Shown here: positions 1 to 64,000 of the stretch, one piece after another
Position numbering within the stretch: position 1 is the stretch's first letter
Layout of the letters: every line of letters begins with the position of its first letter
Source of the DNA: Fistulifera solaris
Lineage: Eukaryota
DNA length: 64,000 nt
Direction: 5' to 3'
Assembly (NCBI GenBank): GCA_030295235.1
Contig: AP026126.1
Span: 1,798,001 to 1,862,000 of the forward strand
Notes under the pieces: generated by a model
The model's input: only the letters and a program-made list of their open reading frames with translations
The model's database searches: none
Told to the model about the DNA's origin: nothing
Made by a program: the position numbers and the translations under genes

Positions 1-362
1 CGCAATGTTAGGAAATATTGATCAGCGCCCAGAGGCCGGCAGGCGCCGGACTCGGGTAAACAGTACAGTTACGGAAGAGTCCACGATTTCCAGTTAAATC
101 ACATTAAGAAATTCCCTAGAGTACTTAAAGTCGTGAATTTTCAAAGTAGAAAAATATGCTTAATTAGGATAAAACCAATTGCACGTTGGAGTACCGCCTG
201 CGATTTCATCATGATAGTAAAATCTCGCTCTTACAGTCACATAACGCCAACACGGCTTTTGAGCGAGCACTTGGATCACAAACCTCCACCTTTCGTACCC
301 GTCCATTCAGAGCTTGGGAAACTTCTGTACAAACAATAAACCAAGCTTTGAAGTGATTAACC

Positions 363-2036
363 ATGGAAGAATTTGCAGCAATACGATCACCCATGTCGGA
401 AAAACTGAGTCCGAGTTCTCGGTTCGAGCCAGCGCAAACGATGAGTGACGATGACAAGAGCATCGTGGACAAAGTTCAACAACAGCATACTTTACCAACA
501 CTGTTCCGAGGGAGTGACGAAGAGAACCAAGCAGATGAGTTGACTGTTGTATCTAAGCTTGAGAGCGGTCGCACTCTACCGTATCAATGGGATGATCATC
601 TCGATCCTTTCGTTTCGGACCCAAGCGCCCTCAACAATTTTTTTTGCAGTGTCGGCAGAAAAGTCCACTAAAGACGAAATATCACCTCTTCAAGAAAAGC
701 GAGCAACACCTTTGAATTATACAGCGTCCTCGTCTTCTGTCAGGTCCGCTAAACAGATGTTGCGTTCAAGGAAGGATCAACGAAATTCGCAAAGTAGTAC
801 TCGCTCGGTTTTATCCAAAACCACGCGTGATCTCATCTTCAATGAAAGCACAGACTCATCAGACAATGATAATGACGGCCCTCTTGCAAAGGTTCCTTCG
901 ATGGAAGAAGTGCTTCCCCCACGTATTGCGTTTATTCATTCGCTACGTGAGAGTCTTGACGATCATGATGATCGACACAGCGTGAAGTCTTTTAAGATCA
1001 AAAAGACGCAAAGCAAACAAAGCCAAAAAGTGACAAAAAACTCTTCAAACATGAGCTACGCATTGGTCACTTCAGCAAGTAGATGGAGCAAGGTCCCCAA
1101 AGTAGACGACCAGGAGAAATTACCAATGCAACGTTCAGCAGGAAAGAATGAGATGGTTCGTCAGAATCCTTTTTCGATTTCAAACCCCTTTGCGAATAGT
1201 TGCTTGCCTTCTCAGATTACAAAAGATATTAAAGAGGAGAAAAGGGACGTTCTAACGATCCAGCCACCCAATAAACTCTCTTTTTAACTGAACTATTTCA
1301 GTGCGGAAACAAATACGACGACGACGTTATAAGTCCCCGAAATACTCAGATAATTCTCGACGTTTTTGATAAAACACTGTGCGGAATTCCAGCAAAGATG
1401 GCGAACATCAGCTTGGATGATCTTCTCGATGAAGAAGGGGAAGACGATCTGGACATGAAAAGGCCAAAATCAAGGAAAACCAGGCCACCATCGGAGAGCA
1501 AATTTAGTAACCCATCTTCAAGCGCTAACGTGGATCAATCTAGCCACCTCTATGGGTTATTGAAAGAGCACATGAACAGTAGCCCCGACGAATCGAAAAG
1601 CCATACTGTGGGACGCTCTGTCGACAATGATCCTGAAGTACAGCGTGAGCTACAACGGTTGTGTAAACTATTGGAAGCCAAGCTGGATGGACACGGGCCA
1701 GAGCCTGCCTATGAATCTGATTTCGACGATGCCTACTATGAGAGTGAAAGTGAAAGTGATTTTGACGATGATGAGGATGAAAAGCTCTTTCAAAATTGGA
1801 TGCGATCAGGCCCTATTATGGAGCTTTTTGGCATAGGTTGTCACGACAAAAATGGTGCTATGCGTGAGATTACTAACGATGATCGTATCATGTCTGGTCG
1901 CTCATATCACAGCAATGATAGACTTTATCCCGGAGAGGAGGATGAATACTATGACGAGTTTGACGAGGAGTACTACAGTGATGCTGAAAGCACGGAAAGC
2001 AATCTCACAATCGTAGCAGCAAATGATTACAAATAA
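363..2036 (+). CDS. Hypothetical low-complexity protein with acidic C-terminus (one gene split by two homopolymer frameshifts)
   Basis: ORFs 363-671, 547-1287 and 1398-2036 join into one frame if one T is removed from T8 (638-645) and one T is added to T5 (1281-1285), giving ...LNNFFAVSAEK...KLSFLTELFQCG... Confidence 0.6.
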
Positions 2037-2124
2037 CGATAGGTTGATTATTGTGAGCAATCCGGTTTCAGCAGAAAGAATATTGATACTCTGTTTTATA
2101 TGACGTATTTCTCTAGCTTTCTCA

Positions 2125-3541
2125 TTAGTCCAAACAGCCAAAGTCTACGTAGTTTGGTCGCTCACAGGCAATGTATTCATCCACTAGATTCTGGACCGTT
2201 TCTCGTGCATGATCGAACTCGTCCAGCGAATCAGCAAACATGGGTTCTCTTCGATAATTGTCCAAGAAAGCGTTCCTGCTTCTGATCCTATCGTATTGCT
2301 TTAGTAATCGGTCAAAGAGCTCCGCCATTCCTGTGTGATTGGCGAGCATGAAACCAGAGACTTTGTGTTTGGTTTCCACAAACGGCGACTTTCGCGCCAT
2401 GGCAACTTGGATCGACGCGGGTCCCCAAGGAATGAAATTGAGAGCATTGCGCTCTCGTATTCGTTGCAAGGCTTTGTGAACCTGAGTAGGATCGATTTCG
2501 TTACCTTGGATGATGTTGAGAATGGAGATATAGCATCCCGACCTCGTATTGGCCGAAACCATGACATTTTTCGGTTGCGTCAAGCGCCTCATGACGTCTA
2601 GCACGGTAGTCTTTCGAACGCCGGCAATGACTTCGGTTTCCTCGTCCATCAAATTAAGTGGAGTATATCCCGTCATGAGAAAGTGACAGCGGGGTGTGGG
2701 AATCAATGAGGCGAGTAGACCAATGAGGTCATTGTTCATGTAGCCTGGATACCGCAACGTTGTTGTACTCGCCGCCATGATGGTAGCGACCAGACTATTC
2801 AAATGATCGACAGATGGATTATCAATGCGCAAACGCTCCATAGCAATCCGATTCAAAGCCGAGTTATCCAAGACCACCACCGCATCCGCATTGAGTGTCA
2901 ATCGCTTCATCGTTAAAATGGAGTTGTAAGGTTGCACTACCACGTCCGACTGATCCGCCCAACTGGGGAAAACTGAATACGTCTGAATCAATTTCTTGGG
3001 AAAATGATCGTTCAAGGCCTCCAAAAGATACGAACCCATCCCACTTCCTGTCCCTCCCGCAATACTGTGGCACAAGACAAATCCTTCCAAGGAATCCGAA
3101 TTATCGCTCTCTCTATCAATCATATCCAATACCTGTTCATGGTGTTCTTCTCCTTGTCGAAAACCGCTAGCCCAGTTGTTTCCCGCACCGCCCCCTTCTT
3201 GTGCAATAAACAGATTTTCGGGATTGAAGAGTTTCTGATTCGCGTGCGCCAATTTGTTGACAACGCGCGGTTCTAAATCAATCAACAGTGCTCTCGGTAT
3301 GTATCGATCATCGTCGGATTGATAAAAGAAGACGTCTTTTCGATCTTCTACGGCGGGTTGATTTTGCTGTTGCCAGAAAGAAGGTGAAGAAGAAGAAGAA
3401 GCCGAAGGAGTCCCCACGGGTTTTTTCTTTCAGCGTCCCGTCCGCGCAAATGCCGTGTTCGAGCGTCAGTTGCTTCCAAAATTCTCCTCCAATCTGATTG
3501 CCACATTGACCAACTTGTAATGTAATGATTTCGCGCGGCAT
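2125..3541 (-). CDS. TUBG1: Gamma-tubulin
   Basis: [18 protein letters not shown] start, [47 protein letters not shown]. One frameshift at the T6 run 3421-3426. Confidence 0.97.
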
Positions 3542-3616
3542 TTTCGCTACGTTACCGCTAGTTGAGGGATAAATTTGAATAATGTGTTTCTATTGCTCTC
3601 GATCTCTTTTATTATA

Positions 3617-3907
3617 GTCCTTGTTGTCTGTCATTCCTTTTACCAGTAGTATTGGTCGGATCTCTGATCTCTGACTGATATCTCGCGTCTCGCATCTCGC
3701 CCGCTTCTTGACAGGTTGTTAACAATAAAACACGATGCTATCATACTGGTACCTGAACACAATTTAAGAGATACTCCAAAATTTCAAATTGTGTTTTTTA
3801 ATTACTACGTAAAAGTTGCCGCGCACTTAATTAAAGTCATTTGAATTACAGTGCGTCATCAGAACTGTGTCTAAAAGCTACAGACACGTTTTTACCGGTA
3901 CGGTACT
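3617..3907. repeat. Imperfect direct repeat, copy 1 (promoter-region duplication; partner at 8162-8365)
   Basis: Colinear shared blocks: gtccttgtt..tgtcattc, atctcgYccgct, gttaacaataaaacacg, aaatttcaaa, ttacagtgcgtcat, tgtgtctaaa, ccggtac. Confidence 0.8.
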
Positions 3908-4088
3908 CATGTGTACTTCATAGGAACTGTATCAGAACTTGTACCTGGGCCTTGGATGTCGCGTTGCACGAAAAACCCTCACGCAAAACGCGAGGAACAC
4001 ACGAAGCACCAACCTCGTTGATCTCATTTCTTACCCGAAGCACGAGCTCCTCGTTCTTCTATTTCATCATTAGAAAGAAAATCCTTCC

Positions 4089-5870
4089 ATGTCTGATCGA
4101 TTGTTGTCCATACTCATGCGCCTTCTGGCGCGTGATGATGACAGTCTTCGTGACGACGCCGTCTCGGTTCTTGGTGAGATCGCCGACGACTCCATTGCCG
4201 GTCGCGATTCGGTCTTACGGGCGGGTGCCATGCAAGCACTACTCTCACAGTTCAATTACGACTCTACGGTGAGGATGATGCGCAAGGCAACCCTGACTTT
4301 GTCTAGATTCTGCCGTGGGGTGCCCCGCCCGGACTTTGAATTGGTTCGACTTGCAGTGCCAACGTTGGCGGAACTACTGCATTATCCGGACGAAGAAGTC
4401 GTGACGGATGCTTGCTGGGCGATCAACTACATATCGGACAGTCCCGAGGAGTATAAGCAAGCAGTTATTGATGCCGGAATCATTCCCCACCTGCTTGCCC
4501 AACTACGTCGCGACATGTAAGTATTTTCTGGTCGCGCAAGTTCACAATGGTCACCTGTTGCTGTTCTTATCTCACTTTTGCCCCTCTTTAGCAAAGATAT
4601 CCAGACCCCGGCACTTATGGCTATTGGAAGCATTGCTAGCGGTAACCCTTCACAAACACAGTGTGTTATTGACAATGATGCACTCCCTTGTTTATTGGAC
4701 CTTCTCTCAAGTTCGCACGTTGGTATCCGCAAGTACGCATGCTGGGCTATCTCGAACGTCACAGCGGGGAGTGCGGAGCAAATTCAAGCTGTCATCAATT
4801 GCAATATTATCCTCCCTCTGGTACAGCTTCTCAGCAATTTTCGTGTACGAAGACAAGCTGCTTATGCCATCTACAACGCTACTTCTGGAGGCAGTCGGGT
4901 ACAGATCTTGCATCTTGTTGAGCAAGGCTGCATTCGTCCCCTGTGTGATCTATTGACGGTCTTAGACGTAGAGACTGTGACAATTGTCCTCAAGACGTTG
5001 CAAAAACTATTGATGATTGATGATGAACTCTCTCGTCGATTCATTGTCATGCTTATTGAAGGCGCGCGAGGGCATCATAAGATCAAGCAGCTCCGAGAGC
5101 GTCAAATCCACAATATAAACAAAAAAGTCTTTGATATACTCCAAATAATGTATTGCGGAGGAGGAGAACAGGAAGAAGAAATAGAGGTTATCAATGTCGA
5201 TAGTTCATTACATGTACTACGACAAGCTGAGGGACGGGACAACGTTGTCACCCCCACGGACACGATAGAAGCTGTTTCAGGTCCGCTTGCGCTTGTACCC
5301 GATGCTGCAATTTCGGCTAATGTAGATGTGCAAGATTCTTCGGAGAACTTTTTTATGGAAGATTTAAAGTTGGAAGACACGGAGAATATAATACCCGAAG
5401 TTCAAGAAGAGACATTTGAAGGTACGGAAAGTTCGCTTTTTGAGCCCCCCGCGCCAGCTGGGGCTTCGGAGGTGTCCCTAGGTGGGCTTGCAGGACCATC
5501 GATCCCCGTTTTCACTGGCAAAGTCAACTTGTGGACGACGGCCGCAACCGCTTACGTTCGCGACCCAACTAATCCAGACAGAAAAGTGCGAGTCGGATGC
5601 CCGTTGTGTCCGGACTCTACTTACATTAGCTTAGATTTGTACCGTGATTCCTTCAACGAAAACTACGACCCAGATGGAGATGGTAGACTTGTGCAGCAAA
5701 ATGGGATGTACTCACATCGTTTGGATCTCGGCATACCCCTTCGTGCAAATACTTGGGTTTCTGCTGCTGATGTTCAACAAATAAAGAAAAACCTTTGGCG
5801 ACATGTAAATAAATTTGAACAGAAGCATCCTAAATGCGTCAAACCACAAGCATTCTTCTACAATGGATAG
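4089..5870 (+). CDS. Truncated importin-alpha-like ARM-repeat protein with acidic linker and C-terminal Cys/His domain
   Basis: Importin-alpha ARM motifs DEEVVTDACWAINY, TPALMAIGSIASG, IRKYACWAISNVTAG, LVEQGCIRPLCDLL. In-frame intron 4517-4591. No IBB domain. Confidence 0.8.
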
Positions 5871-6099
5871 GGACCTCATTGGATTGTTGCTTGTCAAAAA
5901 CTCGAATCAGAAAACGACCCAATGGCCCTCCACAAAAATGGATAGCATAAACATGTCATTTATTCAGATAATCCCAACTTAGACTTCGTATTGACTTAAT
6001 TGCATCTTCCAATCCAACATCCATGGCGAGGATCACTTGCCGCACCCCAGCGATACGTGGTGGTTGCTTATTGTGTGGATCGCCTATTATGACAATACT

Positions 6100-8135
6100 T
6101 CTTGCCGAGAACTTTCAAACATTAAACGAGAAAACGCAATAGAACAACAACCCTTTGACCAATATACAATTTGAAGTTACCCCTGCGTAAGTCTTTAGTA
6201 TAATGTTTGATCTAGGAACGTTCCAGAAAGTTAGCAAAATGAAGTGCATTTGATGTAATGAAGTTTGACGGACTCGAAACTTAACCAGTAATTTCTCGAG
6301 CCGAAAATCATTACCGGTGACTCCTCTTTGCCATAAATCCGGTTTGGACCTTTCCACGCTTAGCCAACAACGCCTTTAGGCGTTACTTGGCGTGTGATTG
6401 TTGTGTGAACCACGGCTTGCGACCATTCATCTAGCCGAGACGTTTAGACAAGGATGCCGAAAGACGTAACAAAACAGAGAGCGCATTAGATCGACCATTT
6501 TGCTCAACCAATTCCAAATTTGAAACGATCTATGAACAGCTTGTTGGTGAGTTCAAAGCGTAAGAGAGAATGAAGTGAAGGACAACTTATTCGACGATCA
6601 CGACGTAACGGTTTTTGTTCGCGACAGCTTGCCACAGCGTCCTGATGCTCCGTTCTCGCGATGAATCTGGTTTGGACCTTTTCAAGCACACCCGATGATG
6701 TCTTTTAGCGATACTTGGGCGTAGGCTGTTGTGCAGACAGCGGCTTTATGGCAGTGCATACCGCCGAGATCTCGAAAGAGTTGTCGTACAACAAAACCGA
6801 AAGAGAATTAGCATTAGCACAGCGATCTTTTGACAGATCCTTGATCTGGAAGGATTCCTGCACAGTTCCTTAGTTCTATTATCGATCGAAGTTCAAAGGG
6901 TCACCGGAGAATATTCGAAATTGAGTACAAAATATGTGACGATCAGGACACTTACAATCAGTTGCTAGCGACAACTTGCAATTGCATGGGGAAGAGCGAC
7001 AAAAAGCCTTTCGGCGGACGAAAGCAACAACGAAACTTCTTTTCGACTCCGTACGACCCAAAACAATGACACCAGCAATTTGATTCCATCTGAAATTATG
7101 TAGTCATATGTCGTCCAAATTTTCGATCTTTCAAGCGGTGATGCACAAGAACTTACGTCTGGAATGTTCAAGAGAGCAATTGACATGGATCCGACTATGT
7201 GTGTTATTGATTCAGCACAGCCAAATGGGACTGGTGTCTACCGAAGCAATTTCAAAAAATTTTGTGAAACGTCTCGTTCTCATTACGATTTCATAAGTTC
7301 CGACACTAAGTCAGCTCCTCCTAACAACAAGTCGTCAGATGATTCAGGAAGCGGAACTATCAGCACAAACGATCACCTCCATCGAAATTTCCTGGTCCTG
7401 CGACAGCACCTACTTTAAAGAAACCCGGGACCGGTTGTGTTTTTGAGATACGAGAAAAACAAAAACAAAGCAATACAAGAGACACCAGAGGAGCCGAGGG
7501 AGGAGCGTTAAGTCACGGAAGCGGAGAAACAAAAAGCCAAGTATGCGGCCAAGATAATGTATGCAGAGGCTTGGAAAGATGGTGATCCTTACGAAGTCTT
7601 GAACATTCCGATGGATCGCTTGACTTTGAAAGCGCTGATAGAAATGGCTGAAAGCAGCAAGAAGTGTGAATATGAATCGTGGCAAGAGGAAGCGAACAAT
7701 TTCGAATATGTTGAAGATGACGACAACGACGGCGACGGCGAAATGGTGTCGTCTGATATTTCTTTGAGGAAGAGACAGATCCTGTGATTGGTGAAACTAT
7801 TGACGATAAGGAGAGTAACGAAAATGGGACAGCCAGCACATCAAATACAAAGCGATCATACAATTACCAAGTCAAGACGGTAGAAGTGCCCAATTCACAT
7901 GTCGTCGTCCCCAAAAATCAGATCACGAGAATTTCAAACGAGGCCCGAGCGTGGAGAAAACTGCTTGCTTGAATGGAAAAAGCGGGAAAATATGAACCGG
8001 CTAAACTCGCGAAGCGATTATATGCAGCAGCGCTCATTCAAGCCCCTCGTCTCTCAATTAATGTTGCCGAGAGCAAATTTTTCCCATGGTTATTGCCGGA
8101 TTTTTGACGGACTTGGGACTCAGCTACGACTCTGA
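6100..8135 (+). pseudogene. Possible decayed gene or transposon relic (identity unknown)
   Basis: About 2 kb without a long ORF in an otherwise gene-dense region. Protein-like fragments on + (7164-7418, 7557-7787, 7784-7972) and a stop-interrupted frame at ~6120-6535. Confidence 0.3.
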
Positions 8136-8161
8136 GTCACTAGCTAGCGGGCAGCACGTTC

Positions 8162-8365
8162 GTCCTTGTTATCATGTCATTCGTTTCGGATCTCGTCCGC
8201 TCCTCGTTTGGTTAACAATAAAACACGCTGCATTCGTATTGGTACGTAGCTACAGTTTACCTCAGAGCTCGAAATTTCAAACAGCCTCGGACATTATGGT
8301 CATCTGGTTTACAGTGCGTCATTACAAGTGTGTCTAAACCCCACTACAACGTTTGACCCGGTACT
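8162..8365. repeat. Imperfect direct repeat, copy 2 (partner at 3617-3907)
   Basis: Same ordered blocks as 3617-3907, separated by indels. Confidence 0.8.
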
Positions 8366-8599
8366 CCAATTTACTTTTTTACTGGAGAGTCGTGGAACGC
8401 AACGACACACCCAAAAAAATGCCACGGACACGGATTTCCAACTTCCAACACGGACGAGAGACTCCTCGTCGTCCTCGCCTTTTCGCCTCTTGCTCGTCGT
8501 TGATTATTCACCTCATTTCGTCGGTCCTTCAAACAAAGAGCGAAAGGTTCCCTTATCACGTGTTTTCTCCATCAACTCATTATAATATAGTAAACAAGC

Positions 8600-9637
8600 A
8601 TGGCAAAGACATCACCACGACAACGTTTATCGCCTACAACACGGACTCTGGTGAACGGCGAGAACGACCACCGACCCCTCATCACGAAGACAGATGCGAA
8701 GGAACGAATGGAGGATTCCGAAATAGAAGCCGAAATCGCGCGAACGAATCATGATTACTTTAATCTGGTCGCATTAGTAAGTTAAGATTTGTCAAATCTA
8801 CAACGAAAATGGAGAAACAACTGGGCGGTTTGTCCTAAATTGTGTTGTTACCTTTCCAGGTACCGGTCGTCTTGACTTTGCTTCCGAACTGGGATCTTCC
8901 CAAATTATTTTCTTTCTCGGCATATCCAGCTAGTTGTTATACAGGAGAATATTTCTTTCTTAATTGGACGGTACGTTTACTAATTGCGCGGACCCGAGCT
9001 CAAGAGTTACATGTGTTGATATTTCCTCATTGTCATTTCCGATTTTCTATTTCGCAGGTAACCGCTCTTTACTTCATTATCGATCTACTTTGGGTTATGA
9101 AAGTTCCAACTTGTGTCAAAAGTCCCGATGTCATTATAAAGGTACGCGTCACAGATGTTATTTCTCAACTCGATAATTCGATCAAATTAAACTAACCAAC
9201 GTTCGCTCGATTCAAAAAAGCATCACAAAATTAGTCTCGTATATCTACTAGCACCCATTTTCTTTCCGCAATATGCCTGGTTCATGGGAGCCGTTCTATC
9301 CGTCGAAATTAATACATGGTTTCTCATTTTACGTCGGGTCATCTACAAGAATAAAGTACACCCCCTTCTGGCCGAAACGGTTTCCTTTTGCTTTTATATC
9401 ACATGGATCGCGATTCGCTGCATTGTCTATCCGTTCATTCTCTTGGATTTTCTCCGTCTATATGTTGCTAAAGTACAAGAAACAGAAACATTGTTCCATT
9501 GGCCTATGTTGGCGATTCCCGTTCACGCCATGCTGTGTATTCTCAATCTCAAGTGGACGTACGATTTGTTTGCGCCCATTGTCCAACGGTGGGTTAGCTG
9601 TGATGCAGAAACACCCACCATTGCCACGGGGTTGTAA
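8600..9637 (+). CDS. TLC (TRAM/LAG1/CLN8) domain membrane protein
   Basis: Four exons with introns 8777-8859, 8971-9057 and 9142-9220. Motifs YFIID, IIKHH, EINTWFL, R..VYP and LNLKW, plus several hydrophobic segments. Confidence 0.8.
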
Positions 9638-9799
9638 TGAGTATTATTAATAGTAGTAGTATTGTGAATCGTCAACTGAAACAAAAATTGTGCGCAAGTG
9701 AAATTTAGAATTCTATTGCTACATGTTTATCGACAAATGGGGGTAATCATTGACTGTTTTGGTGCTGCTCTTTCTTCTGCGCCTGTTTCGCTCCGTCTT

Positions 9800-12052
9800 T
9801 CAAAGCAGGGGCAAGGTTGGGAATGATGCGACCAAGTACGCCTCGAGAACAGAGACACCTGCACCGGGGTGAGTTATCATCCAATTCGCTTGTTCATCCA
9901 TCACGTCGCGAAAGGCTGGGCCACGAGGAATCCGAGGGAGTAATTTCTTCACTGCCTCTCCGTCCAGTAAGGGTTCCTGGTGCCAAATACCGATGAGTCC
10001 CAGCTGCTGCCAAGCTGCGGCAAACGCATCAAACGACTCGATGATACCTCGACGTTGCTCATCTTGATAATCGTCTACAATATCACCCTCAATGGCGTAG
10101 CTAATGTCGCCCTCAAGTGCTGCCAGTTGCTCCGAAATAGCAAGTATGAGACTGGCACGCCAAAGGGGGCCGACTTTTATCAGCACTTGCGCACAGCGTT
10201 GTCGAAATTCCATCGCGTGAATCCAGAGAGGATCCTCTTCTGTCGCCGAATCAATGTTGTGACCGTTCATTGTGCAAAAAACGCTGGTCTGATCATGATC
10301 GGCGCTTTCTCGGCGAGAAGTTACGAGAACATCACTCAAAAGAATCATAGTGGCCGAAATATCTCCGCCAGATCCCATCAAATGCGCTATTTGATCGGAT
10401 GCAATCAAGATTTTTTCCACTGATTCAGCGTCTCGGGTAGGCCGCTTTAGCTCGTCAACTAATATCTTTGAAATGATAGATCGGTTTGACTTTTTGTTTC
10501 TCGCACTTGGTGTCTCGGCAGCATTCTTTCTCCAGAGTGCGGTTTCGTCCCATAGAGGCTTCAAAAAGGCAGCGTACCACAACAGGCGACGAGATTCGCA
10601 ATCGTCGACAAGTCGACAGCCTCCGTCATAAATAGGATTTTGTGCCGTGCACCATAGCGGAGGCGATAATCGGCAATCGGCCAAATGCTCATGTGCTGTT
10701 GATAACAAAGTAAGACCCATGCAAAAAATCCGTCGCGTTGTGTCGGCACAATCATCGCCACCATATTCGCAAAGGTACTTTGAAATCGGAAATACAGTGT
10801 CGACCAGCTTCAAATTGATCAAAAGTCGCATTGCACCGACCGGATCGGGTGATCTCAGCATCAAGTCAATCTCGCCACCAACGCGTTCACGAGAGACTTT
10901 CTGCCCCAATGCTGAGCGCACTCGATCGTCCATGGCCGACGCCTTTAATTCCGGGTCCATTCCAAAGCGCAAGCGGGCCGCGAAACGGATGGATCGCAGT
11001 ACTCGAAGGGGATCATCGAGCAATGTCGTCAAAGGTGCCAGCGGAGTAGCCACAATTCCTCTTCGTAGGTCGTCAAAGCCTCGCCTCGTCCAGTCTTCTA
11101 CCTGTCCGGTGTTGATGTTGTAAAACAAAGCATTGATCGTCAAGTCACGACGGAACGCGTCTTCCTCGGCAGTTCCGATTCTCATCAAATCAGGTATTCG
11201 GCTATCTTGTGTGTATTCTTCCGCACGCAGATTAACAAAGTCAATCCAAAACGAGTCAACCTTCATGGTTGCCGTTTCAAGGTGCTTCGATTTTTCCGGA
11301 TTTTTCAAAACAACGCCCACTGATACCGTATCTTCTCCCTGTGAAGTCAAGTATTCATTGAGATGATCCGCAAACTCGCGTCCTAGCATGTCATCGAGTG
11401 CTATGTCAATGTCGACTGGCGAATTCGATGATTCATCACGGCTGACAAGCACTTTTGTTCCCTGTCTTCCCAGAGAAGGTGCAGGTTTTTGAAACTTAGA
11501 TGTCAACCGATTGCCCCCTATATCAAACACCTTGTGGTACGTTTGAAACTCTGGAGTTGCCAGTAATTTATCACGGACCCAACCACCAGCTACACGGAGG
11601 GTGGTATTGAGATTCGTCTTTTCTCGAACGTGGCGAAGTAAATTGAAGAGTTGTTTTTCTTCGTCTGTCAAATGAATCGATGGACCATATCCCTCTCGAG
11701 GACGGTTACTCTTCGAAGATCCGTGAGAAGAAGACGAGGAGGAAGCAACAGCCGAAAAGAAACGGACACTATCCGTACGGCTCATTGTCATCGAATAAGG
11801 AGATTGTTCGGAAGAAATGCCAAGTTTCCGTTGAAAAGCTGCCATCGACGAAGTCTGTAACATATCATGCACCAGGATTCCTCCGAGTAACCTGAGTTCT
11901 CTCGAATCAGCTACCATATTCCATTTCGCTGATGAAAAAGGCCTTTCTCTCATCTTGATTGATCCGAGCCATGAGGTTTTCGCATTCGCTTGTATCCCAT
12001 GTTGTTGTAAGAGTGTGCTGCGCAAAGCGGATATTTTGAGTTGTAGCATCAT
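9800..12052 (-). CDS. CCA1: CCA tRNA nucleotidyltransferase (class II nucleotidyltransferase) with N-terminal extension
   Basis: RVAGGWVRD, DIDI, KSKHLETA, DFVNLR, EDAFRRDLTINAL, DDPLRVLR, SRERVG. Start codon uncertain. Confidence 0.9.
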   Translation of the reverse strand: MMLQLKISALRSTLLQQHGIQANAKTSWLGSIKMRERPFSSAKWNMVADSRELRLLGGILVHDMLQTSSMAAFQRKLGISSEQSPYSMTMSRTDSVRFFSAVASSSSSSHGSSKSNRPREGYGPSIHLTDEEKQLFNLLRHVREKTNLNTTLRVAGGWVRDKLLATPEFQTYHKVFDIGGNRLTSKFQKPAPSLGRQGTKVLVSRDESSNSPVDIDIALDDMLGREFADHLNEYLTSQGEDTVSVGVVLKNPEKSKHLETATMKVDSFWIDFVNLRAEEYTQDSRIPDLMRIGTAEEDAFRRDLTINALFYNINTGQVEDWTRRGFDDLRRGIVATPLAPLTTLLDDPLRVLRSIRFAARLRFGMDPELKASAMDDRVRSALGQKVSRERVGGEIDLMLRSPDPVGAMRLLINLKLVDTVFPISKYLCEYGGDDCADTTRRIFCMGLTLLSTAHEHLADCRLSPPLWCTAQNPIYDGGCRLVDDCESRRLLWYAAFLKPLWDETALWRKNAAETPSARNKKSNRSIISKILVDELKRPTRDAESVEKILIASDQIAHLMGSGGDISATMILLSDVLVTSRRESADHDQTSVFCTMNGHNIDSATEEDPLWIHAMEFRQRCAQVLIKVGPLWRASLILAISEQLAALEGDISYAIEGDIVDDYQDEQRRGIIESFDAFAAAWQQLGLIGIWHQEPLLDGEAVKKLLPRIPRGPAFRDVMDEQANWMITHPGAGVSVLEAYLVASFPTLPLL

Positions 12053-13146
12053 TAACGATAGTATTGAAACAAGGAATGCCTTCGAAAAGTGGAAGCGTCG
12101 ACGACTGATTCGAGCGCCGCAAGAAAAAGTCGCTATTCTCCTTTGTTTTGTTTTTCTCCCCCATGGCCTCGTCTGCGAAGTTGTGCATGGATCTCCTTTT
12201 TCTAAAGCTCGCTTTTTATGAAATTATACGCGACTAATGCAGATGAAACGCATGTCGTAATGAGGAAATGTTTTGGAAGGTTGAGATGGATAGTGATAGA
12301 ATAAACAGAATCGAAACACGTGACACGAGTGACGAATAATGGTGTGGGTGGCCGCTCTGCTTTGTTGGTTCTGTTCCGCCGCCGTTAAATTGCTCTTCGC
12401 ACTTCTCGCCTTTTGGCTTGTTTCGTGCGACGCAAAGCGAGGTACAAGGTACTGGTACCGGTACTCTCTAGTAGAACAAAAAGCGAGGGTTCAAGCTACC
12501 TTTTCCACATACAAAAGCATAGTAAAATTACTGCTAATTCGGATAATCTTGTACAATTTCTGACTAGTGTCGTGTATCCTGTCCGGTATTCAACTCAATT
12601 TATATCTCAGTCCCTAATTGATGTGACCAGCTTTTGGTGACTCTGATGTGACATGTGACCCGTGTCTCAAGACTACTCTCTACACTGAACAAATTTATTT
12701 ACACCATTGCCCAAAGTAGAATCCCAGAGTCATTTTGTCTTGATGCCTGATGCCTCGAACTACGAAAATTGCGCCTCCTTTCGGGAAAGAGTGTGAGAGT
12801 TTGTGTGAAATCTTTTCGTTTGCGATGGTCTTCGGCATTGACGGTCACCATTTTCGAGTTTGCTTCCTGTTATTACCTTGCTGGTTTCACATCATAGTCC
12901 TTTTTGAAGATAGGAACCCTTTAACATCAAACAGAATTGCAAGTCGAATTTGACATCTACAGCATAGTATCGTCTAAACATCAAGCTTTGCTGTTTGACA
13001 AAGAGGCATTTGACACAAGCCGCTATTTTGCTAGCGATTCGAGTCATTCCGGGAGTTTCGGCCGTCGGCATATCTTGTCAACCATCTAGCGTTTGTCTAG
13101 CTTCATTCATATTATACTATACTTCTTGTAATCAAACACACGCACC

Positions 13147-14569
13147 ATGTTACGGTCCTCATGGGTGAACCTTTTACTTTCTTTCTCCTTCCTCTTGCAC
13201 AATGCCCCATTGGTCGAGGCCAACTTCTTCTCAAGAATCCTAAGTTTCGGAAATGATGAAGAAAAGCCTCCACAGCCATCTGGAGCGAGACAAGCTTCGG
13301 GAGCAATGGGAAAGGTTGGGAGTATCATAGCGTTTGATAAGGGCGTTCTTATGGCTCATCTTGCCAACAATAATAGAATCCCTTTGATCGGTGTGGGAGT
13401 TGGAAATGCCCTCGGCATCACGTTTCCGCTTTGGTGGCGGAAGCCGTGCAAGATGACAAGCGAGTCCGTTTGATCGATACATCCCACGCCAGTGGTAACG
13501 AAGAATTAGTAGCTGAAGGCATCATAGCTGGTGCTGAAAGACTTGGTCAAGATGAAAAACTGGAAGTACACGTTGTGACGAAGGTATGGTATACATATTT
13601 GGGTTACGAACGCACAAAAATTTCTGTTGAGGAATCGCTGAAATCCTTCGAGGTGGCAATTCATCACCCCAAGGTCAACCTACGAATTCACGTGCTGCTG
13701 CACTGGCCGAAATGCTTCGATAACATCGAGTGGATGAACTGTGCAGGCGAGGAAGAAGCTATGGACCCCATGGTCAAAGCTGCAGGGCCGGATCCGACCA
13801 AGGATCCGGAAAATGCTGGAAAGAGAGCTGGAAATACCTCGAAGAACTGTACTTGTCTGACAAATATCCTGTAGAGAGTATCGGAGTATCGAACTTTCAC
13901 TTGCATGATGTGGAGAAGATGGACAGGTTTGCTAGAATCCATCCACATGTTCTACAAGTCAATCTCTGGAATCTTCTGTACGATCCTATGCTAGTGGACT
14001 ACTGCCACAAGCATCGAATCCACTTGCAGGTGTACAATGCCATGCATGGTACCGTTGTGAACGCCCGACGAGCACCGCACGCATTGCACCATCTACAGAA
14101 AGTCTCCAACGACCTCACTACTTCCGCCGGTCTCCCCGTAACGCCAGCACAAACCATTCTGGCTTGGCTCGTGCAACACGGTGTTTCGGTAATCCCACGA
14201 ACGTCCAAGCTTACCCGACTGGAAGAAAACTCTGGCGTCGTCTTATCGGCGATTCCGGCTTTGAATGACGAACAAGTGGAAATAGTTGCGAACGCGGTAG
14301 AAGCGTACTTGAGTGGCGAAGATATGGAAAAAGATATCCACGTTTCGGTCACATTCCACGCTATCTCTCATGATATCATGTTGTATTGGCTTGGATCGGA
14401 TGGGAGCGAAACCCGAATCGATCACATCTGGAAAGGAGAGACGTTCGACGAGGTCACATATCCCAACCATAGATTCCGTACCTACAATGCGTACAACAAG
14501 GACGAATATGTGGACCACGTGATCGATGTAAACTTTGGCGAGCACAAGAATATTCATGTAGAACTCTAA
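13147..14569 (+). CDS. Signal-peptide aldo-keto reductase with C-terminal VHL-beta-like domain
   Basis: IPLIGVG, LIDTS, VVTKVW, LLHWP, SIGVSNF, IPRTS..RLEEN. Frameshifts at ~13410 and ~13817. Ends HVEL. Confidence 0.85.
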
Positions 14570-14809
14570 TACTTCCGAATTCTGTTATTAACACACAATA
14601 ATTCCACTTTATTCAAGACAACATAAACATATTTAACAAGGACGCCGAATCAGGAAATCAATTGTACCATAAGTTAGATTCACAGGAAGATGACAAGAGC
14701 AAAACCAACTCTGAAAGCAGCGCGGCTACTACTGTACAGACTTTCGAAGTACACCGATATCCTCTATCTATTTTCAAACTACTAAAAACTAGCCGATTTC
14801 GAATCGAGT

Positions 14810-15152
14810 TTAGAAAAGACCGAACAACTTTTTCTTGGGGGCTTCTACCTTGGCGGCCGCTTTCACTGGGGCTTTCTTGGCGACGGGTGCCTTCTTGGCA
14901 GCAGGGGGCCTTGGCAGCGGCCTTGACAGGTGTCTTCTTGGCAGCGACAGCCTTGACAGGCGTTTTCTTCTTGGGCTCTTCGACGTACATTGTTTCGTTC
15001 TCGAACTCCCATGACTGTTTTCCTCCTCGGCTGTAGGCGTTGTTCAATCCGAACAAAGAAGTGCTTGCTCGCGATTGAGAGGAGGGTGCGAAAGCCATGC
15101 AGGCAGTGATCGCAACGAGAAGAAGGAGAGTGGAAAGGATAGACTTGGCCAT
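14810..15152 (-). CDS. Small plastid-targeted Lys/Ala/Pro-rich protein
   Basis: Signal peptide with ACMA|FAP cleavage motif, then repeats KKTPVKA/KKAPV. Removing one G at 14904-14908 gives the C-terminus KKKLFGLF*. Confidence 0.75.
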
Positions 15153-15644
15153 TTTAAAATTGTTGAATAGATTGCTTTTGTTGTGAAAAACAAGATTGAG
15201 AAGCGAATGTGTGGAGAAAACGATCGTCAAACGGCGATGTAACGAGTGACGCAATACTTTGTGACGCAATCGATACGTTGGATTTCTGAACACACGGGAA
15301 GCTCGCAACGAGCCACGAGCCAGGAGCCACCAAATACGAACACCCCTCTCTCCCCGCTTTCCCACTTTCCTCTCGCACCTCGCACCTCGCACCCCATCAC
15401 AAAGATCGGCATTTGATGGGTCGAACAAAGGAAAATGTCCGCTGACTCACTCGACAGACTCGCCCGGCGCACCGGGAAAATGACGACGTCATACGTCATC
15501 ATCGCACGGACCACGCACGTACGAAAACAAAGCCGACCTCTACTGTTCCTCATTATCGTTGATTAGTATCTCAGGGCAAAAGCACCCAAATATCATTATT
15601 AATAAGTAATATCACCAACATGTCTCGTTGTTTGGACATGAAAC

Positions 15645-16341
15645 GTAAAAAACGAAAGATGCAACGCTACAAATGTCCACGTAGATTTTACGTAGTTCTC
15701 GTATAAGGAAATTATTTATCGACAGAGGCGAACCCGGATATTCTGCAATTTCGAAGACTCCATTTTTCCGGTTCATTGTGCTCAAATGGCATCATCGCTT
15801 TCACAAACCTGCATGCTGCATGTCATGCATTTATTGACGATACCATAATAAATTGAAATTCGGAGAAAAACGATAGATACAACGCTACCAAATGTCTACG
15901 TAGATTATACGTAGCTCTCGTATAAGGAAATTATTTATTGACAGAGGCGAACCCGGATATTCTGCAATTTCGAAGACTCCTCCACTTTTCCGGTTGATTG
16001 TGCTCAAATGGCATCATCGCTTTCACAAACCTGCATGCTGCATGTCATGCATTTATTGACGATACCATAATAAATTGAAATTCGGAGAAAAACGATAGAT
16101 ACAAGGCTACCAAATGTCTACGTAGATTATACGTAGCTCTCGTATAAGGAAATTATTTATCGACAGAGGTGAAACCCGGATATTCCGCAATTTCGAAGAC
16201 TCCTCCACTTTTCCGGTTGATTGTGCTCAAATGGCATCATCGCTTTCACAAACCTGCATGCTGCGTGTCATTCATTTATTGGCGATACCAAAATAAATTG
16301 GAATACTGAAAAAACGAAAAATGCAACGCTGCCAAATGTCT
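15645..16341. repeat. Tandem repeat (satellite-like), ~220-bp unit, three full copies plus a truncated fourth
   Basis: tataaggaaattattta recurs at 15702, 15921 and 16143; units are near-identical by eye. Confidence 0.97.
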
Positions 16342-16611
16342 AGTACCAGTAGCTCAAGGAAAAATCCGGCTGTGTCGCTGTGTCCGTGTCCGTGTGTATG
16401 TCACGTAACGTAACGCTGGTCCTGGGTGTCTGAATCACGGGTGTGACGCTATCTCCGGGGATCGAGCCCCCGCTTGCGGGGAAACGACGTTAAAATCTGC
16501 CTCGCCGTAGGCGCTACATAGAATTTTGTACTGGAGGCAGATTTTAACGCCCTTTCCAAGGGCGAGAACGAAAAAAGCTATCCGCAGGGACTAGACGCCG
16601 AAGGCGGCTAG
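16339..16611 (+). mobile_element. Candidate non-autonomous Helitron-like, hairpin-rich element
   Basis: Begins TC where the satellite breaks off. Contains a gtgtcc microrepeat, a perfect 16-bp inverted repeat (16488-16503/16534-16549) and several GC hairpins. Ends cgccgaaggcg-g-CTAG followed by T. Confidence 0.5.
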
Positions 16612-17159
16612 TAAAAATAAAACAATAAAACAGCAAAAAAGGGCGGCGCCAAAGATAAGTCGTGGGTACCGGATTCCATTTGTATCGGCTATCATGTACA
16701 TAGGAATGTCGTAGCGTGCACCTTTCTCGCATCTCGCATCGCCTTGCTCTCACGCACACCATGCGCACTACATCATTATTTGCAGCAACTAAAAAGAATA
16801 CCTTCTTTTCATTCATTACGAACTCATTAAAAGACACTATCACCCCTTTAAGTTGAAGTTCTCGTCTCAATGCAATGTTTTGTGGAAAGTGGGATCTTCC
16901 TCAAGGAAATGATCTGTGATCTTCCTAACCGTGACGACGACCTCCTGCGATTCCAGTGCAAGGCGTTTGCTTCGGAGAGCCATGTTCCTCTTACGTCTTA
17001 CGTAGTATTCGTTTGCAGCAGTCAGCAAACATAACCGCGCATTTCTCATTGCTGTGAAGCAAGATTTTATCCTTCATTTGCTTCGTTTCTACAAAGCTAC
17101 AGCTCTCCTTTTCGAACTCCTCTTTGTAGCTATTTCGCACAAACAGAAGCTCAGTCAAA

Positions 17160-18729
17160 ATGTCGCGAAGGAGGGATCCTTATTTACAACTCGTTCGACG
17201 GGACCGGATGACACCACGGCAACAGGCTCTTGTACCCGCACATTTGCCGAGATCCTTGACCTTGTATGAGTTCCGACAAGAGCCGACACGTTTAGACGAC
17301 ATTGACTGGCAGGAATACGGTTCGATAGCAATCTGGCGTAGCAACGGGTCCGTCATTTTTATTAAAGATCGATGCTTCCAACGGCGACGCCATGTGGTTT
17401 TTTTTATTTAGCGATCGTCTGGGCGGCACGATTTACGGTGAAACGGATGCCGCGATTGCCGAAACGGCAACATTCTTCTTGTCCCTTCAGCATCCCGAAC
17501 ATTGGGGCGAAAATCACCTTCTAATTCGCTCAGCAATTCTTATTGGAATTCGTGCATTCGATTTTGCCGCACTGTTACCCGCGCAGCTCGCACAGATTTT
17601 AGACTCTACGCGTTCTATTACTTTTTCATCAGGGTCCTTTACGCCCGAACAGGCGGTCATTCTAGCAACGCGACCTTATACCCTAAACATAGGGTTGGGT
17701 GAGAGATTTGTTGACCAGGGAACCGCATTTGTGCATGCGCTGCAAATACGCGAATCGTCCTTCGGTTTCCTCAAAATAATCGGTCAAAGGAACGGGGGAC
17801 CTTTTAGTGTTGAGAATTTGCAGCTACTATGTCAACTAAATTTCATCTTGGAGGCACCTTCGGTGCCACATCGATGACGAGGAATGTGCTCTTCTTCCGT
17901 TTTCCGCAAAGGTGAATAAACTGCACTGTCAGATGAGTGCAAAATACGTTCGGCCGGATGATCTTGCTTCCATCGATATTGTAGCGAACGACTTTACTCT
18001 CACATTGTTCTTGGATGGTAATCACGATCATTGGGACACGCTTCTCATTGCGGTCCTTCATCGAGTAGCTGAGCTGGGTCACTTTGAACGATTATGCTTC
18101 TCTGTCTTTTACAACGCTTTTTCAAGATCACTGCAGTTTTACAGAGTGGCTCGAGTTGTTGATGCACTGATTCGTGCTATCCATGCGAATCCCAATCTAG
18201 CATGTTTGGATTTGAGTAGCGATAAACAGTCCGTACGTTGGTCTCATTATTTCCAACCTCTTTTCCAGTCAATGGAAGAACACCCCGGACTGCGTTTTTT
18301 TGTAGTGCAAAGCTACATGCTTCGGGATGAAGAGATCAATGGTGATCATGAGACTCTTTTTCAGTTCAACTTTTCCTGGTTGCAACAGCTCCTCTCAAGG
18401 AATCGACGCTTCGCGGTCGTTGATAGTTCGGGTCAAAAATGTTCGAATGGACCCGTTATCGACAGAATGTATCTACTCAACCGCTTCTATCTGGGTTCGG
18501 AAAGTCTTTTGCAGGAATTTACGGCATCACGGCCGGCGTTGGTGTCTTTAGCGTTGGTCGACCAAGCTTCAAACAACGCTCAGTACATTGCATTGTTACT
18601 GTCGCATCACACCGACGTGCTGTGCGAGTTGCTCAGGATTTCGATGTGCAATCCGTATCGGGAGGTGAGCCGTCGTCGGGTACGCTGCGTCCAAACGCTT
18701 TGAAACGCAAAGCAACCAGTCACTCGTGA
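17160..18729 (+). CDS. Hypothetical protein, possibly RNI/LRR-like, of a lineage-expanded diatom family (frameshifted, may be a pseudogene)
   Basis: ORFs 17160-17411, 17392-17877 and 17912-18703 are consecutive. LRR-like phrases ALIRAIHANPNLACLDL and MEEHPGLR, and YLLNRF. Frameshifts at T8 17398-17405 and ~17850. Confidence 0.6.
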
Positions 18730-18849
18730 TCTGCTGCAAAGAAATCAGCTTGCAGCTTCGTATCCAAACTAGTAAAAATATTGTAATTAACATTTTGGTT
18801 TTATTTTCTAGTAATAATAATAATAACTTTGATATTTTATTTCAAGTCC

Positions 18850-18950
18850 TATCCACGTTTTAGGTTCTTTCTCTCACGACATAAGTTACTCGATATAAGC
18901 CACTCATTCAGAATTATGCTCAAATGACATCATCGCTTTCACAAACATGA
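18850..18950. repeat. Detached, degenerate fragment of the ~220-bp satellite unit
   Basis: tgctcaaatgacatcatcgctttcacaaac (18917-18946) matches the unit at 29 of 30 nt. Confidence 0.8.
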
Positions 18951-19084
18951 ATTAAAGAGTGTAAAGAGGACCTATGTAATGTCCAATGCTTCAAAAATAA
19001 TGTTGGACATAAGGGGATACCTAGAAGTCCGATATGTTTAAGATTGCTTTTCCCTGACTTGCTAACGCGGTGATATGATTTTTT

Positions 19085-20278
19085 CTACTTCTTCGACAGA
19101 TGATAGGCTCCGAACATATCTTTGTCTTCATCGGTGTCCTGGAGACGCCGATCAACTTCCAGGAACGGAGGAAGATCAACTTCAGGCTCCGCTTTTCCCG
19201 AAGCTTCCACCTGGGCGTGTAAGATACACAGCCCTTCCTTGGGTGACTGAAAGATATGAACGACAAAGCTTTGCTTGTTGTACAAAAAGCTTATACGTCG
19301 CTGTTGTACAACATGACGACTCGTGTCGCGAGTTGCCGATGTGGACATGTACTCTCGTTCAGATATTATGCGCTTTTGCTCGATCAATTCTCCGTCCTCG
19401 GTCCATTGCGCCAATGTAGATTGATACACACTACCGAGACGTCGACCGTCGGGATCAATATTAGTTCTTCGACGAATGAAGCTGTAGCTGCTTTTATCGT
19501 CGTGAATATGCTTCAGATAGATCTTTTCCACTTCAAATTCTTTGTATGCGATTTCAGGAGGAAACTTCGAGAGATCAGGCTTGCTTTTCAGCAAGAATTT
19601 CGCAGATCGACGCTTCAAGTTGGATGGGAGGCCTACAATCTTGCTCAATGTGTCTACCAAGCGTGACATTTTCCCCTCAAAATCAGTAGAATTGTCGATG
19701 AAGTAAAAGTGCGGATGTCCTACCCATGCATTTTGTGTTTTTTGATCTACTTCACGTGCTTCTTCCTTCGTTTCTGTGCGAACTTTGTTGTTTTCAAGTG
19801 TATAAAAGGGCTCCGCACCGTCTGCAGCTGTTATAAGATGGAAAATAGCGTCGTATCGATTGTCACGAATCTGCACAATGTGGGTGTCCATCTCGCTCAG
19901 CAAGTCTGAAAACTCCTTCTGCGGCATGTACACACTCCCATCCATCGTCCCACGATCACAGAGCATGACTCCAGGTTTACCTCTTGCTTTTAATACACGA
20001 TGAATACCATCTTCTAGTGCCATTTGAACTTCCAAAACGGTTCGCTGAATCACTTTGGGCATACCCTGTGTCGAAAAGAAATCAACATTCATGCCGTTGG
20101 AAGACAGCGTCGTATAAGCCTCCGGACATGTGATGCACTCGAACCCTCGTTCACGCAAGTAAGAGAAGACTCGCGCGAGTGCAGTCGTCTTTCCACCGCA
20201 GGGACCACCCGTAAAGACAAATCGGAAAATGGGCGGGCCGTCCGTGGCATTGAGGTTTCGCTCCGCTTCGGTTGACAT
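19085..20278 (-). CDS. TTD14-like protein (AAA_28/NadR-type P-loop plus CYTH-like domain)
   Basis: VFTGGPCGGKTT Walker A, CDRG, RYDAIFHL.TAADGAE, AWVGHP; C-terminal EVEKIYL...IRRR. Confidence 0.85.
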   Translation of the reverse strand: MSTEAERNLNATDGPPIFRFVFTGGPCGGKTTALARVFSYLRERGFECITCPEAYTTLSSNGMNVDFFSTQGMPKVIQRTVLEVQMALEDGIHRVLKARGKPGVMLCDRGTMDGSVYMPQKEFSDLLSEMDTHIVQIRDNRYDAIFHLITAADGAEPFYTLENNKVRTETKEEAREVDQKTQNAWVGHPHFYFIDNSTDFEGKMSRLVDTLSKIVGLPSNLKRRSAKFLLKSKPDLSKFPPEIAYKEFEVEKIYLKHIHDDKSSYSFIRRRTNIDPDGRRLGSVYQSTLAQWTEDGELIEQKRIISEREYMSTSATRDTSRHVVQQRRISFLYNKQSFVVHIFQSPKEGLCILHAQVEASGKAEPEVDLPPFLEVDRRLQDTDEDKDMFGAYHLSKK

Positions 20279-20745
20279 TGTTATTATGTGTTCTTGTTTT
20301 TTAATCGTTTATCCGTACGGTCAGTCAAGTCAGTGACAGTTATAGATACATTACTCCGTATGTTGGTTTGGAAGTCACAGTGATGATGGAAGATCCCCTT
20401 TCGTCCTCTTGTTCTTCTTTGCCATGAACCACAAAAAAATCACGTCATTCGGACAAGTTGTTCTCGCGTTGTGAATGGTTGACGCCCTATGACGTCATTC
20501 TTGTGTTTGCCCGTCATCGGTCCACACGACCTGCGATCTGCGATCTATACTGTACCAGTACCGGTACGGTCGGCTAAAACGAATCGATCAAGCTATCGCT
20601 GTAGCGTCGAAACACATTTCTCGTAGGACTGCTCTAAAAATAAGGACGCGCATTACGAAAGACAATAAAAGATCAAATGATGAATGCACGATATTTAAAC
20701 ACTGCAAATGAGCACAGGTGTCCACCACTAAAAGGAAGCTTTCCA

Positions 20746-23701
20746 CTACGCCGTCTCGGCTGGGCACATCTTGTATAACAATGCATGCAATCTATACATT
20801 GCTGGACCTTTGACATAATGAAAGGCAACACTCTTTGGAGAACAGTGCTCGGGACCTTCGAAAACAGCGTGAATGGGATGAGAAAAAAGGAGGAATGGTG
20901 CTAAACAAAGGTCACGATACACACTAACCTTCTTTGATATTGATTGAATACTTTGCATACCAATCCGCGCTAGGGTCTGCCGGTAATCTATAGCCTGTGG
21001 ATTATAATAACAAAGTTAATGTAAGCACTTAAATGAGCGGACATGACACGAACCTGCGATATAGCACAAGCATAGCCACTTACCCCAATGATGACCCGGC
21101 ATGAACGGCATGTACCGCTCACTTCCATTTTCATCTTTGGTTTCATACGGAAGTACACCAAACTTGCGGAATATTCGCGCTACCAGGGTATCTTCTGAAA
21201 ATGTGTGAGCGTTGGGAAAGAATTCGGGAAGTCCTTTAACAACCAAAGTTTTCAGAGCCGCCTTATTCATTGTATAACCAGAGCCACCCGAGATGAAAAT
21301 ATCATTCATATCACCCTGATACGCGAAACGGCGACCCATGAACAGAGGAGTCTGGACGGTTTCAGTTCCATCCGGCAAGTATATGCCACCATTGGATGCG
21401 GTGCGGATTTCCTCACTTTCAAGATACTCGCGCAAGTTCTCCACAAGTAAGTATAGATCGTCACCGCCGATGTGAAAGAAGTCGTACTTCTCATAGTAGT
21501 TGTCATACACATAGCTCCACATACTACGAACTTTCTGCCAAATATTGTTGTATTCCTCAGGACCTTGGTGGACGATGTTCACAGTTCCTAAACTCACGTC
21601 TGTTTTATTCGAGGCGACAATGAATCCATCGCATTTTTGACTGATGACGACAAAGCTGGTTAGATTTTCTGTTGACATAAGTCAGGTGCGAACACGTCAG
21701 TTTCACTTACCCCCAAGTTTCTCGGATGGCTGGAATTCGTGGGTGACCACTATCGATTGTGTAAACCAAACAAAAGATCTTGGCGCGCTTGTTTCCTGAC
21801 TTTGCCATTTCTTTATCGTATTCCATATCGACGTGAACCCTCTCGGTCAACATTTTGTAGTTGTTGTCACGCTTTGCGCACTCGCTGATGAGCTCTTCGC
21901 CGGCCATGTGGAAATCGGGAGGATTCTTTCGCAACGCTGTTTCGTCGGCAACGTACCCAAAATTACCCGCTTCGTCAGTCGCGCCGATGTGAGGGTGTTC
22001 CTTGTGTCCACCGCTCACGTCGACGTAGGCGATGTCGATTGGCTGTGCTTGTTGAATAATCTTCAAGCATTCATCACAAAGAGGCTTCGACGGTTTCGCT
22101 TTGTCAAAACGTTGTGGGATTTTTACCTCTTCATCTTCTTCCTCCGTGGGCTTCTTAACATCATTCTGTTGAGCACCCCGTTCTACTTTTTGAGGAATGA
22201 TTATTTCTGGTTCTTTCTTTGGCTCGGCAGCAGCAATGACCTTTTCGGGTTCTTTCTTCTGTTCCTTCGCCTTTTCGTTTGTCTCAACCTGTTTCGGTGT
22301 CTCTTTTTCTTTCTGTGCTTCTTTAACTTCCTCTTCAATGATGCCCGGTTCTGACAAGATCGAAGTAACTCCCGGATTGATTTGCTCGGCATACCACTGA
22401 AACGAACGACACCGCGTCGGCAAGTCCGGTGTAAAGGTCGGATTTTGTCGAGCCTCCGCCATGAAGGTATGCCACTCCAAAGCGGTCATATCGGGGTGAG
22501 TCTTGGAATACGCATGAAAGAATTTGCGGCCCGTGACTTCATCCATCCACGCCGCCGCGAACCGGGCGGCCATGGCCGGAGACAAAGGCGCCGGAGCGCG
22601 TGGTTCCTTGTAGGTTACATCTACATCACTTAACATGTCAATACCATCCGCACACAACCACAGATTCAATGCTAAATCCAAATTAGCCGTCCATGCGTCC
22701 TCCAATGACCAATCCTGAATGGGCAAATTTAAATAAGTCTCCAGACGCATGGCCATGGCCGCTCCATTGAATGCGGGTGTCGGATACGAGGCCCCACTGG
22801 ATCGATTGATTTCCGTAGGATCCGCATCCAATATCTGGGCTCGGAAGGTAGCATCAAAGCCCGTGCATTTGGAAGGTCCTTCCGTATTAAACGACACGGC
22901 ATTTGCGAGTTTGAGTGTTTGGTGCTCAAGTAAGGGAGGTGGCACAATAAGTGCTTCGGTCACCGCATCGAGCCACGTCCGCACGATCAACTGCGCTCCA
23001 CCCTGCAATAGCATCAGAATGAAATCTTCTTCGGACGATTTCAATCCATTCTCTTCGTAATGTTTTTGCAAAATCTTAATAAACTCGACCGCATCCGCGC
23101 GACTCTCGGCAACACCCCGACGATCCGTATTGAACATGACATGTATCTTATTGCCGTGTGATTCTTCGTCTTTATTGTTTTGTGGCTGTGTGGGATGAAC
23201 ATCGGCACGAAAGCCGTGCCAGTGCGGAACTTCACCTTGGTCGATGCCTTGAAACCGCTCGAGTAATGCATCATCCTGTTCATGACCATCCACAACGACT
23301 GTCACAATGAAAATGCGATTCAAGTCCGTTTTACTGAAAATGGACTCGACAGTCGCCACCAACTGCTCGGGATCGTCTCCAACGACGGCAAATGCGACAC
23401 GCGGATGGGTTGGCCCGTAGCCCATGACATCGACTCGATCGAGGACATTGCGAAGATTCGAGCGCAATTTAGAAGTAAGACTTAAACCACTGTGTTGCTG
23501 TGATAATTCAAAGCTGTTTGTTGTCAATGGTACTTCTTCAACATGCGGAGCGGAAGCAGATAAGAGAGCCATCAATGCCAGAGGCCAAAAACAAGCGACG
23601 GCCAGCAGAATGTTGGCTCGTGTGTAATCGGCTTTGGGCTTGCCTGAGTTTCGGTTATTGCGGAGAACAGGTGTCGCCATTCTACTGATTTTGACTTTCA
23701 C
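20746..23701 (-). CDS. Bimodular glycosyltransferase: degenerate ppGalNAc-T-like (GT27) domain plus core-1 beta-1,3-galactosyltransferase-like (GT31) domain
   Basis: In-frame introns 21641-21710, 20995-21083 and 20856-20928. GT31 motifs IFCLVYT, TWGQKCD, YDFF..GDDLY..VENLR, SGGSGY, SED, VAFHYV. N-terminal hydrophobic anchor. Confidence 0.85.
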
Positions 23702-23852
23702 TTATTTTTGATTGATGACAATTGAAAGATAACACGCAATAAATAACGTGTATTACATCACTTCTTTCACACAATAGAAGAGAATGACCATGGCGACATG
23801 ATATTATTTTGTCGATGATTATTGCGCGAGAAAAGCTCGCTGCGGGATGTCT

Positions 23853-24283
23853 CATGACTGAAATTCAGTCGTGGCCAAATACGAAGACACTTCATTGCGT
23901 GCAATAGTAAAAACCGCTCCTCAATTTTGATCGAGCTGCGAATTGCACATGTAATTCAATGTGAGTTCAAGGAGCGAAGATAACAAATCCATTGCTTGAA
24001 AACGATAACATCATCTCAGAAATGTGAGAAGCACAAAATCGAGCAATGCATTGTTTGGTTCATGACTAAAATTCAATCGTGGAGAAAGGTCGTCTACATT
24101 TCGATCTACAGTAAAATGGCAATGATCGATCCAGAACGAATTTTGACATCAATACCCGAGATGTCAATTGCAAATGTGACACATCATGACTTTAAGACGC
24201 TTTGATTTGCTTGAACAGGAATAACATTATCACGGAGATGTTAGAAACACAAGAACGAGCCATCGACTGTTTCGGTTCATGAC
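23853..24283. repeat. Degenerate ~210-bp tandem duplication in a divergent intergenic region
   Basis: catgactRaaattcaRtcgtgg at 23853 and 24061; aattgcaNatgt at 23941 and 24166; acacaa...gagc...tgttt..ggttcatgac at ~24032 and ~24247. Confidence 0.65.
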
Positions 24284-24500
24284 GGTCAAATACGATACCG
24301 GTACGATATTGTATTCCATACACTCATTCCCGCTTCATTCAACGCACGGCGGGCACGAGCGATGCGGTGTGACACTTTTGGATTTTTTTTTCTTGCGTGA
24401 ACTGCCTTTTGTTACGTGCTAAAAGGAACGTCCATGTATTCAACCACAAAATAATGTTTTGCCTGCTTCAATATTCATCTTCATTTACCTTTTCTAAGCT

Positions 24501-27500
24501 ATGACTTCCCCCGGACCACAGACTGAAAAGATGTTGCAATTCGACACAGACGCGCCGACAGTGCAGGACGATCCGAAAGTATCGTTCGCGAGTAACGTGA
24601 GCACAGCGGAAGATTCGTCGAATCCTTATAGTAACAACACTGTAAGGTCCCCGGGTCCTATTGCTCCCTACAATTCGACTGATTACGGAGAATACGTATT
24701 ATCGGATGAAGATTACGAAAAGTTTTGGTTGACGGAGGAGGACGAAGAAGATGAAGCAGAGCTCAGACCCTCGCACAGTAACCTTACTGACACGGCAATA
24801 CAGGACAAAACAACTGCGGACGAACCAACGCTGCGCTTCCGATCGTATTCTCATGGTGATATATTGTCGAGACAGATACTCGCTACAGCGTCGGATGATG
24901 ACATGGCGGCGTATGCCGACGATGAGAGTGAAAAACAAATCAGCAGTAGTTCGACAACACTCCGTATGACCAATAAGACGTCACCGTCCAAGAAAAGCAG
25001 TCGTCTATCATCTTCTTTGACCTCACCCAACAAGAAGCGAAATCACACGCGATCGGCATCACTCAATGCAAAACCCTTTCTTCGTTACTTACGGAACTTT
25101 AAAGTCGGCCGAGAGAAACGTGACGCTGAAGGCAAAGAAACAGACGAGGATATGCCCAACGTGCACCGCGTGGTGGATGCTGATTCTTCCTCGTCGTCAC
25201 CTTCCATGCCCGATGATGGATGCGTGGACGATGAGGATGAAGAAGAGGAAGCAGGACAAGTTAATTTTATTCCGGCTGGTGCTAGTGAATACGATTCGTG
25301 GGATGAAAGTAGTTCTCTTGAACTCGATGAAGACATGGCACCCACAGCCGTGCATGATTGGGGGTCTCTTCCCCCGTTACCGAACAAATTCATTCCCAAT
25401 CCAGATCCCCGTGATACGCAAATGAATACTCGGAATATACCTTACTTGGATGCGGATATTCTGGAGGAATCCGAGCAAATGTCGAAACTGGATGCCAACA
25501 TTTTTGTTTTAGAACATGCTTTGCTGTTGCGGTCGGTCATGCAGTTGCTCATTGAGCGAGATCATATTGGTGTGGAAGGAAGTGTTGATGATATGGACAA
25601 TATAATCAAACGAGGGCCACTGAAGAAAACAACGTTCGCTGTAGGAAAACGAGGACACAAGAAAATTCGAGCGACTTGGGGTATAAAATACGTGGAGTTG
25701 CGTCGAGGAAATCTAACGTACTACGGAGATAATGCTAAGAACGGAGAGCGAAAAACTATTCACTTGCGACAGAAAGAAGCCGTCGTTCAAGAAAATACAG
25801 CATTAGATAGGGGCACCGATGGTTTTCCATTTGAGCTTTTGGTACAGGGCAACCCACCGCGGTATTGGATGGCGCGTTCCGAAGAAGAGCGACAGTCATG
25901 GATTAGGGCGATTGAGGCGGCCATGATTGGAGACGAAACGAGATCCACTCGTTCATTGGACCTGACACCTTACAGAATTTCTATCGATGCCTCGAGCAAG
26001 TTGAAAAGCACGCTAAGCCATGCTGCCACGAAAGACTCTTACATCAACGCGATCAAACATGTAAAAAAAAGAATTAGGGATTGATCAACCTCTTCAATTA
26101 CCTGTGCAATGGTTGAAGCAGCAGATGCAGCTGGAAACTAGCAAGGAAGAAGATACGAATCGAAATCCTTTAACTCGTCGAAACGTTCCACCCGATCGGG
26201 TCATCAAATTTTCGTTTCAACAATTTTGGAAATCGATGCACCAGTTAAATGCTTCGATCAATGGATTTGAAATACCACCTTCAAGTCCTGCGGCGCCAGA
26301 GCGGGTAGTCGGCTCCTTGACTCGATGTATATTGGAGTTTGATAAGGCAAATCAAAATCACAGTAACATACACGGCGCATCCAACGAAATATCTGAACTA
26401 CAAGCTGTCTCCTATGCGAGAATCATCCTGTCGTCAGTGCTGCAATCCAAAAAGGAAGGAGTTACTTTTGATGTGCTTCACCACTTTCTGCAACCACAAA
26501 GCGATGTGATTTGCATTTCTCAGGAACTTGAAGACGAAGCTGAATCGGCAACGCATTTTGAAGTTTCATTTGCCGGAGATGACCTTCCTGAGGATCTGTT
26601 TTTAGAAACTGACTATGAAAAGGATCAGTCAAGTTGGATATACCTAGCACGACGAAGGAACAAAAAGTGACAGTCCCCAAGAGCCGCTGGAGACGTCGTT
26701 ACGCTGTATTGTCAGGCGCGGTGCTGAGTTTCTATGAAGCTGCCACGCCACGTCCTCATGGTCTTCGCGGACAATTCGTGCTTTCTGGCCAATGCGAGGT
26801 TATTGCGCTAGAGACTTCGAAAGATACAGATGGATCGACGCTGGTTTCTCCCCGTGGGGATCTTCGATATGCTATTTGCATTTGCAGTCCTGGGGAGCAA
26901 GATTGTCTTTTGTGCTTTGAATATAAAGGGGATATGGAATCTTGGCAAGAAACTTTGGACCTACAAGTTCGAGCTTTGGCAGCTGCGAAGCAAGATACGA
27001 GTGAAGAGGTGATCGCATTATCTCGGCAAAAGAATGCGACTGGAATGTTGAAAGGTGCAGAGAGAGTTATAAAGGGCGCTGCTGACAGCGGTATACGTGT
27101 CGGTGGTCGTGTTATCAAAGGAGCAACTGATACAATGAAAAGTGCAACGGACGGCAGTATGAAAGTAGTGAAAAGAGCGACAGATGGTAGCATGAAAGCC
27201 ATGAGAAGAGCCACCGATAGCAGTATGAAGGTCATTCGCGGGGCTGTGAGAACATTTCGCTCAACGGGCAATCGTGACGAAGCCGAAGTTTCACATCCAA
27301 GAATCTCACGAGTCATACGCAAAGCGACGTCTTCACATTTGCTCTCCACTGCCACCGATTCAGGGAAGCGCGAGCCGTCAGTTCAGTGTATTGTACAGCG
27401 TTCTAGTACGTTTTCTATTCGATCGGCGCTGGCGAGAACAAAGCATTACTATGATGATGGTGACGATGATGAGGACGAAGACGACCACTGGCTGACGGTG

Positions 27501-27644
27501 CAAGTGACTTGGTATCAAGCGTTTCTCATGTCCGGAGGATCCAGTGGGAAGATTAACAGCGGCGACGCACTGATTGAACTTGACTTTGTTGACAAAGAAG
27601 AAGACACTGATGAAGAGTATGTCGGTGAACTAGAAGTATTGTAA
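24501..27644 (+). CDS. Protein with two PH domains and a disordered acidic N-terminus
   Basis: PH1: KRGPLKK...WGIKYVEL..GNLTYY...SEEERQSWIRAI. PH2: WRRRYAVLSGAVLSFY...MESWQETL. Frameshifts at A runs 26063-26070 and 26662-26666. Confidence 0.8.
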
Positions 27645-27806
27645 CTTATAGATGAAGACGTGTTTGTTATGATGTCAAGATAAAGCTGGAAAAGGTCCCT
27701 TTTTTTAAACTATGCCGTTTAGTTGAAAAGAATGTAAAAAGGAATATTGCGGCGAAATAGCAGCTTATCAGCAATGAATGCTCTAAAGTTAGTCTACCTT
27801 TTGTTA

Positions 27807-29076
27807 TTAGTTGCGAGCTTTGGTGGGATCCGTAAATTCTTTGTAAATAGCATCGATTTTGTCCATCGCATCACTATCCAGTCTCAGATCGTATGCTTTG
27901 ATGTCTTCGTGAAGCTGATTCAATGTTGTGGCTCCAATAATTGTGGATGCAACATTCTTGTTGTGATAGCACCAACTCAGGGCCAACTCGGAAGGAGTTA
28001 TACCGATGGATTCTGCTAGCTCCGCGTATCGATTCACCGCCTTTTCATTGAGACTACCCAAGTATCGATCCATGAATCCCGGAAACAACATCAAGCGTGG
28101 TTTCGCAGTGAGACTTTTCGTATCTCGGTATTTCCCCGAAAGAGATCCTCCCGCCAAAGGACTGTAGGGAAGCAATGCCACTCTATGATGATAACATGCC
28201 TCCGCCAACCCGGCCTCAAAGTCTTTGCGAACGACCAGGGAATACGAATTTTGGACGGAAACGATGCGGGGGTACAATTCGGGTGATTGTTTCGCCATTT
28301 CCACCATACTGCAAACTCCAAAAGGCGTTTCATTACTGACTCCCACATAACGAACTTTTCCGGCCTGAATTACCTCTTGAAGAGCCTCCAATGTTTCCTC
28401 AAACGCAATGGATTCTTTGAGTTGACTCGGGTCGAAATCGGGCGATCCGAACAATCCTCCCGTGTATCGATCCGGCCAATGGAGTTGCAAAGATCAATGT
28501 AATCAACACCGAGGCGTTTCAAAGAAGCGTCGACACTGTACAATATTTGTTCTTTGCTGAGTTCCGCCGGAGTGTTGGGTTCCTTTCGTGGCAGCCACGT
28601 GATGCGTTCCGATCGTCCCGCTACTTTGGTGGCGAGAATGACATCTTCGCGTTTTTCTCCCTTTGAGAAACGCGGCTACCGTTTCGTCGGTTCTTCCCTG
28701 TGTCTCAGCAGTCGTCGGAACTGGATACATTTCAGCTGTATCAATGAAATTGATACCATATTGATCAAACGCCGTGTTGAGTTGTTCGACTCCTTCTTCG
28801 AGTGTATTTTGCTGTCCGAATGTCATGGTGCCCATGCAAACTTTGGATACTTCCAAGTCACTCGTTCCTAGCTTACAATAGTCCATGCCTTTTTGTAATT
28901 CAGGGACTTGAACTGTTTTGGTAATTGTACCCGAATAGGCTCGGCATCTTTGGTAAAAACACGCCATTGAGGTAAGCTAATAGCTAGAAATAGAAAGAAT
29001 AATTCACTGCTTATTCTTACCTAGGGAGAACGGCTACGACAGTGAACCAGAAACGCTTGCTGCGTGGAAACTGCAT
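27807..29076 (-). CDS. Aldo-keto reductase, Tas-like
   Basis: LGTSDLEVSKVCMGTMTFG, FIDTAEMYP, LQLHWPDR, VGVSNET, QNSYSL, YSPLAGG. Frameshift at 28652-28656. First exon ~29021-29076 is inferred. Confidence 0.9.
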
Positions 29077-29495
29077 GATGTACTGCAAATAAGGCTTGTT
29101 GATGTTGTCAATTACGGAGCGTCTTTAGGTTTTTTGTTGGCATATAATAATGATAATTGGTCGATGGACGGTGACCGGTGACAAACGAGAAAACAGAAAA
29201 CGAGAGAGCGCGGATGACTCACTCGTCACTCAATTTCACCCGGGACTGGTCATTGGATCCACCGTCTGACTCTCCAACAGACTGTACATATGTTTGAACA
29301 GTAATGTGCGAAGGACTGTACATATGACATAAGATTGGCTCTCATGACTGGGACCTGGGACGGAGGACCGGAAGGAACAAAAAGTCCTCCGACTCTCTTT
29401 TTTTTTCATTGTTAAAGCATTGAATATTGAAATGGAGACGCTCAAATAACCACCCCTTGCCATAGTTTGTGTTGTATATCAATCATTAATCTCGA

Positions 29496-30730
29496 ATGAC
29501 ACCCACTCCTCCTATCCTACCATTTCTGTTCGAGAAGAACGAAGAGATCACAATGGTAAAAAACGAATCATCGCAACAAGAAATACCTGTTGCGGAAGAA
29601 GCAAACGAGGAAGATCAAAATGAAATCAACATTATTCAGCAAGACAGTCAAAGTGTAATGTCATTTGGTGAAGAAATATCTGCAGATGGTGAGAGTACAG
29701 TAGAAGCAAACAGCACAGATTTACAAAACGAACGAACGAATGAGGAACCGCGTACTGAAGAACCCGTTTCCAGTTTGATCATTCATCCGGACAGTCGACT
29801 CCCAACACCCAACATCTTTCATCCGGAACCCGATACCCACAGTTTGATGGACGAAGGAGCCAGAGTCACCGACAACGAAGACCACTTGGACTGCACTTCG
29901 TTTGTTTTACGACTATTGTGCTGGCCGATTATGATACCCATCTTGTTCATTACATTCTTGGTCTTTATTTTCTTTTCACGGTGCCTGCCGTCATGTTTGT
30001 CATCGGCATGACCTGCCTCTATTATTGTTGCACTCGGAATCCCATTCCACCGCGCGTACTTTGGGTTGCCATGTGGCAAGATGATTTTGTGACAGCTTCG
30101 GAACAGGAAGCGGGGAGCAGTCGAGTGGCGTATACTGCCGATCAATTGAAAGCCATGTGTGTGCGCAGGACACTGTTGAAACGGAAACCACTCGATGAGT
30201 CTATACGCAGTGATGACGACAAACAACTCATTGTGCATACATCGTACGAAACATTGATCTATTCGGCGCCACTTTCGGGTGACGCGAAAACAAAACCGGG
30301 CGAAGGAGAAGATGTCGCGACGATCCAACGTTTGAAACGAAGATTAATACAGAATGAATTGGATTTTGTTGACGTCGAACGAGGCGAAGAGAAGAAAAAA
30401 GGTGGCTCCATTGGAAAGTGTAGTGGGCATTCTCGGAAAATAGAAGGATTGGACGGCACCTTGCACTCCATACTAACAAACACGTCCAAGCATAGAAAAG
30501 CAGCGGACGACTCGGAATGGACACGAGAAGCGGCGTGTGATATTTGCTTACTGGAATACGAACCAGGGGATGTGGTGGCTTGGTCACACAATCTGGCATG
30601 CAATCATGCTTATCACGAAGATTGTGTAGCGGATTGGCTCGTTCGTAGTTTAACATGCCCGTCGTGCCGTCAAGATTTTATCCGACCCGAAGATCTAAAG
30701 AAAGAAAAGAAACGACGACACAATGCATAG
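29496..30730 (+). CDS. Transmembrane RING-H2 E3 ubiquitin ligase
   Basis: CDIC...CNHAYHEDC..WL....CPSCR. Hydrophobic segment at ~29900-30030 contains one frameshift. Confidence 0.85.
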
Positions 30731-30868
30731 ACGCTGACGTAGTTCGTAAAAATCGTAAAAATGCTATACGGAGTAGAATGTTTCGTTCACAATTCAGTGA
30801 TTGCTCAATCAATACAGAGTATTAGTTTGAAGTTGTCATTTTTGTCAGGTGCTTATGCTAGACCGTCA

Positions 30869-33455
30869 TTAGAGATCATTCATCGCGACAGAGAGCCGCC
30901 ACGCCCCGCGATTCTTGTCCCAATATTCCGCATCCTTGGGCTTTCGACCTTTGGGTCGTAAGAAGAACCCAGTAGAAGGATCCTGTTTGAGTGTCGCATT
31001 TGGTTTCATCCAACAAACTTCCGAATGTTGCTCTGATTGAGAATTGCTGGAGAGCTCTTCAAAAGGATGCCGAACAGAGTTTTTATTTTTACGGGACAAG
31101 GGAAATGCTGGATCAGGGCTACATACGATGTCAGTTTGCTGAGTGTTCTTTTCATCAATTTCTTCGCATTCGACGTCCAAACTGTCAGGGGTACTCTGGG
31201 TGTCGTCCAGAAGGATCGGATTAGATGGGCTGCTCCCTTGAGAACAGCCACCTTCCTCTCGAACTAGAGTCTCGTTGCTTCTTTCGATCTGAATAGCGAA
31301 ACTATTCACATATTTCCCTTTCAGTACTTTTTCGAGCTTTTCGCGTAGGCTATGAAGCTCAGCATCTTTCTTAGAGACTTCTTCCTCAAATTTGGCGGAA
31401 ATAACGGCGATTTGATCTTCTTGATCCTTTCGCATTCGCTGCATTTCCTCTTCGCACTCTTCCAGTTGCTCGGTAAGTTCGACGATCTTTTGCTCTCCCC
31501 GCGACGGACGGAGCTTACTGGCGCTGGCCACTGTGCCAGATGAGACCAGATGCTCCATCTGCAGCTTCATTTTCTCGATAATATCATCGTACTGTTGGCT
31601 CATTGCCCGCATCTGACTCTCCATCTCTTCGGCGACTTCATCGCGAACATCCGCTTCAATGGACTCAATTTGATCACGAAGTTGATCAACATCTGCTTGA
31701 AGTTCATTATTCTGGGTTTTCAACATCTGGTTTTCAACTTCAAGAACCGACACTTTCATCTTCAAGGAGTTGATCTCTTTTGATCGGTCGAGTTTGATCC
31801 ATGTGGCGCGTTCTTTTCATCCTTTTAACAAGCTCGGTGCGACTCTTTTTATGATTGACCGGAAAATTGAAAACATCAGACGAATTAGCATCGTGGTCAT
31901 CGCTGTTTTCCTTCCGCTTTCGTGAGGCATTGAACCTGTGCGGTGAGAGCTTTTTGATCACATTGACGATTTTCTGTGATAACGTGGGTTTCCCGGACAC
32001 CATTCTGTGACCGTTGTTGTCATATTCCACAGTCACAGCTGGGGCCGCCTTTTCTTTTGGAATAGAGCTGGTATCGATATTTCGCGCAACACTAGAGTAA
32101 GAAAGAACGTGTTGTGTTTCATCAAAGTCAGACGCTGCAGGATTAACATTGATGACCATGCTTGTCCGATTTGCATAGGGTCCCATCCAATGAGCGGCGA
32201 ACAAGCGCGTTAGTTTGCTGTCTCTCCACGGAATTACAGCGTTTTTCTTGTCACCAGCCGAGCTTCTTAGACCTTCTAAGCATTGATTGAGCGTCATAAG
32301 AGACATATTGATGTTTGCAGCTTCTTGTTGTCGCAATCCACCGGTGCGCTTACTTCGTTCACTCCCAGCCAAGTCAACGATCCACAGATTTGACTTGATA
32401 TTTGAGCTTTCATTCAATACCTGAATCTGGCAAATAGCGTGAGAACGACTGCTCTCCTTATTGATGGAATTCGTAGCACATCGACGATTTGTTTTTGCTT
32501 GAGAGATGAAAGTTAAGCCGTCCGCAAGCGACGGTACTCGATGAAGTGAAATAGAATGCAATGACTTCTTTAAGTGGGCCGCAGTTCTACCCGTCATGGT
32601 TTCTACGGAAAGTAAATCGAATATCTTTTCATTGTAAATCTCAAAGTATGACATGTGCAATGAAAGATACGGTGTACCGTTGTTGCCAGACAGCTCAAAG
32701 AGATGCTTCAGCGCGCGAGGGAGCAGTCCCCATGATTGATTGACACTTTCCGACGTAAGAGTTTTATCTGGTCCAGTAACGGTGTAGGTCTTTCCTGCAT
32801 TAGTTATGCCATAACAGAATACTAGGCCAGACTCTCCAGCTAGAACACCGTTGATGTAAGGCGAGACAGTGCGCTCATAGACGGCTTGCTGACTGGCGTC
32901 TTGAGCAAACACTTCAGCGAATTCGAACTCCTTTACGGTACTACTACCTCCAGCTCGAGCAACTTTGAAAGAGTGAGAGCTTGCTGGAGCATGAGTACGG
33001 ATCTTTTGTACACTTTTCCCAGCAACCGTCGTCTTGGGCAAGATCTCAATCGTATTGTCAGAATTAGCCGTCGGGCGGAGACGTAGATAAACACTGAAAT
33101 TTTTTGCCTCCGGTTCGCTTTCACTTTCAAAGGAATCAAATGGAAGTGTGTGTGGTGGCTTCATTTCGAATTCGTGGATCTTCTCCGCTACCGATAGTCG
33201 GAACGACCCGGGCTCGCTCTGTCCAGGTTTTGTGAGTTGATCAAATGTTTCTCCGAGATTCTTCTTGAGTTGTATCGTGTCATTCAATGTCGTATTTAAA
33301 TCGCGTTCAGACTCAAGAGAAACATTAGCGTCTGGAAAGTAGCTTACATCTTGATCAATTCGACTGTTGTTCAGATCGCTCTCTTCGTAGTTGATCATGT
33401 CTGGTATATCATTCTCTTTGTCCGACAGAATGCTACTTTCGTTGATTCTCTCCAT
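30869..33455 (-). CDS. Kinesin (kinesin-6/KIF20-23-like) with coiled-coil tail
   Basis: VYLRLRP, YGITNAGKTYT, FEIYNE, SSRSH, DLAGSER, IPWRDSKLT. Frameshift at ~31770-31830 before the coiled coil. Confidence 0.9.
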
Positions 33456-34241
33456 TCTATCCAAGAATCTAAACTTTTGCACGTTTAGCAATAAGGGAAA
33501 CAAGTGTAGAAGTTACAATGAAGCTGTGGATGATTTGCGTTGCACTCATTTACTTGTAATTCATGACCTTAAGACTTGAGAGCCGTCGGCCGGCTTTCAT
33601 CGAATATTTTAGCCCTAACAAAGGTTAAATGCTAATTAAGCAGCATTTTTGCTTTCACGTTTCACACATTTGAGAGCTCTGCACTATTTTGTGAATTGTA
33701 GGAATGATAGTCACTCCGACTCAACCCATTTTCAGTCCCGGAAATATTTTGTCAAATACTCCGTAATCATTATGGTACAATGCTGCACCCTAATGATGGA
33801 TTACAAACTGGTATAGGCTCGTACCACTCTTATGGTTATCAGAGATGTTCTAGAGATAATTGCTGAGAATGAATTTTATAAATAATCAGAAATCATATCT
33901 AGAGGGGTCTATGTTTAGCTCAGATATTCGTGATGCCTATTCAACCGATCATCAGGCCCGCTAGTGCCCTAGAAAATGACTGATCATAAGGATAACTGAA
34001 CCTAAAAACGGTGCTACAAGTAAGAAGAAGGATCTCTACAGTCGTTGTTACTGCTCTTCTCAGCTGCAGTGATAGCGGACGCATCATTTTTGTCTCAAGC
34101 AAGGCAAGTAAAAGCGAAAGTCTACCCCTAAACAAGCTAGAGAGTCGAGCTCCGATGCAAACGAAACAAACAAATATACATAATCAGAATACCAAGTTGC
34201 TTATCGTATTTCATATGAAATGTACGAAGAACTGCCATCCA

Positions 34242-35878
34242 TTACCAATCACCCGAGTCTCCACTTGCCGCCATCCCTAGTTTTGATGCTTCTCGCGCGG
34301 CGCGTTCTTCCAGCAATGCTTCATGCCGTGATCTACGCGCTCTATTCATTTTGTATTTTGAAGCCATATCCACCAGCGCTTGTTCCGTCAAATGTTCACT
34401 CTCCATTTCAACAAAGGCGTAGGTAGAATTTGTCGGCACAATAACATCCACGACGCCGCGGTCTCCTCCATATTTTGCGAATGCGCGTTCGAGTTCGGCG
34501 CGGCGATGATCGATATCGGACTGAGTAAAGATCTTCGATAGACCGCTGATGAATAGTTTTCGTGGGTGGACAGAATTGAATTGATTGACGCCTGCGATGC
34601 CTGACACGTCTGCTTTTGCCATGAGGCTTTTGTGACCCCACCAAACCTAGAGCAAACATTCACTTAGCTGAAGAAAAAACAGCCGAAACATTACAATATC
34701 CGATCTTACCTTGTAAACTGTCCATGATTCGGGACTACCATAGTCGTCCGTGGAAGGGAACTGAAGTACCAAATGTGACGCCGAACTGAGATCTTGACGA
34801 TGTTCTAGACGCAAGCAATGTTTGCCTTCAAGGAATACGTCAAAGCCATCACCATGGATTTGTATGATCAGGGTACACGCAGTCTGTCCGAATAATATGG
34901 GTACTTGTGACAAAGGGATTGCAAGTGCTTGCCCCCAGATACCTTCGTTTTTGTCATTTACTATCAATTGGCCACCTCGCTCGAACTGACGCGGATTGAA
35001 ATGAAATAGTACACTTTCAAACGAATCGTGATCGGGTACAGCCAAGTTCAAACTGAAGCGTTTAGAATCTGATGGTGCCATAAATTTGATCGCCAGAGTA
35101 TTGTTGTAGCCCGGCTTTCCTAAGTGGTGTACATCAAAGTTTTCCAGGTCAATGCAGAGCGCTCCATCGTTGGGAGCAAAAACACCTTCCGGCGGTGACC
35201 ACTTCGTTTCATTGTTATCAAAAGGGAAAAGCGTTTTGCCACGAGAAGGTGTAAGCTCCAGATTTTTCGAGAAATCGTGGGGTGGCGTTGACGCAGCAGT
35301 AATGTTCGCAATAAGTGATGTAGTATTCTCTTCCATATCGTCTGCTCGTTTTCGCTTGATGAGTGCCGGAGAATCATCCTCTTTTTCTTCGTTGTCTGCG
35401 CCCGGTAAGTGTTGAGCAATCAGCTCTTCTCGCTTGGCGTCGATAACAGTTTGCGCTCTCTTTGCTTCCTGAACCTCTTTGCGCAAAGCTGCGAGTTTTG
35501 CCTCCCGACGTTCATGCAAAGTTGTTTCATCACCGGAGTCTTCTTCGTCATCCTCGAGTTCTTCTTCTTCGTCATCGTCGTCATCATCGAGATCCTCGTT
35601 ATCAGAAAGATCATCCGCTGCTATTTTCCTGGCGACACGCTTTCTCTTACGCGCCGGTTTCGCCATTCTCTGCTGGAACTCCGCATCTTTCGCAGCTAGT
35701 TTCTCCATGGCAGCTTCCGTTTTCAACCGCTGTGCAATTTTCTCAAGTTGACGAACATGTTCATACATTTCGAGCAGCATGTCTTCCTCTTCAGTCGTTT
35801 TAAAGTCGTCCGGAACAGGAAGAATGCCGTAGGTCTTTGCTGATGCGGTGTCGGATTACGCCAGTTGCTTGCACTCAT
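34242..35878 (-). CDS. Galectin-like domain plus RRM fusion protein with basic/acidic N-terminus
   Basis: FSLNL..LFHFNPR..VN....WG galectin pattern. In-frame intron 34647-34709. RNP2 LFISGL and RNP1 TYAFVEM. Start at 35878 needs one frameshift; otherwise 35780. Confidence 0.8.
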
Positions 35879-36623
35879 CCTTGTACTGTTTTAAGTCCAC
35901 CGGACGCGTGATTGTACTCTAATCGTTTTGCTAGCAGCCTTTTTGGTTTAGTAAGGTATAAGCTTTGTATCTTATCTCGTTAATCTTTATCGACGCGTTT
36001 CATGACTGAAAGGAACCGCAGTCAAACCTCAAAACTCAAAACCCTGGGTGATAAAAAGAACGGGCCTGTGATGATGATCACTTTGCGCTTCATCTGCGCC
36101 AGTTGCAAAGATTCGCAGGCACAGGCTACGTGATGCTTCGTAGCTTTTGTACTGCATTAAGATTTTGTCCAGTAGAACTCATACCACGAACAATCAATAA
36201 TCAACAATCAAAAAGAACTTCTACTACTAGGTACCAGTATTGTACACACGATACACACTACGTTCCTCCAAAAGTCACAGCGTTTCGCGTTTCGCACTTC
36301 TACGTGATGTTCCGTAGAAAGTTGTACCATAGAATAGAAACTGCGTTCGTCTCGCAGTTTCAGTTGCTGCATCGTCATGTTGAAAACAAACAAGACGGAT
36401 TGCAATCCATTGTGTTGTTGCTATCTGGTGTAATGATTGATAGGATACGAAAGCAGTGAAGATTTAGTCCTGCTCTGTTATTCTGCTTTGCGCAAAGTGC
36501 TAAGAGTTTAGGCAATCTACGAGATAATCAGCGCCGAGTTCGAAACGAAGATTCCCTGCAGTCGAATTCGTTTTTAACTTTGTCCCAAACTTTCAAAACA
36601 TACAATTCAAGGAACCCTGCATC

Positions 36624-37736
36624 ATGAAATATCTACATAATGATGCCTTATCCGAGTTGACAACTTTTCTTACCGATTTGCCGCTGGGTGGAGAGATATC
36701 GCAACGGGTCCTCTACGGTCGATTGGAAGCATTTTCGATGAAGAGAGGATCCGATGATAAGAGGTATGCTTTCAAATTAGGAGAAAAATTCGTAGCGTCG
36801 CTTGAAACCTTCGCAACGGATGTTAGTGCATTGAAACAGGCAACTAGGAAGCGAAGTCAATCTGCCGGAGTCTTTGAAGAAATGTCCATGCCTCTGGCGA
36901 AAGTGGGAAGAAGGAATCGTTCTTGCAGTTTCGATACTACACATAGGGAACTCAAAGCTGAGCTTGCTGGGGTACGTCAACGCTCGGATCGAATGACTGA
37001 ACTGCCAGACTTTAGTAAAACGATAGTTATTCCCTCAGGGTTGGGCAATTTTGCTGAGCAGGGCACACGACGACTCATGGTAAGTTGCAGCGAATCTCTC
37101 CCTCCAGTCATCTTATGAGACTTCAATATCGAGGCTAATGAAAAAGCTTTTTTACAGACTGATTTGATTTTGACGCTAAATATGAGTTTCCCAGACTTCG
37201 ACTTTGCAGCGGTGCAACCGTCAGATTTCGTCAATCTTTCGGTGCAAAAAACTATGGATCGTATCAACAAACGCCTCAGCGATGTCGCATTACATAAAGA
37301 GACGTTTCTGAAAGATTTATGGACTACCATAGACTCTGTCATGAAGCTCAGTGAATGTGACGTCTTCTGCTACCAGCCAGCTGTATCCGATGATGGAGAC
37401 CCGATGGCCTTTTTGACACAAACGTTGACAGAGAATCATGTCCGCAACAACAGTCTGAATGTTCCGCCCGACGACACAACATCAGGGACTGAAAGCTTGA
37501 GCCAGCCTTCTATTACAACAATCTGGTCCTTCAACTACTTTTTCGTGAACAAAACCGCCAAGCGAATACTTCTATTTACCTGCGTCGAAATCATGAAAAG
37601 CCATCAAAGAGAAGAATTAATAGGTGATGACGATTTCGCAGTTTATGTGCCGTCTACAGCAGATGCGAACGAGACCGACTTTGACCTCGACCCCGACTCG
37701 GCTCCTGCGGGCGGTGTTTCCATTTCACTCTTTTAG
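36624..37736 (+). CDS. MAF1: Maf1 repressor of RNA polymerase III
   Basis: MKYL, GRLEAFSMK....DK, LILTLNMSFPDFDF, LWTTID, CDVF.Y, IWSFNYFF.NK..KRIL; intron 37080-37157. Confidence 0.93.
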
Positions 37737-37922
37737 GATCGAATGAAGACAAAGACAGGGCATTCAGCTCTGTACTTTCTGCTGGCGAAACGCCCCATAG
37801 GGTCACATTTGTATTCTAAACTCTTTATTTTTCGTGCATCTTGCATGCATTTATTAGTAGTTTTTTGAAACAATAATTTTTCCACCTATTCATTATTAAT
37901 CCAGCTAGAACTCGATAGTCGA

Positions 37923-38899
37923 TCACTGTTTAAGTTTTCGTCCCCACCCTCTACGCTTGCTAGTCTTTTCAGCTGGTGGAGATGCAAGGTCCGAAGCAGG
38001 TTCTGAACGAGGGGTAGGAACTTGTTCGGCAGATTTCATAAAACCTCTTGCCAATGGAGACGTCACTGATTTAGATCTCAAGGCGCGTTTGATATCCGAC
38101 AATTCCTTTCTATCCTTTAAGAGCTCCAATAAAACTTGGTTCAGAGATTTAGAGCTGACGTCGTCTGCATTAGCAATACCAATGCTCTCCTGTGCAGCTG
38201 CTACAAAGTCCTTCCAGTCTTTGTCGGTCTCATCGCGGACGCGATTGGTGATCTGGTCGGCAATGATCTTGAAAACTTTCCCCCGTACTTTGTTGGGGCC
38301 CAACTCACAACATTCGTAAGGATATCGACCACCAAGTCCCTTTTCATTTACCGAAGATGGATACGTCTCAAGTAAGAGACTCAAAACTGTATCGTTAGCG
38401 CCGAATCCGTATGCCAGGTGAATAGGAAGCATGCCTTCATTGTCGGTGCATTGAACGGCTTTGGGATAGTTCTCGATCAACTTTTGAACAACAATGGCCG
38501 GAGCCGAGTAAGACAATGCAGCATGGAGTGGAAGCTGACTCCACTCCGGATTCCCTTTACGATCGTATGAAGTAATCCAGGTCTTGGCCTGGATTTCGGG
38601 CCCGGGGCTTTGCATGTGTTCTGTCCCAGCTCCGAAGAACCCAGTCTTCCACATACCAGTCGATAAAAAAGCGAGGACACCCTCCCAGTTCTCTTTTTCA
38701 ATATTGCGAAAAGAGGAGTAACTCTTGTGTACGGCTGGTTTAAAACGTCGCTACTTTCGGACATCGCGGTCGTCGCATCCGTGTCATCGTCAATGACAGC
38801 ATGCTTGCCTATTTGCTTATGCTTGATTGGTGTGTAAGCTTCATAGGCCAATGTTTCTGTGTTCGGCGGACCGCACGTGCAAGATAAAGCCGACGCCAT
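37923..38899 (-). CDS. Diatom-type ankyrin-repeat-like protein
   Basis: AKTWIT...WSQLPLHAA, YPKAV..D.EGMLPIHLA; frameshift near A6 38665-38670. Confidence 0.8.
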
Positions 38900-39409
38900 T
38901 GTTGGGGTTCTGATTTCGATGATGAATAATTATCCTGATAACAAGAAAGTGGGGTGGGATATTGGAGGGAATGATTTTTTTTGATTTTGTTTGAAACTAG
39001 CGACACGAGCGAGGGCAATATTTACGTGACATGTGTCGCAGAGCGTTAACCAAGAAGTCTATGTATCTCGTTTCGCAGATACGGCAGCTTTCTGTTTTGC
39101 ACTCCAGTATGTGAGAATCTTAGCTCCTGTTGGGCGCGTTAAGGACCAGGATAAAGCACGCATTGGTCTTTTTCCGTTTCAGCGGTGCGCGAATCGGCTG
39201 GCGTCAACCTTTTACTAAATAGGAAATGTCGTCCCCATAACCATTTGATCGATTGGAGATACTATCAGGTATGATGTGGAGTCGGCACGGACGAAAATCC
39301 TGCAACTTTTGCACCTCAGCGAAATAAACCGCTACACTCTGCACTAGGCTTTCGACGCAGAGCAAAGCCTTTCCTCTGTTTTTCCATTAATTCAGCACAA
39401 GGGGCATCA

Positions 39410-40449
39410 ATGGTTATGATGATGCCCTTAATCATTATTTCTCTGGTGAGCCTGCTTTCTCGAGCAGCGGCTCGTAACCTCGAAGAAGACTTTTCGGGTT
39501 ACTCAGTCAAATTTGCTCGATGCTTCAAGGTCAAAATCCCTGACGAGGACCAAGATCAGGAAGGCAATTCTTACTTCTACAACGGCGCTTATCGCTCTCA
39601 ATCAAAAGCGTACGCTGCATTTCACGTATGTTCAGATAGTTGCGGGGATTGCGATACCTCCATCGGCTACGTATCGGAGATTAACAATTTTTTAGACGCC
39701 GGAGTCAATTACGTTCAGCAGTATTGCGACAACTGTCAAGCCCAGTGTCGCAGATTCCTCGAAGAAGGAGGTCAGGGCATGCGAGCAGACTGTTCGACCT
39801 GCTCGAATATTTGCAAGTCGTACCGTAATGGAAACGGTGGCACTGACGAAACACAGTACCTCAATTGTCAGGCTGCTTACGCCGACGATAATGGCTTGCA
39901 ATATTATGCTGGACCTGGATGCAGCGACGATGGCCATGTAGTAATTCGCCTTTATTATGACGGTAAGTTTCGTCGGCTTTGCATCCTTCATGTTTAGAGG
40001 CAAGGATCTAACACTACTTTTGCCTCTCATTAGCGGATTGTACTATCCGCGCCAGCGACAGCTCGGAGTTCACGACATCGTTTGCTTACAACACATTTCA
40101 AGCAGTCGAACAAGTTTGCACCGCCTGTGACAATAGCGATGTCTGTGACGATACTCTGAACTCTTACCAGTGCGTGAATGGCTACAACAAGAACGAGAAT
40201 ATTGACGACAGCTACATGAAAGTATGCAAGAGTTACAAGCAAGCCATGAAAGAATGGCAATATGCGACAGCCAAGGGAAAGTCGCCACTTCGTGGTATTC
40301 TTCTCTTTGTAATGACCATGGCGTGTGCGTTTGTTTTCCTCTCGTACACCTACTACGTTCGTCACAAGAAGGCCGCAATCACAAAGGAAACTTTGGAAGG
40401 TCTCAAGCCAGCGCAATCTGCCGATGGAGACTACGTCGGTATGACTTAA
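39410..40449 (+). CDS. Silicanin-1-like Cys-rich single-pass membrane protein
   Basis: Signal peptide, RNL (RxL) site, YSVKFARC, paired CxxC motifs, YLNC...YYAGPGC, C-terminal TM and short tail; in-frame intron 39963-40033. Confidence 0.7.
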
Positions 40450-40728
40450 ATTTTCATTTGCCTTTCAAAGCTGCATCATGGTGTAACTTTATAATATGAG
40501 ATTGTAAATATTTGTCACTTCAATGATGATTCGACTTGCACGAGATTAGGTCATAAAAGAATGATTCCGAGCTAGGGAAAACGGCTGCGCGGCACTTAGC
40601 CTACCCCTTCTCTGAAGAGTATCCGTAGTATCCGTTTTCTACTATAACTATTGAGTTGATTTGAGTACAGACTAATATAAACGCAAGTTTAGAACGAGCA
40701 ACCTGCTCAACGATACAGATGAGCTTGT

Positions 40729-41151
40729 TTAAGTGAAAGAGTCGTCGTTCTCTCGCGGCGCCGAACCAAAAACAGAAGCAAGCGCATCATCTTTTATCGT
40801 CGAAGCAGCTTTAGATATATCATCATGCACATCATCTTTGCCGCGAAAAACATCTCGGACTGCGTAACTCATTTCTTGAAACCAAGTACCGATTTGTTTC
40901 ATGATTCCATTTTCGATCGAAGACGGAGGATCACCAATGACCTTGTGCACCGATTTGCCGACTGTCATCAACGTATCATGAACACCTTCGGAGTAGCCAC
41001 AATGAGAAGGACCGCCTTCATCCCACTCCTTGTCGATCTCAGCTTCTGATACCATGCTGTGATCTTCGTCTTCTTCTTCGGAGGGCCCATGCTCGTCATC
41101 CTCGAAATGCACCCCTTCCGAAGGCAACAATGATTCTTTTTTCTGTTCCAT
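40729..41151 (-). CDS. Hypothetical acidic protein
   Basis: 140-aa ATG-initiated ORF with protein-like composition. Confidence 0.65.
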   Translation of the reverse strand: MEQKKESLLPSEGVHFEDDEHGPSEEEDEDHSMVSEAEIDKEWDEGGPSHCGYSEGVHDTLMTVGKSVHKVIGDPPSSIENGIMKQIGTWFQEMSYAVRDVFRGKDDVHDDISKAASTIKDDALASVFGSAPRENDDSFT

Positions 41152-41761
41152 TTTGGTCCTTCTTTGTATCTGGAAAAAAATGCTGTCGAAGAAGGTTGTG
41201 ATAAGGAGTGTTTCTGTGATTTGTAATCAATTGTTTGTCGTCATACCACGCCTTTTACCCAGAACAGAAAGGAAATGATATTTGGCATTTTTTGGACGAT
41301 CGAGATTCGTCGTCGGTTGGAAATAAGGATAGGGACCAACATAGTGTAGACAATCTAAGTAAATGAACCATTTTTAACGATAACGTTAAATCGTTGATTA
41401 AGTTGATTTCCGTTGAACATTCACATAGCTCTTACAAGGCAGCATTTTTTGCAGGATTTCTGCGTCACTGAGGAGTTTGAGTCTGAGTCCCTCCTTCTTA
41501 GCTAAGGGCTAGTCTCTAAAGGCTAGGTTCAAGCGCCAAGCGCAGCCTCTAAAAGAGCACAAGATCGAAATGTCTAAACTTAGAGGATAATTCCTCATTT
41601 AAGAATCGGGAATTTATCAATTCGCTATCGCAGAATGTAGTCTACACGAAATACTTCTCTTGTTCTTTTTTAAAAAATCAAGTTATCGACAAATAAAGTA
41701 ATAGTTAAGATAAGGAGTGATCGACGAGTATCCAGGAAACTTCAAAATAGTACGATGGCAT

Positions 41762-44729
41762 TTAGACAGATACCGCATCAGATAGAGGGTTAACATCCTC
41801 TTTTTTCTTTTGGTCACTTTCCATCGTAACCTCTCCGGTGTTGGGATCGATGGTAAAAATGGACTTGTTGTTGCTCTCTTTGGGCGTAGGCGGGCCAGTC
41901 TGTTTGAAGGATCTACTGCCAGCAAACTTGCCCATCCTAGGCGACTTAATAGAATGGCGAGTTCGGAGGGAGTTAAAGAAGCTTGATCGGCTATGATCAT
42001 CCGAGTCTCGCTCGTACTGCTGTCCAGGATAGACACTAGGCGGGGAGATAGTCTCCACATCAGAGTCATCACTATCGTGACGTCTCTCTGGAACCCTCGA
42101 CATCTTAGACGGACTTTCAATTTCAGAACTCTTGCGGAATCGTGAGAATACACCTCTCCATTTCTTACTCGATTTTTTCTTCGAGTCGATACTGGATCTA
42201 CCACCACGCAACTCTTCAAGTTCTCTCCGGAGCAAGGTCTCGCCTGCCTCTTTGGTCTTTAGATCATCCTTCAGTGCATTCAACTCAGTTCGAATCATGT
42301 CCCACTCTTCCTTGTTCTTGATTTCAAGCTCCTCCACATCGATCGAATCGATCACCTTCTTCATCGCGTATAATTCATGAGCAGTTACGCCTTCGGAGTA
42401 TTTGAGAGCGTCCTCCAAAGTAGACTTGAGTTGGTCGAGATCTGATTTCGTTTTTGTGGCTTGTTCGACATGAGCTACTTCAATTTTTAGCTCTTTGATC
42501 GCTACTTTCACATCAGAAAGCTCTTTGAAACTCATTTTATCAAGGCGCGAGCAACGCATGTCTTCAGCTGTGGTGAGTAAGGAAGCAACAACGCGTTTAT
42601 TCATTCCGTTCCACGCCTTGACATTTCCTTGAAGAGAAAGCTTGATTTCATCCAGATCATTTTTGATTTTATTTGCAGTATCCTTGCGTTCCAAATCTTC
42701 TTTGATACTCTCGAGTTCACCTTTATGGGTCGAAAGGTCGTCCGAATTCAATGCGTATAACTGTCCCTCATCAAGTTTCTTCAATGCCTTCTTGAGGTTC
42801 TGCACCTCATTACGAGTCTTGCCTCCGGCGTTGCGAAGCTCAGCCTCAATAATTCTTTTGAGTTCTAAAAGCTCTTTTCGAACACTCTCGCTTTTCTGTC
42901 GCTCCTTGATGTCGCTCCTCAAAGACTTCAGCTCCTTTCGAATCATTAGAAGTTCAGAGCTAGAGCAATTATTTTCCAATGCATCTGCAATTCTGGCAAG
43001 TGACTTAGCATTTGCCGAAAGCTGAGTTCGAGCTTCTCCGGTTGCGTATTCGAGATTAGCGTTAACAATTGCATTGAGTTCGGCAATGTCATCCTTTGTC
43101 TTTCGCAAAAGGTCGCTCTCTTGCAACTCTTTCTTAACACGCTCCAGCTCTTTCTTAAGCTTGGAGAGCTGAGATGCTGTTTTCGTCTGGAGCTCATCCA
43201 TACGCATGTTCTCCACCGCTTTGTGTAAGGCGGCCACTTCGGCCTGTGTTTTCCCTTCCGTAGTTTTCAGCTCAACCTCAATCGTCTTCTTCAATTGTTC
43301 CAACTCAGCTCGCGTTTTGTTTAAATCCTCTTTGTCTTTGAGTTCGGCTCGAAGCATTTCCACCTCGTCTTTCAACATGTTGATTTCGTCCTTCGTGCGT
43401 GTATTTGTCGCGGCATTTCGGAGCTCTTCCATCGTACGCTGCATTGTGCGGAGCTCGGTCGTATTCTTTTGTCGGCTTGTTTCATGCTTCGCTCCAACTC
43501 TTCCCGAAGAACATTGATCTGGTCTTGCGCATCACGTCGAGATTTCTCCAGGAGCATGAAGTTAAGCTTTTGACATCATTCTTCAAGAACTCTAGTTCGC
43601 CTGGTGTAGAGCTGAGAACAGCTTCCGTTGCTTTGTCGAGGTCCGCTCGTAGAGCGATTTCTGTTTCCTTAGCCTTCTTCAACATCGCCAAGGCTTCGTC
43701 TCTCTCTTCCTCAAGTTCTTCTAGCTTCGTCTGCATTTCAAGATCACCCATTAGTTTATTATCCGCCATATCCGAAATAGCGTCCTTGTTTATGGCTTCT
43801 TCAGCCGAGCGATCCTTAAGCATTTTAACCTCCGACTGCTTGCGCAATAGTTCCATTTCCATCTCATCCTTCATTTTCTCCAGTGCCGCCAACTTGGACT
43901 CGGCATGTTCCAACGCCAATGTCTTTGCCTCCAGTTGAGTTTTTAAAGATACAATTTCTTTCTCGGCGGCTGCTCCAGATGCCGCAACTACCTTGCTACT
44001 CTTGGCCTTGGTCTTCTTGACAAAAATCTCCAAGATTTTACCGCGCACTTTACTTTCAGCTCGGAGTGCACAGTCAACCGGCAAGCGTCCATCTTTTCCC
44101 TTCGCATTGACGGACTCCGGGAACTGCATCAACAAATAGGCGACCACATCATCCGACGCGTTGTGACGCAACGCCAAGTGAATAGGGAGCATGTGTTGGT
44201 CATCGGTGCAGCGAACGGCTTGCGGATAAAGTTCAATGAGACGACCGATTACAGAGAAGGGAGCATCGCATACAATTGCCAAATGAAGTGGAAGTTGACT
44301 CCATAGCACTTTCTGATCGTTATCGGGCGCAAACCGGGTCACCCATGTCTTGGCCTGCTCTGATGGTGTGATAGGATCGACGATGTTTTCTCCATAGATA
44401 CCAGAGTTGGGCCACACACCCGAATCAAGAAAAGTGATGATTGGCCCCCAACTATCTTCTGTAGTGGCCTCCTCAATCGATTTGTATAAACGAGTGCATT
44501 TCTTTTCATAGTCGACTTCATTAGGCGCTGCTGCAGGAGCTGGCTCACGTTGAGCATCATCACTCGCAGCGGAAGATTCGGGCTGAGGAGCTTTGGTAAC
44601 GTCACGACCTGTGTTCGGCTCAGGAGCAGGAGCGCTATCGGAAATCTTCGTGGCTTGAACAGCAGCAGCAACTTCCGCAGCTTGATCCGACTTTTCCACG
44701 GGCCGCGGGTCTAACAAGTTCCAAATCAT
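41762..44729 (-). CDS. Ankyrin-repeat-like protein with long coiled coil
   Basis: AKTWVT...WSQLPLHLA, MLPIHLA, GRLPVD followed by an E/K/L-rich coiled coil. Frameshifts at ~43560 and ~43470. Start uncertain. Confidence 0.8.
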
Positions 44730-45238
44730 GGTCGGCTTTACACTCTTCGAAGCTATCTCGGGAGTTATAGAGGGGCTTATCATGTACTGAAAATTTCGCA
44801 GCTTGCGTCGATGTTTTTGTTTTCTTTCGGCGAATACCATCACGCCTAATTACACGAGAAAATCAATACCGGATGTGATTTTAGCGGGAGAGGCACTCGC
44901 AAATTTCCTAAGTATCGGAATTTCAAAAATGGAAAGTAAGGTCCGTTCTGATATGCAACGAGTAAATTAACGGCTCAAAATTTTTTGCATTTATCTTTAA
45001 ATACTGTTACTTAGAAGTCGGACCTTTCCGAGTAAAGGTACTTAGGACTTGGTTTATCATGAGAAACCAACATCTCATCCAATTTCGGTTTTAACAGAAA
45101 ATGCAGCGACGAGGTCCCCGTTCCTTGCTACATGGTACTGGTACTGAAAAGAAACGAGCTATCCCTTTCAGGAAATGACTTTGACAGTAAATTTCATTAA
45201 TCAACTGGTATCAAATCTTGACGGTGCCGACAGACTGA

Positions 45239-45661
45239 ATGGACGTGAATCAAGGTGTCAAAAATCGCAATGTGAGCGAAGAAACAGAGGTTGTATCGAA
45301 GGGATCTTCGACTGGCAACGAAAGCAGCGTTACTCTTCTGTTACCACCGGCATCGCTTTCAAATAAGCAAGCACCTGAACATATAATCACAGCCTTACGC
45401 CTTTCGAGAGCTCACAAAACGCATATCGATCGAATCATGAAAACTCTAGTTATCGAAATGGATGTTCTTCGTAACATTGATCATTTGTGCGAAAGAGAAG
45501 ATCGTCTCACAGAACAGGAAGTACTTGACTATTTTGAAAGTGTTGGTCGGTGTTTGGATCAAAGGCGTCAGAGTGGCGCCGACCTTCAGCACGAGCTTGA
45601 CCCTATCAGTCGCGGTTCACCACTTCAAGAGGAGCCCAGCTTGCCCATCATGCTAAACTAA
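45239..45661 (+). CDS. Hypothetical protein
   Basis: 140-aa ATG-initiated ORF. Confidence 0.5.
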   Translation: MDVNQGVKNRNVSEETEVVSKGSSTGNESSVTLLLPPASLSNKQAPEHIITALRLSRAHKTHIDRIMKTLVIEMDVLRNIDHLCEREDRLTEQEVLDYFESVGRCLDQRRQSGADLQHELDPISRGSPLQEEPSLPIMLN

Positions 45662-45978
45662 TAGAAATAGTTGCGTGTTTCACGCGTTAATTGATGATAC
45701 TTGTACCAGTACTTGTACGTGTAATTCGTTGGTCCTCGCCGCTGCTTCGACCGCCAGTAAGGTTAAAAGTAAGTGGCCATTCGTTACTGAATTCTGTCAT
45801 GGTTGCGATTGTGCGACTCCGTATACTCGTACGGAGTAATTGCGACCGCTATCGTCATACTCCGGAGTAAGTCATAACCATGATGTGACTGCGATGCTGC
45901 GAGGTTAGGTTCACCACCATACATCGACTCCTTGCTTTATGCGCTACTCATCTTTAATCATTCAAACAAGTCGGTGAC

Positions 45979-46982
45979 ATGTCGGATGAAATTGAAGGTC
46001 GACACAAAAAAGAACTCAAAGCGCTTGACACAGAGAAGCGAGCGGCAATCAAAAGGTGAAAGGAACTGCTGGAAAAGGCAAAAGGCAAAAGAGCTTCTTG
46101 CCGAGTAAGTCTACTATAACTGTGATCGTCGTAGTGCCTTTTCTGCAAGCTATTCTTTTGGAAGTTTCCTCAATTTCTGCCTTTTGGGAATACCATAGGA
46201 CGGAAGCAGAATTCGACGCTAAGTTAAAAGCTCTCGAGGAGAAACACGCCGCGGAACTCAGCTCCTTTGGTCGCGATGACAAAGAGGAATCCCCAGCAGC
46301 TCAGATACCTACACAGGTAGAAGTTTCGGAGGACGAACAGCGAAGGCTAGAGAAACAAGAAAAGGCTCGCAAGAAACGAGAAAAATTGAAAGAGAAAGAG
46401 TTGGAGCGTGAAAGGCAGATCGAAGAGGAAAATGCCAATGCAGGACCATCACCGAGAGATGTTGAGAATGAAATTATCCAGCAATATTTAGATCCTCTTG
46501 GCTTCACAATTAAAGAAATTACCGCAGACGGACATTGCTTGTATCGGGCTGTGGGCGCAAGCTGCAATTTGGAGTACTCAGCCGTTCGTAAGTTCCGACT
46601 TTTCGTATCTATTTTTTCAAAACAACAACTTACAAATATTAATATTTTATTATTGAAAGGTGGTATTTGTGCGGATATATTAACTCAACATGAGGACGAT
46701 TTCAGTCCCTTTTGTGAGTTTTCGGACTCAACGCCAGATTTCGTCTCCTACGTCAGAAGCGTCCGATCATCCGCTGATTGGGGTGGCCATCTAGAACTTA
46801 GAGCGCTCTCTATGGCACTGAAGCGTCCGATTTGGGTCTATTCAGCAACAAACTCAAAAAATCCACTGGTTGTACACGCGGACGGTGTTAACGAAGATGA
46901 TAATCCGATCCGAGTTTCATATCATCAACATTACTATGCTTTGGGCGAGCACTATAACCTCGTCGTTCAGAAAGCACCGTGA
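45979..46982 (+). CDS. OTU-domain deubiquitinase (OTUD6/Otu2-like)
   Basis: RHKKELK N-terminus, ADGHCLYRAV, WGGHLELRAL, SYHQHYYALGEHYN. Probable introns 46105-46198 and 46588-46659. Frameshifts at A runs ~46052 and ~46081. Confidence 0.92.
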
Positions 46983-47565
46983 TCTGAAGTCATTATAAGA
47001 TAGAAATCTGCGTTATTTTTGCTTAGTGACTCATTGTTTCAAGGAAACAAACGGTCTTGCAGATTTGGATCGTCGTTACTTTTAAGTCCCCTCATAATCA
47101 TGTACTTAGGCCCAGGTTTGATAGACCAAGAAGGTGGGCTGAAAGGCATTAGCAAACAAATGGCAAATGGCTACTGACTGTGAGAGGAATGGATCGTCGC
47201 GGCATTTAGACGACTAAGGTCTAGGGTCAGGAAACCACGAAAAGGCATCTCTGCTTGGTACATATTTCTCTACGGGGCCCAACATGAAAGTACACAAATG
47301 TTTCCGTTAGTGAAAGACGTTGACGGATTCGTTACTGCAATTTTTTATGTCATCGAACTTTATCCTTAAGTAATGGTATTGCGCGATCTGTTTCGCCGTT
47401 GAGGGTTTAAGTATCTTCATAGACCGGTATTAGACCGTTAATCTTGCTAATCAAACATTTACCCGCGACTCGCCAGTGCGGAATTTGCCCCCAACTTTTC
47501 ATCACCATCTTTTGTTGAAGGGACAAAATCACATTCAGAACAGACTAAAAAAACTGACTAAAACC

Positions 47566-49671
47566 ATGGTTCTCGCTTGCGGAGGTTGTGATCCTTTCCT
47601 GCTGTTGGCGGAGGACCCTGAAGATGACCTAGTCGCGGCCAACAAGAACAACGATGCTGGAACATCTGTATTGTCTAACATGGAGGTTTTAGCCACTGAG
47701 TCTATGATGGACAGAAATAAAACCAGAAGCCCGGGTCTCGAATCAATCCCTGAAGCTTTGAGCGAAAGAAGTGACATTGAAGAAAGGGAAGCCGGAGAGG
47801 AAGACTGGAGTGAAACATCGAAGATAGCCGAACTCAGTAGCAATGAACGCGTCGTCAACGTCGACTGCAAGCCAGCAAAAAACATAGATCAGGAAAAGAC
47901 CGACCCGAAAGATGCCGGCGAGGCTCCCACCCCAGAAAAACTTCGTGCACCCTCCCCGCCTCCAAAGATCACACTTTCAACGCGGGTTATGCAAACTAAC
48001 GAACAAGATTACAACAAGGATCCTACGGAACTCTATTTGATGCTTGAGCGTAGAGACTGGCAGCAAGCTATTGAGTTAGTTGGGAATGACGCCCAGCAGG
48101 CTGCAACCTGGGTTTCTCGAAAGGAATCTGACGGGGTGCTTCTATGGCGCCTTCTTCCTATTCACGCCTCAATCATCTTTAGTGCACCTGAATCGGTTGT
48201 AGAAGCGGTACTTAAAGCCTTCCCCGAAGGCGCCCAGCACAAAGAAGATCAAGGAATGCTTCCACTTCATTTGGCATTCAGAATGGGTTCCGCCGAAACC
48301 GTGGTTTCTTTGCTGCTGAACGCTTTTCCAGATTCCGTCAATGTTACTGACCGCAAGGGTCGAACAGCGCTCGAACTAGCAGAATCATCGAGTGGTCCTA
48401 ATAAGTCTGGTTTCCTACGCGCGTTGAGAAAGGGACCCAACGTGGATATGTTTGGCGTCAGCTTCAAGCCCATCGGCATCCAATTGGTGGAAATGCAAGA
48501 AGAATACGAGAGAAAGATTGAACTGTTGAGAAAGGAAGCCAGCGACAAGCAAAGTTCCCAGCATCAAGAAATATTGACCTTACAGAAAGCACTTGTGAGA
48601 AAGCAAGAAACTTCTCAGGCTCTTGTCGATCATATTGCTTCGTTGGAAGCAAAGCTTGCAGAGCTTACTGATCCGAATCGTAAAGGACTCGAAATCAATT
48701 TAGAAATCCTTCTGTCGAATGGATTGGGAGCTGACGAGATTGAGAGGATGTACAAAGATGAGTTCGCGATCCTCGAGGCACGAAACCGTTATCTCGAAAC
48801 TAAGGCCGCCGACACCAAGCACGATAAAGAAAAAGCAACAGATGCACTAAAGCAAACCCTCAAGATCTTCGAAACGAGAAAAGCGGAGTGGAATGCCGAG
48901 AAGAAGCTTTACCAAGACAAACTGAGTGTTGTGGAAGAAGACTGCAACCGATTGAAGGATCATGTCAGTACTCTAGAGGAGCAAATCAAAAAGCGCAGTA
49001 TTTCAGAAAAGGCTTTGGCAGCTCAAATCAGCGTGCTTGCCGAGCAGCTTAGCGCTACAACTTCAGACTCTAGTAGCTCCACGGAAGCCTTTTCCACCCG
49101 GATCCGAGTGCTAGAAGCCGAACGCGAAAATCTTCGATTCTCTGTCAACAAGCTCACCAAGAAGCTGTATTTCGTCGCCAGTCTCATCGACTCTGTCAGT
49201 AAAGATCAGATCGCGATCGTGGAACAGGCACTTCAAAACGAAAGTGAAGCATCGGTATCTGCTAGTTCGCAAGAAAAGATGATGATGGAGGTTAAAGAAC
49301 ATTCGGAATTAGTTCAAGATGCCAAGAATTTGGGCGATGAAATCAAGGAGCTGTTGATGAAGCACGCACAACAAATGGAGAAAACATACGAAGCCAGAAA
49401 GTCAGTTGTCGAAGTGATTGAGGAACAGTCACGACAGTTGACATCAGCTGAGGAGCGTCGTGAGGAGCTAATCAAAGGCATGAATGGATTTAAGAACCAG
49501 ATGTTGGAAGTTTTGGACTCTGTGTACGACGAACTTCCAAAAGAAGTTCCGGAGGAGCACAATCTTGTCGACATGGTTTTAGAGAAGATGATCTCCTTCA
49601 AAGAGGAAGAAATTCCTGTTACCGAAGATGGTGGCATAATTGTTGAGGAAGAAAAGAAAAGTGAAGAATGA
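47566..49671 (+). CDS. Ankyrin-repeat-like protein with long coiled coil
   Basis: AATWVS...WRLLPIHAS, QGMLPLHLA, DRKGRTALE followed by a coiled coil. Confidence 0.85.
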   Translation: MVLACGGCDPFLLLAEDPEDDLVAANKNNDAGTSVLSNMEVLATESMMDRNKTRSPGLESIPEALSERSDIEEREAGEEDWSETSKIAELSSNERVVNVDCKPAKNIDQEKTDPKDAGEAPTPEKLRAPSPPPKITLSTRVMQTNEQDYNKDPTELYLMLERRDWQQAIELVGNDAQQAATWVSRKESDGVLLWRLLPIHASIIFSAPESVVEAVLKAFPEGAQHKEDQGMLPLHLAFRMGSAETVVSLLLNAFPDSVNVTDRKGRTALELAESSSGPNKSGFLRALRKGPNVDMFGVSFKPIGIQLVEMQEEYERKIELLRKEASDKQSSQHQEILTLQKALVRKQETSQALVDHIASLEAKLAELTDPNRKGLEINLEILLSNGLGADEIERMYKDEFAILEARNRYLETKAADTKHDKEKATDALKQTLKIFETRKAEWNAEKKLYQDKLSVVEEDCNRLKDHVSTLEEQIKKRSISEKALAAQISVLAEQLSATTSDSSSSTEAFSTRIRVLEAERENLRFSVNKLTKKLYFVASLIDSVSKDQIAIVEQALQNESEASVSASSQEKMMMEVKEHSELVQDAKNLGDEIKELLMKHAQQMEKTYEARKSVVEVIEEQSRQLTSAEERREELIKGMNGFKNQMLEVLDSVYDELPKEVPEEHNLVDMVLEKMISFKEEEIPVTEDGGIIVEEEKKSEE

Positions 49672-49818
49672 GAAACGTCCCGTGTGTTGTTACTTCTATG
49701 CATCACAATTAAAGTAAAGACGACGGTCTTTAAAATTGTATTATGGTAACTTTGTTGGTTGGTGCCCTCTTAAAAAATACGGAGTAGTGATCTTCCGCAT
49801 CCAAACCCAGCATACTCT

Positions 49819-50136
49819 TTAAGAGGTATCATTTTTCTTTTCTTTTGACTTCACAATTTCATGAGTACGCCATGCTTCTACCAGACGAGCTGATCCTGTT
49901 AGCACCATATAAACCGAGAGAGCTCCAGCCAGAAGCTTGATGGTCGGTATTAATGATGACACTACGCATCGTCCAATTTCGAGTGATCCGTCGACGGAAT
50001 GCTTTACAATTTTTTCCCATCTTTCGCTTAGTTTCTCGCTCATTGCAAAGACAAATACATGTTGAACTTTGACGGCATCACTTCCATCGCCGGTCAACCC
50101 AAGCTCTCGCATCAATTGTGCATGTTCAGATGGCAT
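49819..50136 (-). CDS. Hypothetical small membrane protein (5' end uncertain)
   Basis: 105-aa ORF with a C-terminal hydrophobic segment; probably extends upstream. Confidence 0.45.
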   Translation of the reverse strand: MPSEHAQLMRELGLTGDGSDAVKVQHVFVFAMSEKLSERWEKIVKHSVDGSLEIGRCVVSSLIPTIKLLAGALSVYMVLTGSARLVEAWRTHEIVKSKEKKNDTS

Positions 50137-50693
50137 GCTACCTTCCGATGTCGAGTCAGCAGTAATGTCAATGAGGTAGGAAAGTCATCCACGGCGTTGT
50201 AATCCTTTACGACTAGTTGTTAGAGAAGAAGAGTATCAAGTTCCATTTGCTTGCTAGTATTCAGTGATTCCTTTCGGACGTATGTTACCATCATTTCATT
50301 GCAAATGCGATGCAAAAATCGTCCGTGGTTTTTCTCGTGACTGGAGATTCGGTCACGAGCCATATTGAGACGTCTCCGTACTAAAGTTGAGCGTTGCCCC
50401 CATCTGCTTTGCGATCATTCAATCGGATACCGGATCCAATTGCACAGGAAATGATCTTCTTATATCTAGCTATGCTGGTATGTTCAATTGACGCATGGGG
50501 ATGTTCCGCCCTTCTCCAATGTGGATTGGAGGTGATGGAAGGACATGTAACCGTATAGTTGAGTTCGAATCTTAATCTCGCCTACGAATCGATTCAAATA
50601 ATTTGTGTAACATTCACTATTGTGCAATATCTTAAATAGCTCATAATATTGTCATGCAAAATTAAAACTCTACTGGTACGGTTCAAATCATCG

Positions 50694-51770
50694 TCACCAT
50701 TGGTTGGGGTTTACTCGAATGGTCATTTCGCCTTCTTTCATGCCATAACCGACAATTGCTTTACAAGCCAACCGCCATCGAGGAGAGTCAGCCAGCATCT
50801 GCTTTTCCGATACACGTTGCGGGTTCAAAAGATCTATGCCACTCTGTACAACAACGCTACATGTTCGACAGAGGCCTGTTCGCAAAGACAAGTGAGAAAA
50901 GAACAAGATCAGCGCAACCACAAGTCGAAGAAAGACTCACCGCCGGCACCACAGTTTCCAGAGTTTTTCGTATCGAACCGTTTAGCAAGCGGATCATTGA
51001 GTTTCACGCCGCGGACTAACATACCCTGTCGCAAGTTTTCTCCAGCAAACAGCTCCAGCGTGACATCTTCTTCGTTTTGACTAGGAGGATAAAGCAGTCG
51101 AACCGATATTTTCGGTTTCCTTCTAATGCGTTTTACTTTTAGTACCCACGTGTCCTCGAAATCCTCTGCGTTTGCAGGAGGTAAGCTTGAAATGGCCTCT
51201 ACCGTGGCCTCGTAATCCAGACATTCCGTCGCAATTGTGTATTCTTCAACCATTGCTTTTCCCTCTGACAGTTTTTTTCGCAGTTCGTACTAATCCAACA
51301 ACCGCTACAGAATCACCATAAAGAATTGATGCACCTTCGGCCGATGCAGCAGCTCCAGAAACTTCCGATACGATGGTGATGCCCAATCCATCGCCTCTTC
51401 CTCCGGCGAGTTCGACTAACGAAAGGCCTAGTCCTTCCTCTGGATTCCGTGGGAAATTGATTGTGATGCTGTCGATGAAATATTCTGGTGACTGGCACGC
51501 AAGAGCCACTTTCGCCGTGTTTTCGTTTGCTTTTTGTACGAAATTGGCTTTCCATTCCCCCACAATTTCATCACGTGGGATATTGTAAAGATCCATGTCG
51601 ACAGAAGCCGGACCAGCGCCTTGTAGTATTTGAGTGGCTACGTTCTTCGTAGTTCCTCCAAATGGTGAAGACAAAGGCAGCACGGGCTGTAGCAGTAATA
51701 GAGATATCATCGCTCGCATGATGGGAGGGCAGCAAATTGGTCGTTGAGTCTTTGCTAATCGTCGTTTCAT
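50694..51770 (-). CDS. PDZ-like plus 2Fe-2S ferredoxin-domain protein, possibly plastid-targeted
   Basis: GLGLSLVEL PDZ-like loop; GENLR..., NCGAGGLCRTC...WRLAC. Intron 50876-50940 and frameshift at T7 51272-51278. Confidence 0.85.
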
Positions 51771-51980
51771 GATTCAAACACGCTGATATAGCTCTCAGGT
51801 ATTTTATCACCTAGCTCTCATCCACTGAGGAATTAATCCAGGTAGCAACAAGAGATGAGATTGTAGAAGAACATCAACATAATAAAAGAAACCGCTTTCT
51901 CTCATTGCATTTTTTCGGCTCCTTTTACAGCTTCAAGCCTCCCATTGTGATGACGTAGGACGTTGCGTCACTGTGAGGGA

Positions 51981-52212
51981 TTTTCACGTCTCGAGAAAAT
52001 GTGGCAGTGTGCTGTTTTCACGTCCCCAGAAAATGTGGGCATGTGGCTTTTCACGTGCCCAGAAAATGTGAGCATGTGGCTTTTCACGTGCCCAGAAAAT
52101 GTGGGCATGTGGCTTTTCACGTACCCAGAAAATGTGAGCATGTGGCTTTTCACGTCCCCAGAAAATGTGGGTAAGTGATGTTTTCACTTGCACAAAAAGT
52201 CTGGGAGTGTGG
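51981..52212. repeat. 33-bp minisatellite, five conserved plus two degenerate copies
   Basis: ttttcacgtNcccagaaaatgtgRgcatgtggc at 52015, 52048, 52081, 52114 and 52147; degenerate copies at 51981 and 52181. Confidence 0.97.
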
Positions 52213-52706
52213 TGTTATGAATTTCATTTCAGTAAGCACCAACAACAGTGACAATAAGAAAATACATTGATCGTTATACAATACACAATTGCGTGAGGGT
52301 GGAGATCCATTGCTCCAATAGCGTGAAGAGAGCGGAATGCATCATCCCAGTATATTGTCTTCCACTTTTAATAATGTCAATCGCTATTCTTTAACTTGAA
52401 AGGCTATTCGTTTACCCTAATATTTTGCCGATGATGATCTAGGAGGATGAAAATAATCTTAGCAAATATTCGCAATGATCCTTAAAGATTCGTATCGTAC
52501 CGGTATTCGAAGAAGCAGTTTCTGTCATATAGTGAATACAATGCTGCCACGACGTTCATAACGACCACAAAAACCGCCAACGCAGCGTTCGGTGCCGAGA
52601 TTGTCGGGTTCGTTTTCATTCCTTCTTTACACACGGTTGAATTTGGAAGGCGTCAAAACCATATTTTGGGATTGCAGCCCCTCTTAAGTCAAACATCAAA
52701 ACGACG

Positions 52707-54018
52707 ATGCGAATACTCATTCCCCTGTTCGCTTATTTGTTTTGCTCTCATTCTGTCCGAGGTTTTTCTCCCAAAAATAGACGATTCAACAAAATTACGC
52801 AGCTTTCTGTATCTACATCTGCTGACGAGATGACCAAAGAAACCCAATTCGGTAAGTCGACGTGCAACGTTCCAATTGGATTGATTTTTTCAGCAAAGGT
52901 CTCATTTGTGCTTATTGCTTTCTTTCAGCCGATAAAACCCGCTCGAACGTGGAAGAGTATTACGGCAAGACGCTTCAAACATCGAGCGATCTCAAGACCA
53001 ACGCGTGTATAACGGCTGGCCGTCCCCCCAAATTCATTCGGGAATGTTTGAAAAACGTCCATCCTACTGTCATGGCAAAATACTACGGATGTGGTTTGTG
53101 CATTCCTCAGTATGATTTGACCGGTTGCAATATTTTGGATTTGGGCTGTGGAGCCGGTCGCGATGTGTACCTTGCCGCTCAATTGGTGGGCGCCAACGGC
53201 CGCGTAGTAGGAGTCGATATGACGGATGCCCAGCTAGATGTCGCTCGAGAGTATCAGGATTATCATGCCGAAAAATTTGGTTACAAAAACACGGCATTCT
53301 ACAAAGGATACCTGGAGTCGTTGAGCGACGTCAAAGAGTTGGAAAAGGGATCCTTTGACGTCATTATTAGTAATTGTGTCATTAACTTGTGCACGGATAA
53401 GGAAGCGGTGCTCAAGTCGTGCTTTGAATTGCTCAAGCCGGGCGGAGAATTGTACTTTTCCGACGTGTACTCGAATCGTCGAGTTCCTCAAGTTCTGAGG
53501 GAAGATAGTGTCCTTTGGGGAGAATGTATTAGCGGAGCACTTTACTGGAACGATTTTGAGAATTTGGCCAAAAGTGCGGATTCCCTGATCCTCGTCTTGT
53601 GGAAGATGCTCCCGTGACTATTAAGAATAAAGATGTCCAGGAACTGGTGGAGAATCAAGGACACGGTGGCCTCGAGTTTTATTCGGCAACCTATCGACTC
53701 TTTAAAATGGACGAAACTTTGCTTGAGCCGGCTTGTGAAGACTACGGACAGGCTGTCATTTACAAAGGCACGATCCCGCGCGCTGCAACCAAATGGACGT
53801 TAGACAAAGGACACGTCTTTGAACAGGGCAAAGTGCATCCTGTTTGCGGAAATACATACAATATGTGCAAGCACAATCCAAAGATCGCTCCGCACTTTGA
53901 ATTCATCGGCGATTTTAGCACACATTACGGCATCTTCGAGGGATGTGGTGGTGGTCTCCCGTATGAACGAAATGGTGCGTCGGTTGACAAAAGCGGAGGA
54001 GCAGCGTCATGCTGTTAG
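52707..54018 (+). CDS. AS3MT: Arsenite S-adenosylmethionine methyltransferase
   Basis: YYGKTLQTSSDLKTNAC, YYGCG, LDLGCGAGRD, GVDMT, ISNCVINL, LWGECISGALYW, VCGNT, terminal CC. Intron 52852-52928 and frameshift at A4 53570-53573. Confidence 0.95.
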
Positions 54019-54507
54019 ATTGTTTGTCTCATGCATTCAGCCGGAGAAATTACGTACTTTATTCAAGTCTTGTCATAGTGATATATATATCTATATAAGG
54101 AGTGCCAACTGAAACCGACTTATGCTGCCTTCTCATGATTAGTCCATGGCTATAAGGAACGAATGATGCATTCACTACGAAAGTCATTCAAGCTCGTGCA
54201 GCACACATTATCTTGATGTGACCTAGCTGGAGCAATGGTTCTAATATTAGCATAGTTATTGTTCAAGAGCTGTCAATTGTCAAGAGCTAAGCTTATATCC
54301 CCATTGAAAATCGTAGTATCTGATACATATCGGACGTCGGGTCCTCTAGATGAAATCCCATTATTCAACGACATGTCTTTCCATTCTCCAATGCAAGGCC
54401 CCTGAAGTAAACAAGACGACAGCTGGGCCATTTAGCGGTTATACATGGCGGGTCGGACAAACTTGGAAGTCGTTAAAATTATCCATACAAACCATTTCAG
54501 GGATAGC

Positions 54508-55601
54508 TCATTCAACAAATGTCTTCCCTTGACGTTCGGTAATATGTTTAACAAAGTTGATTTGCTCCTCTTGGCTCACCACGAATTTATTGACTCCCAA
54601 AAGCATGACTTCTTCCACAACTTCCTCTTCCGTCGCATTCACCAATAGACGGGCTTTCACTGGCGATCCTGGTAAGTCCAAATACATCAACTCCTCACAC
54701 AAGGAGAGTACCTGATCCGTATCTACCGAAGGCGTTTGCGAAAGCCAGATGATCGTCTCGTCTTGTGCTGTTGTCTCTTCGTCAATGATTCGTGCTAGGT
54801 CCGTCGCAATCATAATTGGCTCTTCTGCGAAGCATTCGTCATCCAGCGCAAAGGTAATGCTTTGGTTCTCGAATACCATTTCTCCTCTGTTTTCTAGTTG
54901 CTGAAAGGGTACGACTCGACTGAAGCGGCGGTTTCGCTCAATATCTCGCGGAGTTGCCGTGGAGGAGAAGATTCGGAACTCTGTCGGTATTTCATCATCA
55001 ATGTTTTCAAGCTCATTGACGATTAGTCCCTGTATCCCGGATGAATTCCAATGACGTTTCATTGAATCAAGCTGTATTTCTCGTAAATCAAGAAACAAAG
55101 ATATTTCCTTTTCGTTGTGCACCGATACATGCATTCCCGATTGCGAATCGTAGTAGGTCGACAAAAAAATAATGTGGGCGAAGAACGACTGGAAAACATC
55201 GAGGAGTCGACTTTTCGAGGCATCGAGCAAGAAATCTCCCTTTAACATTGTATCTTGAACAATAGTTCCACGTTCAATGCAGATTCATCGTGATTTTGAT
55301 GGACATGATGTAAACATACCTTAGTATAACATGATCGTTTCTCGTGTTTTTGCCATTTTTCAGTTCTGCACAAGTCACGCGTGTCAACGTTGAATGCCGC
55401 AACGACGTCTGTATCAGCGCTTTCAAGTACTCCGTACGTTTTAGCTGTAGCACTTCGCTGTCCTACCAGGGTACTTTGTATATCTTCATTGCTTCGCGCT
55501 TCATCACGCATCTTCCGAAACGTAGTTGCAAGTTGCAAGGCAAAACCACGAGTTTTCAAGAAGAGTAAAAAAACAACAACCTGACGACAAGGACGATTCA
55601 T
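54508..55601 (-). CDS. Hypothetical protein with possible signal peptide
   Basis: ORFs 55242-55643 and 54508-55248 abut, with one frameshift at ~55250. Confidence 0.55.
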
Positions 55602-55673
55602 TCGGTAGAGAGATACAGCATATCGAAATCGTTCATCCCTCATCTGCCATTGACTTCAAATAACAACTGCAGG

Positions 55674-56456
55674 ATGTCTTCGACAACAAAGAAACGCAAA
55701 GCAGACACAAATGTGCACGCTACTTCCGGCAACAAAAAGCACCCTACAGAGTCAAATGCCGACGACCCCAAGACAGCCCGCGCAACCTTCCACGCTGAAG
55801 TGAAATACAAACAATTGTCGCTTCAAGATATTCATGACCGCATTCAAGCACTATGTCGTCGTGTTCCTGAGATTCCAGAGTCTAACTTTGCACTCTCCAA
55901 TCACAAGAAGAACGGTTTTACCGAAAAATCTGGTGACGCAGCCGAAAGCACCGTTCCGCTCCCAAAAAATCCGTGTCCGTATGACAAGGAAGAGATACGC
56001 AAATGGGCTGCTTCTCTGCAAATTGTGATTGAAGAATTTAATCTTCTCGTTTCCTGTGTAAGTCCTGCGACTTATATTTGGGGAACCGATCGATCCGGAG
56101 CCGCGGAGCAAAATCTCTCGTTGTTATCTGGGGAATTGATACGGTCGCAAGAACAAATCATGGCTCGTGTCACGCCAAGATTGAATGATGTGTTGGCACC
56201 GGTCGTCACGCTCGTGACCGACAAGACGGTCACTAAGAAACTACCCGACGGTACGGAAATCAAGCAAAACTACTTTGCTACTACTTTGGAAGATCCCGAA
56301 TACGTGGATATGTGCTTTACGATTCTCGCCAGAAACGCTCCGTTGTTGCGACAGGTACTGTTGGCGAACTATGACAAGTTGTTGCAGTCGATAGAAGACT
56401 ATTTAGCCGCTCAACACAAAGATAGTCAACACGACGCGCGTGGATTTGTGTATTAA
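55674..56456 (+). CDS. Hypothetical protein with basic N-terminus
   Basis: ~260-aa intact ORF with NLS-like KKRK. Confidence 0.75.
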   Translation: MSSTTKKRKADTNVHATSGNKKHPTESNADDPKTARATFHAEVKYKQLSLQDIHDRIQALCRRVPEIPESNFALSNHKKNGFTEKSGDAAESTVPLPKNPCPYDKEEIRKWAASLQIVIEEFNLLVSCVSPATYIWGTDRSGAAEQNLSLLSGELIRSQEQIMARVTPRLNDVLAPVVTLVTDKTVTKKLPDGTEIKQNYFATTLEDPEYVDMCFTILARNAPLLRQVLLANYDKLLQSIEDYLAAQHKDSQHDARGFVY

Positions 56457-56598
56457 AAGGTTTCATCGTTTTCTAGGGGAAAAGTTCAACTCTAACCTCT
56501 ACTGGATTATTTACGATTTACGACATAAATAAGAAATGTTCTTGTGTTGAATTTTGGATGAATTAGTACGTAGAAAAAAATTATTTTGTTAGTTTTTC

Positions 56599-56895
56599 TC
56601 ATGCATAGAAATGTGAAGAAAGTTGGGGTGACCATGAGACTCGTTTACGATGGCAAAATTTTTGTGTTGCATCGCTGTCGTTACTCTCGTCGTCTGGGTA
56701 GGTGTGTAAATAGGCGTAAATATCACGAGCAAGCGTTGTCGAAGCACCGTCAGTACCTCGGTCTTCGTCAATAGAAAGCTCGAATGCTGCATCTTTCGAG
56801 TAGATAATGGTGACCGCTGGTTGCTCGTCATTTCCTTGCCAACCATCCATTGGCGACAAGGCATCATTCTTTGATACTTGGGTGTATCTCACCAT
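56599..56895 (-). CDS. Small hypothetical protein
   Basis: MVRYTQ... ORF ending RKRVSWSPQL. Confidence 0.4.
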   Translation of the reverse strand: MVRYTQVSKNDALSPMDGWQGNDEQPAVTIIYSKDAAFELSIDEDRGTDGASTTLARDIYAYLHTYPDDESNDSDATQKFCHRKRVSWSPQLSSHFYA

Positions 56896-56942
56896 GGCTG
56901 CAATCAAAATAGGGAGCAGTGAGCAAATGGGGCTGTATATAC

Positions 56943-58061
56943 TCAAAATATTGTGTCGATGAGAAACCAAATGGCTGGGGAACTCGATAAAAGGCCACTG
57001 CCCATAATCCACCTTAACAGGTCGGAACCTGCGGGCGTCAAATGTGTCAAGTCGAGAACACACGCTTTGGCCGACACGAGATTGCTCGGCCTCTTTATCG
57101 ATTCCTCACCAAAGAGGTTGCGCGAAAGGCTGGCCAGTTTGGCGCCCTTGGAGCGTTCTGGTAGCATCGACTTCTCAGACTTTGAAATAAAGCCGAAAAC
57201 GACAGAGGGCGACAGGCCCTTATCATCTCTGATGATGGTGCTTGATGGAGAAGATCTTGATTGCGTACGATGATTCATCGTCTCAACCCATCGTCTACTG
57301 CGATTTTCTGATGACTTTGGCAATGTTCCCATGTCGATTTGATCGACGCATTGACCAGCTCTCGTGATCGATATTACTGTTCTTCGCCGAATCTTTTTGA
57401 CAATCGGACGAACGTCGACTTTGTCTAGAGACTCTCCGTCCTCGTCTGACTCATGCGACTGGGAGCCGGATGATCCTTCATCGGAGCTGCTCTCTTCCGA
57501 GTCATAAGTACTTCTCTCAAGAAAGCCAGAATGGTCCGAGAAATCCGATTCCATGAGGGCTGAAAAGAGAGAGTGCTCTGATCGAGCTCTGCAGACTGAT
57601 CAGCCAAGGTATCATCATAAGACACGGAATAGTCATAACTGACATTATGATTGTGTGGCGACTCAAAAACGTTCTTTTTGGCCCTGCTTTGTTTCTCCCT
57701 AGATGGATTATAGGTAATATTCCTTTTCATCGTATGAAGACGCTTCCTGGATTGTGCACGTTGCAAATCAACATTATCGACAACAAGACAATCAAATGCT
57801 TTTATCCAAGATTCTGTTGCATGGCAAGGAGGTAAGATTTATCGCTTCGATAAAGAAAAGCGAACGGAGTCGAATCACCAGAACGACAGAAATGAACTTA
57901 CTCATCATAGCCTTTGATTTATTCGGATCGCACGAGAAACCTTTCATCATGAGATCAACGATATTTAGACATGCTGTACTCGTTGCATCGATTGTCATGT
58001 CGAACAAGTTCCCCTCATCGTGACTGACGTCGGATTCGTATGAGCTGATAGACAGTGACAT
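56943..58061 (-). CDS. Hypothetical Ser-rich disordered protein (fragmented by frameshifts)
   Basis: Consecutive same-strand ORFs 57792-58061, 57425-57766 and 56943-57554. Confidence 0.45.
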
Positions 58062-58728
58062 TTTCTATGTACGTCGAAAGAAATTCGTGGTGAGTGTGTC
58101 GAATAATTCTATCGACAACCAAAAAGAGAACGAATAATGTCAAGGCATTGCATGGAAGGAAGATCGCGTTTTGAATTTTGGAAACAAATGGATTTCAAAT
58201 CGGTTGAATGGCACTCCACTTAATCGTGTAATGTACGCATTGCGCGCCCGCCCGCCACAGACTGCTATGTTTTTCGTTGCGCTGACTTTTTCAAAACTAA
58301 AACGAACAAGGGTGTGTACTTTGAACATCATACTCCTCTGTTTTAGGCAACGGTCATTGCTAGGGAGCTTGATGTTTTTAGCTAAAGCAAGGGAACGTAA
58401 ATCAGCAGCTCCCCACATCTTCAAACTTTTAAGGGTTAGATTTTTAGTGAGCAACAAATGGATCAATGCTGACTGATGCGATGTTTCGTTCCATTAACGA
58501 GCCACAACAAACAACAATAGAACTACATAGTTCTCGTCAGTCTCCATCGATTTCTTCGTATTCTTTAAAATCAAGATTTCGAACGGCAAACATGCATAAG
58601 CATGCATTAGGTTCAATCTTCTAAGAATTTTTCACACTACTATTGATACGATTCAAAGAAACGAGCACAGACAATTTCTCACCAACCACAATACCATTAA
58701 CAATGCTTCTCATTATGCCACTATTGCA

Positions 58729-59692
58729 CTAAAGCTCGTCGCCCGATGTCATAAGGTTCCCCAAAACAGGAATGTTCTTCACAAGCCCTTTCTCTTGCAG
58801 TTTGATACCTCCAAAGAATGACACGATCGAAAAAAGAAATACGAGAAGGAATGTGACACCTGCATTGGGTTTAGCACTACTATTTCCGGCCGCACGTCCA
58901 CGTCCGGATGCGTTGTCTTGCGCCGCAGTCTTCGACAATTCGCGATTCAAATCACGCTTCGTTTGCTCGAGAGTATTGTTGAGCATGTCGCGCTCTGCGG
59001 TAAGGTTGACTGAAAACGCGACCAGTTCATCGTACTTGCGACGCATGTTGGTAAGTTCCGCTTTCGCTTGGTCTTGCGTCAAATTTTCGATGGGTTCCCG
59101 ACTGATCGAACTATTTCCACGATCTCCATCGCTGGTTCCGGACTTACTGCTACCAGCAACGACATGTTTGACATGAAGTTTCTTGTTGGCGACTGCGGAG
59201 GTAGAAGTCGACGGAGTACTACCGACTGTCGCCCAAAGGGAGGTCAATTCATCATAGTCTTTGAGGGACGCCAATTTACTCGCATCTAGAATAGCTACGG
59301 ACTGCACGAGAAATTTATCCTTGGACTGATCCAACGTAGGTTGACCCAAGCGCTCGTACGATTGCAACAAAGAGTTCTTTTCCTTCTCGACGAGCAAGAT
59401 TTGCACTGTTTGCGCGCCACCAGGCTCAATTAGTCCTTGGTTTGGGCGGACCAAGTAACGCCGAGGCTGTGTTGTTTTGACCTGGTAAATGAAAGTGATA
59501 TGATTGGAAAGTACGAGATAATAATATCAGCATTGTGTGGCCGTTTGCACCTACCTTGAATGCGATAGGTGCGCTCGACGCATCCGGATGTCGTAATTCT
59601 AAGGCGCAAGTTGGGGATTGCTCTTGACTCGACAGCGTAAACTGCAGCGTCGAGTCCGGATTGAGATCTAATACAGCGTCTGCGACCGACAT
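58729..59692 (-). CDS. VAP: VAMP-associated protein (MSP domain, coiled coil, C-terminal TM)
   Basis: IAFKVKTTQPRRYLVRPNQG across intron 59482-59554; KDKFLVQ; C-terminal TM; ends GDEL. Confidence 0.93.
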
Positions 59693-60965
59693 TGAAAAAT
59701 TGTTTATGAGTGTGTCGCAAGTAAAAAGGATTCGCTGACAACGACTTTGGCAGCTTGCGAATGTACCCAATAATCGAGTCTTTGCTTTTCGCTGCAACAT
59801 GCGCGTTGCGCAACGGTGACGATGAGCTATTCAATACGTTGCTCTAGAGAGACAATACATTGTCGTATCGCGTACCAACGGACAATAGCTTATAACCTTA
59901 GTTTTGTTTCGGATACCGGTACAGTACCAGGTACCATGCTTTGTACTCCGTAGTATTTTGTGTTTTATGGCTAATGACGATGATTCATGACTGACGACGA
60001 CTCCTCATAACATGAGAAAGAAACTTACCTTATTAGTATTTATTTTCACCGATTTTATGACTGATTAGTCTATTTAATTCCCGAAGGCAGACAGAGGTAA
60101 GGTTAGAAAGATCCGCTAAGATCTGGGATGAGAAGAATCGAAGCAAAATGTGAGGACAAAAGAAGAAGAGTAAACACTAAGAAGCATTGCGTCAGATATT
60201 CAATAGAGTCTATAGTCATTTAAAAAAGGATCCTGTCGGTATTAATACAGGTAGATAAACCTTCAACGCCATCACGAACCAGCTACTCGTTGTTAAGAAT
60301 GGTCATGACTCATGACTCATAGTTGGTGACTGGTGACTAACTGGAAAATCCAACCATTGTACACAAAACCGCAAAGAAAAAATGATTAGAAAATAATAGA
60401 AAAGCATTTTTGGCTGACAAAAACAGACACTGTGAAGTCTTAAAGATTAAATGCTTTCTGATTTCTGACACCTTAGCTACCGGAGTAGTTTTTAAAGGAT
60501 ACCAGGTAAAGGCCGGAATTCAGATTTATGGAAGACGTACTATAAAAATGTCTAATTCTTGTTGGACCTTTTTAACGCTCCTTCTGTCTTGGTGGTTGTT
60601 TACTCAAGTTTCAACTTTTTGTCGGTAACAAAAATCTCTGTAGCGAATAATGCGATACATCACGTCCTCAGTTAGGCTAAATAATTCAATCATCTACGAG
60701 TCATGGTTTCATTTTTCATGTGGAAACAAACGCACTCTTCAAGCTTCACGCTTCATTTTAAGACCAAAAACTGTGCACGAAAAAGTTAAAATGACCATAT
60801 GACCAGCATTTGACAGTTGACATTGGTCTTGAGTTTCAATTTTGAGATTGCGGTGGGGTTGTGTGATCTCTTTCATTATTTTGTCTTCCGCCGAGAAGTG
60901 GAGCTCAAGGTCACAAATCACAATTCAATCCATTGCAAGCAAATATCTTTGCGATCAGAAACAAA

Positions 60966-61712
60966 ATGAAGTTCACAGCTCTTTCTTTCTTGGGCCTATT
61001 GGCTCTTGTACAGTCGGAAAACCCATCCTTGCGAGCCGGTCTCGAATTTAAGAACGACGAACGTGAAGCTGGTGCATTGTGTAATGCTGCCGTCCGCAAT
61101 GTCAAGGATAAGCTTGAGGAAAACTTACCTTTTACCTTTGATTGCTCTTGCACGTTCAGACTCTTTCGCCCAATTGACTATAGCTGCTCGTCCAAAGTCT
61201 GCATCCAAGATATCAAGGAAATTCTCGATGTTTCCCAGACACTTCCGCTCACCGATGCCACTTGCATGAACCCTTCAGCCAGTGGTACATTGGCAAAGCG
61301 AACTGGTGCTTTGACCACAAAGGTCTGCTCTGGTTCCTCAGCCATTGTGCTCGATATTCTTCAGATTGAAGCTAAGCTTCAGCAGGAAATATACGACCAG
61401 GATACCTACGAAGTCGTTGTCCCTAGCTCATGCCTCCAGGTGTCACACAACGTGAACGACCTGAATAACTTCACTTCGTGCTCTGCCACTATCGGTAACA
61501 AGAGCTGTGGTTGCACCCCTTGCGAGAATGGTAGTGGCGTCATGCTCGATTGTTCCGCGTTAATCGACGAAATTCTGCCGGAATTTCTCGACGATGCCCT
61601 CTCCTACACTGAAGTATGCCTTCATCCGGGCATTTACGACGATCTCGGACGACAATCGTCAGATCCTCTTGCTCTTGGTTTATTCGGATTGATTCTTTCG
61701 ATGGATGCATAA
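60966..61712 (+). CDS. Secreted Cys-rich protein, possibly membrane- or GPI-anchored
   Basis: Signal peptide MKFTALSFLGLLALVQS; CSC, C.ATIGNKSCGCTPC, LDCS; hydrophobic C-terminus. Confidence 0.75.
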   Translation: MKFTALSFLGLLALVQSENPSLRAGLEFKNDEREAGALCNAAVRNVKDKLEENLPFTFDCSCTFRLFRPIDYSCSSKVCIQDIKEILDVSQTLPLTDATCMNPSASGTLAKRTGALTTKVCSGSSAIVLDILQIEAKLQQEIYDQDTYEVVVPSSCLQVSHNVNDLNNFTSCSATIGNKSCGCTPCENGSGVMLDCSALIDEILPEFLDDALSYTEVCLHPGIYDDLGRQSSDPLALGLFGLILSMDA

Positions 61713-62085
61713 GCCCAGACGCGCTGTTTTGTGCTTTAATTCCATATTCATTTCCTTTATAAATTGGGGAGCTACACGTGTGTTCAAGTAAAAGCTAAAT
61801 GGGGAATACAAATTTATACTACGTACAAGTCTATAACAGTTTTGTCTAGATTGTTCAGGTTTGTTGGCTACATGTTGCAGAGAATGCTGATTGTGCTTGG
61901 CCTTTGACCAACGTAACCATTGGGACTTCCATTCAGTCACCAGACTACACTATGAACTATAGTACATGAAGAGATTTCGCCAAAACCCAGCAAACGACCT
62001 CTTCTTCTTGTTCACATCATGACCATCTCTTGTCGTCTTTGGGGCATTGTCATATCCAAGACGCTCAGTTTAAGGAGGATGGTCA

Positions 62086-63336
62086 ATGAACATGAATCTA
62101 AGAGACAGAAGTAAAGTGAAAGGCGAAGAGGACGACAGTCTGGAACTGCCGATGGGGCCTGGTTGTGTTTCTTCTTCTTCGTCTCGTCCTCTGCAAACGG
62201 AACCAACGGAAATGCAGACAAACACTCCTATTACCAAACGCCGTCGAAGATTACGCGGAGAGGGGTCTTTAGAGAACTTAGCAAGGTCTATAGTCACAGG
62301 AAAACGTGTTGTCTTCATCAGCGGGGCTGGGTTAAGTGTTGCTTCGGGTGTACGACCTTTTCGCACGGGGCGTCCGGAAGATGGATCATGGTTACAAGCG
62401 AGAAACGGAAGTGAGGACAAGCGCTTTGCAGCAGCAAGTAAGATTGGATTACAGGCTGGATTATGGGATCAAGTGTTGTGGACGACAGCGACACGCGAGT
62501 CCTTTCGCCAAAATCCACTGAAATGGTACAATGAGTTCTGGATTCCTCATTTGGGAAGTAGTGGCCTGGGGACGAAACCAAACGCTGGTCATGAGGCTTT
62601 GCAACAGATAATGAAGCGATTTCCGAAAAGCTGTAAACAAATAACACAAAATATCGACGGCTTGCAATCTAATGACCCGCACGCCAACAATATAAGCCTG
62701 ATTGAGATTCATGGTAGAGCCGGTCTTTACAAGTGTCTGCCGGACTCCGACAGCGATACAGATTCGGATAGTGATGACGAGGAGGATCGACCCGTGCATT
62801 TGGGACATCGTCGGAAGACGCGCGATCTCAAACGCAAGCTTCAAGATCCCACTTTGTGTCCATATCAGTATTTAGAATCACTCGGCGCGGATCAGTTGAT
62901 TTTGCCCGAAAGTGAGCGTGCTCATCTGGCACCAAAGAATCCCAATTTGTCTAGTGATGCTCCTTGCGGATCATTGAAACAACTATCGGTGTCTCCTCGA
63001 TGTCCTGTCTGCTGTAATATTGCCATGCCGCAAGCTCTACTATTTGATGAAGGTTATCATTCGCATTCCTTTTATGACTTTGAATTGGCGGAAGACTGGT
63101 TGCGCGATTGTGAGGTCATGGTGTTCTGTGGTACCAGTTTTGCGGTGAATTTGACCACCGTGGCTTTGGACCATGCCCGCGCTAAAGAGATTCCTGTCTA
63201 TAACTTTAACTTACATGACACCCTCGTCGCGACAGCTAGGTTGAACGTTTCGAACATTATGGGACCGGCGCACGAGACTCTCCCTAAGCTGGCGGAGACC
63301 ATTCAGCGCATTCAGAACGAGGATGGACAAAACTAA
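62086..63336 (+). CDS. Sirtuin (Sir2-family NAD-dependent deacylase)
   Basis: GAGLSVASGVRPFR, PNAGH, TQNIDGL, EIHG, PRCPVC, LLFDE, GTSFAV. Confidence 0.92.
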   Translation: MNMNLRDRSKVKGEEDDSLELPMGPGCVSSSSSRPLQTEPTEMQTNTPITKRRRRLRGEGSLENLARSIVTGKRVVFISGAGLSVASGVRPFRTGRPEDGSWLQARNGSEDKRFAAASKIGLQAGLWDQVLWTTATRESFRQNPLKWYNEFWIPHLGSSGLGTKPNAGHEALQQIMKRFPKSCKQITQNIDGLQSNDPHANNISLIEIHGRAGLYKCLPDSDSDTDSDSDDEEDRPVHLGHRRKTRDLKRKLQDPTLCPYQYLESLGADQLILPESERAHLAPKNPNLSSDAPCGSLKQLSVSPRCPVCCNIAMPQALLFDEGYHSHSFYDFELAEDWLRDCEVMVFCGTSFAVNLTTVALDHARAKEIPVYNFNLHDTLVATARLNVSNIMGPAHETLPKLAETIQRIQNEDGQN

Positions 63337-63456
63337 CTGTTGAAATAGACTCTATTCTCTATTAAAGTATTCATCTTTTCAAACAGTTTTCATTACAATC
63401 GTTTTACGAAACATGTAGAACACTGAAGCAGAATTTCAAAAGATCTGCCTATCACA

Positions 63457-64000
63457 CTAGACTTCGGGTGCGGGGTGGCCACTGGTTGGGCGACGACCAG
63501 CGCGAGCCTGCGAAGGAACGTTCTGCGCCTGTCCAGTGACGGCACGGCTTAAGTTAGTCTTGTTCTGTCCCAAAGGAGCGGAAGTTCGACCTTGTGGCTT
63601 TTTCGTCGTTACTCCATTAGAGCGGAAATCAGTAGTGTGCAAGCTGCCAATTTCAATGTCGGGCTTGTTTTGCTTTCTTTCAATCTCATCCTCGAGCATG
63701 AATGTCTTCAAAGCAACAAGCTTACTCTTCGAATCTTTCTTCGTATTCTTGCGCGACACGGGTGCCTTCTTCACGACAGTTGGGCGCTTTTGCACAAACG
63801 GCCATCCAAGGATGTAGGGATTCAAGATGATAGGAACGATGAAACACATTGCCGCGAGAACGAAAGGCGGACCAGCGAAAAGTGCGTGACCAACAATATC
63901 GGTAGTAGGCATGGTTGTGTTATCCCAATCTTGTTCTTGCAAGACCGTCGCATAAGCCAGACCAGCGATGAACAACGCAATGGCCCAACTACTCGAGTTG
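63457..64000 (-). CDS. 3' end of a polytopic membrane protein (possibly 1,3-beta-glucan synthase-like), truncated by the window edge
   Basis: Hydrophobic segments ending PIILNP, reminiscent of the PFxFNP motif of glucan synthases, then a basic tail. Family call is weak. Confidence 0.45.
   Translation of the reverse strand, partial: NSSSWAIALFIAGLAYATVLQEQDWDNTTMPTTDIVGHALFAGPPFVLAAMCFIVPIILNPYILGWPFVQKRPTVVKKAPVSRKNTKKDSKSKLVALKTFMLEDEIERKQNKPDIEIGSLHTTDFRSNGVTTKKPQGRTSAPLGQNKTNLSRAVTGQAQNVPSQARAGRRPTSGHPAPEV

Follow-up and report, generated by a model that had tools for sequence, protein, structure and literature searches.

A 5′-truncated Helitron carrying a nested MITE adjoins a member of a large leucine-rich-repeat gene family in the diatom Fistulifera solaris

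The closest described systems for the locus presented here are the canonical Helitrons, HLE1/Helitron1 and Helraiser/Helibat1, and the gene-capturing Helitrons of maize and bat. HLE1 and Helitron are used as defined in the cited sections of PMC4778049 and PMC11417382. Read-through transduction has been shown experimentally for Helraiser, and the read-through model requires the 5′ end of the element and yields a new copy elsewhere (cited sections of PMC4778049). A sequence-only reading of 64,000 nucleotides of Fistulifera solaris DNA (from here on referred to as the window; contig AP026126.1, positions 1,798,001 to 1,862,000) had proposed such an event, namely a gene-carrying Helitron-like unit at 16339-18772 inserted into a satellite array, with rolling-circle transduction spreading the gene family. 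The motifs behind this proposal are present at their positions, but they are not the two ends of a single element. The Helitron 3′ end at 16611 stands, whereas the gene-carrying unit does not, and the region is very probably a pile of independent repeats around a resident gene that is not Helitron cargo. The locus pairs a truncated Helitron of an ordinary kind, carrying a nested MITE, with an equally ordinary member of a large leucine-rich-repeat (LRR) gene family.

F. solaris is an allopolyploid with H and L subgenomes (cited sections of PMC5935921). The genome searched is allodiploid and comprises 51.7 Mb in 62 contigs, the window lying on contig C6. C5:1.90-1.93 Mb is colinear with the window over about 30 kb at 88-95% identity and carries, in order, the upstream gene, about 1.1 satellite units, the LRR gene, the CTAG equivalent to 18769, an interspersed-repeat remnant, a satellite fragment and the downstream gene. 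Homology between copies was expected to stop at the second CTAG; the only close copy, C5, reads through 18772 and remains homologous for 7 kb. The Helitron is missing from the homoeologous stretch, but instead of an empty site for the whole unit, C5 keeps the gene and its 3′ flank. C5 also lacks 15523-15703 and most of a single-copy spacer at 16612-16764 (no strand assigned) and is thus not a clean empty site for the Helitron. Among 196 loci compared, the flank following the Helitron and the 18700-18800 tail match only C6 and C5, so that the outer ends of the proposed unit, predicted to recur in the genome, are single-copy apart from the homoeolog. Three stretches are covered by short-read contigs from run X1, the left Helitron junction (16235-16462) and 18463-18966 with 0 differences each and the right Helitron junction (16480-16800) with 0 other letters and 2 gaps, which argues that none of these is an assembly artefact. 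Two features of run X3, a 15740-to-19083 joint with only 27 letters on its short side and undefined intervening sequence, and almost no coverage at 16640-16773, are too weak to use.

Several further features surround the locus. The satellite array is preceded by a 125-nt A/T-rich stretch (15523-15647) that is not found in C5 and is single-copy among the loci compared. The upstream gene (14658-15152, minus strand) codes for a small protein with Lys/Ala/Pro repeats, a leader at the N terminus and no Pfam match; its repeat is 23 nt longer in C5, so the window frame may be shifted there. The downstream gene (19085-20278, minus strand) encodes a conserved NTPase (AAA_28), for which 523 homologs reach E ≤ 1e-60, and a metagenome scan with this gene found no relative among 63 pattern matches. 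About 4.5 kb of the window (3571-8157), which contains an armadillo-repeat, importin-alpha-like frame as judged by eye, has no colinear match in the C5 stretch compared. A 33-nt tandem repeat at 51981-52171 (5.8 copies) resembles repeats around Helitron loci L100 and L153.

The Helitron copy (16369-16611, plus strand) is a 5′-truncated, non-autonomous element of the HLE1 type, ending in a hairpin and CTAG|T at 16591-16612. This first hairpin, already recognized from the sequence as a candidate terminator at 16611, is a real one: the 22-nt 3′ end of the family has 38 exact copies in the genome and 0 in a reversed control. At least 84 matches to the family were found (40 of 257 candidates scored), together with 48 exact matches to its 5′ end. 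The 5′ motif is present in 29/30 Helitron loci, 138-1040 nt from the 3′ end, and the window copy is the only one of the 30 that lacks it. At L103 and L153, local tandem repeats offer paralogous empty sites, which place insertion at A|T without target duplication. T follows CTAG in 30/30 loci, T being part of the search pattern, A is found at +9 after CTAG in 30/30 insertions and at +6 in 26/30, and the target is A/T-rich for 11 nt (L090-L119). With T at +1 and A at +9, the right junction of the window copy carries the family target signature. The nearest relatives of this copy are 95.5% and 92.6% identical to it. This divergence of 4.5-7% is comparable to the roughly 5% by which the nearest H and L flanks differ, and C5 is not a clean empty site; the insertion may therefore date back to the subgenome split or before it, with later loss from C5. 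Elsewhere, four C5 insertions are absent from their C6 counterparts, in intergenic DNA too rearranged for reading junctions, and a relic at C6:1.235 Mb is likewise missing from its C5 site, itself rearranged. A C1 locus compared with a C2 Helitron relic proved not to be its homoeologous partner.

Fourteen family 5′ ends, mostly picked because they had no exact 3′ match, were followed and gave members of 0.5-2.2 kb. The longer members contain RepHel N- and C-terminal pieces that are 38-50% identical to proteins with PF14214 and PF05970, and the end of a 389-aa frame in one of them matches four RepHel proteins at 35-50%. Internally deleted RepHel Helitrons with family ends were seen at L144 (C13:591.3-593.1 kb), L155 (C1:1207.4-1209.4 kb), L149, L143, L148 and L164. 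The absence of RepHel from the region itself, stated in the sequence-only reading, is confirmed. The search it suggested for RepHel with matching termini did recover fragments, L144 and L155 each combining the family 5′ start and hairpin-CTAG end with both RepHel pieces, but no intact RepHel in the assembly: a full RepHel query matched at residues 8-240 and 1330-1484 only (8 matches). A PF05970 profile search of the genome confirmed 0/4 candidates, and a PF14214 profile gave 0 candidates, its control also matching nowhere. The family is a canonical, high-copy HLE1 family derived from RepHel elements. No published description of it was found among the Fistulifera and diatom Helitron papers listed, at the level of titles and abstract openings; supplements or repeat libraries could list it. 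L140 (C7:1135.0-1137.9 kb) is a 2.8-kb composite in which Helitron ends and long GT runs surround about 1.4 kb of foreign sequence, possibly a capture or a nested insertion. From its motifs, we take the foreign sequence to resemble a non-LTR retroelement fragment.

Inside the window Helitron lies a 76-nt MITE (16481-16556, no strand assigned) with 24-nt inverted repeats, and other Helitron copies join directly across its position. Rfam yielded just two hairpin matches, both sub-threshold and both on the MITE. The MITE family has 188 candidates, of which the top 40 were scored. Identical 3-bp flanks occur at 10 of 20 MITE loci (6 CAG, 2 CTG and 2 CGG, the first 8 being CWG), and this CNG target duplication, mostly CWG, is not intact around the window copy, whose flanks are damaged. 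MITEs of this family were also seen at or inside other Helitron copies (L020, L083 and L145), beside the 5′ end in two and within one. NuwaI MITEs of the PHIS superfamily likewise have a CWG target duplication and, in the cited sections of PMC4482050, are described from animals only. The window family is also short with long terminal inverted repeats and CWG flanks, but unlike NuwaI it has CGG flanks as well.

The left side of the locus consists of satellite. As previously noted, an array of about 220-bp units ends near 16341; TRF places it at 15648-16342 (plus strand) with a period of 222 nt and 3.1 copies, and C5 has about 1.1 units at this position, 81-86% identical. The array is a local variant of a dispersed satellite family with at least 130 matches (40 of 198 candidates scored). 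The TC taken as the start of the insert is present at 16339 and preceded by G, but it belongs to the satellite, the same TCTA being found in the two preceding units. Between array and Helitron is a 26-nt stub (16343-16368, plus strand) that gives a gapped alignment to the satellite core and is probably decayed satellite rather than a Helitron 5′ end. Among 196 loci compared, 16339-16368 matches the window's own loci only, so that the left boundary of the proposed gene-carrying Helitron shows a single-copy stub and not the family 5′ terminus. Satellite does reappear downstream, and the reported 29/30 match at 18917-18946 falls inside a 36/40 match at 18913-18952 (plus strand), but the array does not resume at 18773. 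The match is a 40-nt fragment starting 140 nt farther on, and it is out of register, corresponding to unit positions 128-167 where about 24 would be needed. It is present in both subgenomes and fits the local array better (36/40) than nine other satellite loci (21-29/40), so some old event did part the satellite pieces on either side of the gene. The fragment abuts a different repeat, the 3′ remnant of a SINE/LINE-like interspersed element (18812-18912, minus strand; TTA-type tail), which is also found in C5 and has 14 further matches with variable 5′ truncation and an A/T-rich tail. In one of the related loci L023-L035 (L030), a Helitron sits exactly at the repeat tail, and four loci related to this repeat have tandem repeats of about 290 nt upstream.

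The second hairpin (18733-18772, plus strand) had been read as the terminator of the unit. Its 7-bp arms (18733-18739 and 18750-18756) do stand 12 nt before CTAG|T at 18769-18772, but it is not a shared terminator, the segment having no other genomic copy apart from C5. There, 44 extra nucleotides lie between stem and CTAG, leaving a 5-bp stem 58 nt away, and in the window the indel junction supplies two of the seven stem pairs. Position +9 after 18772 is T, unlike the A found in 30/30 family ends. Perfect stems of at least 7 bp precede 1/48 CTAGT, 6/355 CTRRT and 18/1288 CTRR sites in the window, a rate of about 1.5-2% per site that makes such stems uncommon, although this site was chosen after the fact. 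The two motifs agree in the 12 nt that begin with CTAG at 16608 and at 18769. The second hairpin with its CTAG is best regarded as a chance look-alike at an indel junction and not a family terminus. The CTAG at 18808 was also considered as a terminus and rejected: its target pattern fits, but no family sequence lies upstream.

The gene between the two hairpins had been given as intronless at 17160-18729. Its ATG at 17160 stands and no intron is needed, but the stop is at 18703 and the frame is broken in the window. The database protein FisN_4Lh191 (17160-18703, plus strand; 513 aa) matches the window at 100% in three pieces. Its C5 homoeolog FisN_4Hh191, as the paired H/L database names indicate, has an open frame of 533 aa and stops at a position equivalent to 18729. 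An extra base near 17853 is missing from all X1 depth there, and the T run near 17396 contains a one-base shift that the database protein lacks; both shifts look like assembly errors judging from these comparisons. The gene was also considered as a pseudogene, which is contradicted for one shift by the X1 read contigs and for the other by the database protein. The C5 protein is predicted to fold into an RNI-like LRR solenoid (pLDDT 83), for which Foldseek returned NLRP7, COI1, SKP2 and NLRC4 (E about 1e-4, probability 1.0), and a Pfam search of the LRR protein gave no match above cut-off. The predicted model shares the repeating beta-alpha solenoid of RNI-like LRR proteins such as NLRP7/NLRC4, COI1/TIR1 and SKP2, but identities are only 10-16% and TM-scores 0.23-0.38, and, unlike in these proteins, no NACHT or F-box partner domain was detected.

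All named relatives of the LRR protein are Fistulifera proteins. At least 149 family matches came from scoring 148 of 406 candidates, and tandem clusters on C17, C18, C30 and C42 account for many of the paralogs. The nearest non-homoeologous paralogs among the scored candidates have 46-48% protein identity. A quick IQ-TREE tree of C-terminal regions with 34 rows (15 database proteins and 19 genome loci; L050, L052, L056 and L060 omitted) groups the H/L pair with an outside protein, P0003 (52%), as its sister at SH-aLRT 99. None of these is close enough to be a donor as recent as the Helitron copy. Twenty-three paralog loci were inspected, with an upstream reach of about 0.7 kb from the start, and none has a match to the Helitron, to the 5′ flank or to the 18700-18800 tail. 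Paralogs were expected to share both ends of the unit if transduction had spread them; with 0/23 doing so and the gene syntenic in both subgenomes, the proposed rolling-circle spread finds no support. The 3′ flanks of the paralogs, two pairs excepted, resemble neither the window nor one another. Hairpins with 6-bp stems and CTRR occur near 7/23 paralog 3′ ends, in unrelated places, close to the background of 61/1288 sites in the window. Conversely, LRR family sequence is absent from the 14 stretches at Helitron family 5′ ends. Helitron, satellite and LRR genes do meet again on C7 (L196; 900.5-908.5 kb), where the stretch between two tandem LRR paralogs contains an intact Helitron together with a satellite fragment and a short-period repeat. 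This Helitron ends about 63 nt ahead of the likely start codon of an LRR paralog; the locus shares no flank or tail with the window, and no CTAG|T occurs for about 2.2 kb past its gene. A third LRR family gene adjoins a satellite array on C17. We interpret this co-occurrence as repeats accumulating around dispensable genes.

The repeats are unevenly distributed over the genome. The subterminal Helitron motif has 71 matches: within C1-C26, odd contigs carry 54 and even contigs 5, and the other 12 fall on later contigs. The MITE and the satellite (top 40 candidates each) are skewed in the same way. All three were seen mostly on odd contigs up to C27 and then on C30, C32, C34, C36, C38, C40 and C42. 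The odd/even pairing is drawn from the alignment of C5 (H) with C6 (L) alone; taken with it, the clustering of intact Helitron copies on odd contigs suggests a one-parent transposon burst, in the H parent. The four other even-contig Helitron copies are eroded and 80-86% identical to an intact copy.

In the reading we favor, the LRR gene, the upstream satellite unit and the downstream satellite fragment were already in place in the common ancestor of the subgenomes, both of which retain them. A short non-autonomous Helitron would then have inserted beside the satellite by rolling-circle transposition, presumably mobilized in trans by a RepHel element now seen just as deletion derivatives. The copy, which today lacks its 5′ end and contains the MITE, would subsequently have been truncated and hit in turn. 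Following the Helraiser model, the loss of the 5′ end should have cost it both transposition and read-through, leaving it no substrate for moving. The second hairpin may have arisen through the 44-nt indel seen beside an ordinary CTAG, and the gene family would have grown mainly through old tandem and dispersed duplication.

Against this, a recent unit at 16339-18772, with Helitron transduction driving the spread of the gene family, is barely credible. It can draw on a first terminator that is a real Helitron end, on motifs that do exist, including a second stem found at only 1/48 CTAGT sites, and on the identical 12 nt after both CTAGs, but its TC is satellite sequence, homoeologous homology passes through 18772, its ends recur at 0/23 paralogs and the 14 stretches at family 5′ ends are free of the gene family. 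The capture could also be placed before the subgenome split. Helitron read-through, or another element, would then have put the LRR gene into the array, the satellite pieces and a relic terminator being the footprint left after the ends eroded and the donor was lost; this is very unlikely, and equally so as the kind of event that seeded the dispersed family. Local-type satellite does flank the gene on both sides in both subgenomes, the Helitron may have inserted before the split, C7 too combines a Helitron, satellite and an LRR gene, and read-through transduction is an experimentally shown process (cited sections of PMC4778049). However, the window Helitron has no 5′ terminus, and family sequence is missing from the second terminator, which C5 does not preserve and which departs from the +9 A signature. 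The satellite is out of register, no donor exceeds 48% protein identity among the 148 of 406 candidates scored, and the C7 locus offers neither a common flank or tail nor a CTAG|T within about 2.2 kb beyond its gene. Neither the 5′ end nor the transduced new copy that the read-through model requires is seen for the window gene.

A different history would have the Helitron and MITE copied in from the repeat-rich subgenome after hybridization, by ectopic repair or recombination through satellite homology. The concentration of the Helitron, MITE and satellite families on the other contig set fits such copying, as does a left junction made of decayed satellite core without an A|TC end. We nevertheless consider it unlikely: the right junction has the family target signature, the erosion of the four other even-contig copies fits old insertions, and no donor with a MITE at the same position was seen. 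Independent accumulation of repeats around a resident gene is thus the reading retained here.

No support is left for the idea that rolling-circle transduction spread a diatom-specific, receptor-like gene family. What remains is modest but usable, namely a well-defined diatom Helitron family with RepHel-derived members. According to the cited sections of PMC5935921, a long-read assembly is required to assign subgenomes from transposon relics, and that study turned to GC content and codon usage instead. The Helitron, MITE and satellite could serve as subgenome markers and date the one-parent burst.

Compared with the gene-capturing Helitrons of maize and bat, the locus likewise has a real terminator upstream of a same-strand gene, but it has no transduced copy and no common second terminus, and its gene keeps the same place in both subgenomes. 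In contrast to canonical Helitrons, the window copy is without a 5′ end, and the searches recovered no intact RepHel from the assembly. The family as a whole resembles HLE1/Helitron1 and Helraiser/Helibat1 in running from 5′-TC to hairpin-CTAG-3′ and inserting at A|T without duplication, and it is set apart from them by an extended A/T target preference (A at +9, 30/30) and by two stacked 3′ hairpins, the last of which contains the terminal CTAG.

Follow-up and report, generated by a model that had tools for sequence, protein, structure and literature searches.

A single gene in the window, the 64,000-nucleotide stretch of DNA analysed here, encodes a fusion of a degenerate GT27-like GT-A domain with a C1GalT1-like GT31 domain, as a preliminary description of this DNA had proposed. 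By analogy with known systems, we interpret the product as an active C1GalT1-like enzyme that carries a GT27-derived pseudo-glycosyltransferase as an accessory module, probably for acceptor recognition, and we assign this reading a probability of roughly 60%.

Exons were located from open reading frames and by aligning four full-length relatives to the window with tblastn (Table 1). The intron ends are GTAAGT..CAG, GTAAGT..CAG, and GTTAGT..AAG. The spliced frame contains no internal stops and is collinear over its whole length with full-length relatives, one of which (P0023) shares 58% identity with the product across residues 1-900. The range first given for the feature was 20746..23701. Its lower limit stands as the gene end, the final base of the stop codon, but the upper limit is only a stop-to-stop boundary and the ATG is at 23680. 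Exon 1 lies within a 657-aa ORF (21707..23680, reverse strand), which holds the seven N-half strings quoted at the time, as well as LLQGGAQ and WTAN. The same ORF had been said to continue through a linker into the GT31 domain. This is correct for the first GT31 strand, as exon 1 spans the N-domain, linker, stem, and that strand, but the remainder of the domain is encoded by exons 2-4, which had gone unmentioned.

Table 1 Coordinates of the gene and of the protein features discussed in the text (window positions)
Feature	Residues	Position	Strand	Basis or detail
Whole gene		20746..23680	-	4 exons and 3 introns, 900 aa
Exons		23680-21711, 21640-21084, 20994-20929, 20855-20746	-	stop codon 20746-20748
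Introns		21710-21641, 21083-20995, 20928-20856	-	70/89/73 nt
N-terminal signal anchor	~22-45	23546..23617	-	hydrophobic fraction 0.82 over residues 22-43
GT27-like GT-A domain, degenerate catalytic positions	~77-445	22346..23452	-	profile, AF2, Foldseek
His-rich beta-hairpin, helix 2 to strand 3	P152-HWHGFRADV-H162	23195..23227	-	model strands 88-90, 93-95
Possible partner of the His hairpin	H175	23156-23158	-	sequence
GT27 DxH position, end of fourth strand	Q226-G227-G228	22997..23005	-	model topology
WTAN, aligned to GT27 WGGEN, Ala for Glu	W330-T-A-N333	22682..22693	-	HMMER alignments
CxDGxD motif, aligned to GT27 CGGxLE	C343-A-D-G-I-D348	22637..22654	-	alignment to CGGSLEIIPCSRVGH
E/K/P-rich disordered linker	446-530	22091..22345	-	composition, P0028 model
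Folded, conserved stem, part of the GT31 module	531-633	21782..22090	-	P0028 model, paralogues
Stem motif PLCxxCL		22064-22084	-	
Stem motif HKEHPH		21989-22006	-	
GT31 C1GalT1-like catalytic domain, split over exons 1-4	634-900	20749..21781	-	7q4i matches
GDD, aligned to DmC1GalT1 DxD (D181-D182-D183), first Asp replaced by Gly	G716-D717-D718	21457..21465	-	alignment
FSEDT, xED motif with catalytic base (DmC1GalT1 Asp255)		21187..21201	-	alignment
AFHYV, C-His (DmC1GalT1 His324-Tyr325)		20812..20826	-	alignment

The protein is arranged as a short N-terminal tail, a signal anchor, the GT27-like GT-A domain, an E/K/P-rich linker, a stem, and the GT31 domain. The anchor has a counterpart in the model of relative P0028 (helix 16-43), and the ACxWP motif at this site is conserved among relatives. 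We infer a type II topology in a Golgi or ER membrane, with the GT27-like and GT31 domains both luminal. Twenty Glu, 17 Lys, and eight Pro occur among the 85 residues of the linker, whose length and sequence vary among relatives. In the P0028 model, the linker has a pLDDT below 50, and the pTM is 0.52 despite a mean pLDDT of 87.8, with no defined packing of the domains, which suggests that the linker is a flexible tether. The counterpart of the stem in P0028 (505-600) is modeled with a pLDDT of 93-97. This stem matched no Pfam family and nothing in the Atlas search, and it is also found in stand-alone GT31 paralogues.

The N-domain has a GT27-like GT-A fold, and its significant relatives among solved structures are solely ppGalNAc-transferases. 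As a single sequence, the N-half matched GALNT4 weakly in a PDB search (E 0.011). The family profile matched 15 ppGalNAc-transferase sequences in the PDB (E 1.7e-7 to 3.9e-3), with the match at E 1.7e-7 covering positions 285-442; the three others among its 18 matches at E <= 0.1 were C1GalT1 and two chondroitin synthase 3 chains. With a second N-domain profile, 15/15 PDB matches below E 0.01 were ppGalNAc-transferases, and no GT family besides GT27 appeared up to E 10. The AF2 model of residues 66-445 (pLDDT 85, pTM 0.84) was compared using Foldseek, in which ranks 1-49 among the matches listed were all ppGalNAc-transferases (E 3.3e-15 to 2e-10, TM 0.54-0.60, 372-395 columns). A GT27 or GT-A match of the N-half, set at the outset as a check on the fusion, was thus found by both the profiles and Foldseek. 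According to these results, the domain combines the GT-A fold with a GT27-type C-terminal extension (the Gal/GalNAc-T block).

In the Atlas search, the top cluster for the N-domain was PF00535+PF02709 (score 0.96), and PF11397 clusters appeared at ranks 23 and 26, behind GT27-type clusters. The N-domain may descend from GT60, which was covered here through PF11397, rather than from GT27. The Pfam scan recognised no family in exon 1 of the window, and neither PF00535 and PF02709 nor PF11397 matched any of the 30 members scanned. Most GT27 members carry a C-terminal ricin-type lectin domain; no such domain follows the N-domain, where the linker and GT31 domain stand instead. The N-domain shares 45-64% identity with distant relatives and has about 45 invariant positions across 49 sequences. 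Its G-x-x-x-S-R motif, with a conserved Arg, aligns to the R-x-G-L-x-x-x-R stretch of GT27.

GT27 enzymes are described as relying on the DxH motif and a metal-binding C-His (available text of PMC7185993). We placed the DxH column by topology (model strand 155-161, equivalent to residues 220-226), as it falls outside every printed alignment. Residues 220-237 of the window sequence include no Asp, Glu, or His, and with the column set in this way, 0/59 full-length relatives have DxH at the canonical site. The first position of the motif is Arg in 25 relatives, Gln in 19, Glu in six, His in four, Lys in three, and Ser in two, so that a basic residue (Arg or Lys) is present in 28/59; the third is Gly in 34, Asp in 24, and Glu in one. 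The reported loss of DxH is therefore upheld, as is the correspondence of WTAN to WGGEN. The Glu of WGGEN is essential in GT27, and its column contains Ala (47), Ser (9), Val (2), or Leu (1) in the 59 relatives. The Cys, Asp, Gly, and Asp of the CxDGxD motif are each conserved in 59/59. For the GT27 C-His (CSxVGH), the stretch after CADGID is variable, with no His column in the 59 relatives. From these alignments and the topological placement of DxH, the N-domain of the window and of 59/59 relatives retains neither the WGGEN Glu nor any of the three GT27 metal ligands, yet it is well conserved.

A His-rich hairpin containing a [D/H]xH motif is specific to the diatom fusion family. Across the 59 relatives, the positions of the hairpin cluster and a later His are occupied by His (57), His (54), Asp or His (28 and 24), His (49), and His (56). 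The hairpin and H175 may jointly form a metal site. Because this [D/H]xH motif is in a conserved hairpin, the term pseudoenzyme, applied to the N-half in the preliminary description, is well supported for GT27-type chemistry only and does not extend to every chemistry.

The C-terminal domain was assigned through Drosophila C1GalT1 (7q4i). The exon-2 translation alone matched it at E 2.3e-17, and the family profile at E 1.9e-37 over 268 profile positions. Foldseek with the GT31 domain of P0028 returned 7q4i at ranks 1-2 (E 1.7e-18, TM 0.79-0.80, 26% identity). The next-best PDB sequence match of the GT31 half was CHSY3 (E 5e-5, versus 2e-17 for C1GalT1). Exon-2 identity is 64-86% across the listed full-length diatom relatives and 55% for the 1048-aa outlier P0155; the Pfam scan recognised Fringe in 1/30 members.

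From its aligned residues, the GT31 domain looks active, with the catalytic base, C-His, G-loop, and most acceptor contacts kept. The E-D of the xED motif (E254-D255), which includes the catalytic base of DmC1GalT1, Asp255 (PMC9065035), is present in 57/57 ungapped relatives. The C-His (H324) is His in 53/55 ungapped relatives, and the G-loop SGGSGY aligns to SGGAGY with every Gly conserved in 58/58. Other positions kept are E150 (58/59), K158 (59/59), S220 (57/58), W300 (54/54), and Y304 (54/56). Five of the seven GalNAc/peptide contacts are retained (S220, D255, W300, Y304, and Y325); the counterpart of Y218 is Phe in 58/58, and that of Y213 is Asp in the window (32 Asp and 26 Asn among 59 relatives). 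These contact residues appear compatible with a HexNAc-Ser/Thr acceptor.

The GT31 half, initially named a core-1 galactosyltransferase, departs from a textbook core-1 synthase by two substitutions that had been missed. The DxD motif reads G-D-D, with GGDD in 59/59 relatives and the D182 and D183 counterparts kept in all of them, and Tyr replaces Arg152 in the window and in 58/59 relatives. In DmC1GalT1, Asp181 and Asp183 bind Mn2+, Asp182 the ribose, and Arg152 the pyrophosphate (PMC9065035). With Asp181 and Arg152 absent, the activity of the GT31 domain could be reduced, independent of metal, or directed to another donor. The invariant G-D-D and the Arg-to-Tyr change offer a natural test of how much DxD C1GalT1-type enzymes need.

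In the mechanism we propose, catalysis would fall to the GT31 domain, which as an inverting beta-1,3-hexosyl (probably galactosyl) transferase would most likely extend HexNAc-alpha-Ser/Thr on mucin-like proteins and hold its metal with the C-His and the one metal-binding Asp left. The GT27-derived domain, predicted to be incapable of GT27 chemistry, would be retained as an accessory on a flexible tether. It would recognise or hold the (glyco)peptide acceptor and so target the GT31 domain. B3GLCT, with its inactive N-terminal GT-A domain, and the ppGalNAc-transferases, with their lectin domain, provide the models for this role. The preliminary description had presented the two halves as the first two steps of mucin-type O-glycosylation. 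Protists besides apicomplexans are described as initiating mucin-type glycans with GlcNAc via GT60, rather than with GalNAc via GT27 (available text of PMC8724618). Given this mode of initiation and the residue changes in the GT31 domain, the two-step GalNAc scheme is an analogy only. The analysis also yielded no support for the part in diatom adhesive or cell-wall glycoprotein synthesis that had been suggested at the outset.

The fusion is present in named diatom genomes, both pennate and centric. All source names of the listed relatives that give an organism are diatoms, in agreement with the original diatom assignment. Five MMETSP transcripts of 872-1035 aa carry the label 'type:complete' (P0059, P0087, P0133, P0144, and P0160). 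Both domains are present in the sequences of P0059 and P0087, as well as in several genome models; P0133, P0144, and P0160 are represented by their listing labels. Stand-alone paralogues composed of a transmembrane segment, stem, and GT31 domain are nested among the fused forms in the tree, on which the fused or stand-alone state changes 11 times, with at least eight changes forced by starred branches. A hydrophobic N-terminus is found in 15/19 stand-alone rows, and one stand-alone paralogue (P0171) is a complete transcript by its source label. These paralogues indicate that at least some members of the family can do without the accessory domain.

Strong conservation of the N-domain would also be expected if it were a working non-canonical glycosyltransferase, either metal-independent or with a relocated His metal site, making the protein bifunctional. 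GT14 and bacterial GT6 are described as active without DxD, and GT14 as using basic side chains (available text of PMC7185993). These precedents, together with the conserved His hairpin (H145, H147, [D/H]152, H154, and H170, in 49-57/59) or the Arg or Lys at the first DxH position in 28/59 relatives, suggest that the N-domain might be re-tooled rather than dead; the conserved Arg of G-x-x-x-S-R points the same way. We nevertheless consider a working N-domain unlikely. The old DxH position, Gln here, varies freely, unlike an essential catalytic residue, and the C-His has been lost along with the WGGEN Glu. A sub-threshold alignment shows a deletion of the HNE stretch that follows strand 1, and GT-A topology leads us to expect an insertion between helix 2 and strand 3 to be opposite the active site. 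Slightly more doubtful still is a front domain re-tooled as a GT27-type module, in which the His hairpin or the basic residue would bind the metal or nucleotide sugar and one polypeptide would both start and extend the O-glycan. If this were true, the diatom lineage would have had GT27-type initiation, which would then extend beyond animals and apicomplexans.

Similarly doubtful is an N-domain that acts as an internal aid to the folding or stability of the GT31 domain, or as a scaffold for dimers or complexes, rather than binding the acceptor. Vertebrate C1GalT1 depends on the pseudo-glycosyltransferase Cosmc, which is described as lacking DxD (PMC9065035; available text of PMC7185993), and the fusion is conserved across diatoms. 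However, Cosmc is a GT31 paralogue and the N-domain is GT27-like, and invertebrate C1GalT1 works without a chaperone (PMC9065035). The long disordered linker and the pTM of 0.52 in the P0028 model do not point to a fixed interface. The stand-alone paralogues, which have their own anchor, argue against an obligatory built-in chaperone and weaken the Cosmc-like role suggested earlier, although the N-domain could act in trans. We find it very improbable that both halves are catalytically dead and form a lectin-like or structural luminal protein. Such a protein would explain why the GT31 domain lacks the Mn-ligand Asp181 and the pyrophosphate-binding Arg152, and why Fringe was found by Pfam in so few members. 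In contrast, the GT31 base, C-His, G-loop, and uracil/ribose and GalNAc-contact residues are nearly invariant, and GT31 identity across diatoms is very high. Cosmc, a known dead GT31, is described as having lost both DxD and xED (available text of PMC7185993), which is not the case here. Splicing at this locus was deduced from the DNA sequence rather than from the organism's own RNA, but an artefact, either two adjacent genes taken as one or a chance ORF, is next to impossible: a single ORF runs from the N-domain through the linker and stem to the first GT31 strand, the frame is preserved across canonical introns, and both domains occur together in complete-labelled transcripts and genome models. 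We therefore favor an active GT31 enzyme with a GT27-derived accessory domain.

Diatom O-glycosylation is almost uncharted, and the available text of a review on microalgal glycosylation holds no diatom O-glycan data (PMC7773692). The fusion family offers a candidate, shared across diatoms, for the enzyme that extends mucin-type glycans. Its putative accessory domain would come from the family that, in animals, catalyses the step before this one. A GT27-like fold in pennate and centric diatoms bears on the view that GT27 is absent from non-apicomplexan protists (available text of PMC8724618). Source annotations read 'hypothetical' or take their name from the GT31 half only; as both halves also escape Pfam, the N-domain has remained unannotated.

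We found no description of this GT27-like/GT31 design in the literature, and we compared it with known systems. The diatom N-domain resembles GT27 in its fold and, within the catalytic domain, in sequence over the C-terminal half (the WGGEN..CGG..WMDE..CxxFxWY block, with both Cys positions), but lacks DxH, C-His, the WGGEN Glu, and the lectin domain, and adds the His-rich hairpin. GT60 is described as a sister family of GT27 that uses DxH and has no lectin domain, with members reported from diatom genomes (PMC8724618 and PMC7185993, available text). The N-domain could plausibly have come from GT60 instead, and GT60 could plausibly supply the acceptor on which the GT31 domain acts; the N-domain profile searches, which covered chains in the PDB, returned no non-GT27 chain below E 0.01. 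CHSY/CHPF proteins also have two GT-A domains per chain, one of them GT31-like, but with GT31 first and GT7 second, so that order and families differ from those of the diatom protein. Cosmc is likewise a GT-fold protein without DxD that serves a C1GalT1-type enzyme. Unlike the GT27-like diatom domain fused in cis, without which stand-alone GT31 paralogues occur, Cosmc is a separate ER chaperone and a GT31 paralogue.

C1GalT1 (7q4i) is the best match of the diatom C-terminal domain in both sequence and fold, with xED, C-His, and G-loop kept. The diatom GT31 domain differs from it by D181->Gly, R152->Tyr, Y218->Phe, and Y213->Asp (Asn in 26/59 relatives), and the protein adds a folded stem of ~100 aa and a second GT-A domain. 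B3GLCT is described as a GT31 enzyme with an additional GT-A domain at its N-terminus, inactive yet essential for acceptor binding (available text of PMC13597200). In both proteins, a GT31 domain, presumed active in the diatom case, is preceded in cis by a GT-A domain without metal/nucleotide-sugar machinery. The extra domain of B3GLCT, however, is described as a GT31 duplicate packed into the acceptor cleft (available text of PMC13597200), whereas the diatom domain is GT27-like. In the diatom protein, a long disordered linker keeps the two domains apart, which limits the analogy to function. If its GT31 domain is active as predicted, the diatom protein would represent a second, independently evolved GT31 enzyme with an inactivated GT-A domain.

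The preliminary description, of a degenerate ppGalNAc-transferase (GT27) fused to a core-1 galactosyltransferase, had located a real gene: one end of its interval is the stop codon and the other an upstream stop-to-stop boundary, and every N-half string it quoted is present in the minus-strand long ORF at 21707..23680, which reads 657 aa from an ATG at 23680. The three introns of the gene were absent from that description. The first exon ends ...IRETWG, abutting a GTAAGT donor, and the three short introns deduced from the sequence were then confirmed when four full-length relatives were aligned to the window by tblastn. The spliced gene of 2703 nt has 900 codons before its stop, and the frame is otherwise free of stops. 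Its product is 58% identical to a 900-aa relative (P0023) across residues 1-900, and the closest relative in the homologue search, P0002, is 94% identical. Residues 22-43 of the product are 82% hydrophobic, and in a relative's model the equivalent stretch forms a long helix; by predicted topology, it corresponds to the signal anchor typical of type II Golgi glycosyltransferases.

Among the matches listed were five MMETSP transcripts that the source labels 'type:complete' (872-1035 aa). Two of them, P0059 and P0087, contain both domains in each sequence, so the expectation of a single transcript held at the family level, in the transcripts of relatives. Many database relatives of ~630-680 aa consist of the exon-1 ORF alone and end ...ETWG. 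Gene callers without intron models stop at the first donor and thereby split off the GT31 core. Both neighboring genes, which encode an AAA_28 P-loop protein and a PH-domain protein, are unrelated to the gene under study. The PH-domain protein has an acidic, Ser-rich N-terminal half, and the AAA_28 protein has a C-terminal half without assignment. A tandem-repeat scan of window positions 20500-24000 found no tandem repeats.

Positions of the two-domain gene, its motifs and its neighbors
Feature	Position	Strand	Details
Exons	23680-21711, 21640-21084, 20994-20929, 20855-20746	minus	script-joined sequence
Introns		minus	70, 89, 73 nt; ends GTAAGT..CAG, GTAAGT..CAG, GTTAGT..AAG; sequence and tblastn
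His-rich hairpin and H175	23195-23227, 23156-23158	minus	pattern PHWHG-x3-[D/H]-x-H and further His
Stem with CxxC and HxEHPH motif	21782-22090	minus	ahead of GT31 core
Arg152 to Tyr site	21532-21558	minus	
Asp181 to Gly site (G-D-D)	21457-21468	minus	
Downstream neighbor	19085-20278	minus	single-exon, 397 aa, AAA_28 P-loop domain (E 2.3e-24)
Upstream neighbor, divergent	24501-26084	plus	527 aa, PH domain (E 6.3e-9)

Profile, Foldseek and Atlas matches all place the N-half (residues ~77-445) in the fold and nearest family originally proposed for it. As a single sequence against the PDB, its best match was GALNT4 (E 0.011), over the expected block, with the pairs WTAN/WGGEN, NLDLALNLWLC/NLELSFRVWQC, AAWMDE/EVWMDE and CRSFQWY/CKSFDWY (window/GALNT4). 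A family profile reached E 1.7e-7 in the N-half, and 15 of its 18 PDB matches at E <= 0.1 were ppGalNAc-transferases; the remaining three pertain to the GT31 half. With a second profile, built from exon-1-type sequences only, all 15 matches below E 0.01 were ppGalNAc-transferases, and no other glycosyltransferase family appeared in the PDB up to E 10. An AF2 model of residues 66-445 from a 49-sequence alignment had a pLDDT of 85.1 and a pTM of 0.84. In Foldseek, ranks 1-49 among the PDB matches listed were all ppGalNAc-transferases (E 3.3e-15 to 2e-10, TM 0.54-0.60, 372-395 aligned columns), and the top language-model Atlas cluster carried the GT27 pair PF00535+PF02709 (score 0.96).

GT27 enzymes are described as relying on DxH and a metal-binding C-His (PMC7185993). 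In the N-domain model, strand 4 comprises residues 220-226 (FILMLLQ) and is followed by G-G-A-Q; residues 220-237 of the window product contain no Asp, Glu or His. Across 59 relatives, position 1 of the DxH reads R25 Q19 E6 H4 K3 S2 and position 3 reads G34 D24 E1, with DxH in 0 of 59 at a column placed by GT-A topology, outside all printed alignments. The Glu of WGGEN is replaced throughout (A47 S9 V2 L1), no His column occurs in the 59 relatives within the variable stretch that aligns to CSRVGH, and the sub-threshold alignment of the N-domain has a deletion where GT27 has HNE, following strand 1. The degeneracy noted in the preliminary description is a property of the family. Judged from sequence, the catalytic residues of the N-domain are gone, and GT27 chemistry would not be possible for it. 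We consider the two-domain architecture and the degeneracy of the N-domain near certain. The domain has ~45 invariant positions among 49 sequences, both Cys positions aligned with GT27 cysteines are invariant, and a W-x-C-x-D-G-x-D motif is present in 59/59 relatives. This pattern points to a domain that is clearly maintained and selected for.

Domain databases gave little for either half: exons 1 and 2 yielded only a sub-cutoff S_100 match and one noise match in Pfam/NCBIfam, and Pfam on 30 family members found Fringe in 1/30 and matched the N-domain with nothing. The exon-2 translation alone matched Drosophila C1GalT1 (PDB 7q4i) at E 2.3e-17, with chondroitin synthase 3 far weaker (5e-5), and the profile of 30 family members matched 7q4i at E 1.9e-37 over 268 positions. 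With the full-length AF2 model of the relative P0028, Foldseek ranks 1 and 2 were both 7q4i (E 1.7e-18, 26% identity, TM 0.79-0.80 on target). We mapped residue roles from the C1GalT1 structure paper onto the printed profile alignment and then counted them in an alignment of 59 full-length relatives; the window sequence is not among these, and its own motifs were located separately. In DmC1GalT1 numbering, Glu150 (58/59), Lys158 (59/59), Asp182 and Asp183 (59/59 each), Ser220 (57/58), Trp300 (54/54), Tyr304 (54/56) and the C-His His324 (53/55) are kept, as is the xED pair Glu254-Asp255, which carries the catalytic base, in 57/57 ungapped sequences.

The preliminary description treated the GT31 half as canonical and missed two variants. 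Asp181 is Gly in 59/59 relatives, giving the motif G-D-D, and Arg152 is Tyr in 58/59. In DmC1GalT1, Asp181 is the first Mn2+ ligand of the DxD and Arg152 binds pyrophosphate (PMC9065035). Exon 2 is 64-86% identical to the full-length diatom relatives among the matches listed (55% for a 1048-aa outlier, P0155), which fits an enzyme under strong constraint. We interpret the GT31 half as a C1GalT1-like domain that is probably active, with a variant metal and diphosphate site. Tyr218, whose hydroxyl is reported as one of two O4 contacts in C1GalT1 (PMC9065035), is Phe in 58/58. Protists besides apicomplexans are described as beginning mucin-type glycans with GlcNAc via GT60, which is present in diatoms (PMC8724618); by our own reasoning, loss of the Tyr218 hydroxyl would be at least compatible with a GlcNAc-alpha-Ser/Thr acceptor. 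One gene model from Cyclotella cryptica (P0152) has a ~35-aa insertion within the otherwise invariant SGGSGYTMNK..AALKTL of the GT31 domain, which resembles an intron left unspliced by the annotation.

Residues 446-530 between the two halves are E/K/P-rich (E 20, K 17, P 8 of 85). This linker varies in length and sequence among relatives, and its equivalent in the full-length P0028 model has a pLDDT < 50. It is followed by a ~100-residue stem (PLCxxCL ... HKEHPH ...) that is conserved, is modeled at pLDDT 93-97 in P0028 and matched no Pfam family and nothing usable in the Atlas. Because the stem also occurs in GT31 paralogues without the N-domain, it is part of the GT31 module. The whole P0028 model has a mean pLDDT of 87.8 and a pTM of 0.52, values that would arise if two well-folded bodies had no fixed placement relative to each other. 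A complex prediction of the P0028 N-domain with stem+GT31 scored 0.00 when run without a family alignment, and we weighed it neither way.

The architecture is robust, diatom-wide and unannotated. A search with exon 1 returned 164 proteins, the best 120 of which all had E < 1e-143, and every match with a named organism among those listed was from a diatom (Mayamaea, Epithemia, Seminavis, Nitzschia, Cylindrotheca, Pseudo-nitzschia and Bacillariaceae). The exon-2 search added fused proteins from the centrics Conticribra weissflogii, Thalassiosira profunda, Skeletonema menzelii, Stephanodiscus, Stephanocyclus, Cyclotella cryptica and Chaetoceros tenuissimus. Against 1.84 billion representatives, a profile matched no more than 466 proteins at E <= 0.001, the best 150 of which were all family members, indicating a small, restricted family. 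A homologue search from a divergent fused member (P0274, region 1-380) returned 4 proteins. Source labels call members 'hypothetical protein' or name them after the GT31 half alone.

Could the N-domain be a re-tooled active enzyme? The chief ground for this is a family-specific beta-hairpin inserted between helix 2 and strand 3, PHWHGFRADVH (window residues 152-162), followed by H175. Among 59 relatives (P0028 numbering), H145 is present in 57, H147 in 54, H154 in 49 and H170 in 56, and position 152 is D28/H24, giving D-x-H in pennate-type and H-x-H in centric-type sequences. The preliminary description was right that the canonical site is empty, but a [D/H]xH does occur elsewhere, in this insertion. 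By GT-A topology, the hairpin would be expected on the far side of the domain from the active site, where it may bind a structural metal or offer a binding surface. We rate re-tooling as an unlikely but live rival. Another candidate for a displaced DxH, D131-G-H133 at the end of strand 2 in the window product, was rejected because the His occurs in only 8/59 relatives and the site corresponds to the end of the nucleotide-binding VDD strand of GT27.

The suggestion that the N-domain serves as a built-in, Cosmc-like chaperone was weakened by stand-alone GT31 paralogues nested among the fused forms. The GGDD motif occurs in 133 of the collected proteins; 79 of these have the N-domain motif and 54 lack it. 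We built a tree from 78 of them, 59 fused (>= 780 aa) and 19 short (<= 560 aa, Met start, without the N-domain motif), and left out 55 that were incomplete around the domain or of unclear class. In the FastTree tree of stem+GT31, which is quick and unrooted and rests on fallible gene models, the short forms fall at several places between fused ones, with 11 changes, at least 8 of them forced by starred branches. Four of the 19 short forms (P0134, P0146, P0154 and P0305) lack a hydrophobic N-terminus and probably represent pieces of fused proteins; an anchor of their own is present in the remaining 15. Short TM+stem+GT31 relatives in diatoms include P0125, P0171, P0166, P0174, P0165 and P0195. 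A well-supported clade of five short forms includes P0171, a transcript labelled complete by its source. Nitzschia inconspicua has both the short P0125 and the fused P0053, whose N-terminal anchors are alike, as though P0125 had arisen by deletion of the N-domain. On a plain reading of the tree, the N-domain would have been lost several times and the GT31 module would be able to exist without it, which argues against an obligatory in-cis chaperone. A role as chaperone or scaffold for the GT31 domain seems improbable. That both halves are dead seems very unlikely, and an artefact scarcely credible.

We favor an active GT31 enzyme with a GT27-derived accessory module for acceptor recognition, and give this package as a whole a probability of roughly 0.6. 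In this two-domain protein, the GT31 domain would be the catalyst and the GT27-derived domain would recognize acceptors from a flexible tether, possibly holding the GT31 domain at Ser/Thr-rich substrates that bear HexNAc. Descent from a peptide-/glycopeptide-binding enzyme makes the N-domain a natural candidate for such a module. Taken alone, the acceptor-recognition role is tentative, slightly less likely than not. The diatom family also bears on whether GT27-type proteins exist beyond animals and apicomplexans, a question touched on in PMC8724618.

Full-text literature searches found no papers describing a GT27-like + GT31 architecture; one on Fragilaria mentions a KEGG-type 'C1GALT1' label and no more (PMC9732472). 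Pseudo-glycosyltransferases such as Cosmc are already known (PMC7185993). The closest worked-out analogue is B3GLCT, a GT31 enzyme that, like the diatom protein, has an additional N-terminal GT-A domain. That domain is reported to bind neither UDP nor Mn2+ and to be without DxD, C-His and xED, yet to be essential for acceptor binding (PMC13597200). In B3GLCT the additional domain is a duplicated copy of the GT31 domain, against which it packs, whereas the diatom N-domain is most likely GT27-derived, which in animals is the family responsible for the preceding step, and sits on a tether predicted to be flexible. The architecture is new in detail; the principle of pairing a GT31 enzyme with an accessory GT-A domain that has been inactivated has precedent.

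Follow-up and report, generated by a model that had tools for sequence, protein, structure and literature searches.

What does a galectin domain do in the same protein as an RNA recognition motif (RRM)? The question is raised by a gene on the minus strand of a 64,000-nucleotide stretch of Fistulifera solaris DNA (the window, to which the positions below refer unless another locus is named), which runs from an ATG at 35876-35878 to a stop codon at 34242-34244. An earlier note on this DNA had read it as one gene and had taken the fusion to link a lectin fold to RNA processing in diatoms, mammalian galectin-1 and -3 being known to take part in splicing.

The annotated counterpart of the gene is GAX19217.1 (P0311), a 524-amino-acid protein of Fistulifera solaris. 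Translated separately, three pieces of the gene match GAX19217.1 residues 1-14, 16-390 and 391-524 exactly. In the assembly, which lacks one base in a homopolymer near 35835, the ATG at 35878 and the remainder of the gene are in different frames. A contig from sequencing run X1, otherwise free of substitutions, carries an extra base there, and the proteins GAX19217.1, P0001 and P0002 all read through the homopolymer. Run X1 still contains the intron and looks like DNA; it may be the source sample and is therefore not independent of the assembly. Since the X1 contig has the extra base and GAX19217.1 matches the pieces exactly, the apparent frameshift is most likely an assembly error. A pseudogene was ruled out, the lone frameshift being absent from the X1 contig (with the same dependence on the assembly) and from the annotated protein. 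A second copy of the gene, its homeolog (L002), lies on contig C5, and the galectin domains of the two are 96% identical. L002 is also without a base at the same homopolymer, and lacks a second base further on. Because the homeolog shows these similar losses while its annotated protein, P0001, is intact, the assembly probably carries systematic single-base deletions. In a first-look Pfam search of the F. solaris genome these two homeologs were the only galectin-type genes found, and an Rfam scan of 33000-37500 gave zero matches.

The galectin–RRM gene lies head to head with a Maf1 gene (36528-37736, plus strand; Pfam E 9e-29, second frame), and about 750 bases separate their likely start codons. 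Downstream of the galectin–RRM gene, also on the minus strand, is a kinesin motor gene (31740-33512, continuing to about 30869; Pfam E 6e-76), in which a coiled-coil frame follows the motor frame.

Relatives of the protein were collected in several searches. Out of 371 candidates, the first yielded 190 proteins at E up to 0.001, and 120 of these proteins were listed; 56 of the 120 (counted by eye) carry both Pfam domains in precomputed annotation. Alignment A2 holds 95 of the 120 listed relatives, with short and partial ones left out, and the RRM motif is present in 89 of the 95, the other six diverging before the RRM. A profile search found 562 representatives, of which 150 were listed, and a profile search with alignment A3, which was swamped, returned three matches among 8000 scored candidates. 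The distant named members among the matches listed come from Tribonema, Ectocarpus, Discosporangium, a Hydrurales chrysophyte and Skeletonema, and the oomycete members among the matches listed from Phytophthora infestans, P. capsici and Globisporangium; a Hapterophycus member is a partial record with the galectin domain only. The profile search also brought up unnamed proteins of up to 3840 amino acids with up to 26 galectin-like repeats (P0147, P0150, P0153, P0180, P0214 and others). A wide set (alignment A4) comprises 35 hand-picked proteins, near-duplicates included, in which the galectin domain is detected in 34 and the RRM in 30 at E up to 0.01. By Pfam and profile search, the architecture is found in oomycetes and in several classes of ochrophytes, so that 'in diatoms', as the earlier note had it, is too narrow.

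One gene or two? The 63-nt, phase-0 intron at 34647-34709 (GTAAGA...CTCTAG, with GT-AG ends; 62 nt in the homeolog) sits not between the galectin domain and the RRM but inside the last galectin strand (model strand 386-393), so that the galectin domain is complete only once the intron is spliced. The intron ends in an in-frame TAG, and its retention would therefore truncate the protein. The sequence WWG, which follows the intron, is missing in 17 of the 120 listed relatives, and 12 of these 17 (counted by eye) stop matching exactly at the intron position, as would be expected of gene callers that ignored the intron. In all nine transcriptome-labelled diatom-type relatives examined, WWG runs on into the RRM. 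Runs X2-X4, RNA by our guess, gave contigs outside the intron and no read or contig joint across 34647-34709; we infer splicing of the intron in F. solaris from the relatives and the annotated protein. Two separate genes were ruled out, since the intron splits the last galectin strand and all nine transcriptome-labelled relatives continue from WWG into the RRM. Annotation and transcriptome-derived relatives thus bear out the first reading of the locus as one gene, in which a galectin domain is joined to an RRM through an in-frame 63-nt intron (Table 1).

Table 1 Features of the galectin–RRM gene, in 5' to 3' order of the gene
Feature	Position	Strand	Basis or remark
Start codon	35876..35878	-	Residues 1-14 reach 35837; exact match to GAX19217.1
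Homopolymer, one base missing	35835..35838	-	X1 contig has extra base; GAX19217.1, P0001 and P0002 continuous
N-terminal helix-start motif [TS]-x-E-E-x-x-L-L-x2-3-Y/F	35760..35795	-	Shuffle-tested conservation; candidate docking helix
Long N-terminal helix, residues 30-73	35661..35792	-	AlphaFold model of homeolog P0001
NLS-like basic cluster KPARKRKR	35637..35660	-	Sequence
Acidic low-complexity tract, predicted disordered	35526..35615	-	pLDDT <50 at residues 84-113
Second long helix, residues 119-160	35400..35525	-	AlphaFold model
Galectin domain, exon-1 part, residues 213-390	34710..35243	-	PF00337, PDB galectin matches, VIA-align
HFNPR	34989-35003	-	Galectin pattern
N308 codon	34956-34958	-	Galectin pattern
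WGQALA	34920-34937	-	Position of canonical WGxExR
DDYG-x-P-E family motif	within 34710..35243	-	Galectin domain
Intron, 63 nt, GT-AG, phase 0	34647..34709	-	Inside last galectin strand
End of last galectin strand, VWWG	34635..34646	-	Model strand 386-393; W-G in 35/35 wide-set proteins
Galectin–RRM linker	34563..34634	-	Fixed length and ordered in diatoms
RRM	34335..34562	-	PF00076; model aligns to U1A RRM
RNP2 LFISGL	34539-34556	-	In RRM
RNP1 STYAFVEM	34404-34427	-	In RRM
Helix after RRM, diatom-type members	34281..34328	-	Model helix 496-511; mean conservation 0.72
Terminal Trp and stop codon	34242..34247	-	Trp at 34245-34247

The galectin domain matches Pfam Gal-bind_lectin (PF00337) at E 4e-8 with 33.2 bits (cut-off 22.1). 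An AlphaFold model of the homeolog P0001 (pLDDT 81.8) comprises two helices (residues 30-73 and 118-159), a disordered stretch at residues 84-113, a beta-sandwich, the RRM and a C-terminal helix. Its top structural matches are all galectins (Foldseek E 3e-11), and it overlays galectin-9 and galectin-8N with a VIA-align Z of 16.5 and an r.m.s.d. of 2.2-2.4 over 146-147 residues. A core model of the relative P0050 (pLDDT 89.3, pTM 0.72) gives a galectin Z of 16.9. In the ESM Atlas, the core falls with galectin clusters at 0.76, to be read as leads only, and the whole protein gave no usable match. Pfam, PDB sequence matches and the AlphaFold model (Z 16-17 to galectin-8/-9) agree on the galectin domain that had been proposed here, and as modeled this protein has a galectin beta-sandwich fold. 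The closest known structures are the N-terminal domains of animal galectin-8 and -9 (9FXZ, 3WV6, 2D6N, 4BMB), with Z of 16.5-17.0 and an r.m.s.d. of 2.1-2.5 over about 146-152 residues at 18-23% identity. The F. solaris protein shares with animal galectins the H-x-N-x-R, N and W-G elements in register and the absence of a signal peptide, but differs from them in its D-D-Y-G-x-P-E loop and V-W-W-G end, in the loss of the Glu and Arg of W-G-x-E-x-R, and in being fused to an RRM and to a long N-terminal region that is helical and charged.

The canonical sugar residues of galectin-3 are given in part of PMC2934707 as H158, N160, R162, N174, W181, E184 and R186, and we placed their equivalents through alignments to galectin-8 and the W+3/W+5 spacing. 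The galactose-contacting set H/N/R/N/W is complete in 95 of 95 diatom-type proteins, and in the wide set its H, N, R, N and W are found in 33, 34, 34, 34 and 35 of 35 proteins, respectively. A Glu at the position equivalent to E184 (W+3) occurs in none of these (0/95 and, in a larger diatom-type count, 0/109; 0/35 in the wide set), and an Arg equivalent to R186 (W+5) in 1/95 and 2/109 diatom-type and 4/35 wide-set proteins. The altered WGxExR pointed out earlier (WGQALA) is a property of the family, with Glu absent from all members examined and Arg from almost all. In galectin-3, according to passages of PMC4422656, E184 touches GlcNAc and the R186A mutant has no measurable disaccharide binding. 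As this Glu/Arg pair is lost, ordinary lactose or lactosamine binding by the galectin domain described here is unlikely. The groove-side residues R274, S276 and N278 of strand S3 are conserved too, the groove is among the best-conserved parts of the protein across lineages, and it is still under selection. Since Glu and Arg are lost yet the groove is conserved across lineages, we infer that a ligand was kept whose second unit is different. On the opposite sheet, Q340, D347, H354, R357 and E359 are near invariant in diatoms and mostly not conserved in the wide set.

Other galectin folds are known in which the sugar site is altered, including human GRP, GRIFIN and fungal CGL3. Their structures (3B9C, 5NLD and 2R0F, respectively) show the same fold, with Z of 13.6-14.6, and none of them is listed with an RRM. 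In contrast to these proteins, the family described here has the galactose-contacting set intact and has lost the Glu/Arg pair only.

The RRM match to Pfam RRM_1 (PF00076) is at E 3e-4 with 21.0 bits, barely above the cut-off of 20.7; relatives reach E values down to 3e-14. The RRM of the P0001 model aligns with that of U1A at Z 10.8-10.9, and that of the P0050 core model at Z 10.9 with an r.m.s.d. of 2.1 over 75 residues. Of 109 diatom-type proteins, 99 retain all three aromatic or His positions of the RNP motifs, as do 26 of 34 in the wide set; chrysophyte-type members are often without some of the RNP aromatic residues, and oomycete members have textbook RNP motifs. With PF00076 above its cut-off and the RNP aromatic residues kept, the RRM called from the letters holds up. 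Among the best 60 of 340 PDB matches of the RRM profile, PABP, nucleolin, TIA-1 and Hu rank first. The protein is like these and U1A in its RRM fold and RNP1/RNP2 aromatic residues, but unlike them in having a single RRM joined to a galectin domain. A plausible RRM, then, of a generic kind, with RNA binding as its predicted activity. Among the best 60 PDB matches of the family profile, none has a galectin domain and an RRM in one chain.

A complex prediction that used no alignments scored 0.01 for galectin–RRM contact, which gives no answer, and the pTM of the P0050 core model does not settle how the two domains are arranged. The linker between them is of fixed length and ordered in diatoms, and longer and RGG/GY-rich in oomycetes; such RGG/GY-rich linkers, of 47-72 residues, are found in the oomycete members and one further protein (P0293, P0295, P0292, P0294, P0296, P0301, P0246). 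At the other end, the C-terminus is Trp or Trp plus one residue in 84 of 87 RRM-bearing diatom-type proteins. The terminal Trp is missing in the oomycete, brown-algal and named chrysophyte members.

The N-terminal region holds a third conserved element, which the earlier note had missed. The helix-start motif occurs in 87 of the 95 diatom-type proteins, where shuffles predict 0.05, and in 14 of the 35 of the wide set, where they predict 0.0; several records in the wide set lack part of the N-terminus. A looser form of the pattern is present in 11 of 14 hand-picked proteins, including oomycete, Tribonema, brown-algal and chrysophyte members. Pfam scans of the N-terminal parts gave scattered weak matches only. 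N-terminal matches to Cwc15 and similar proteins, at E 0.08 or worse, cover acidic or coiled stretches. The pattern K[KR]x[KR] precedes the galectin domain in 94/95 diatom-type and 26/35 wide-set proteins (counted without a shuffle control), and the acidic tract in 69/95 and 7/35. By a hydropathy scan alone, no protein has a hydrophobic N-terminus (0/95 diatom-type, 0/35 wide set). The KPARKRKR cluster and acidic tract noted at the outset were thus both located, with NLS-like runs common in diatoms and no signal peptide by hydropathy scan, and in diatoms the protein is probably nuclear. Outside diatoms a nuclear location is less clear, because basic runs of four or more are found in only 15 of 35 wide-set proteins.

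How old is the fusion? In a midpoint-rooted tree, the 35 wide-set galectin domains form one clade (100/99) against a limited outgroup of 26 domains from 13 multi-galectin proteins. The galectin and RRM trees recover the same groups, namely an oomycete group, Tribonema with a brown alga, a chrysophyte-containing group and a diatom-containing group, and this match fits one fusion inherited since the oomycete–ochrophyte ancestor. Databases hold the same protein or its relatives as UniRef 'Galectin' entries (A0A1Z5JYY8, D0MW20) and as P. infestans PITG_02330, and JGI uses the label 'Galactoside-binding lectin/RNA recognition motif'; the labels are automatic, with no function in the records seen. 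A survey of oomycete domain combinations reportedly has tables that may include the galectin and RRM pair. In full-text searches, no description of a galectin–RRM family was found among the matches listed, and main-text passages of PMC10343441, PMC2705460, PMC3129679 and PMC5758549 do not mention it. The family joins two well-known domains in an ancient pairing, apparently undescribed, whose sugar site is consistently remodeled.

We tentatively favor a reading in which the protein is an intracellular RNA-binding adaptor of stramenopiles and recognizes a nucleocytoplasmic glycoprotein by its terminal galactose-like mark. As sequence, annotation and relatives show, one chain carries an N-terminal helix, a disordered basic/acidic region, the galectin domain and one RRM. 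The RRM, judging from its RNP residues and the RGG linkers of oomycetes, would hold single-stranded RNA. The groove, judging from its conservation, would bind its ligand through the galactose subsite H, N, R, N, W. Since the Glu/Arg pair that grips the second sugar is lost, lactose and lactosamine would not be bound in the ordinary manner, and the most likely ligand would be a galactose-like sugar at the end of a glycan on a nucleocytoplasmic glycoprotein. The N-terminal helix may dock the protein on a larger complex. The outcome would be that RNA and partner are brought together only if the partner bears the sugar mark. A candidate mark, and as a ligand a guess, is the Skp1 glycan with its alpha-Gal cap, known from Pythium, an oomycete. 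Marks of this type do occur in this branch: passages of PMC8724618 describe a protist Skp1 glycan with beta-Gal and terminal alpha-Gal, and part of the pathway in Pythium.

The conserved groove could equally bind a peptide or a nucleotide. This is the starting point of a different and rather unlikely explanation: the groove, reused for a peptide, a nucleotide or the RNA backbone, would make the protein an RNP subunit, neither of whose two binding surfaces takes a sugar. The loss of Glu in all members examined, and of Arg in almost all, would agree with this, as would the galectin-1 mutants, blind to sugar, that still support splicing in an account given in part of PMC2934707; the near-invariant residues on the opposite sheet in diatoms would then form a protein-contact surface. 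Yet the wide set has conserved few of those residues, and what oomycetes and ochrophytes have kept is exactly the galactose-contacting set, stacking Trp included. The splicing factor of the earlier note, in which the spliceosomal role of galectin-1/-3 is fused to an RRM of its own, strikes us as very improbable. Diatom members do combine NLS-like clusters with an acidic tract, the RRM aligns best in structure with U1A and other RRMs of the spliceosome (Z 10.4-10.9), and galectin-3 joins spliceosomes with U1 snRNP (passages of PMC2934707). However, these Z values are bunched and are what RRMs in general would give. In the best 60 of 340 sequence matches the RRM comes nearest to PABP, nucleolin and TIA-1, and the Cwc15-type N-terminal matches are the weak ones described above. 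The animal precedent is itself weak: in the same passages of PMC2934707, galectin-1/-3 do not bind pre-mRNA directly and their sugar site is dispensable for splicing, and in part of PMC11648975, endogenously tagged galectin-3 gave zero RNA crosslinks, which speaks against direct RNA contact. Because galectin-1/-3 do not bind pre-mRNA and the RRM is generic, the Rosetta-stone argument leads to RNA in general, not to splicing. The specific link to splicing is left unsupported by the generic RRM, the separation of the galectin clade from the multi-galectin outgroups used and the weak animal evidence; the broader idea, a putative tie of a lectin fold to RNA metabolism, stands. Least probable of all is a sensor in the cytosol, which would recognize glycans that damaged vesicles or invaders expose and couple this recognition to mRNA control. 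Galectin-8N and -9N are the closest solved folds, animal galectin-3/-8 detect damage (passages of PMC5758549), the hydropathy scan finds no signal peptide and oomycete linkers are RGG/GY-rich, but lactosamine binding needs the Glu/Arg pair, which is lost, and diatom members carry strong NLS-like clusters.

The layout of the protein recalls another RNA-binding subunit. Our impression is that its N-terminal helix motif resembles that of NELF-E. The protein might accordingly be read as the stramenopile counterpart of NELF-E in a pausing complex with added reader modules (WW on NELF-C/D, galectin here): the N-terminal helix would dock NELF-B, the RRM would bind nascent RNA, and the galectin domain would be an added reader in a variable middle. 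We consider this quite improbable. Animal NELF-E, as described in passages of PMC4940160, has an N-terminal part that anchors it to NELF-B, a variable middle and one RRM near the C-terminus, at 257-335, and the F. solaris genome encodes NELF-C/D (Pfam TH1 E 5.5e-45, PDB E 2e-18) with two added WW domains. Diatom members also end in an aromatic residue, as NELF-E does, but the Arg-x4-Tyr motif of the cap complex (PMC5670239, in part) is present in none of 87 diatom tails, and the galectin domain has no counterpart there. NELF-E is not listed at E up to 10 in PDB sequence searches with three N-terminal profiles and with P0257, short helical motifs being weak queries, and its RRM is missing from the best 60 of 340 PDB matches, among which proteins with several RRMs predominate. 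Searches of the genome for the NELF-B and NELF-A families gave no candidates (their prokaryote controls were uninformative), so that neither is confirmed, and a published survey, in the part available to us, finds NELF-E only in animals (bioRxiv 2023.02.19.529146). If the NELF-E reading were true, a sugar mark inside the cell would influence early polymerase II transcription, and animals would not be the only organisms with a NELF-E-like subunit.

The NELF-C/D gene encodes 881 amino acids with its two WW domains at the N-terminus (L006:259-2904, contig C2), and has a homeolog (L005/L008) on C1. An 894-amino-acid frame with one central bromodomain lies at L015:214-2895 (contig C5) and again at L017 (C6). 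The L015 frame is not confirmed as NELF-B: its N-terminal part has no PDB match, and both flanks of the bromodomain have no Pfam match.

Whether lectin folds have a direct role in RNA metabolism has been debated for decades on the basis of galectin-1/-3, whose direct RNA contact is now disputed (PMC11648975, in part). A galectin domain and an RRM in one chain, with the galactose contacts kept and Glu/Arg lost, make the question testable in a tractable diatom. Under the adaptor reading that we tentatively favor, the family points to an intracellular ligand in stramenopiles, and its conservation suggests an old link between a lectin and RNA handling in these organisms, by way of an intracellular sugar mark.
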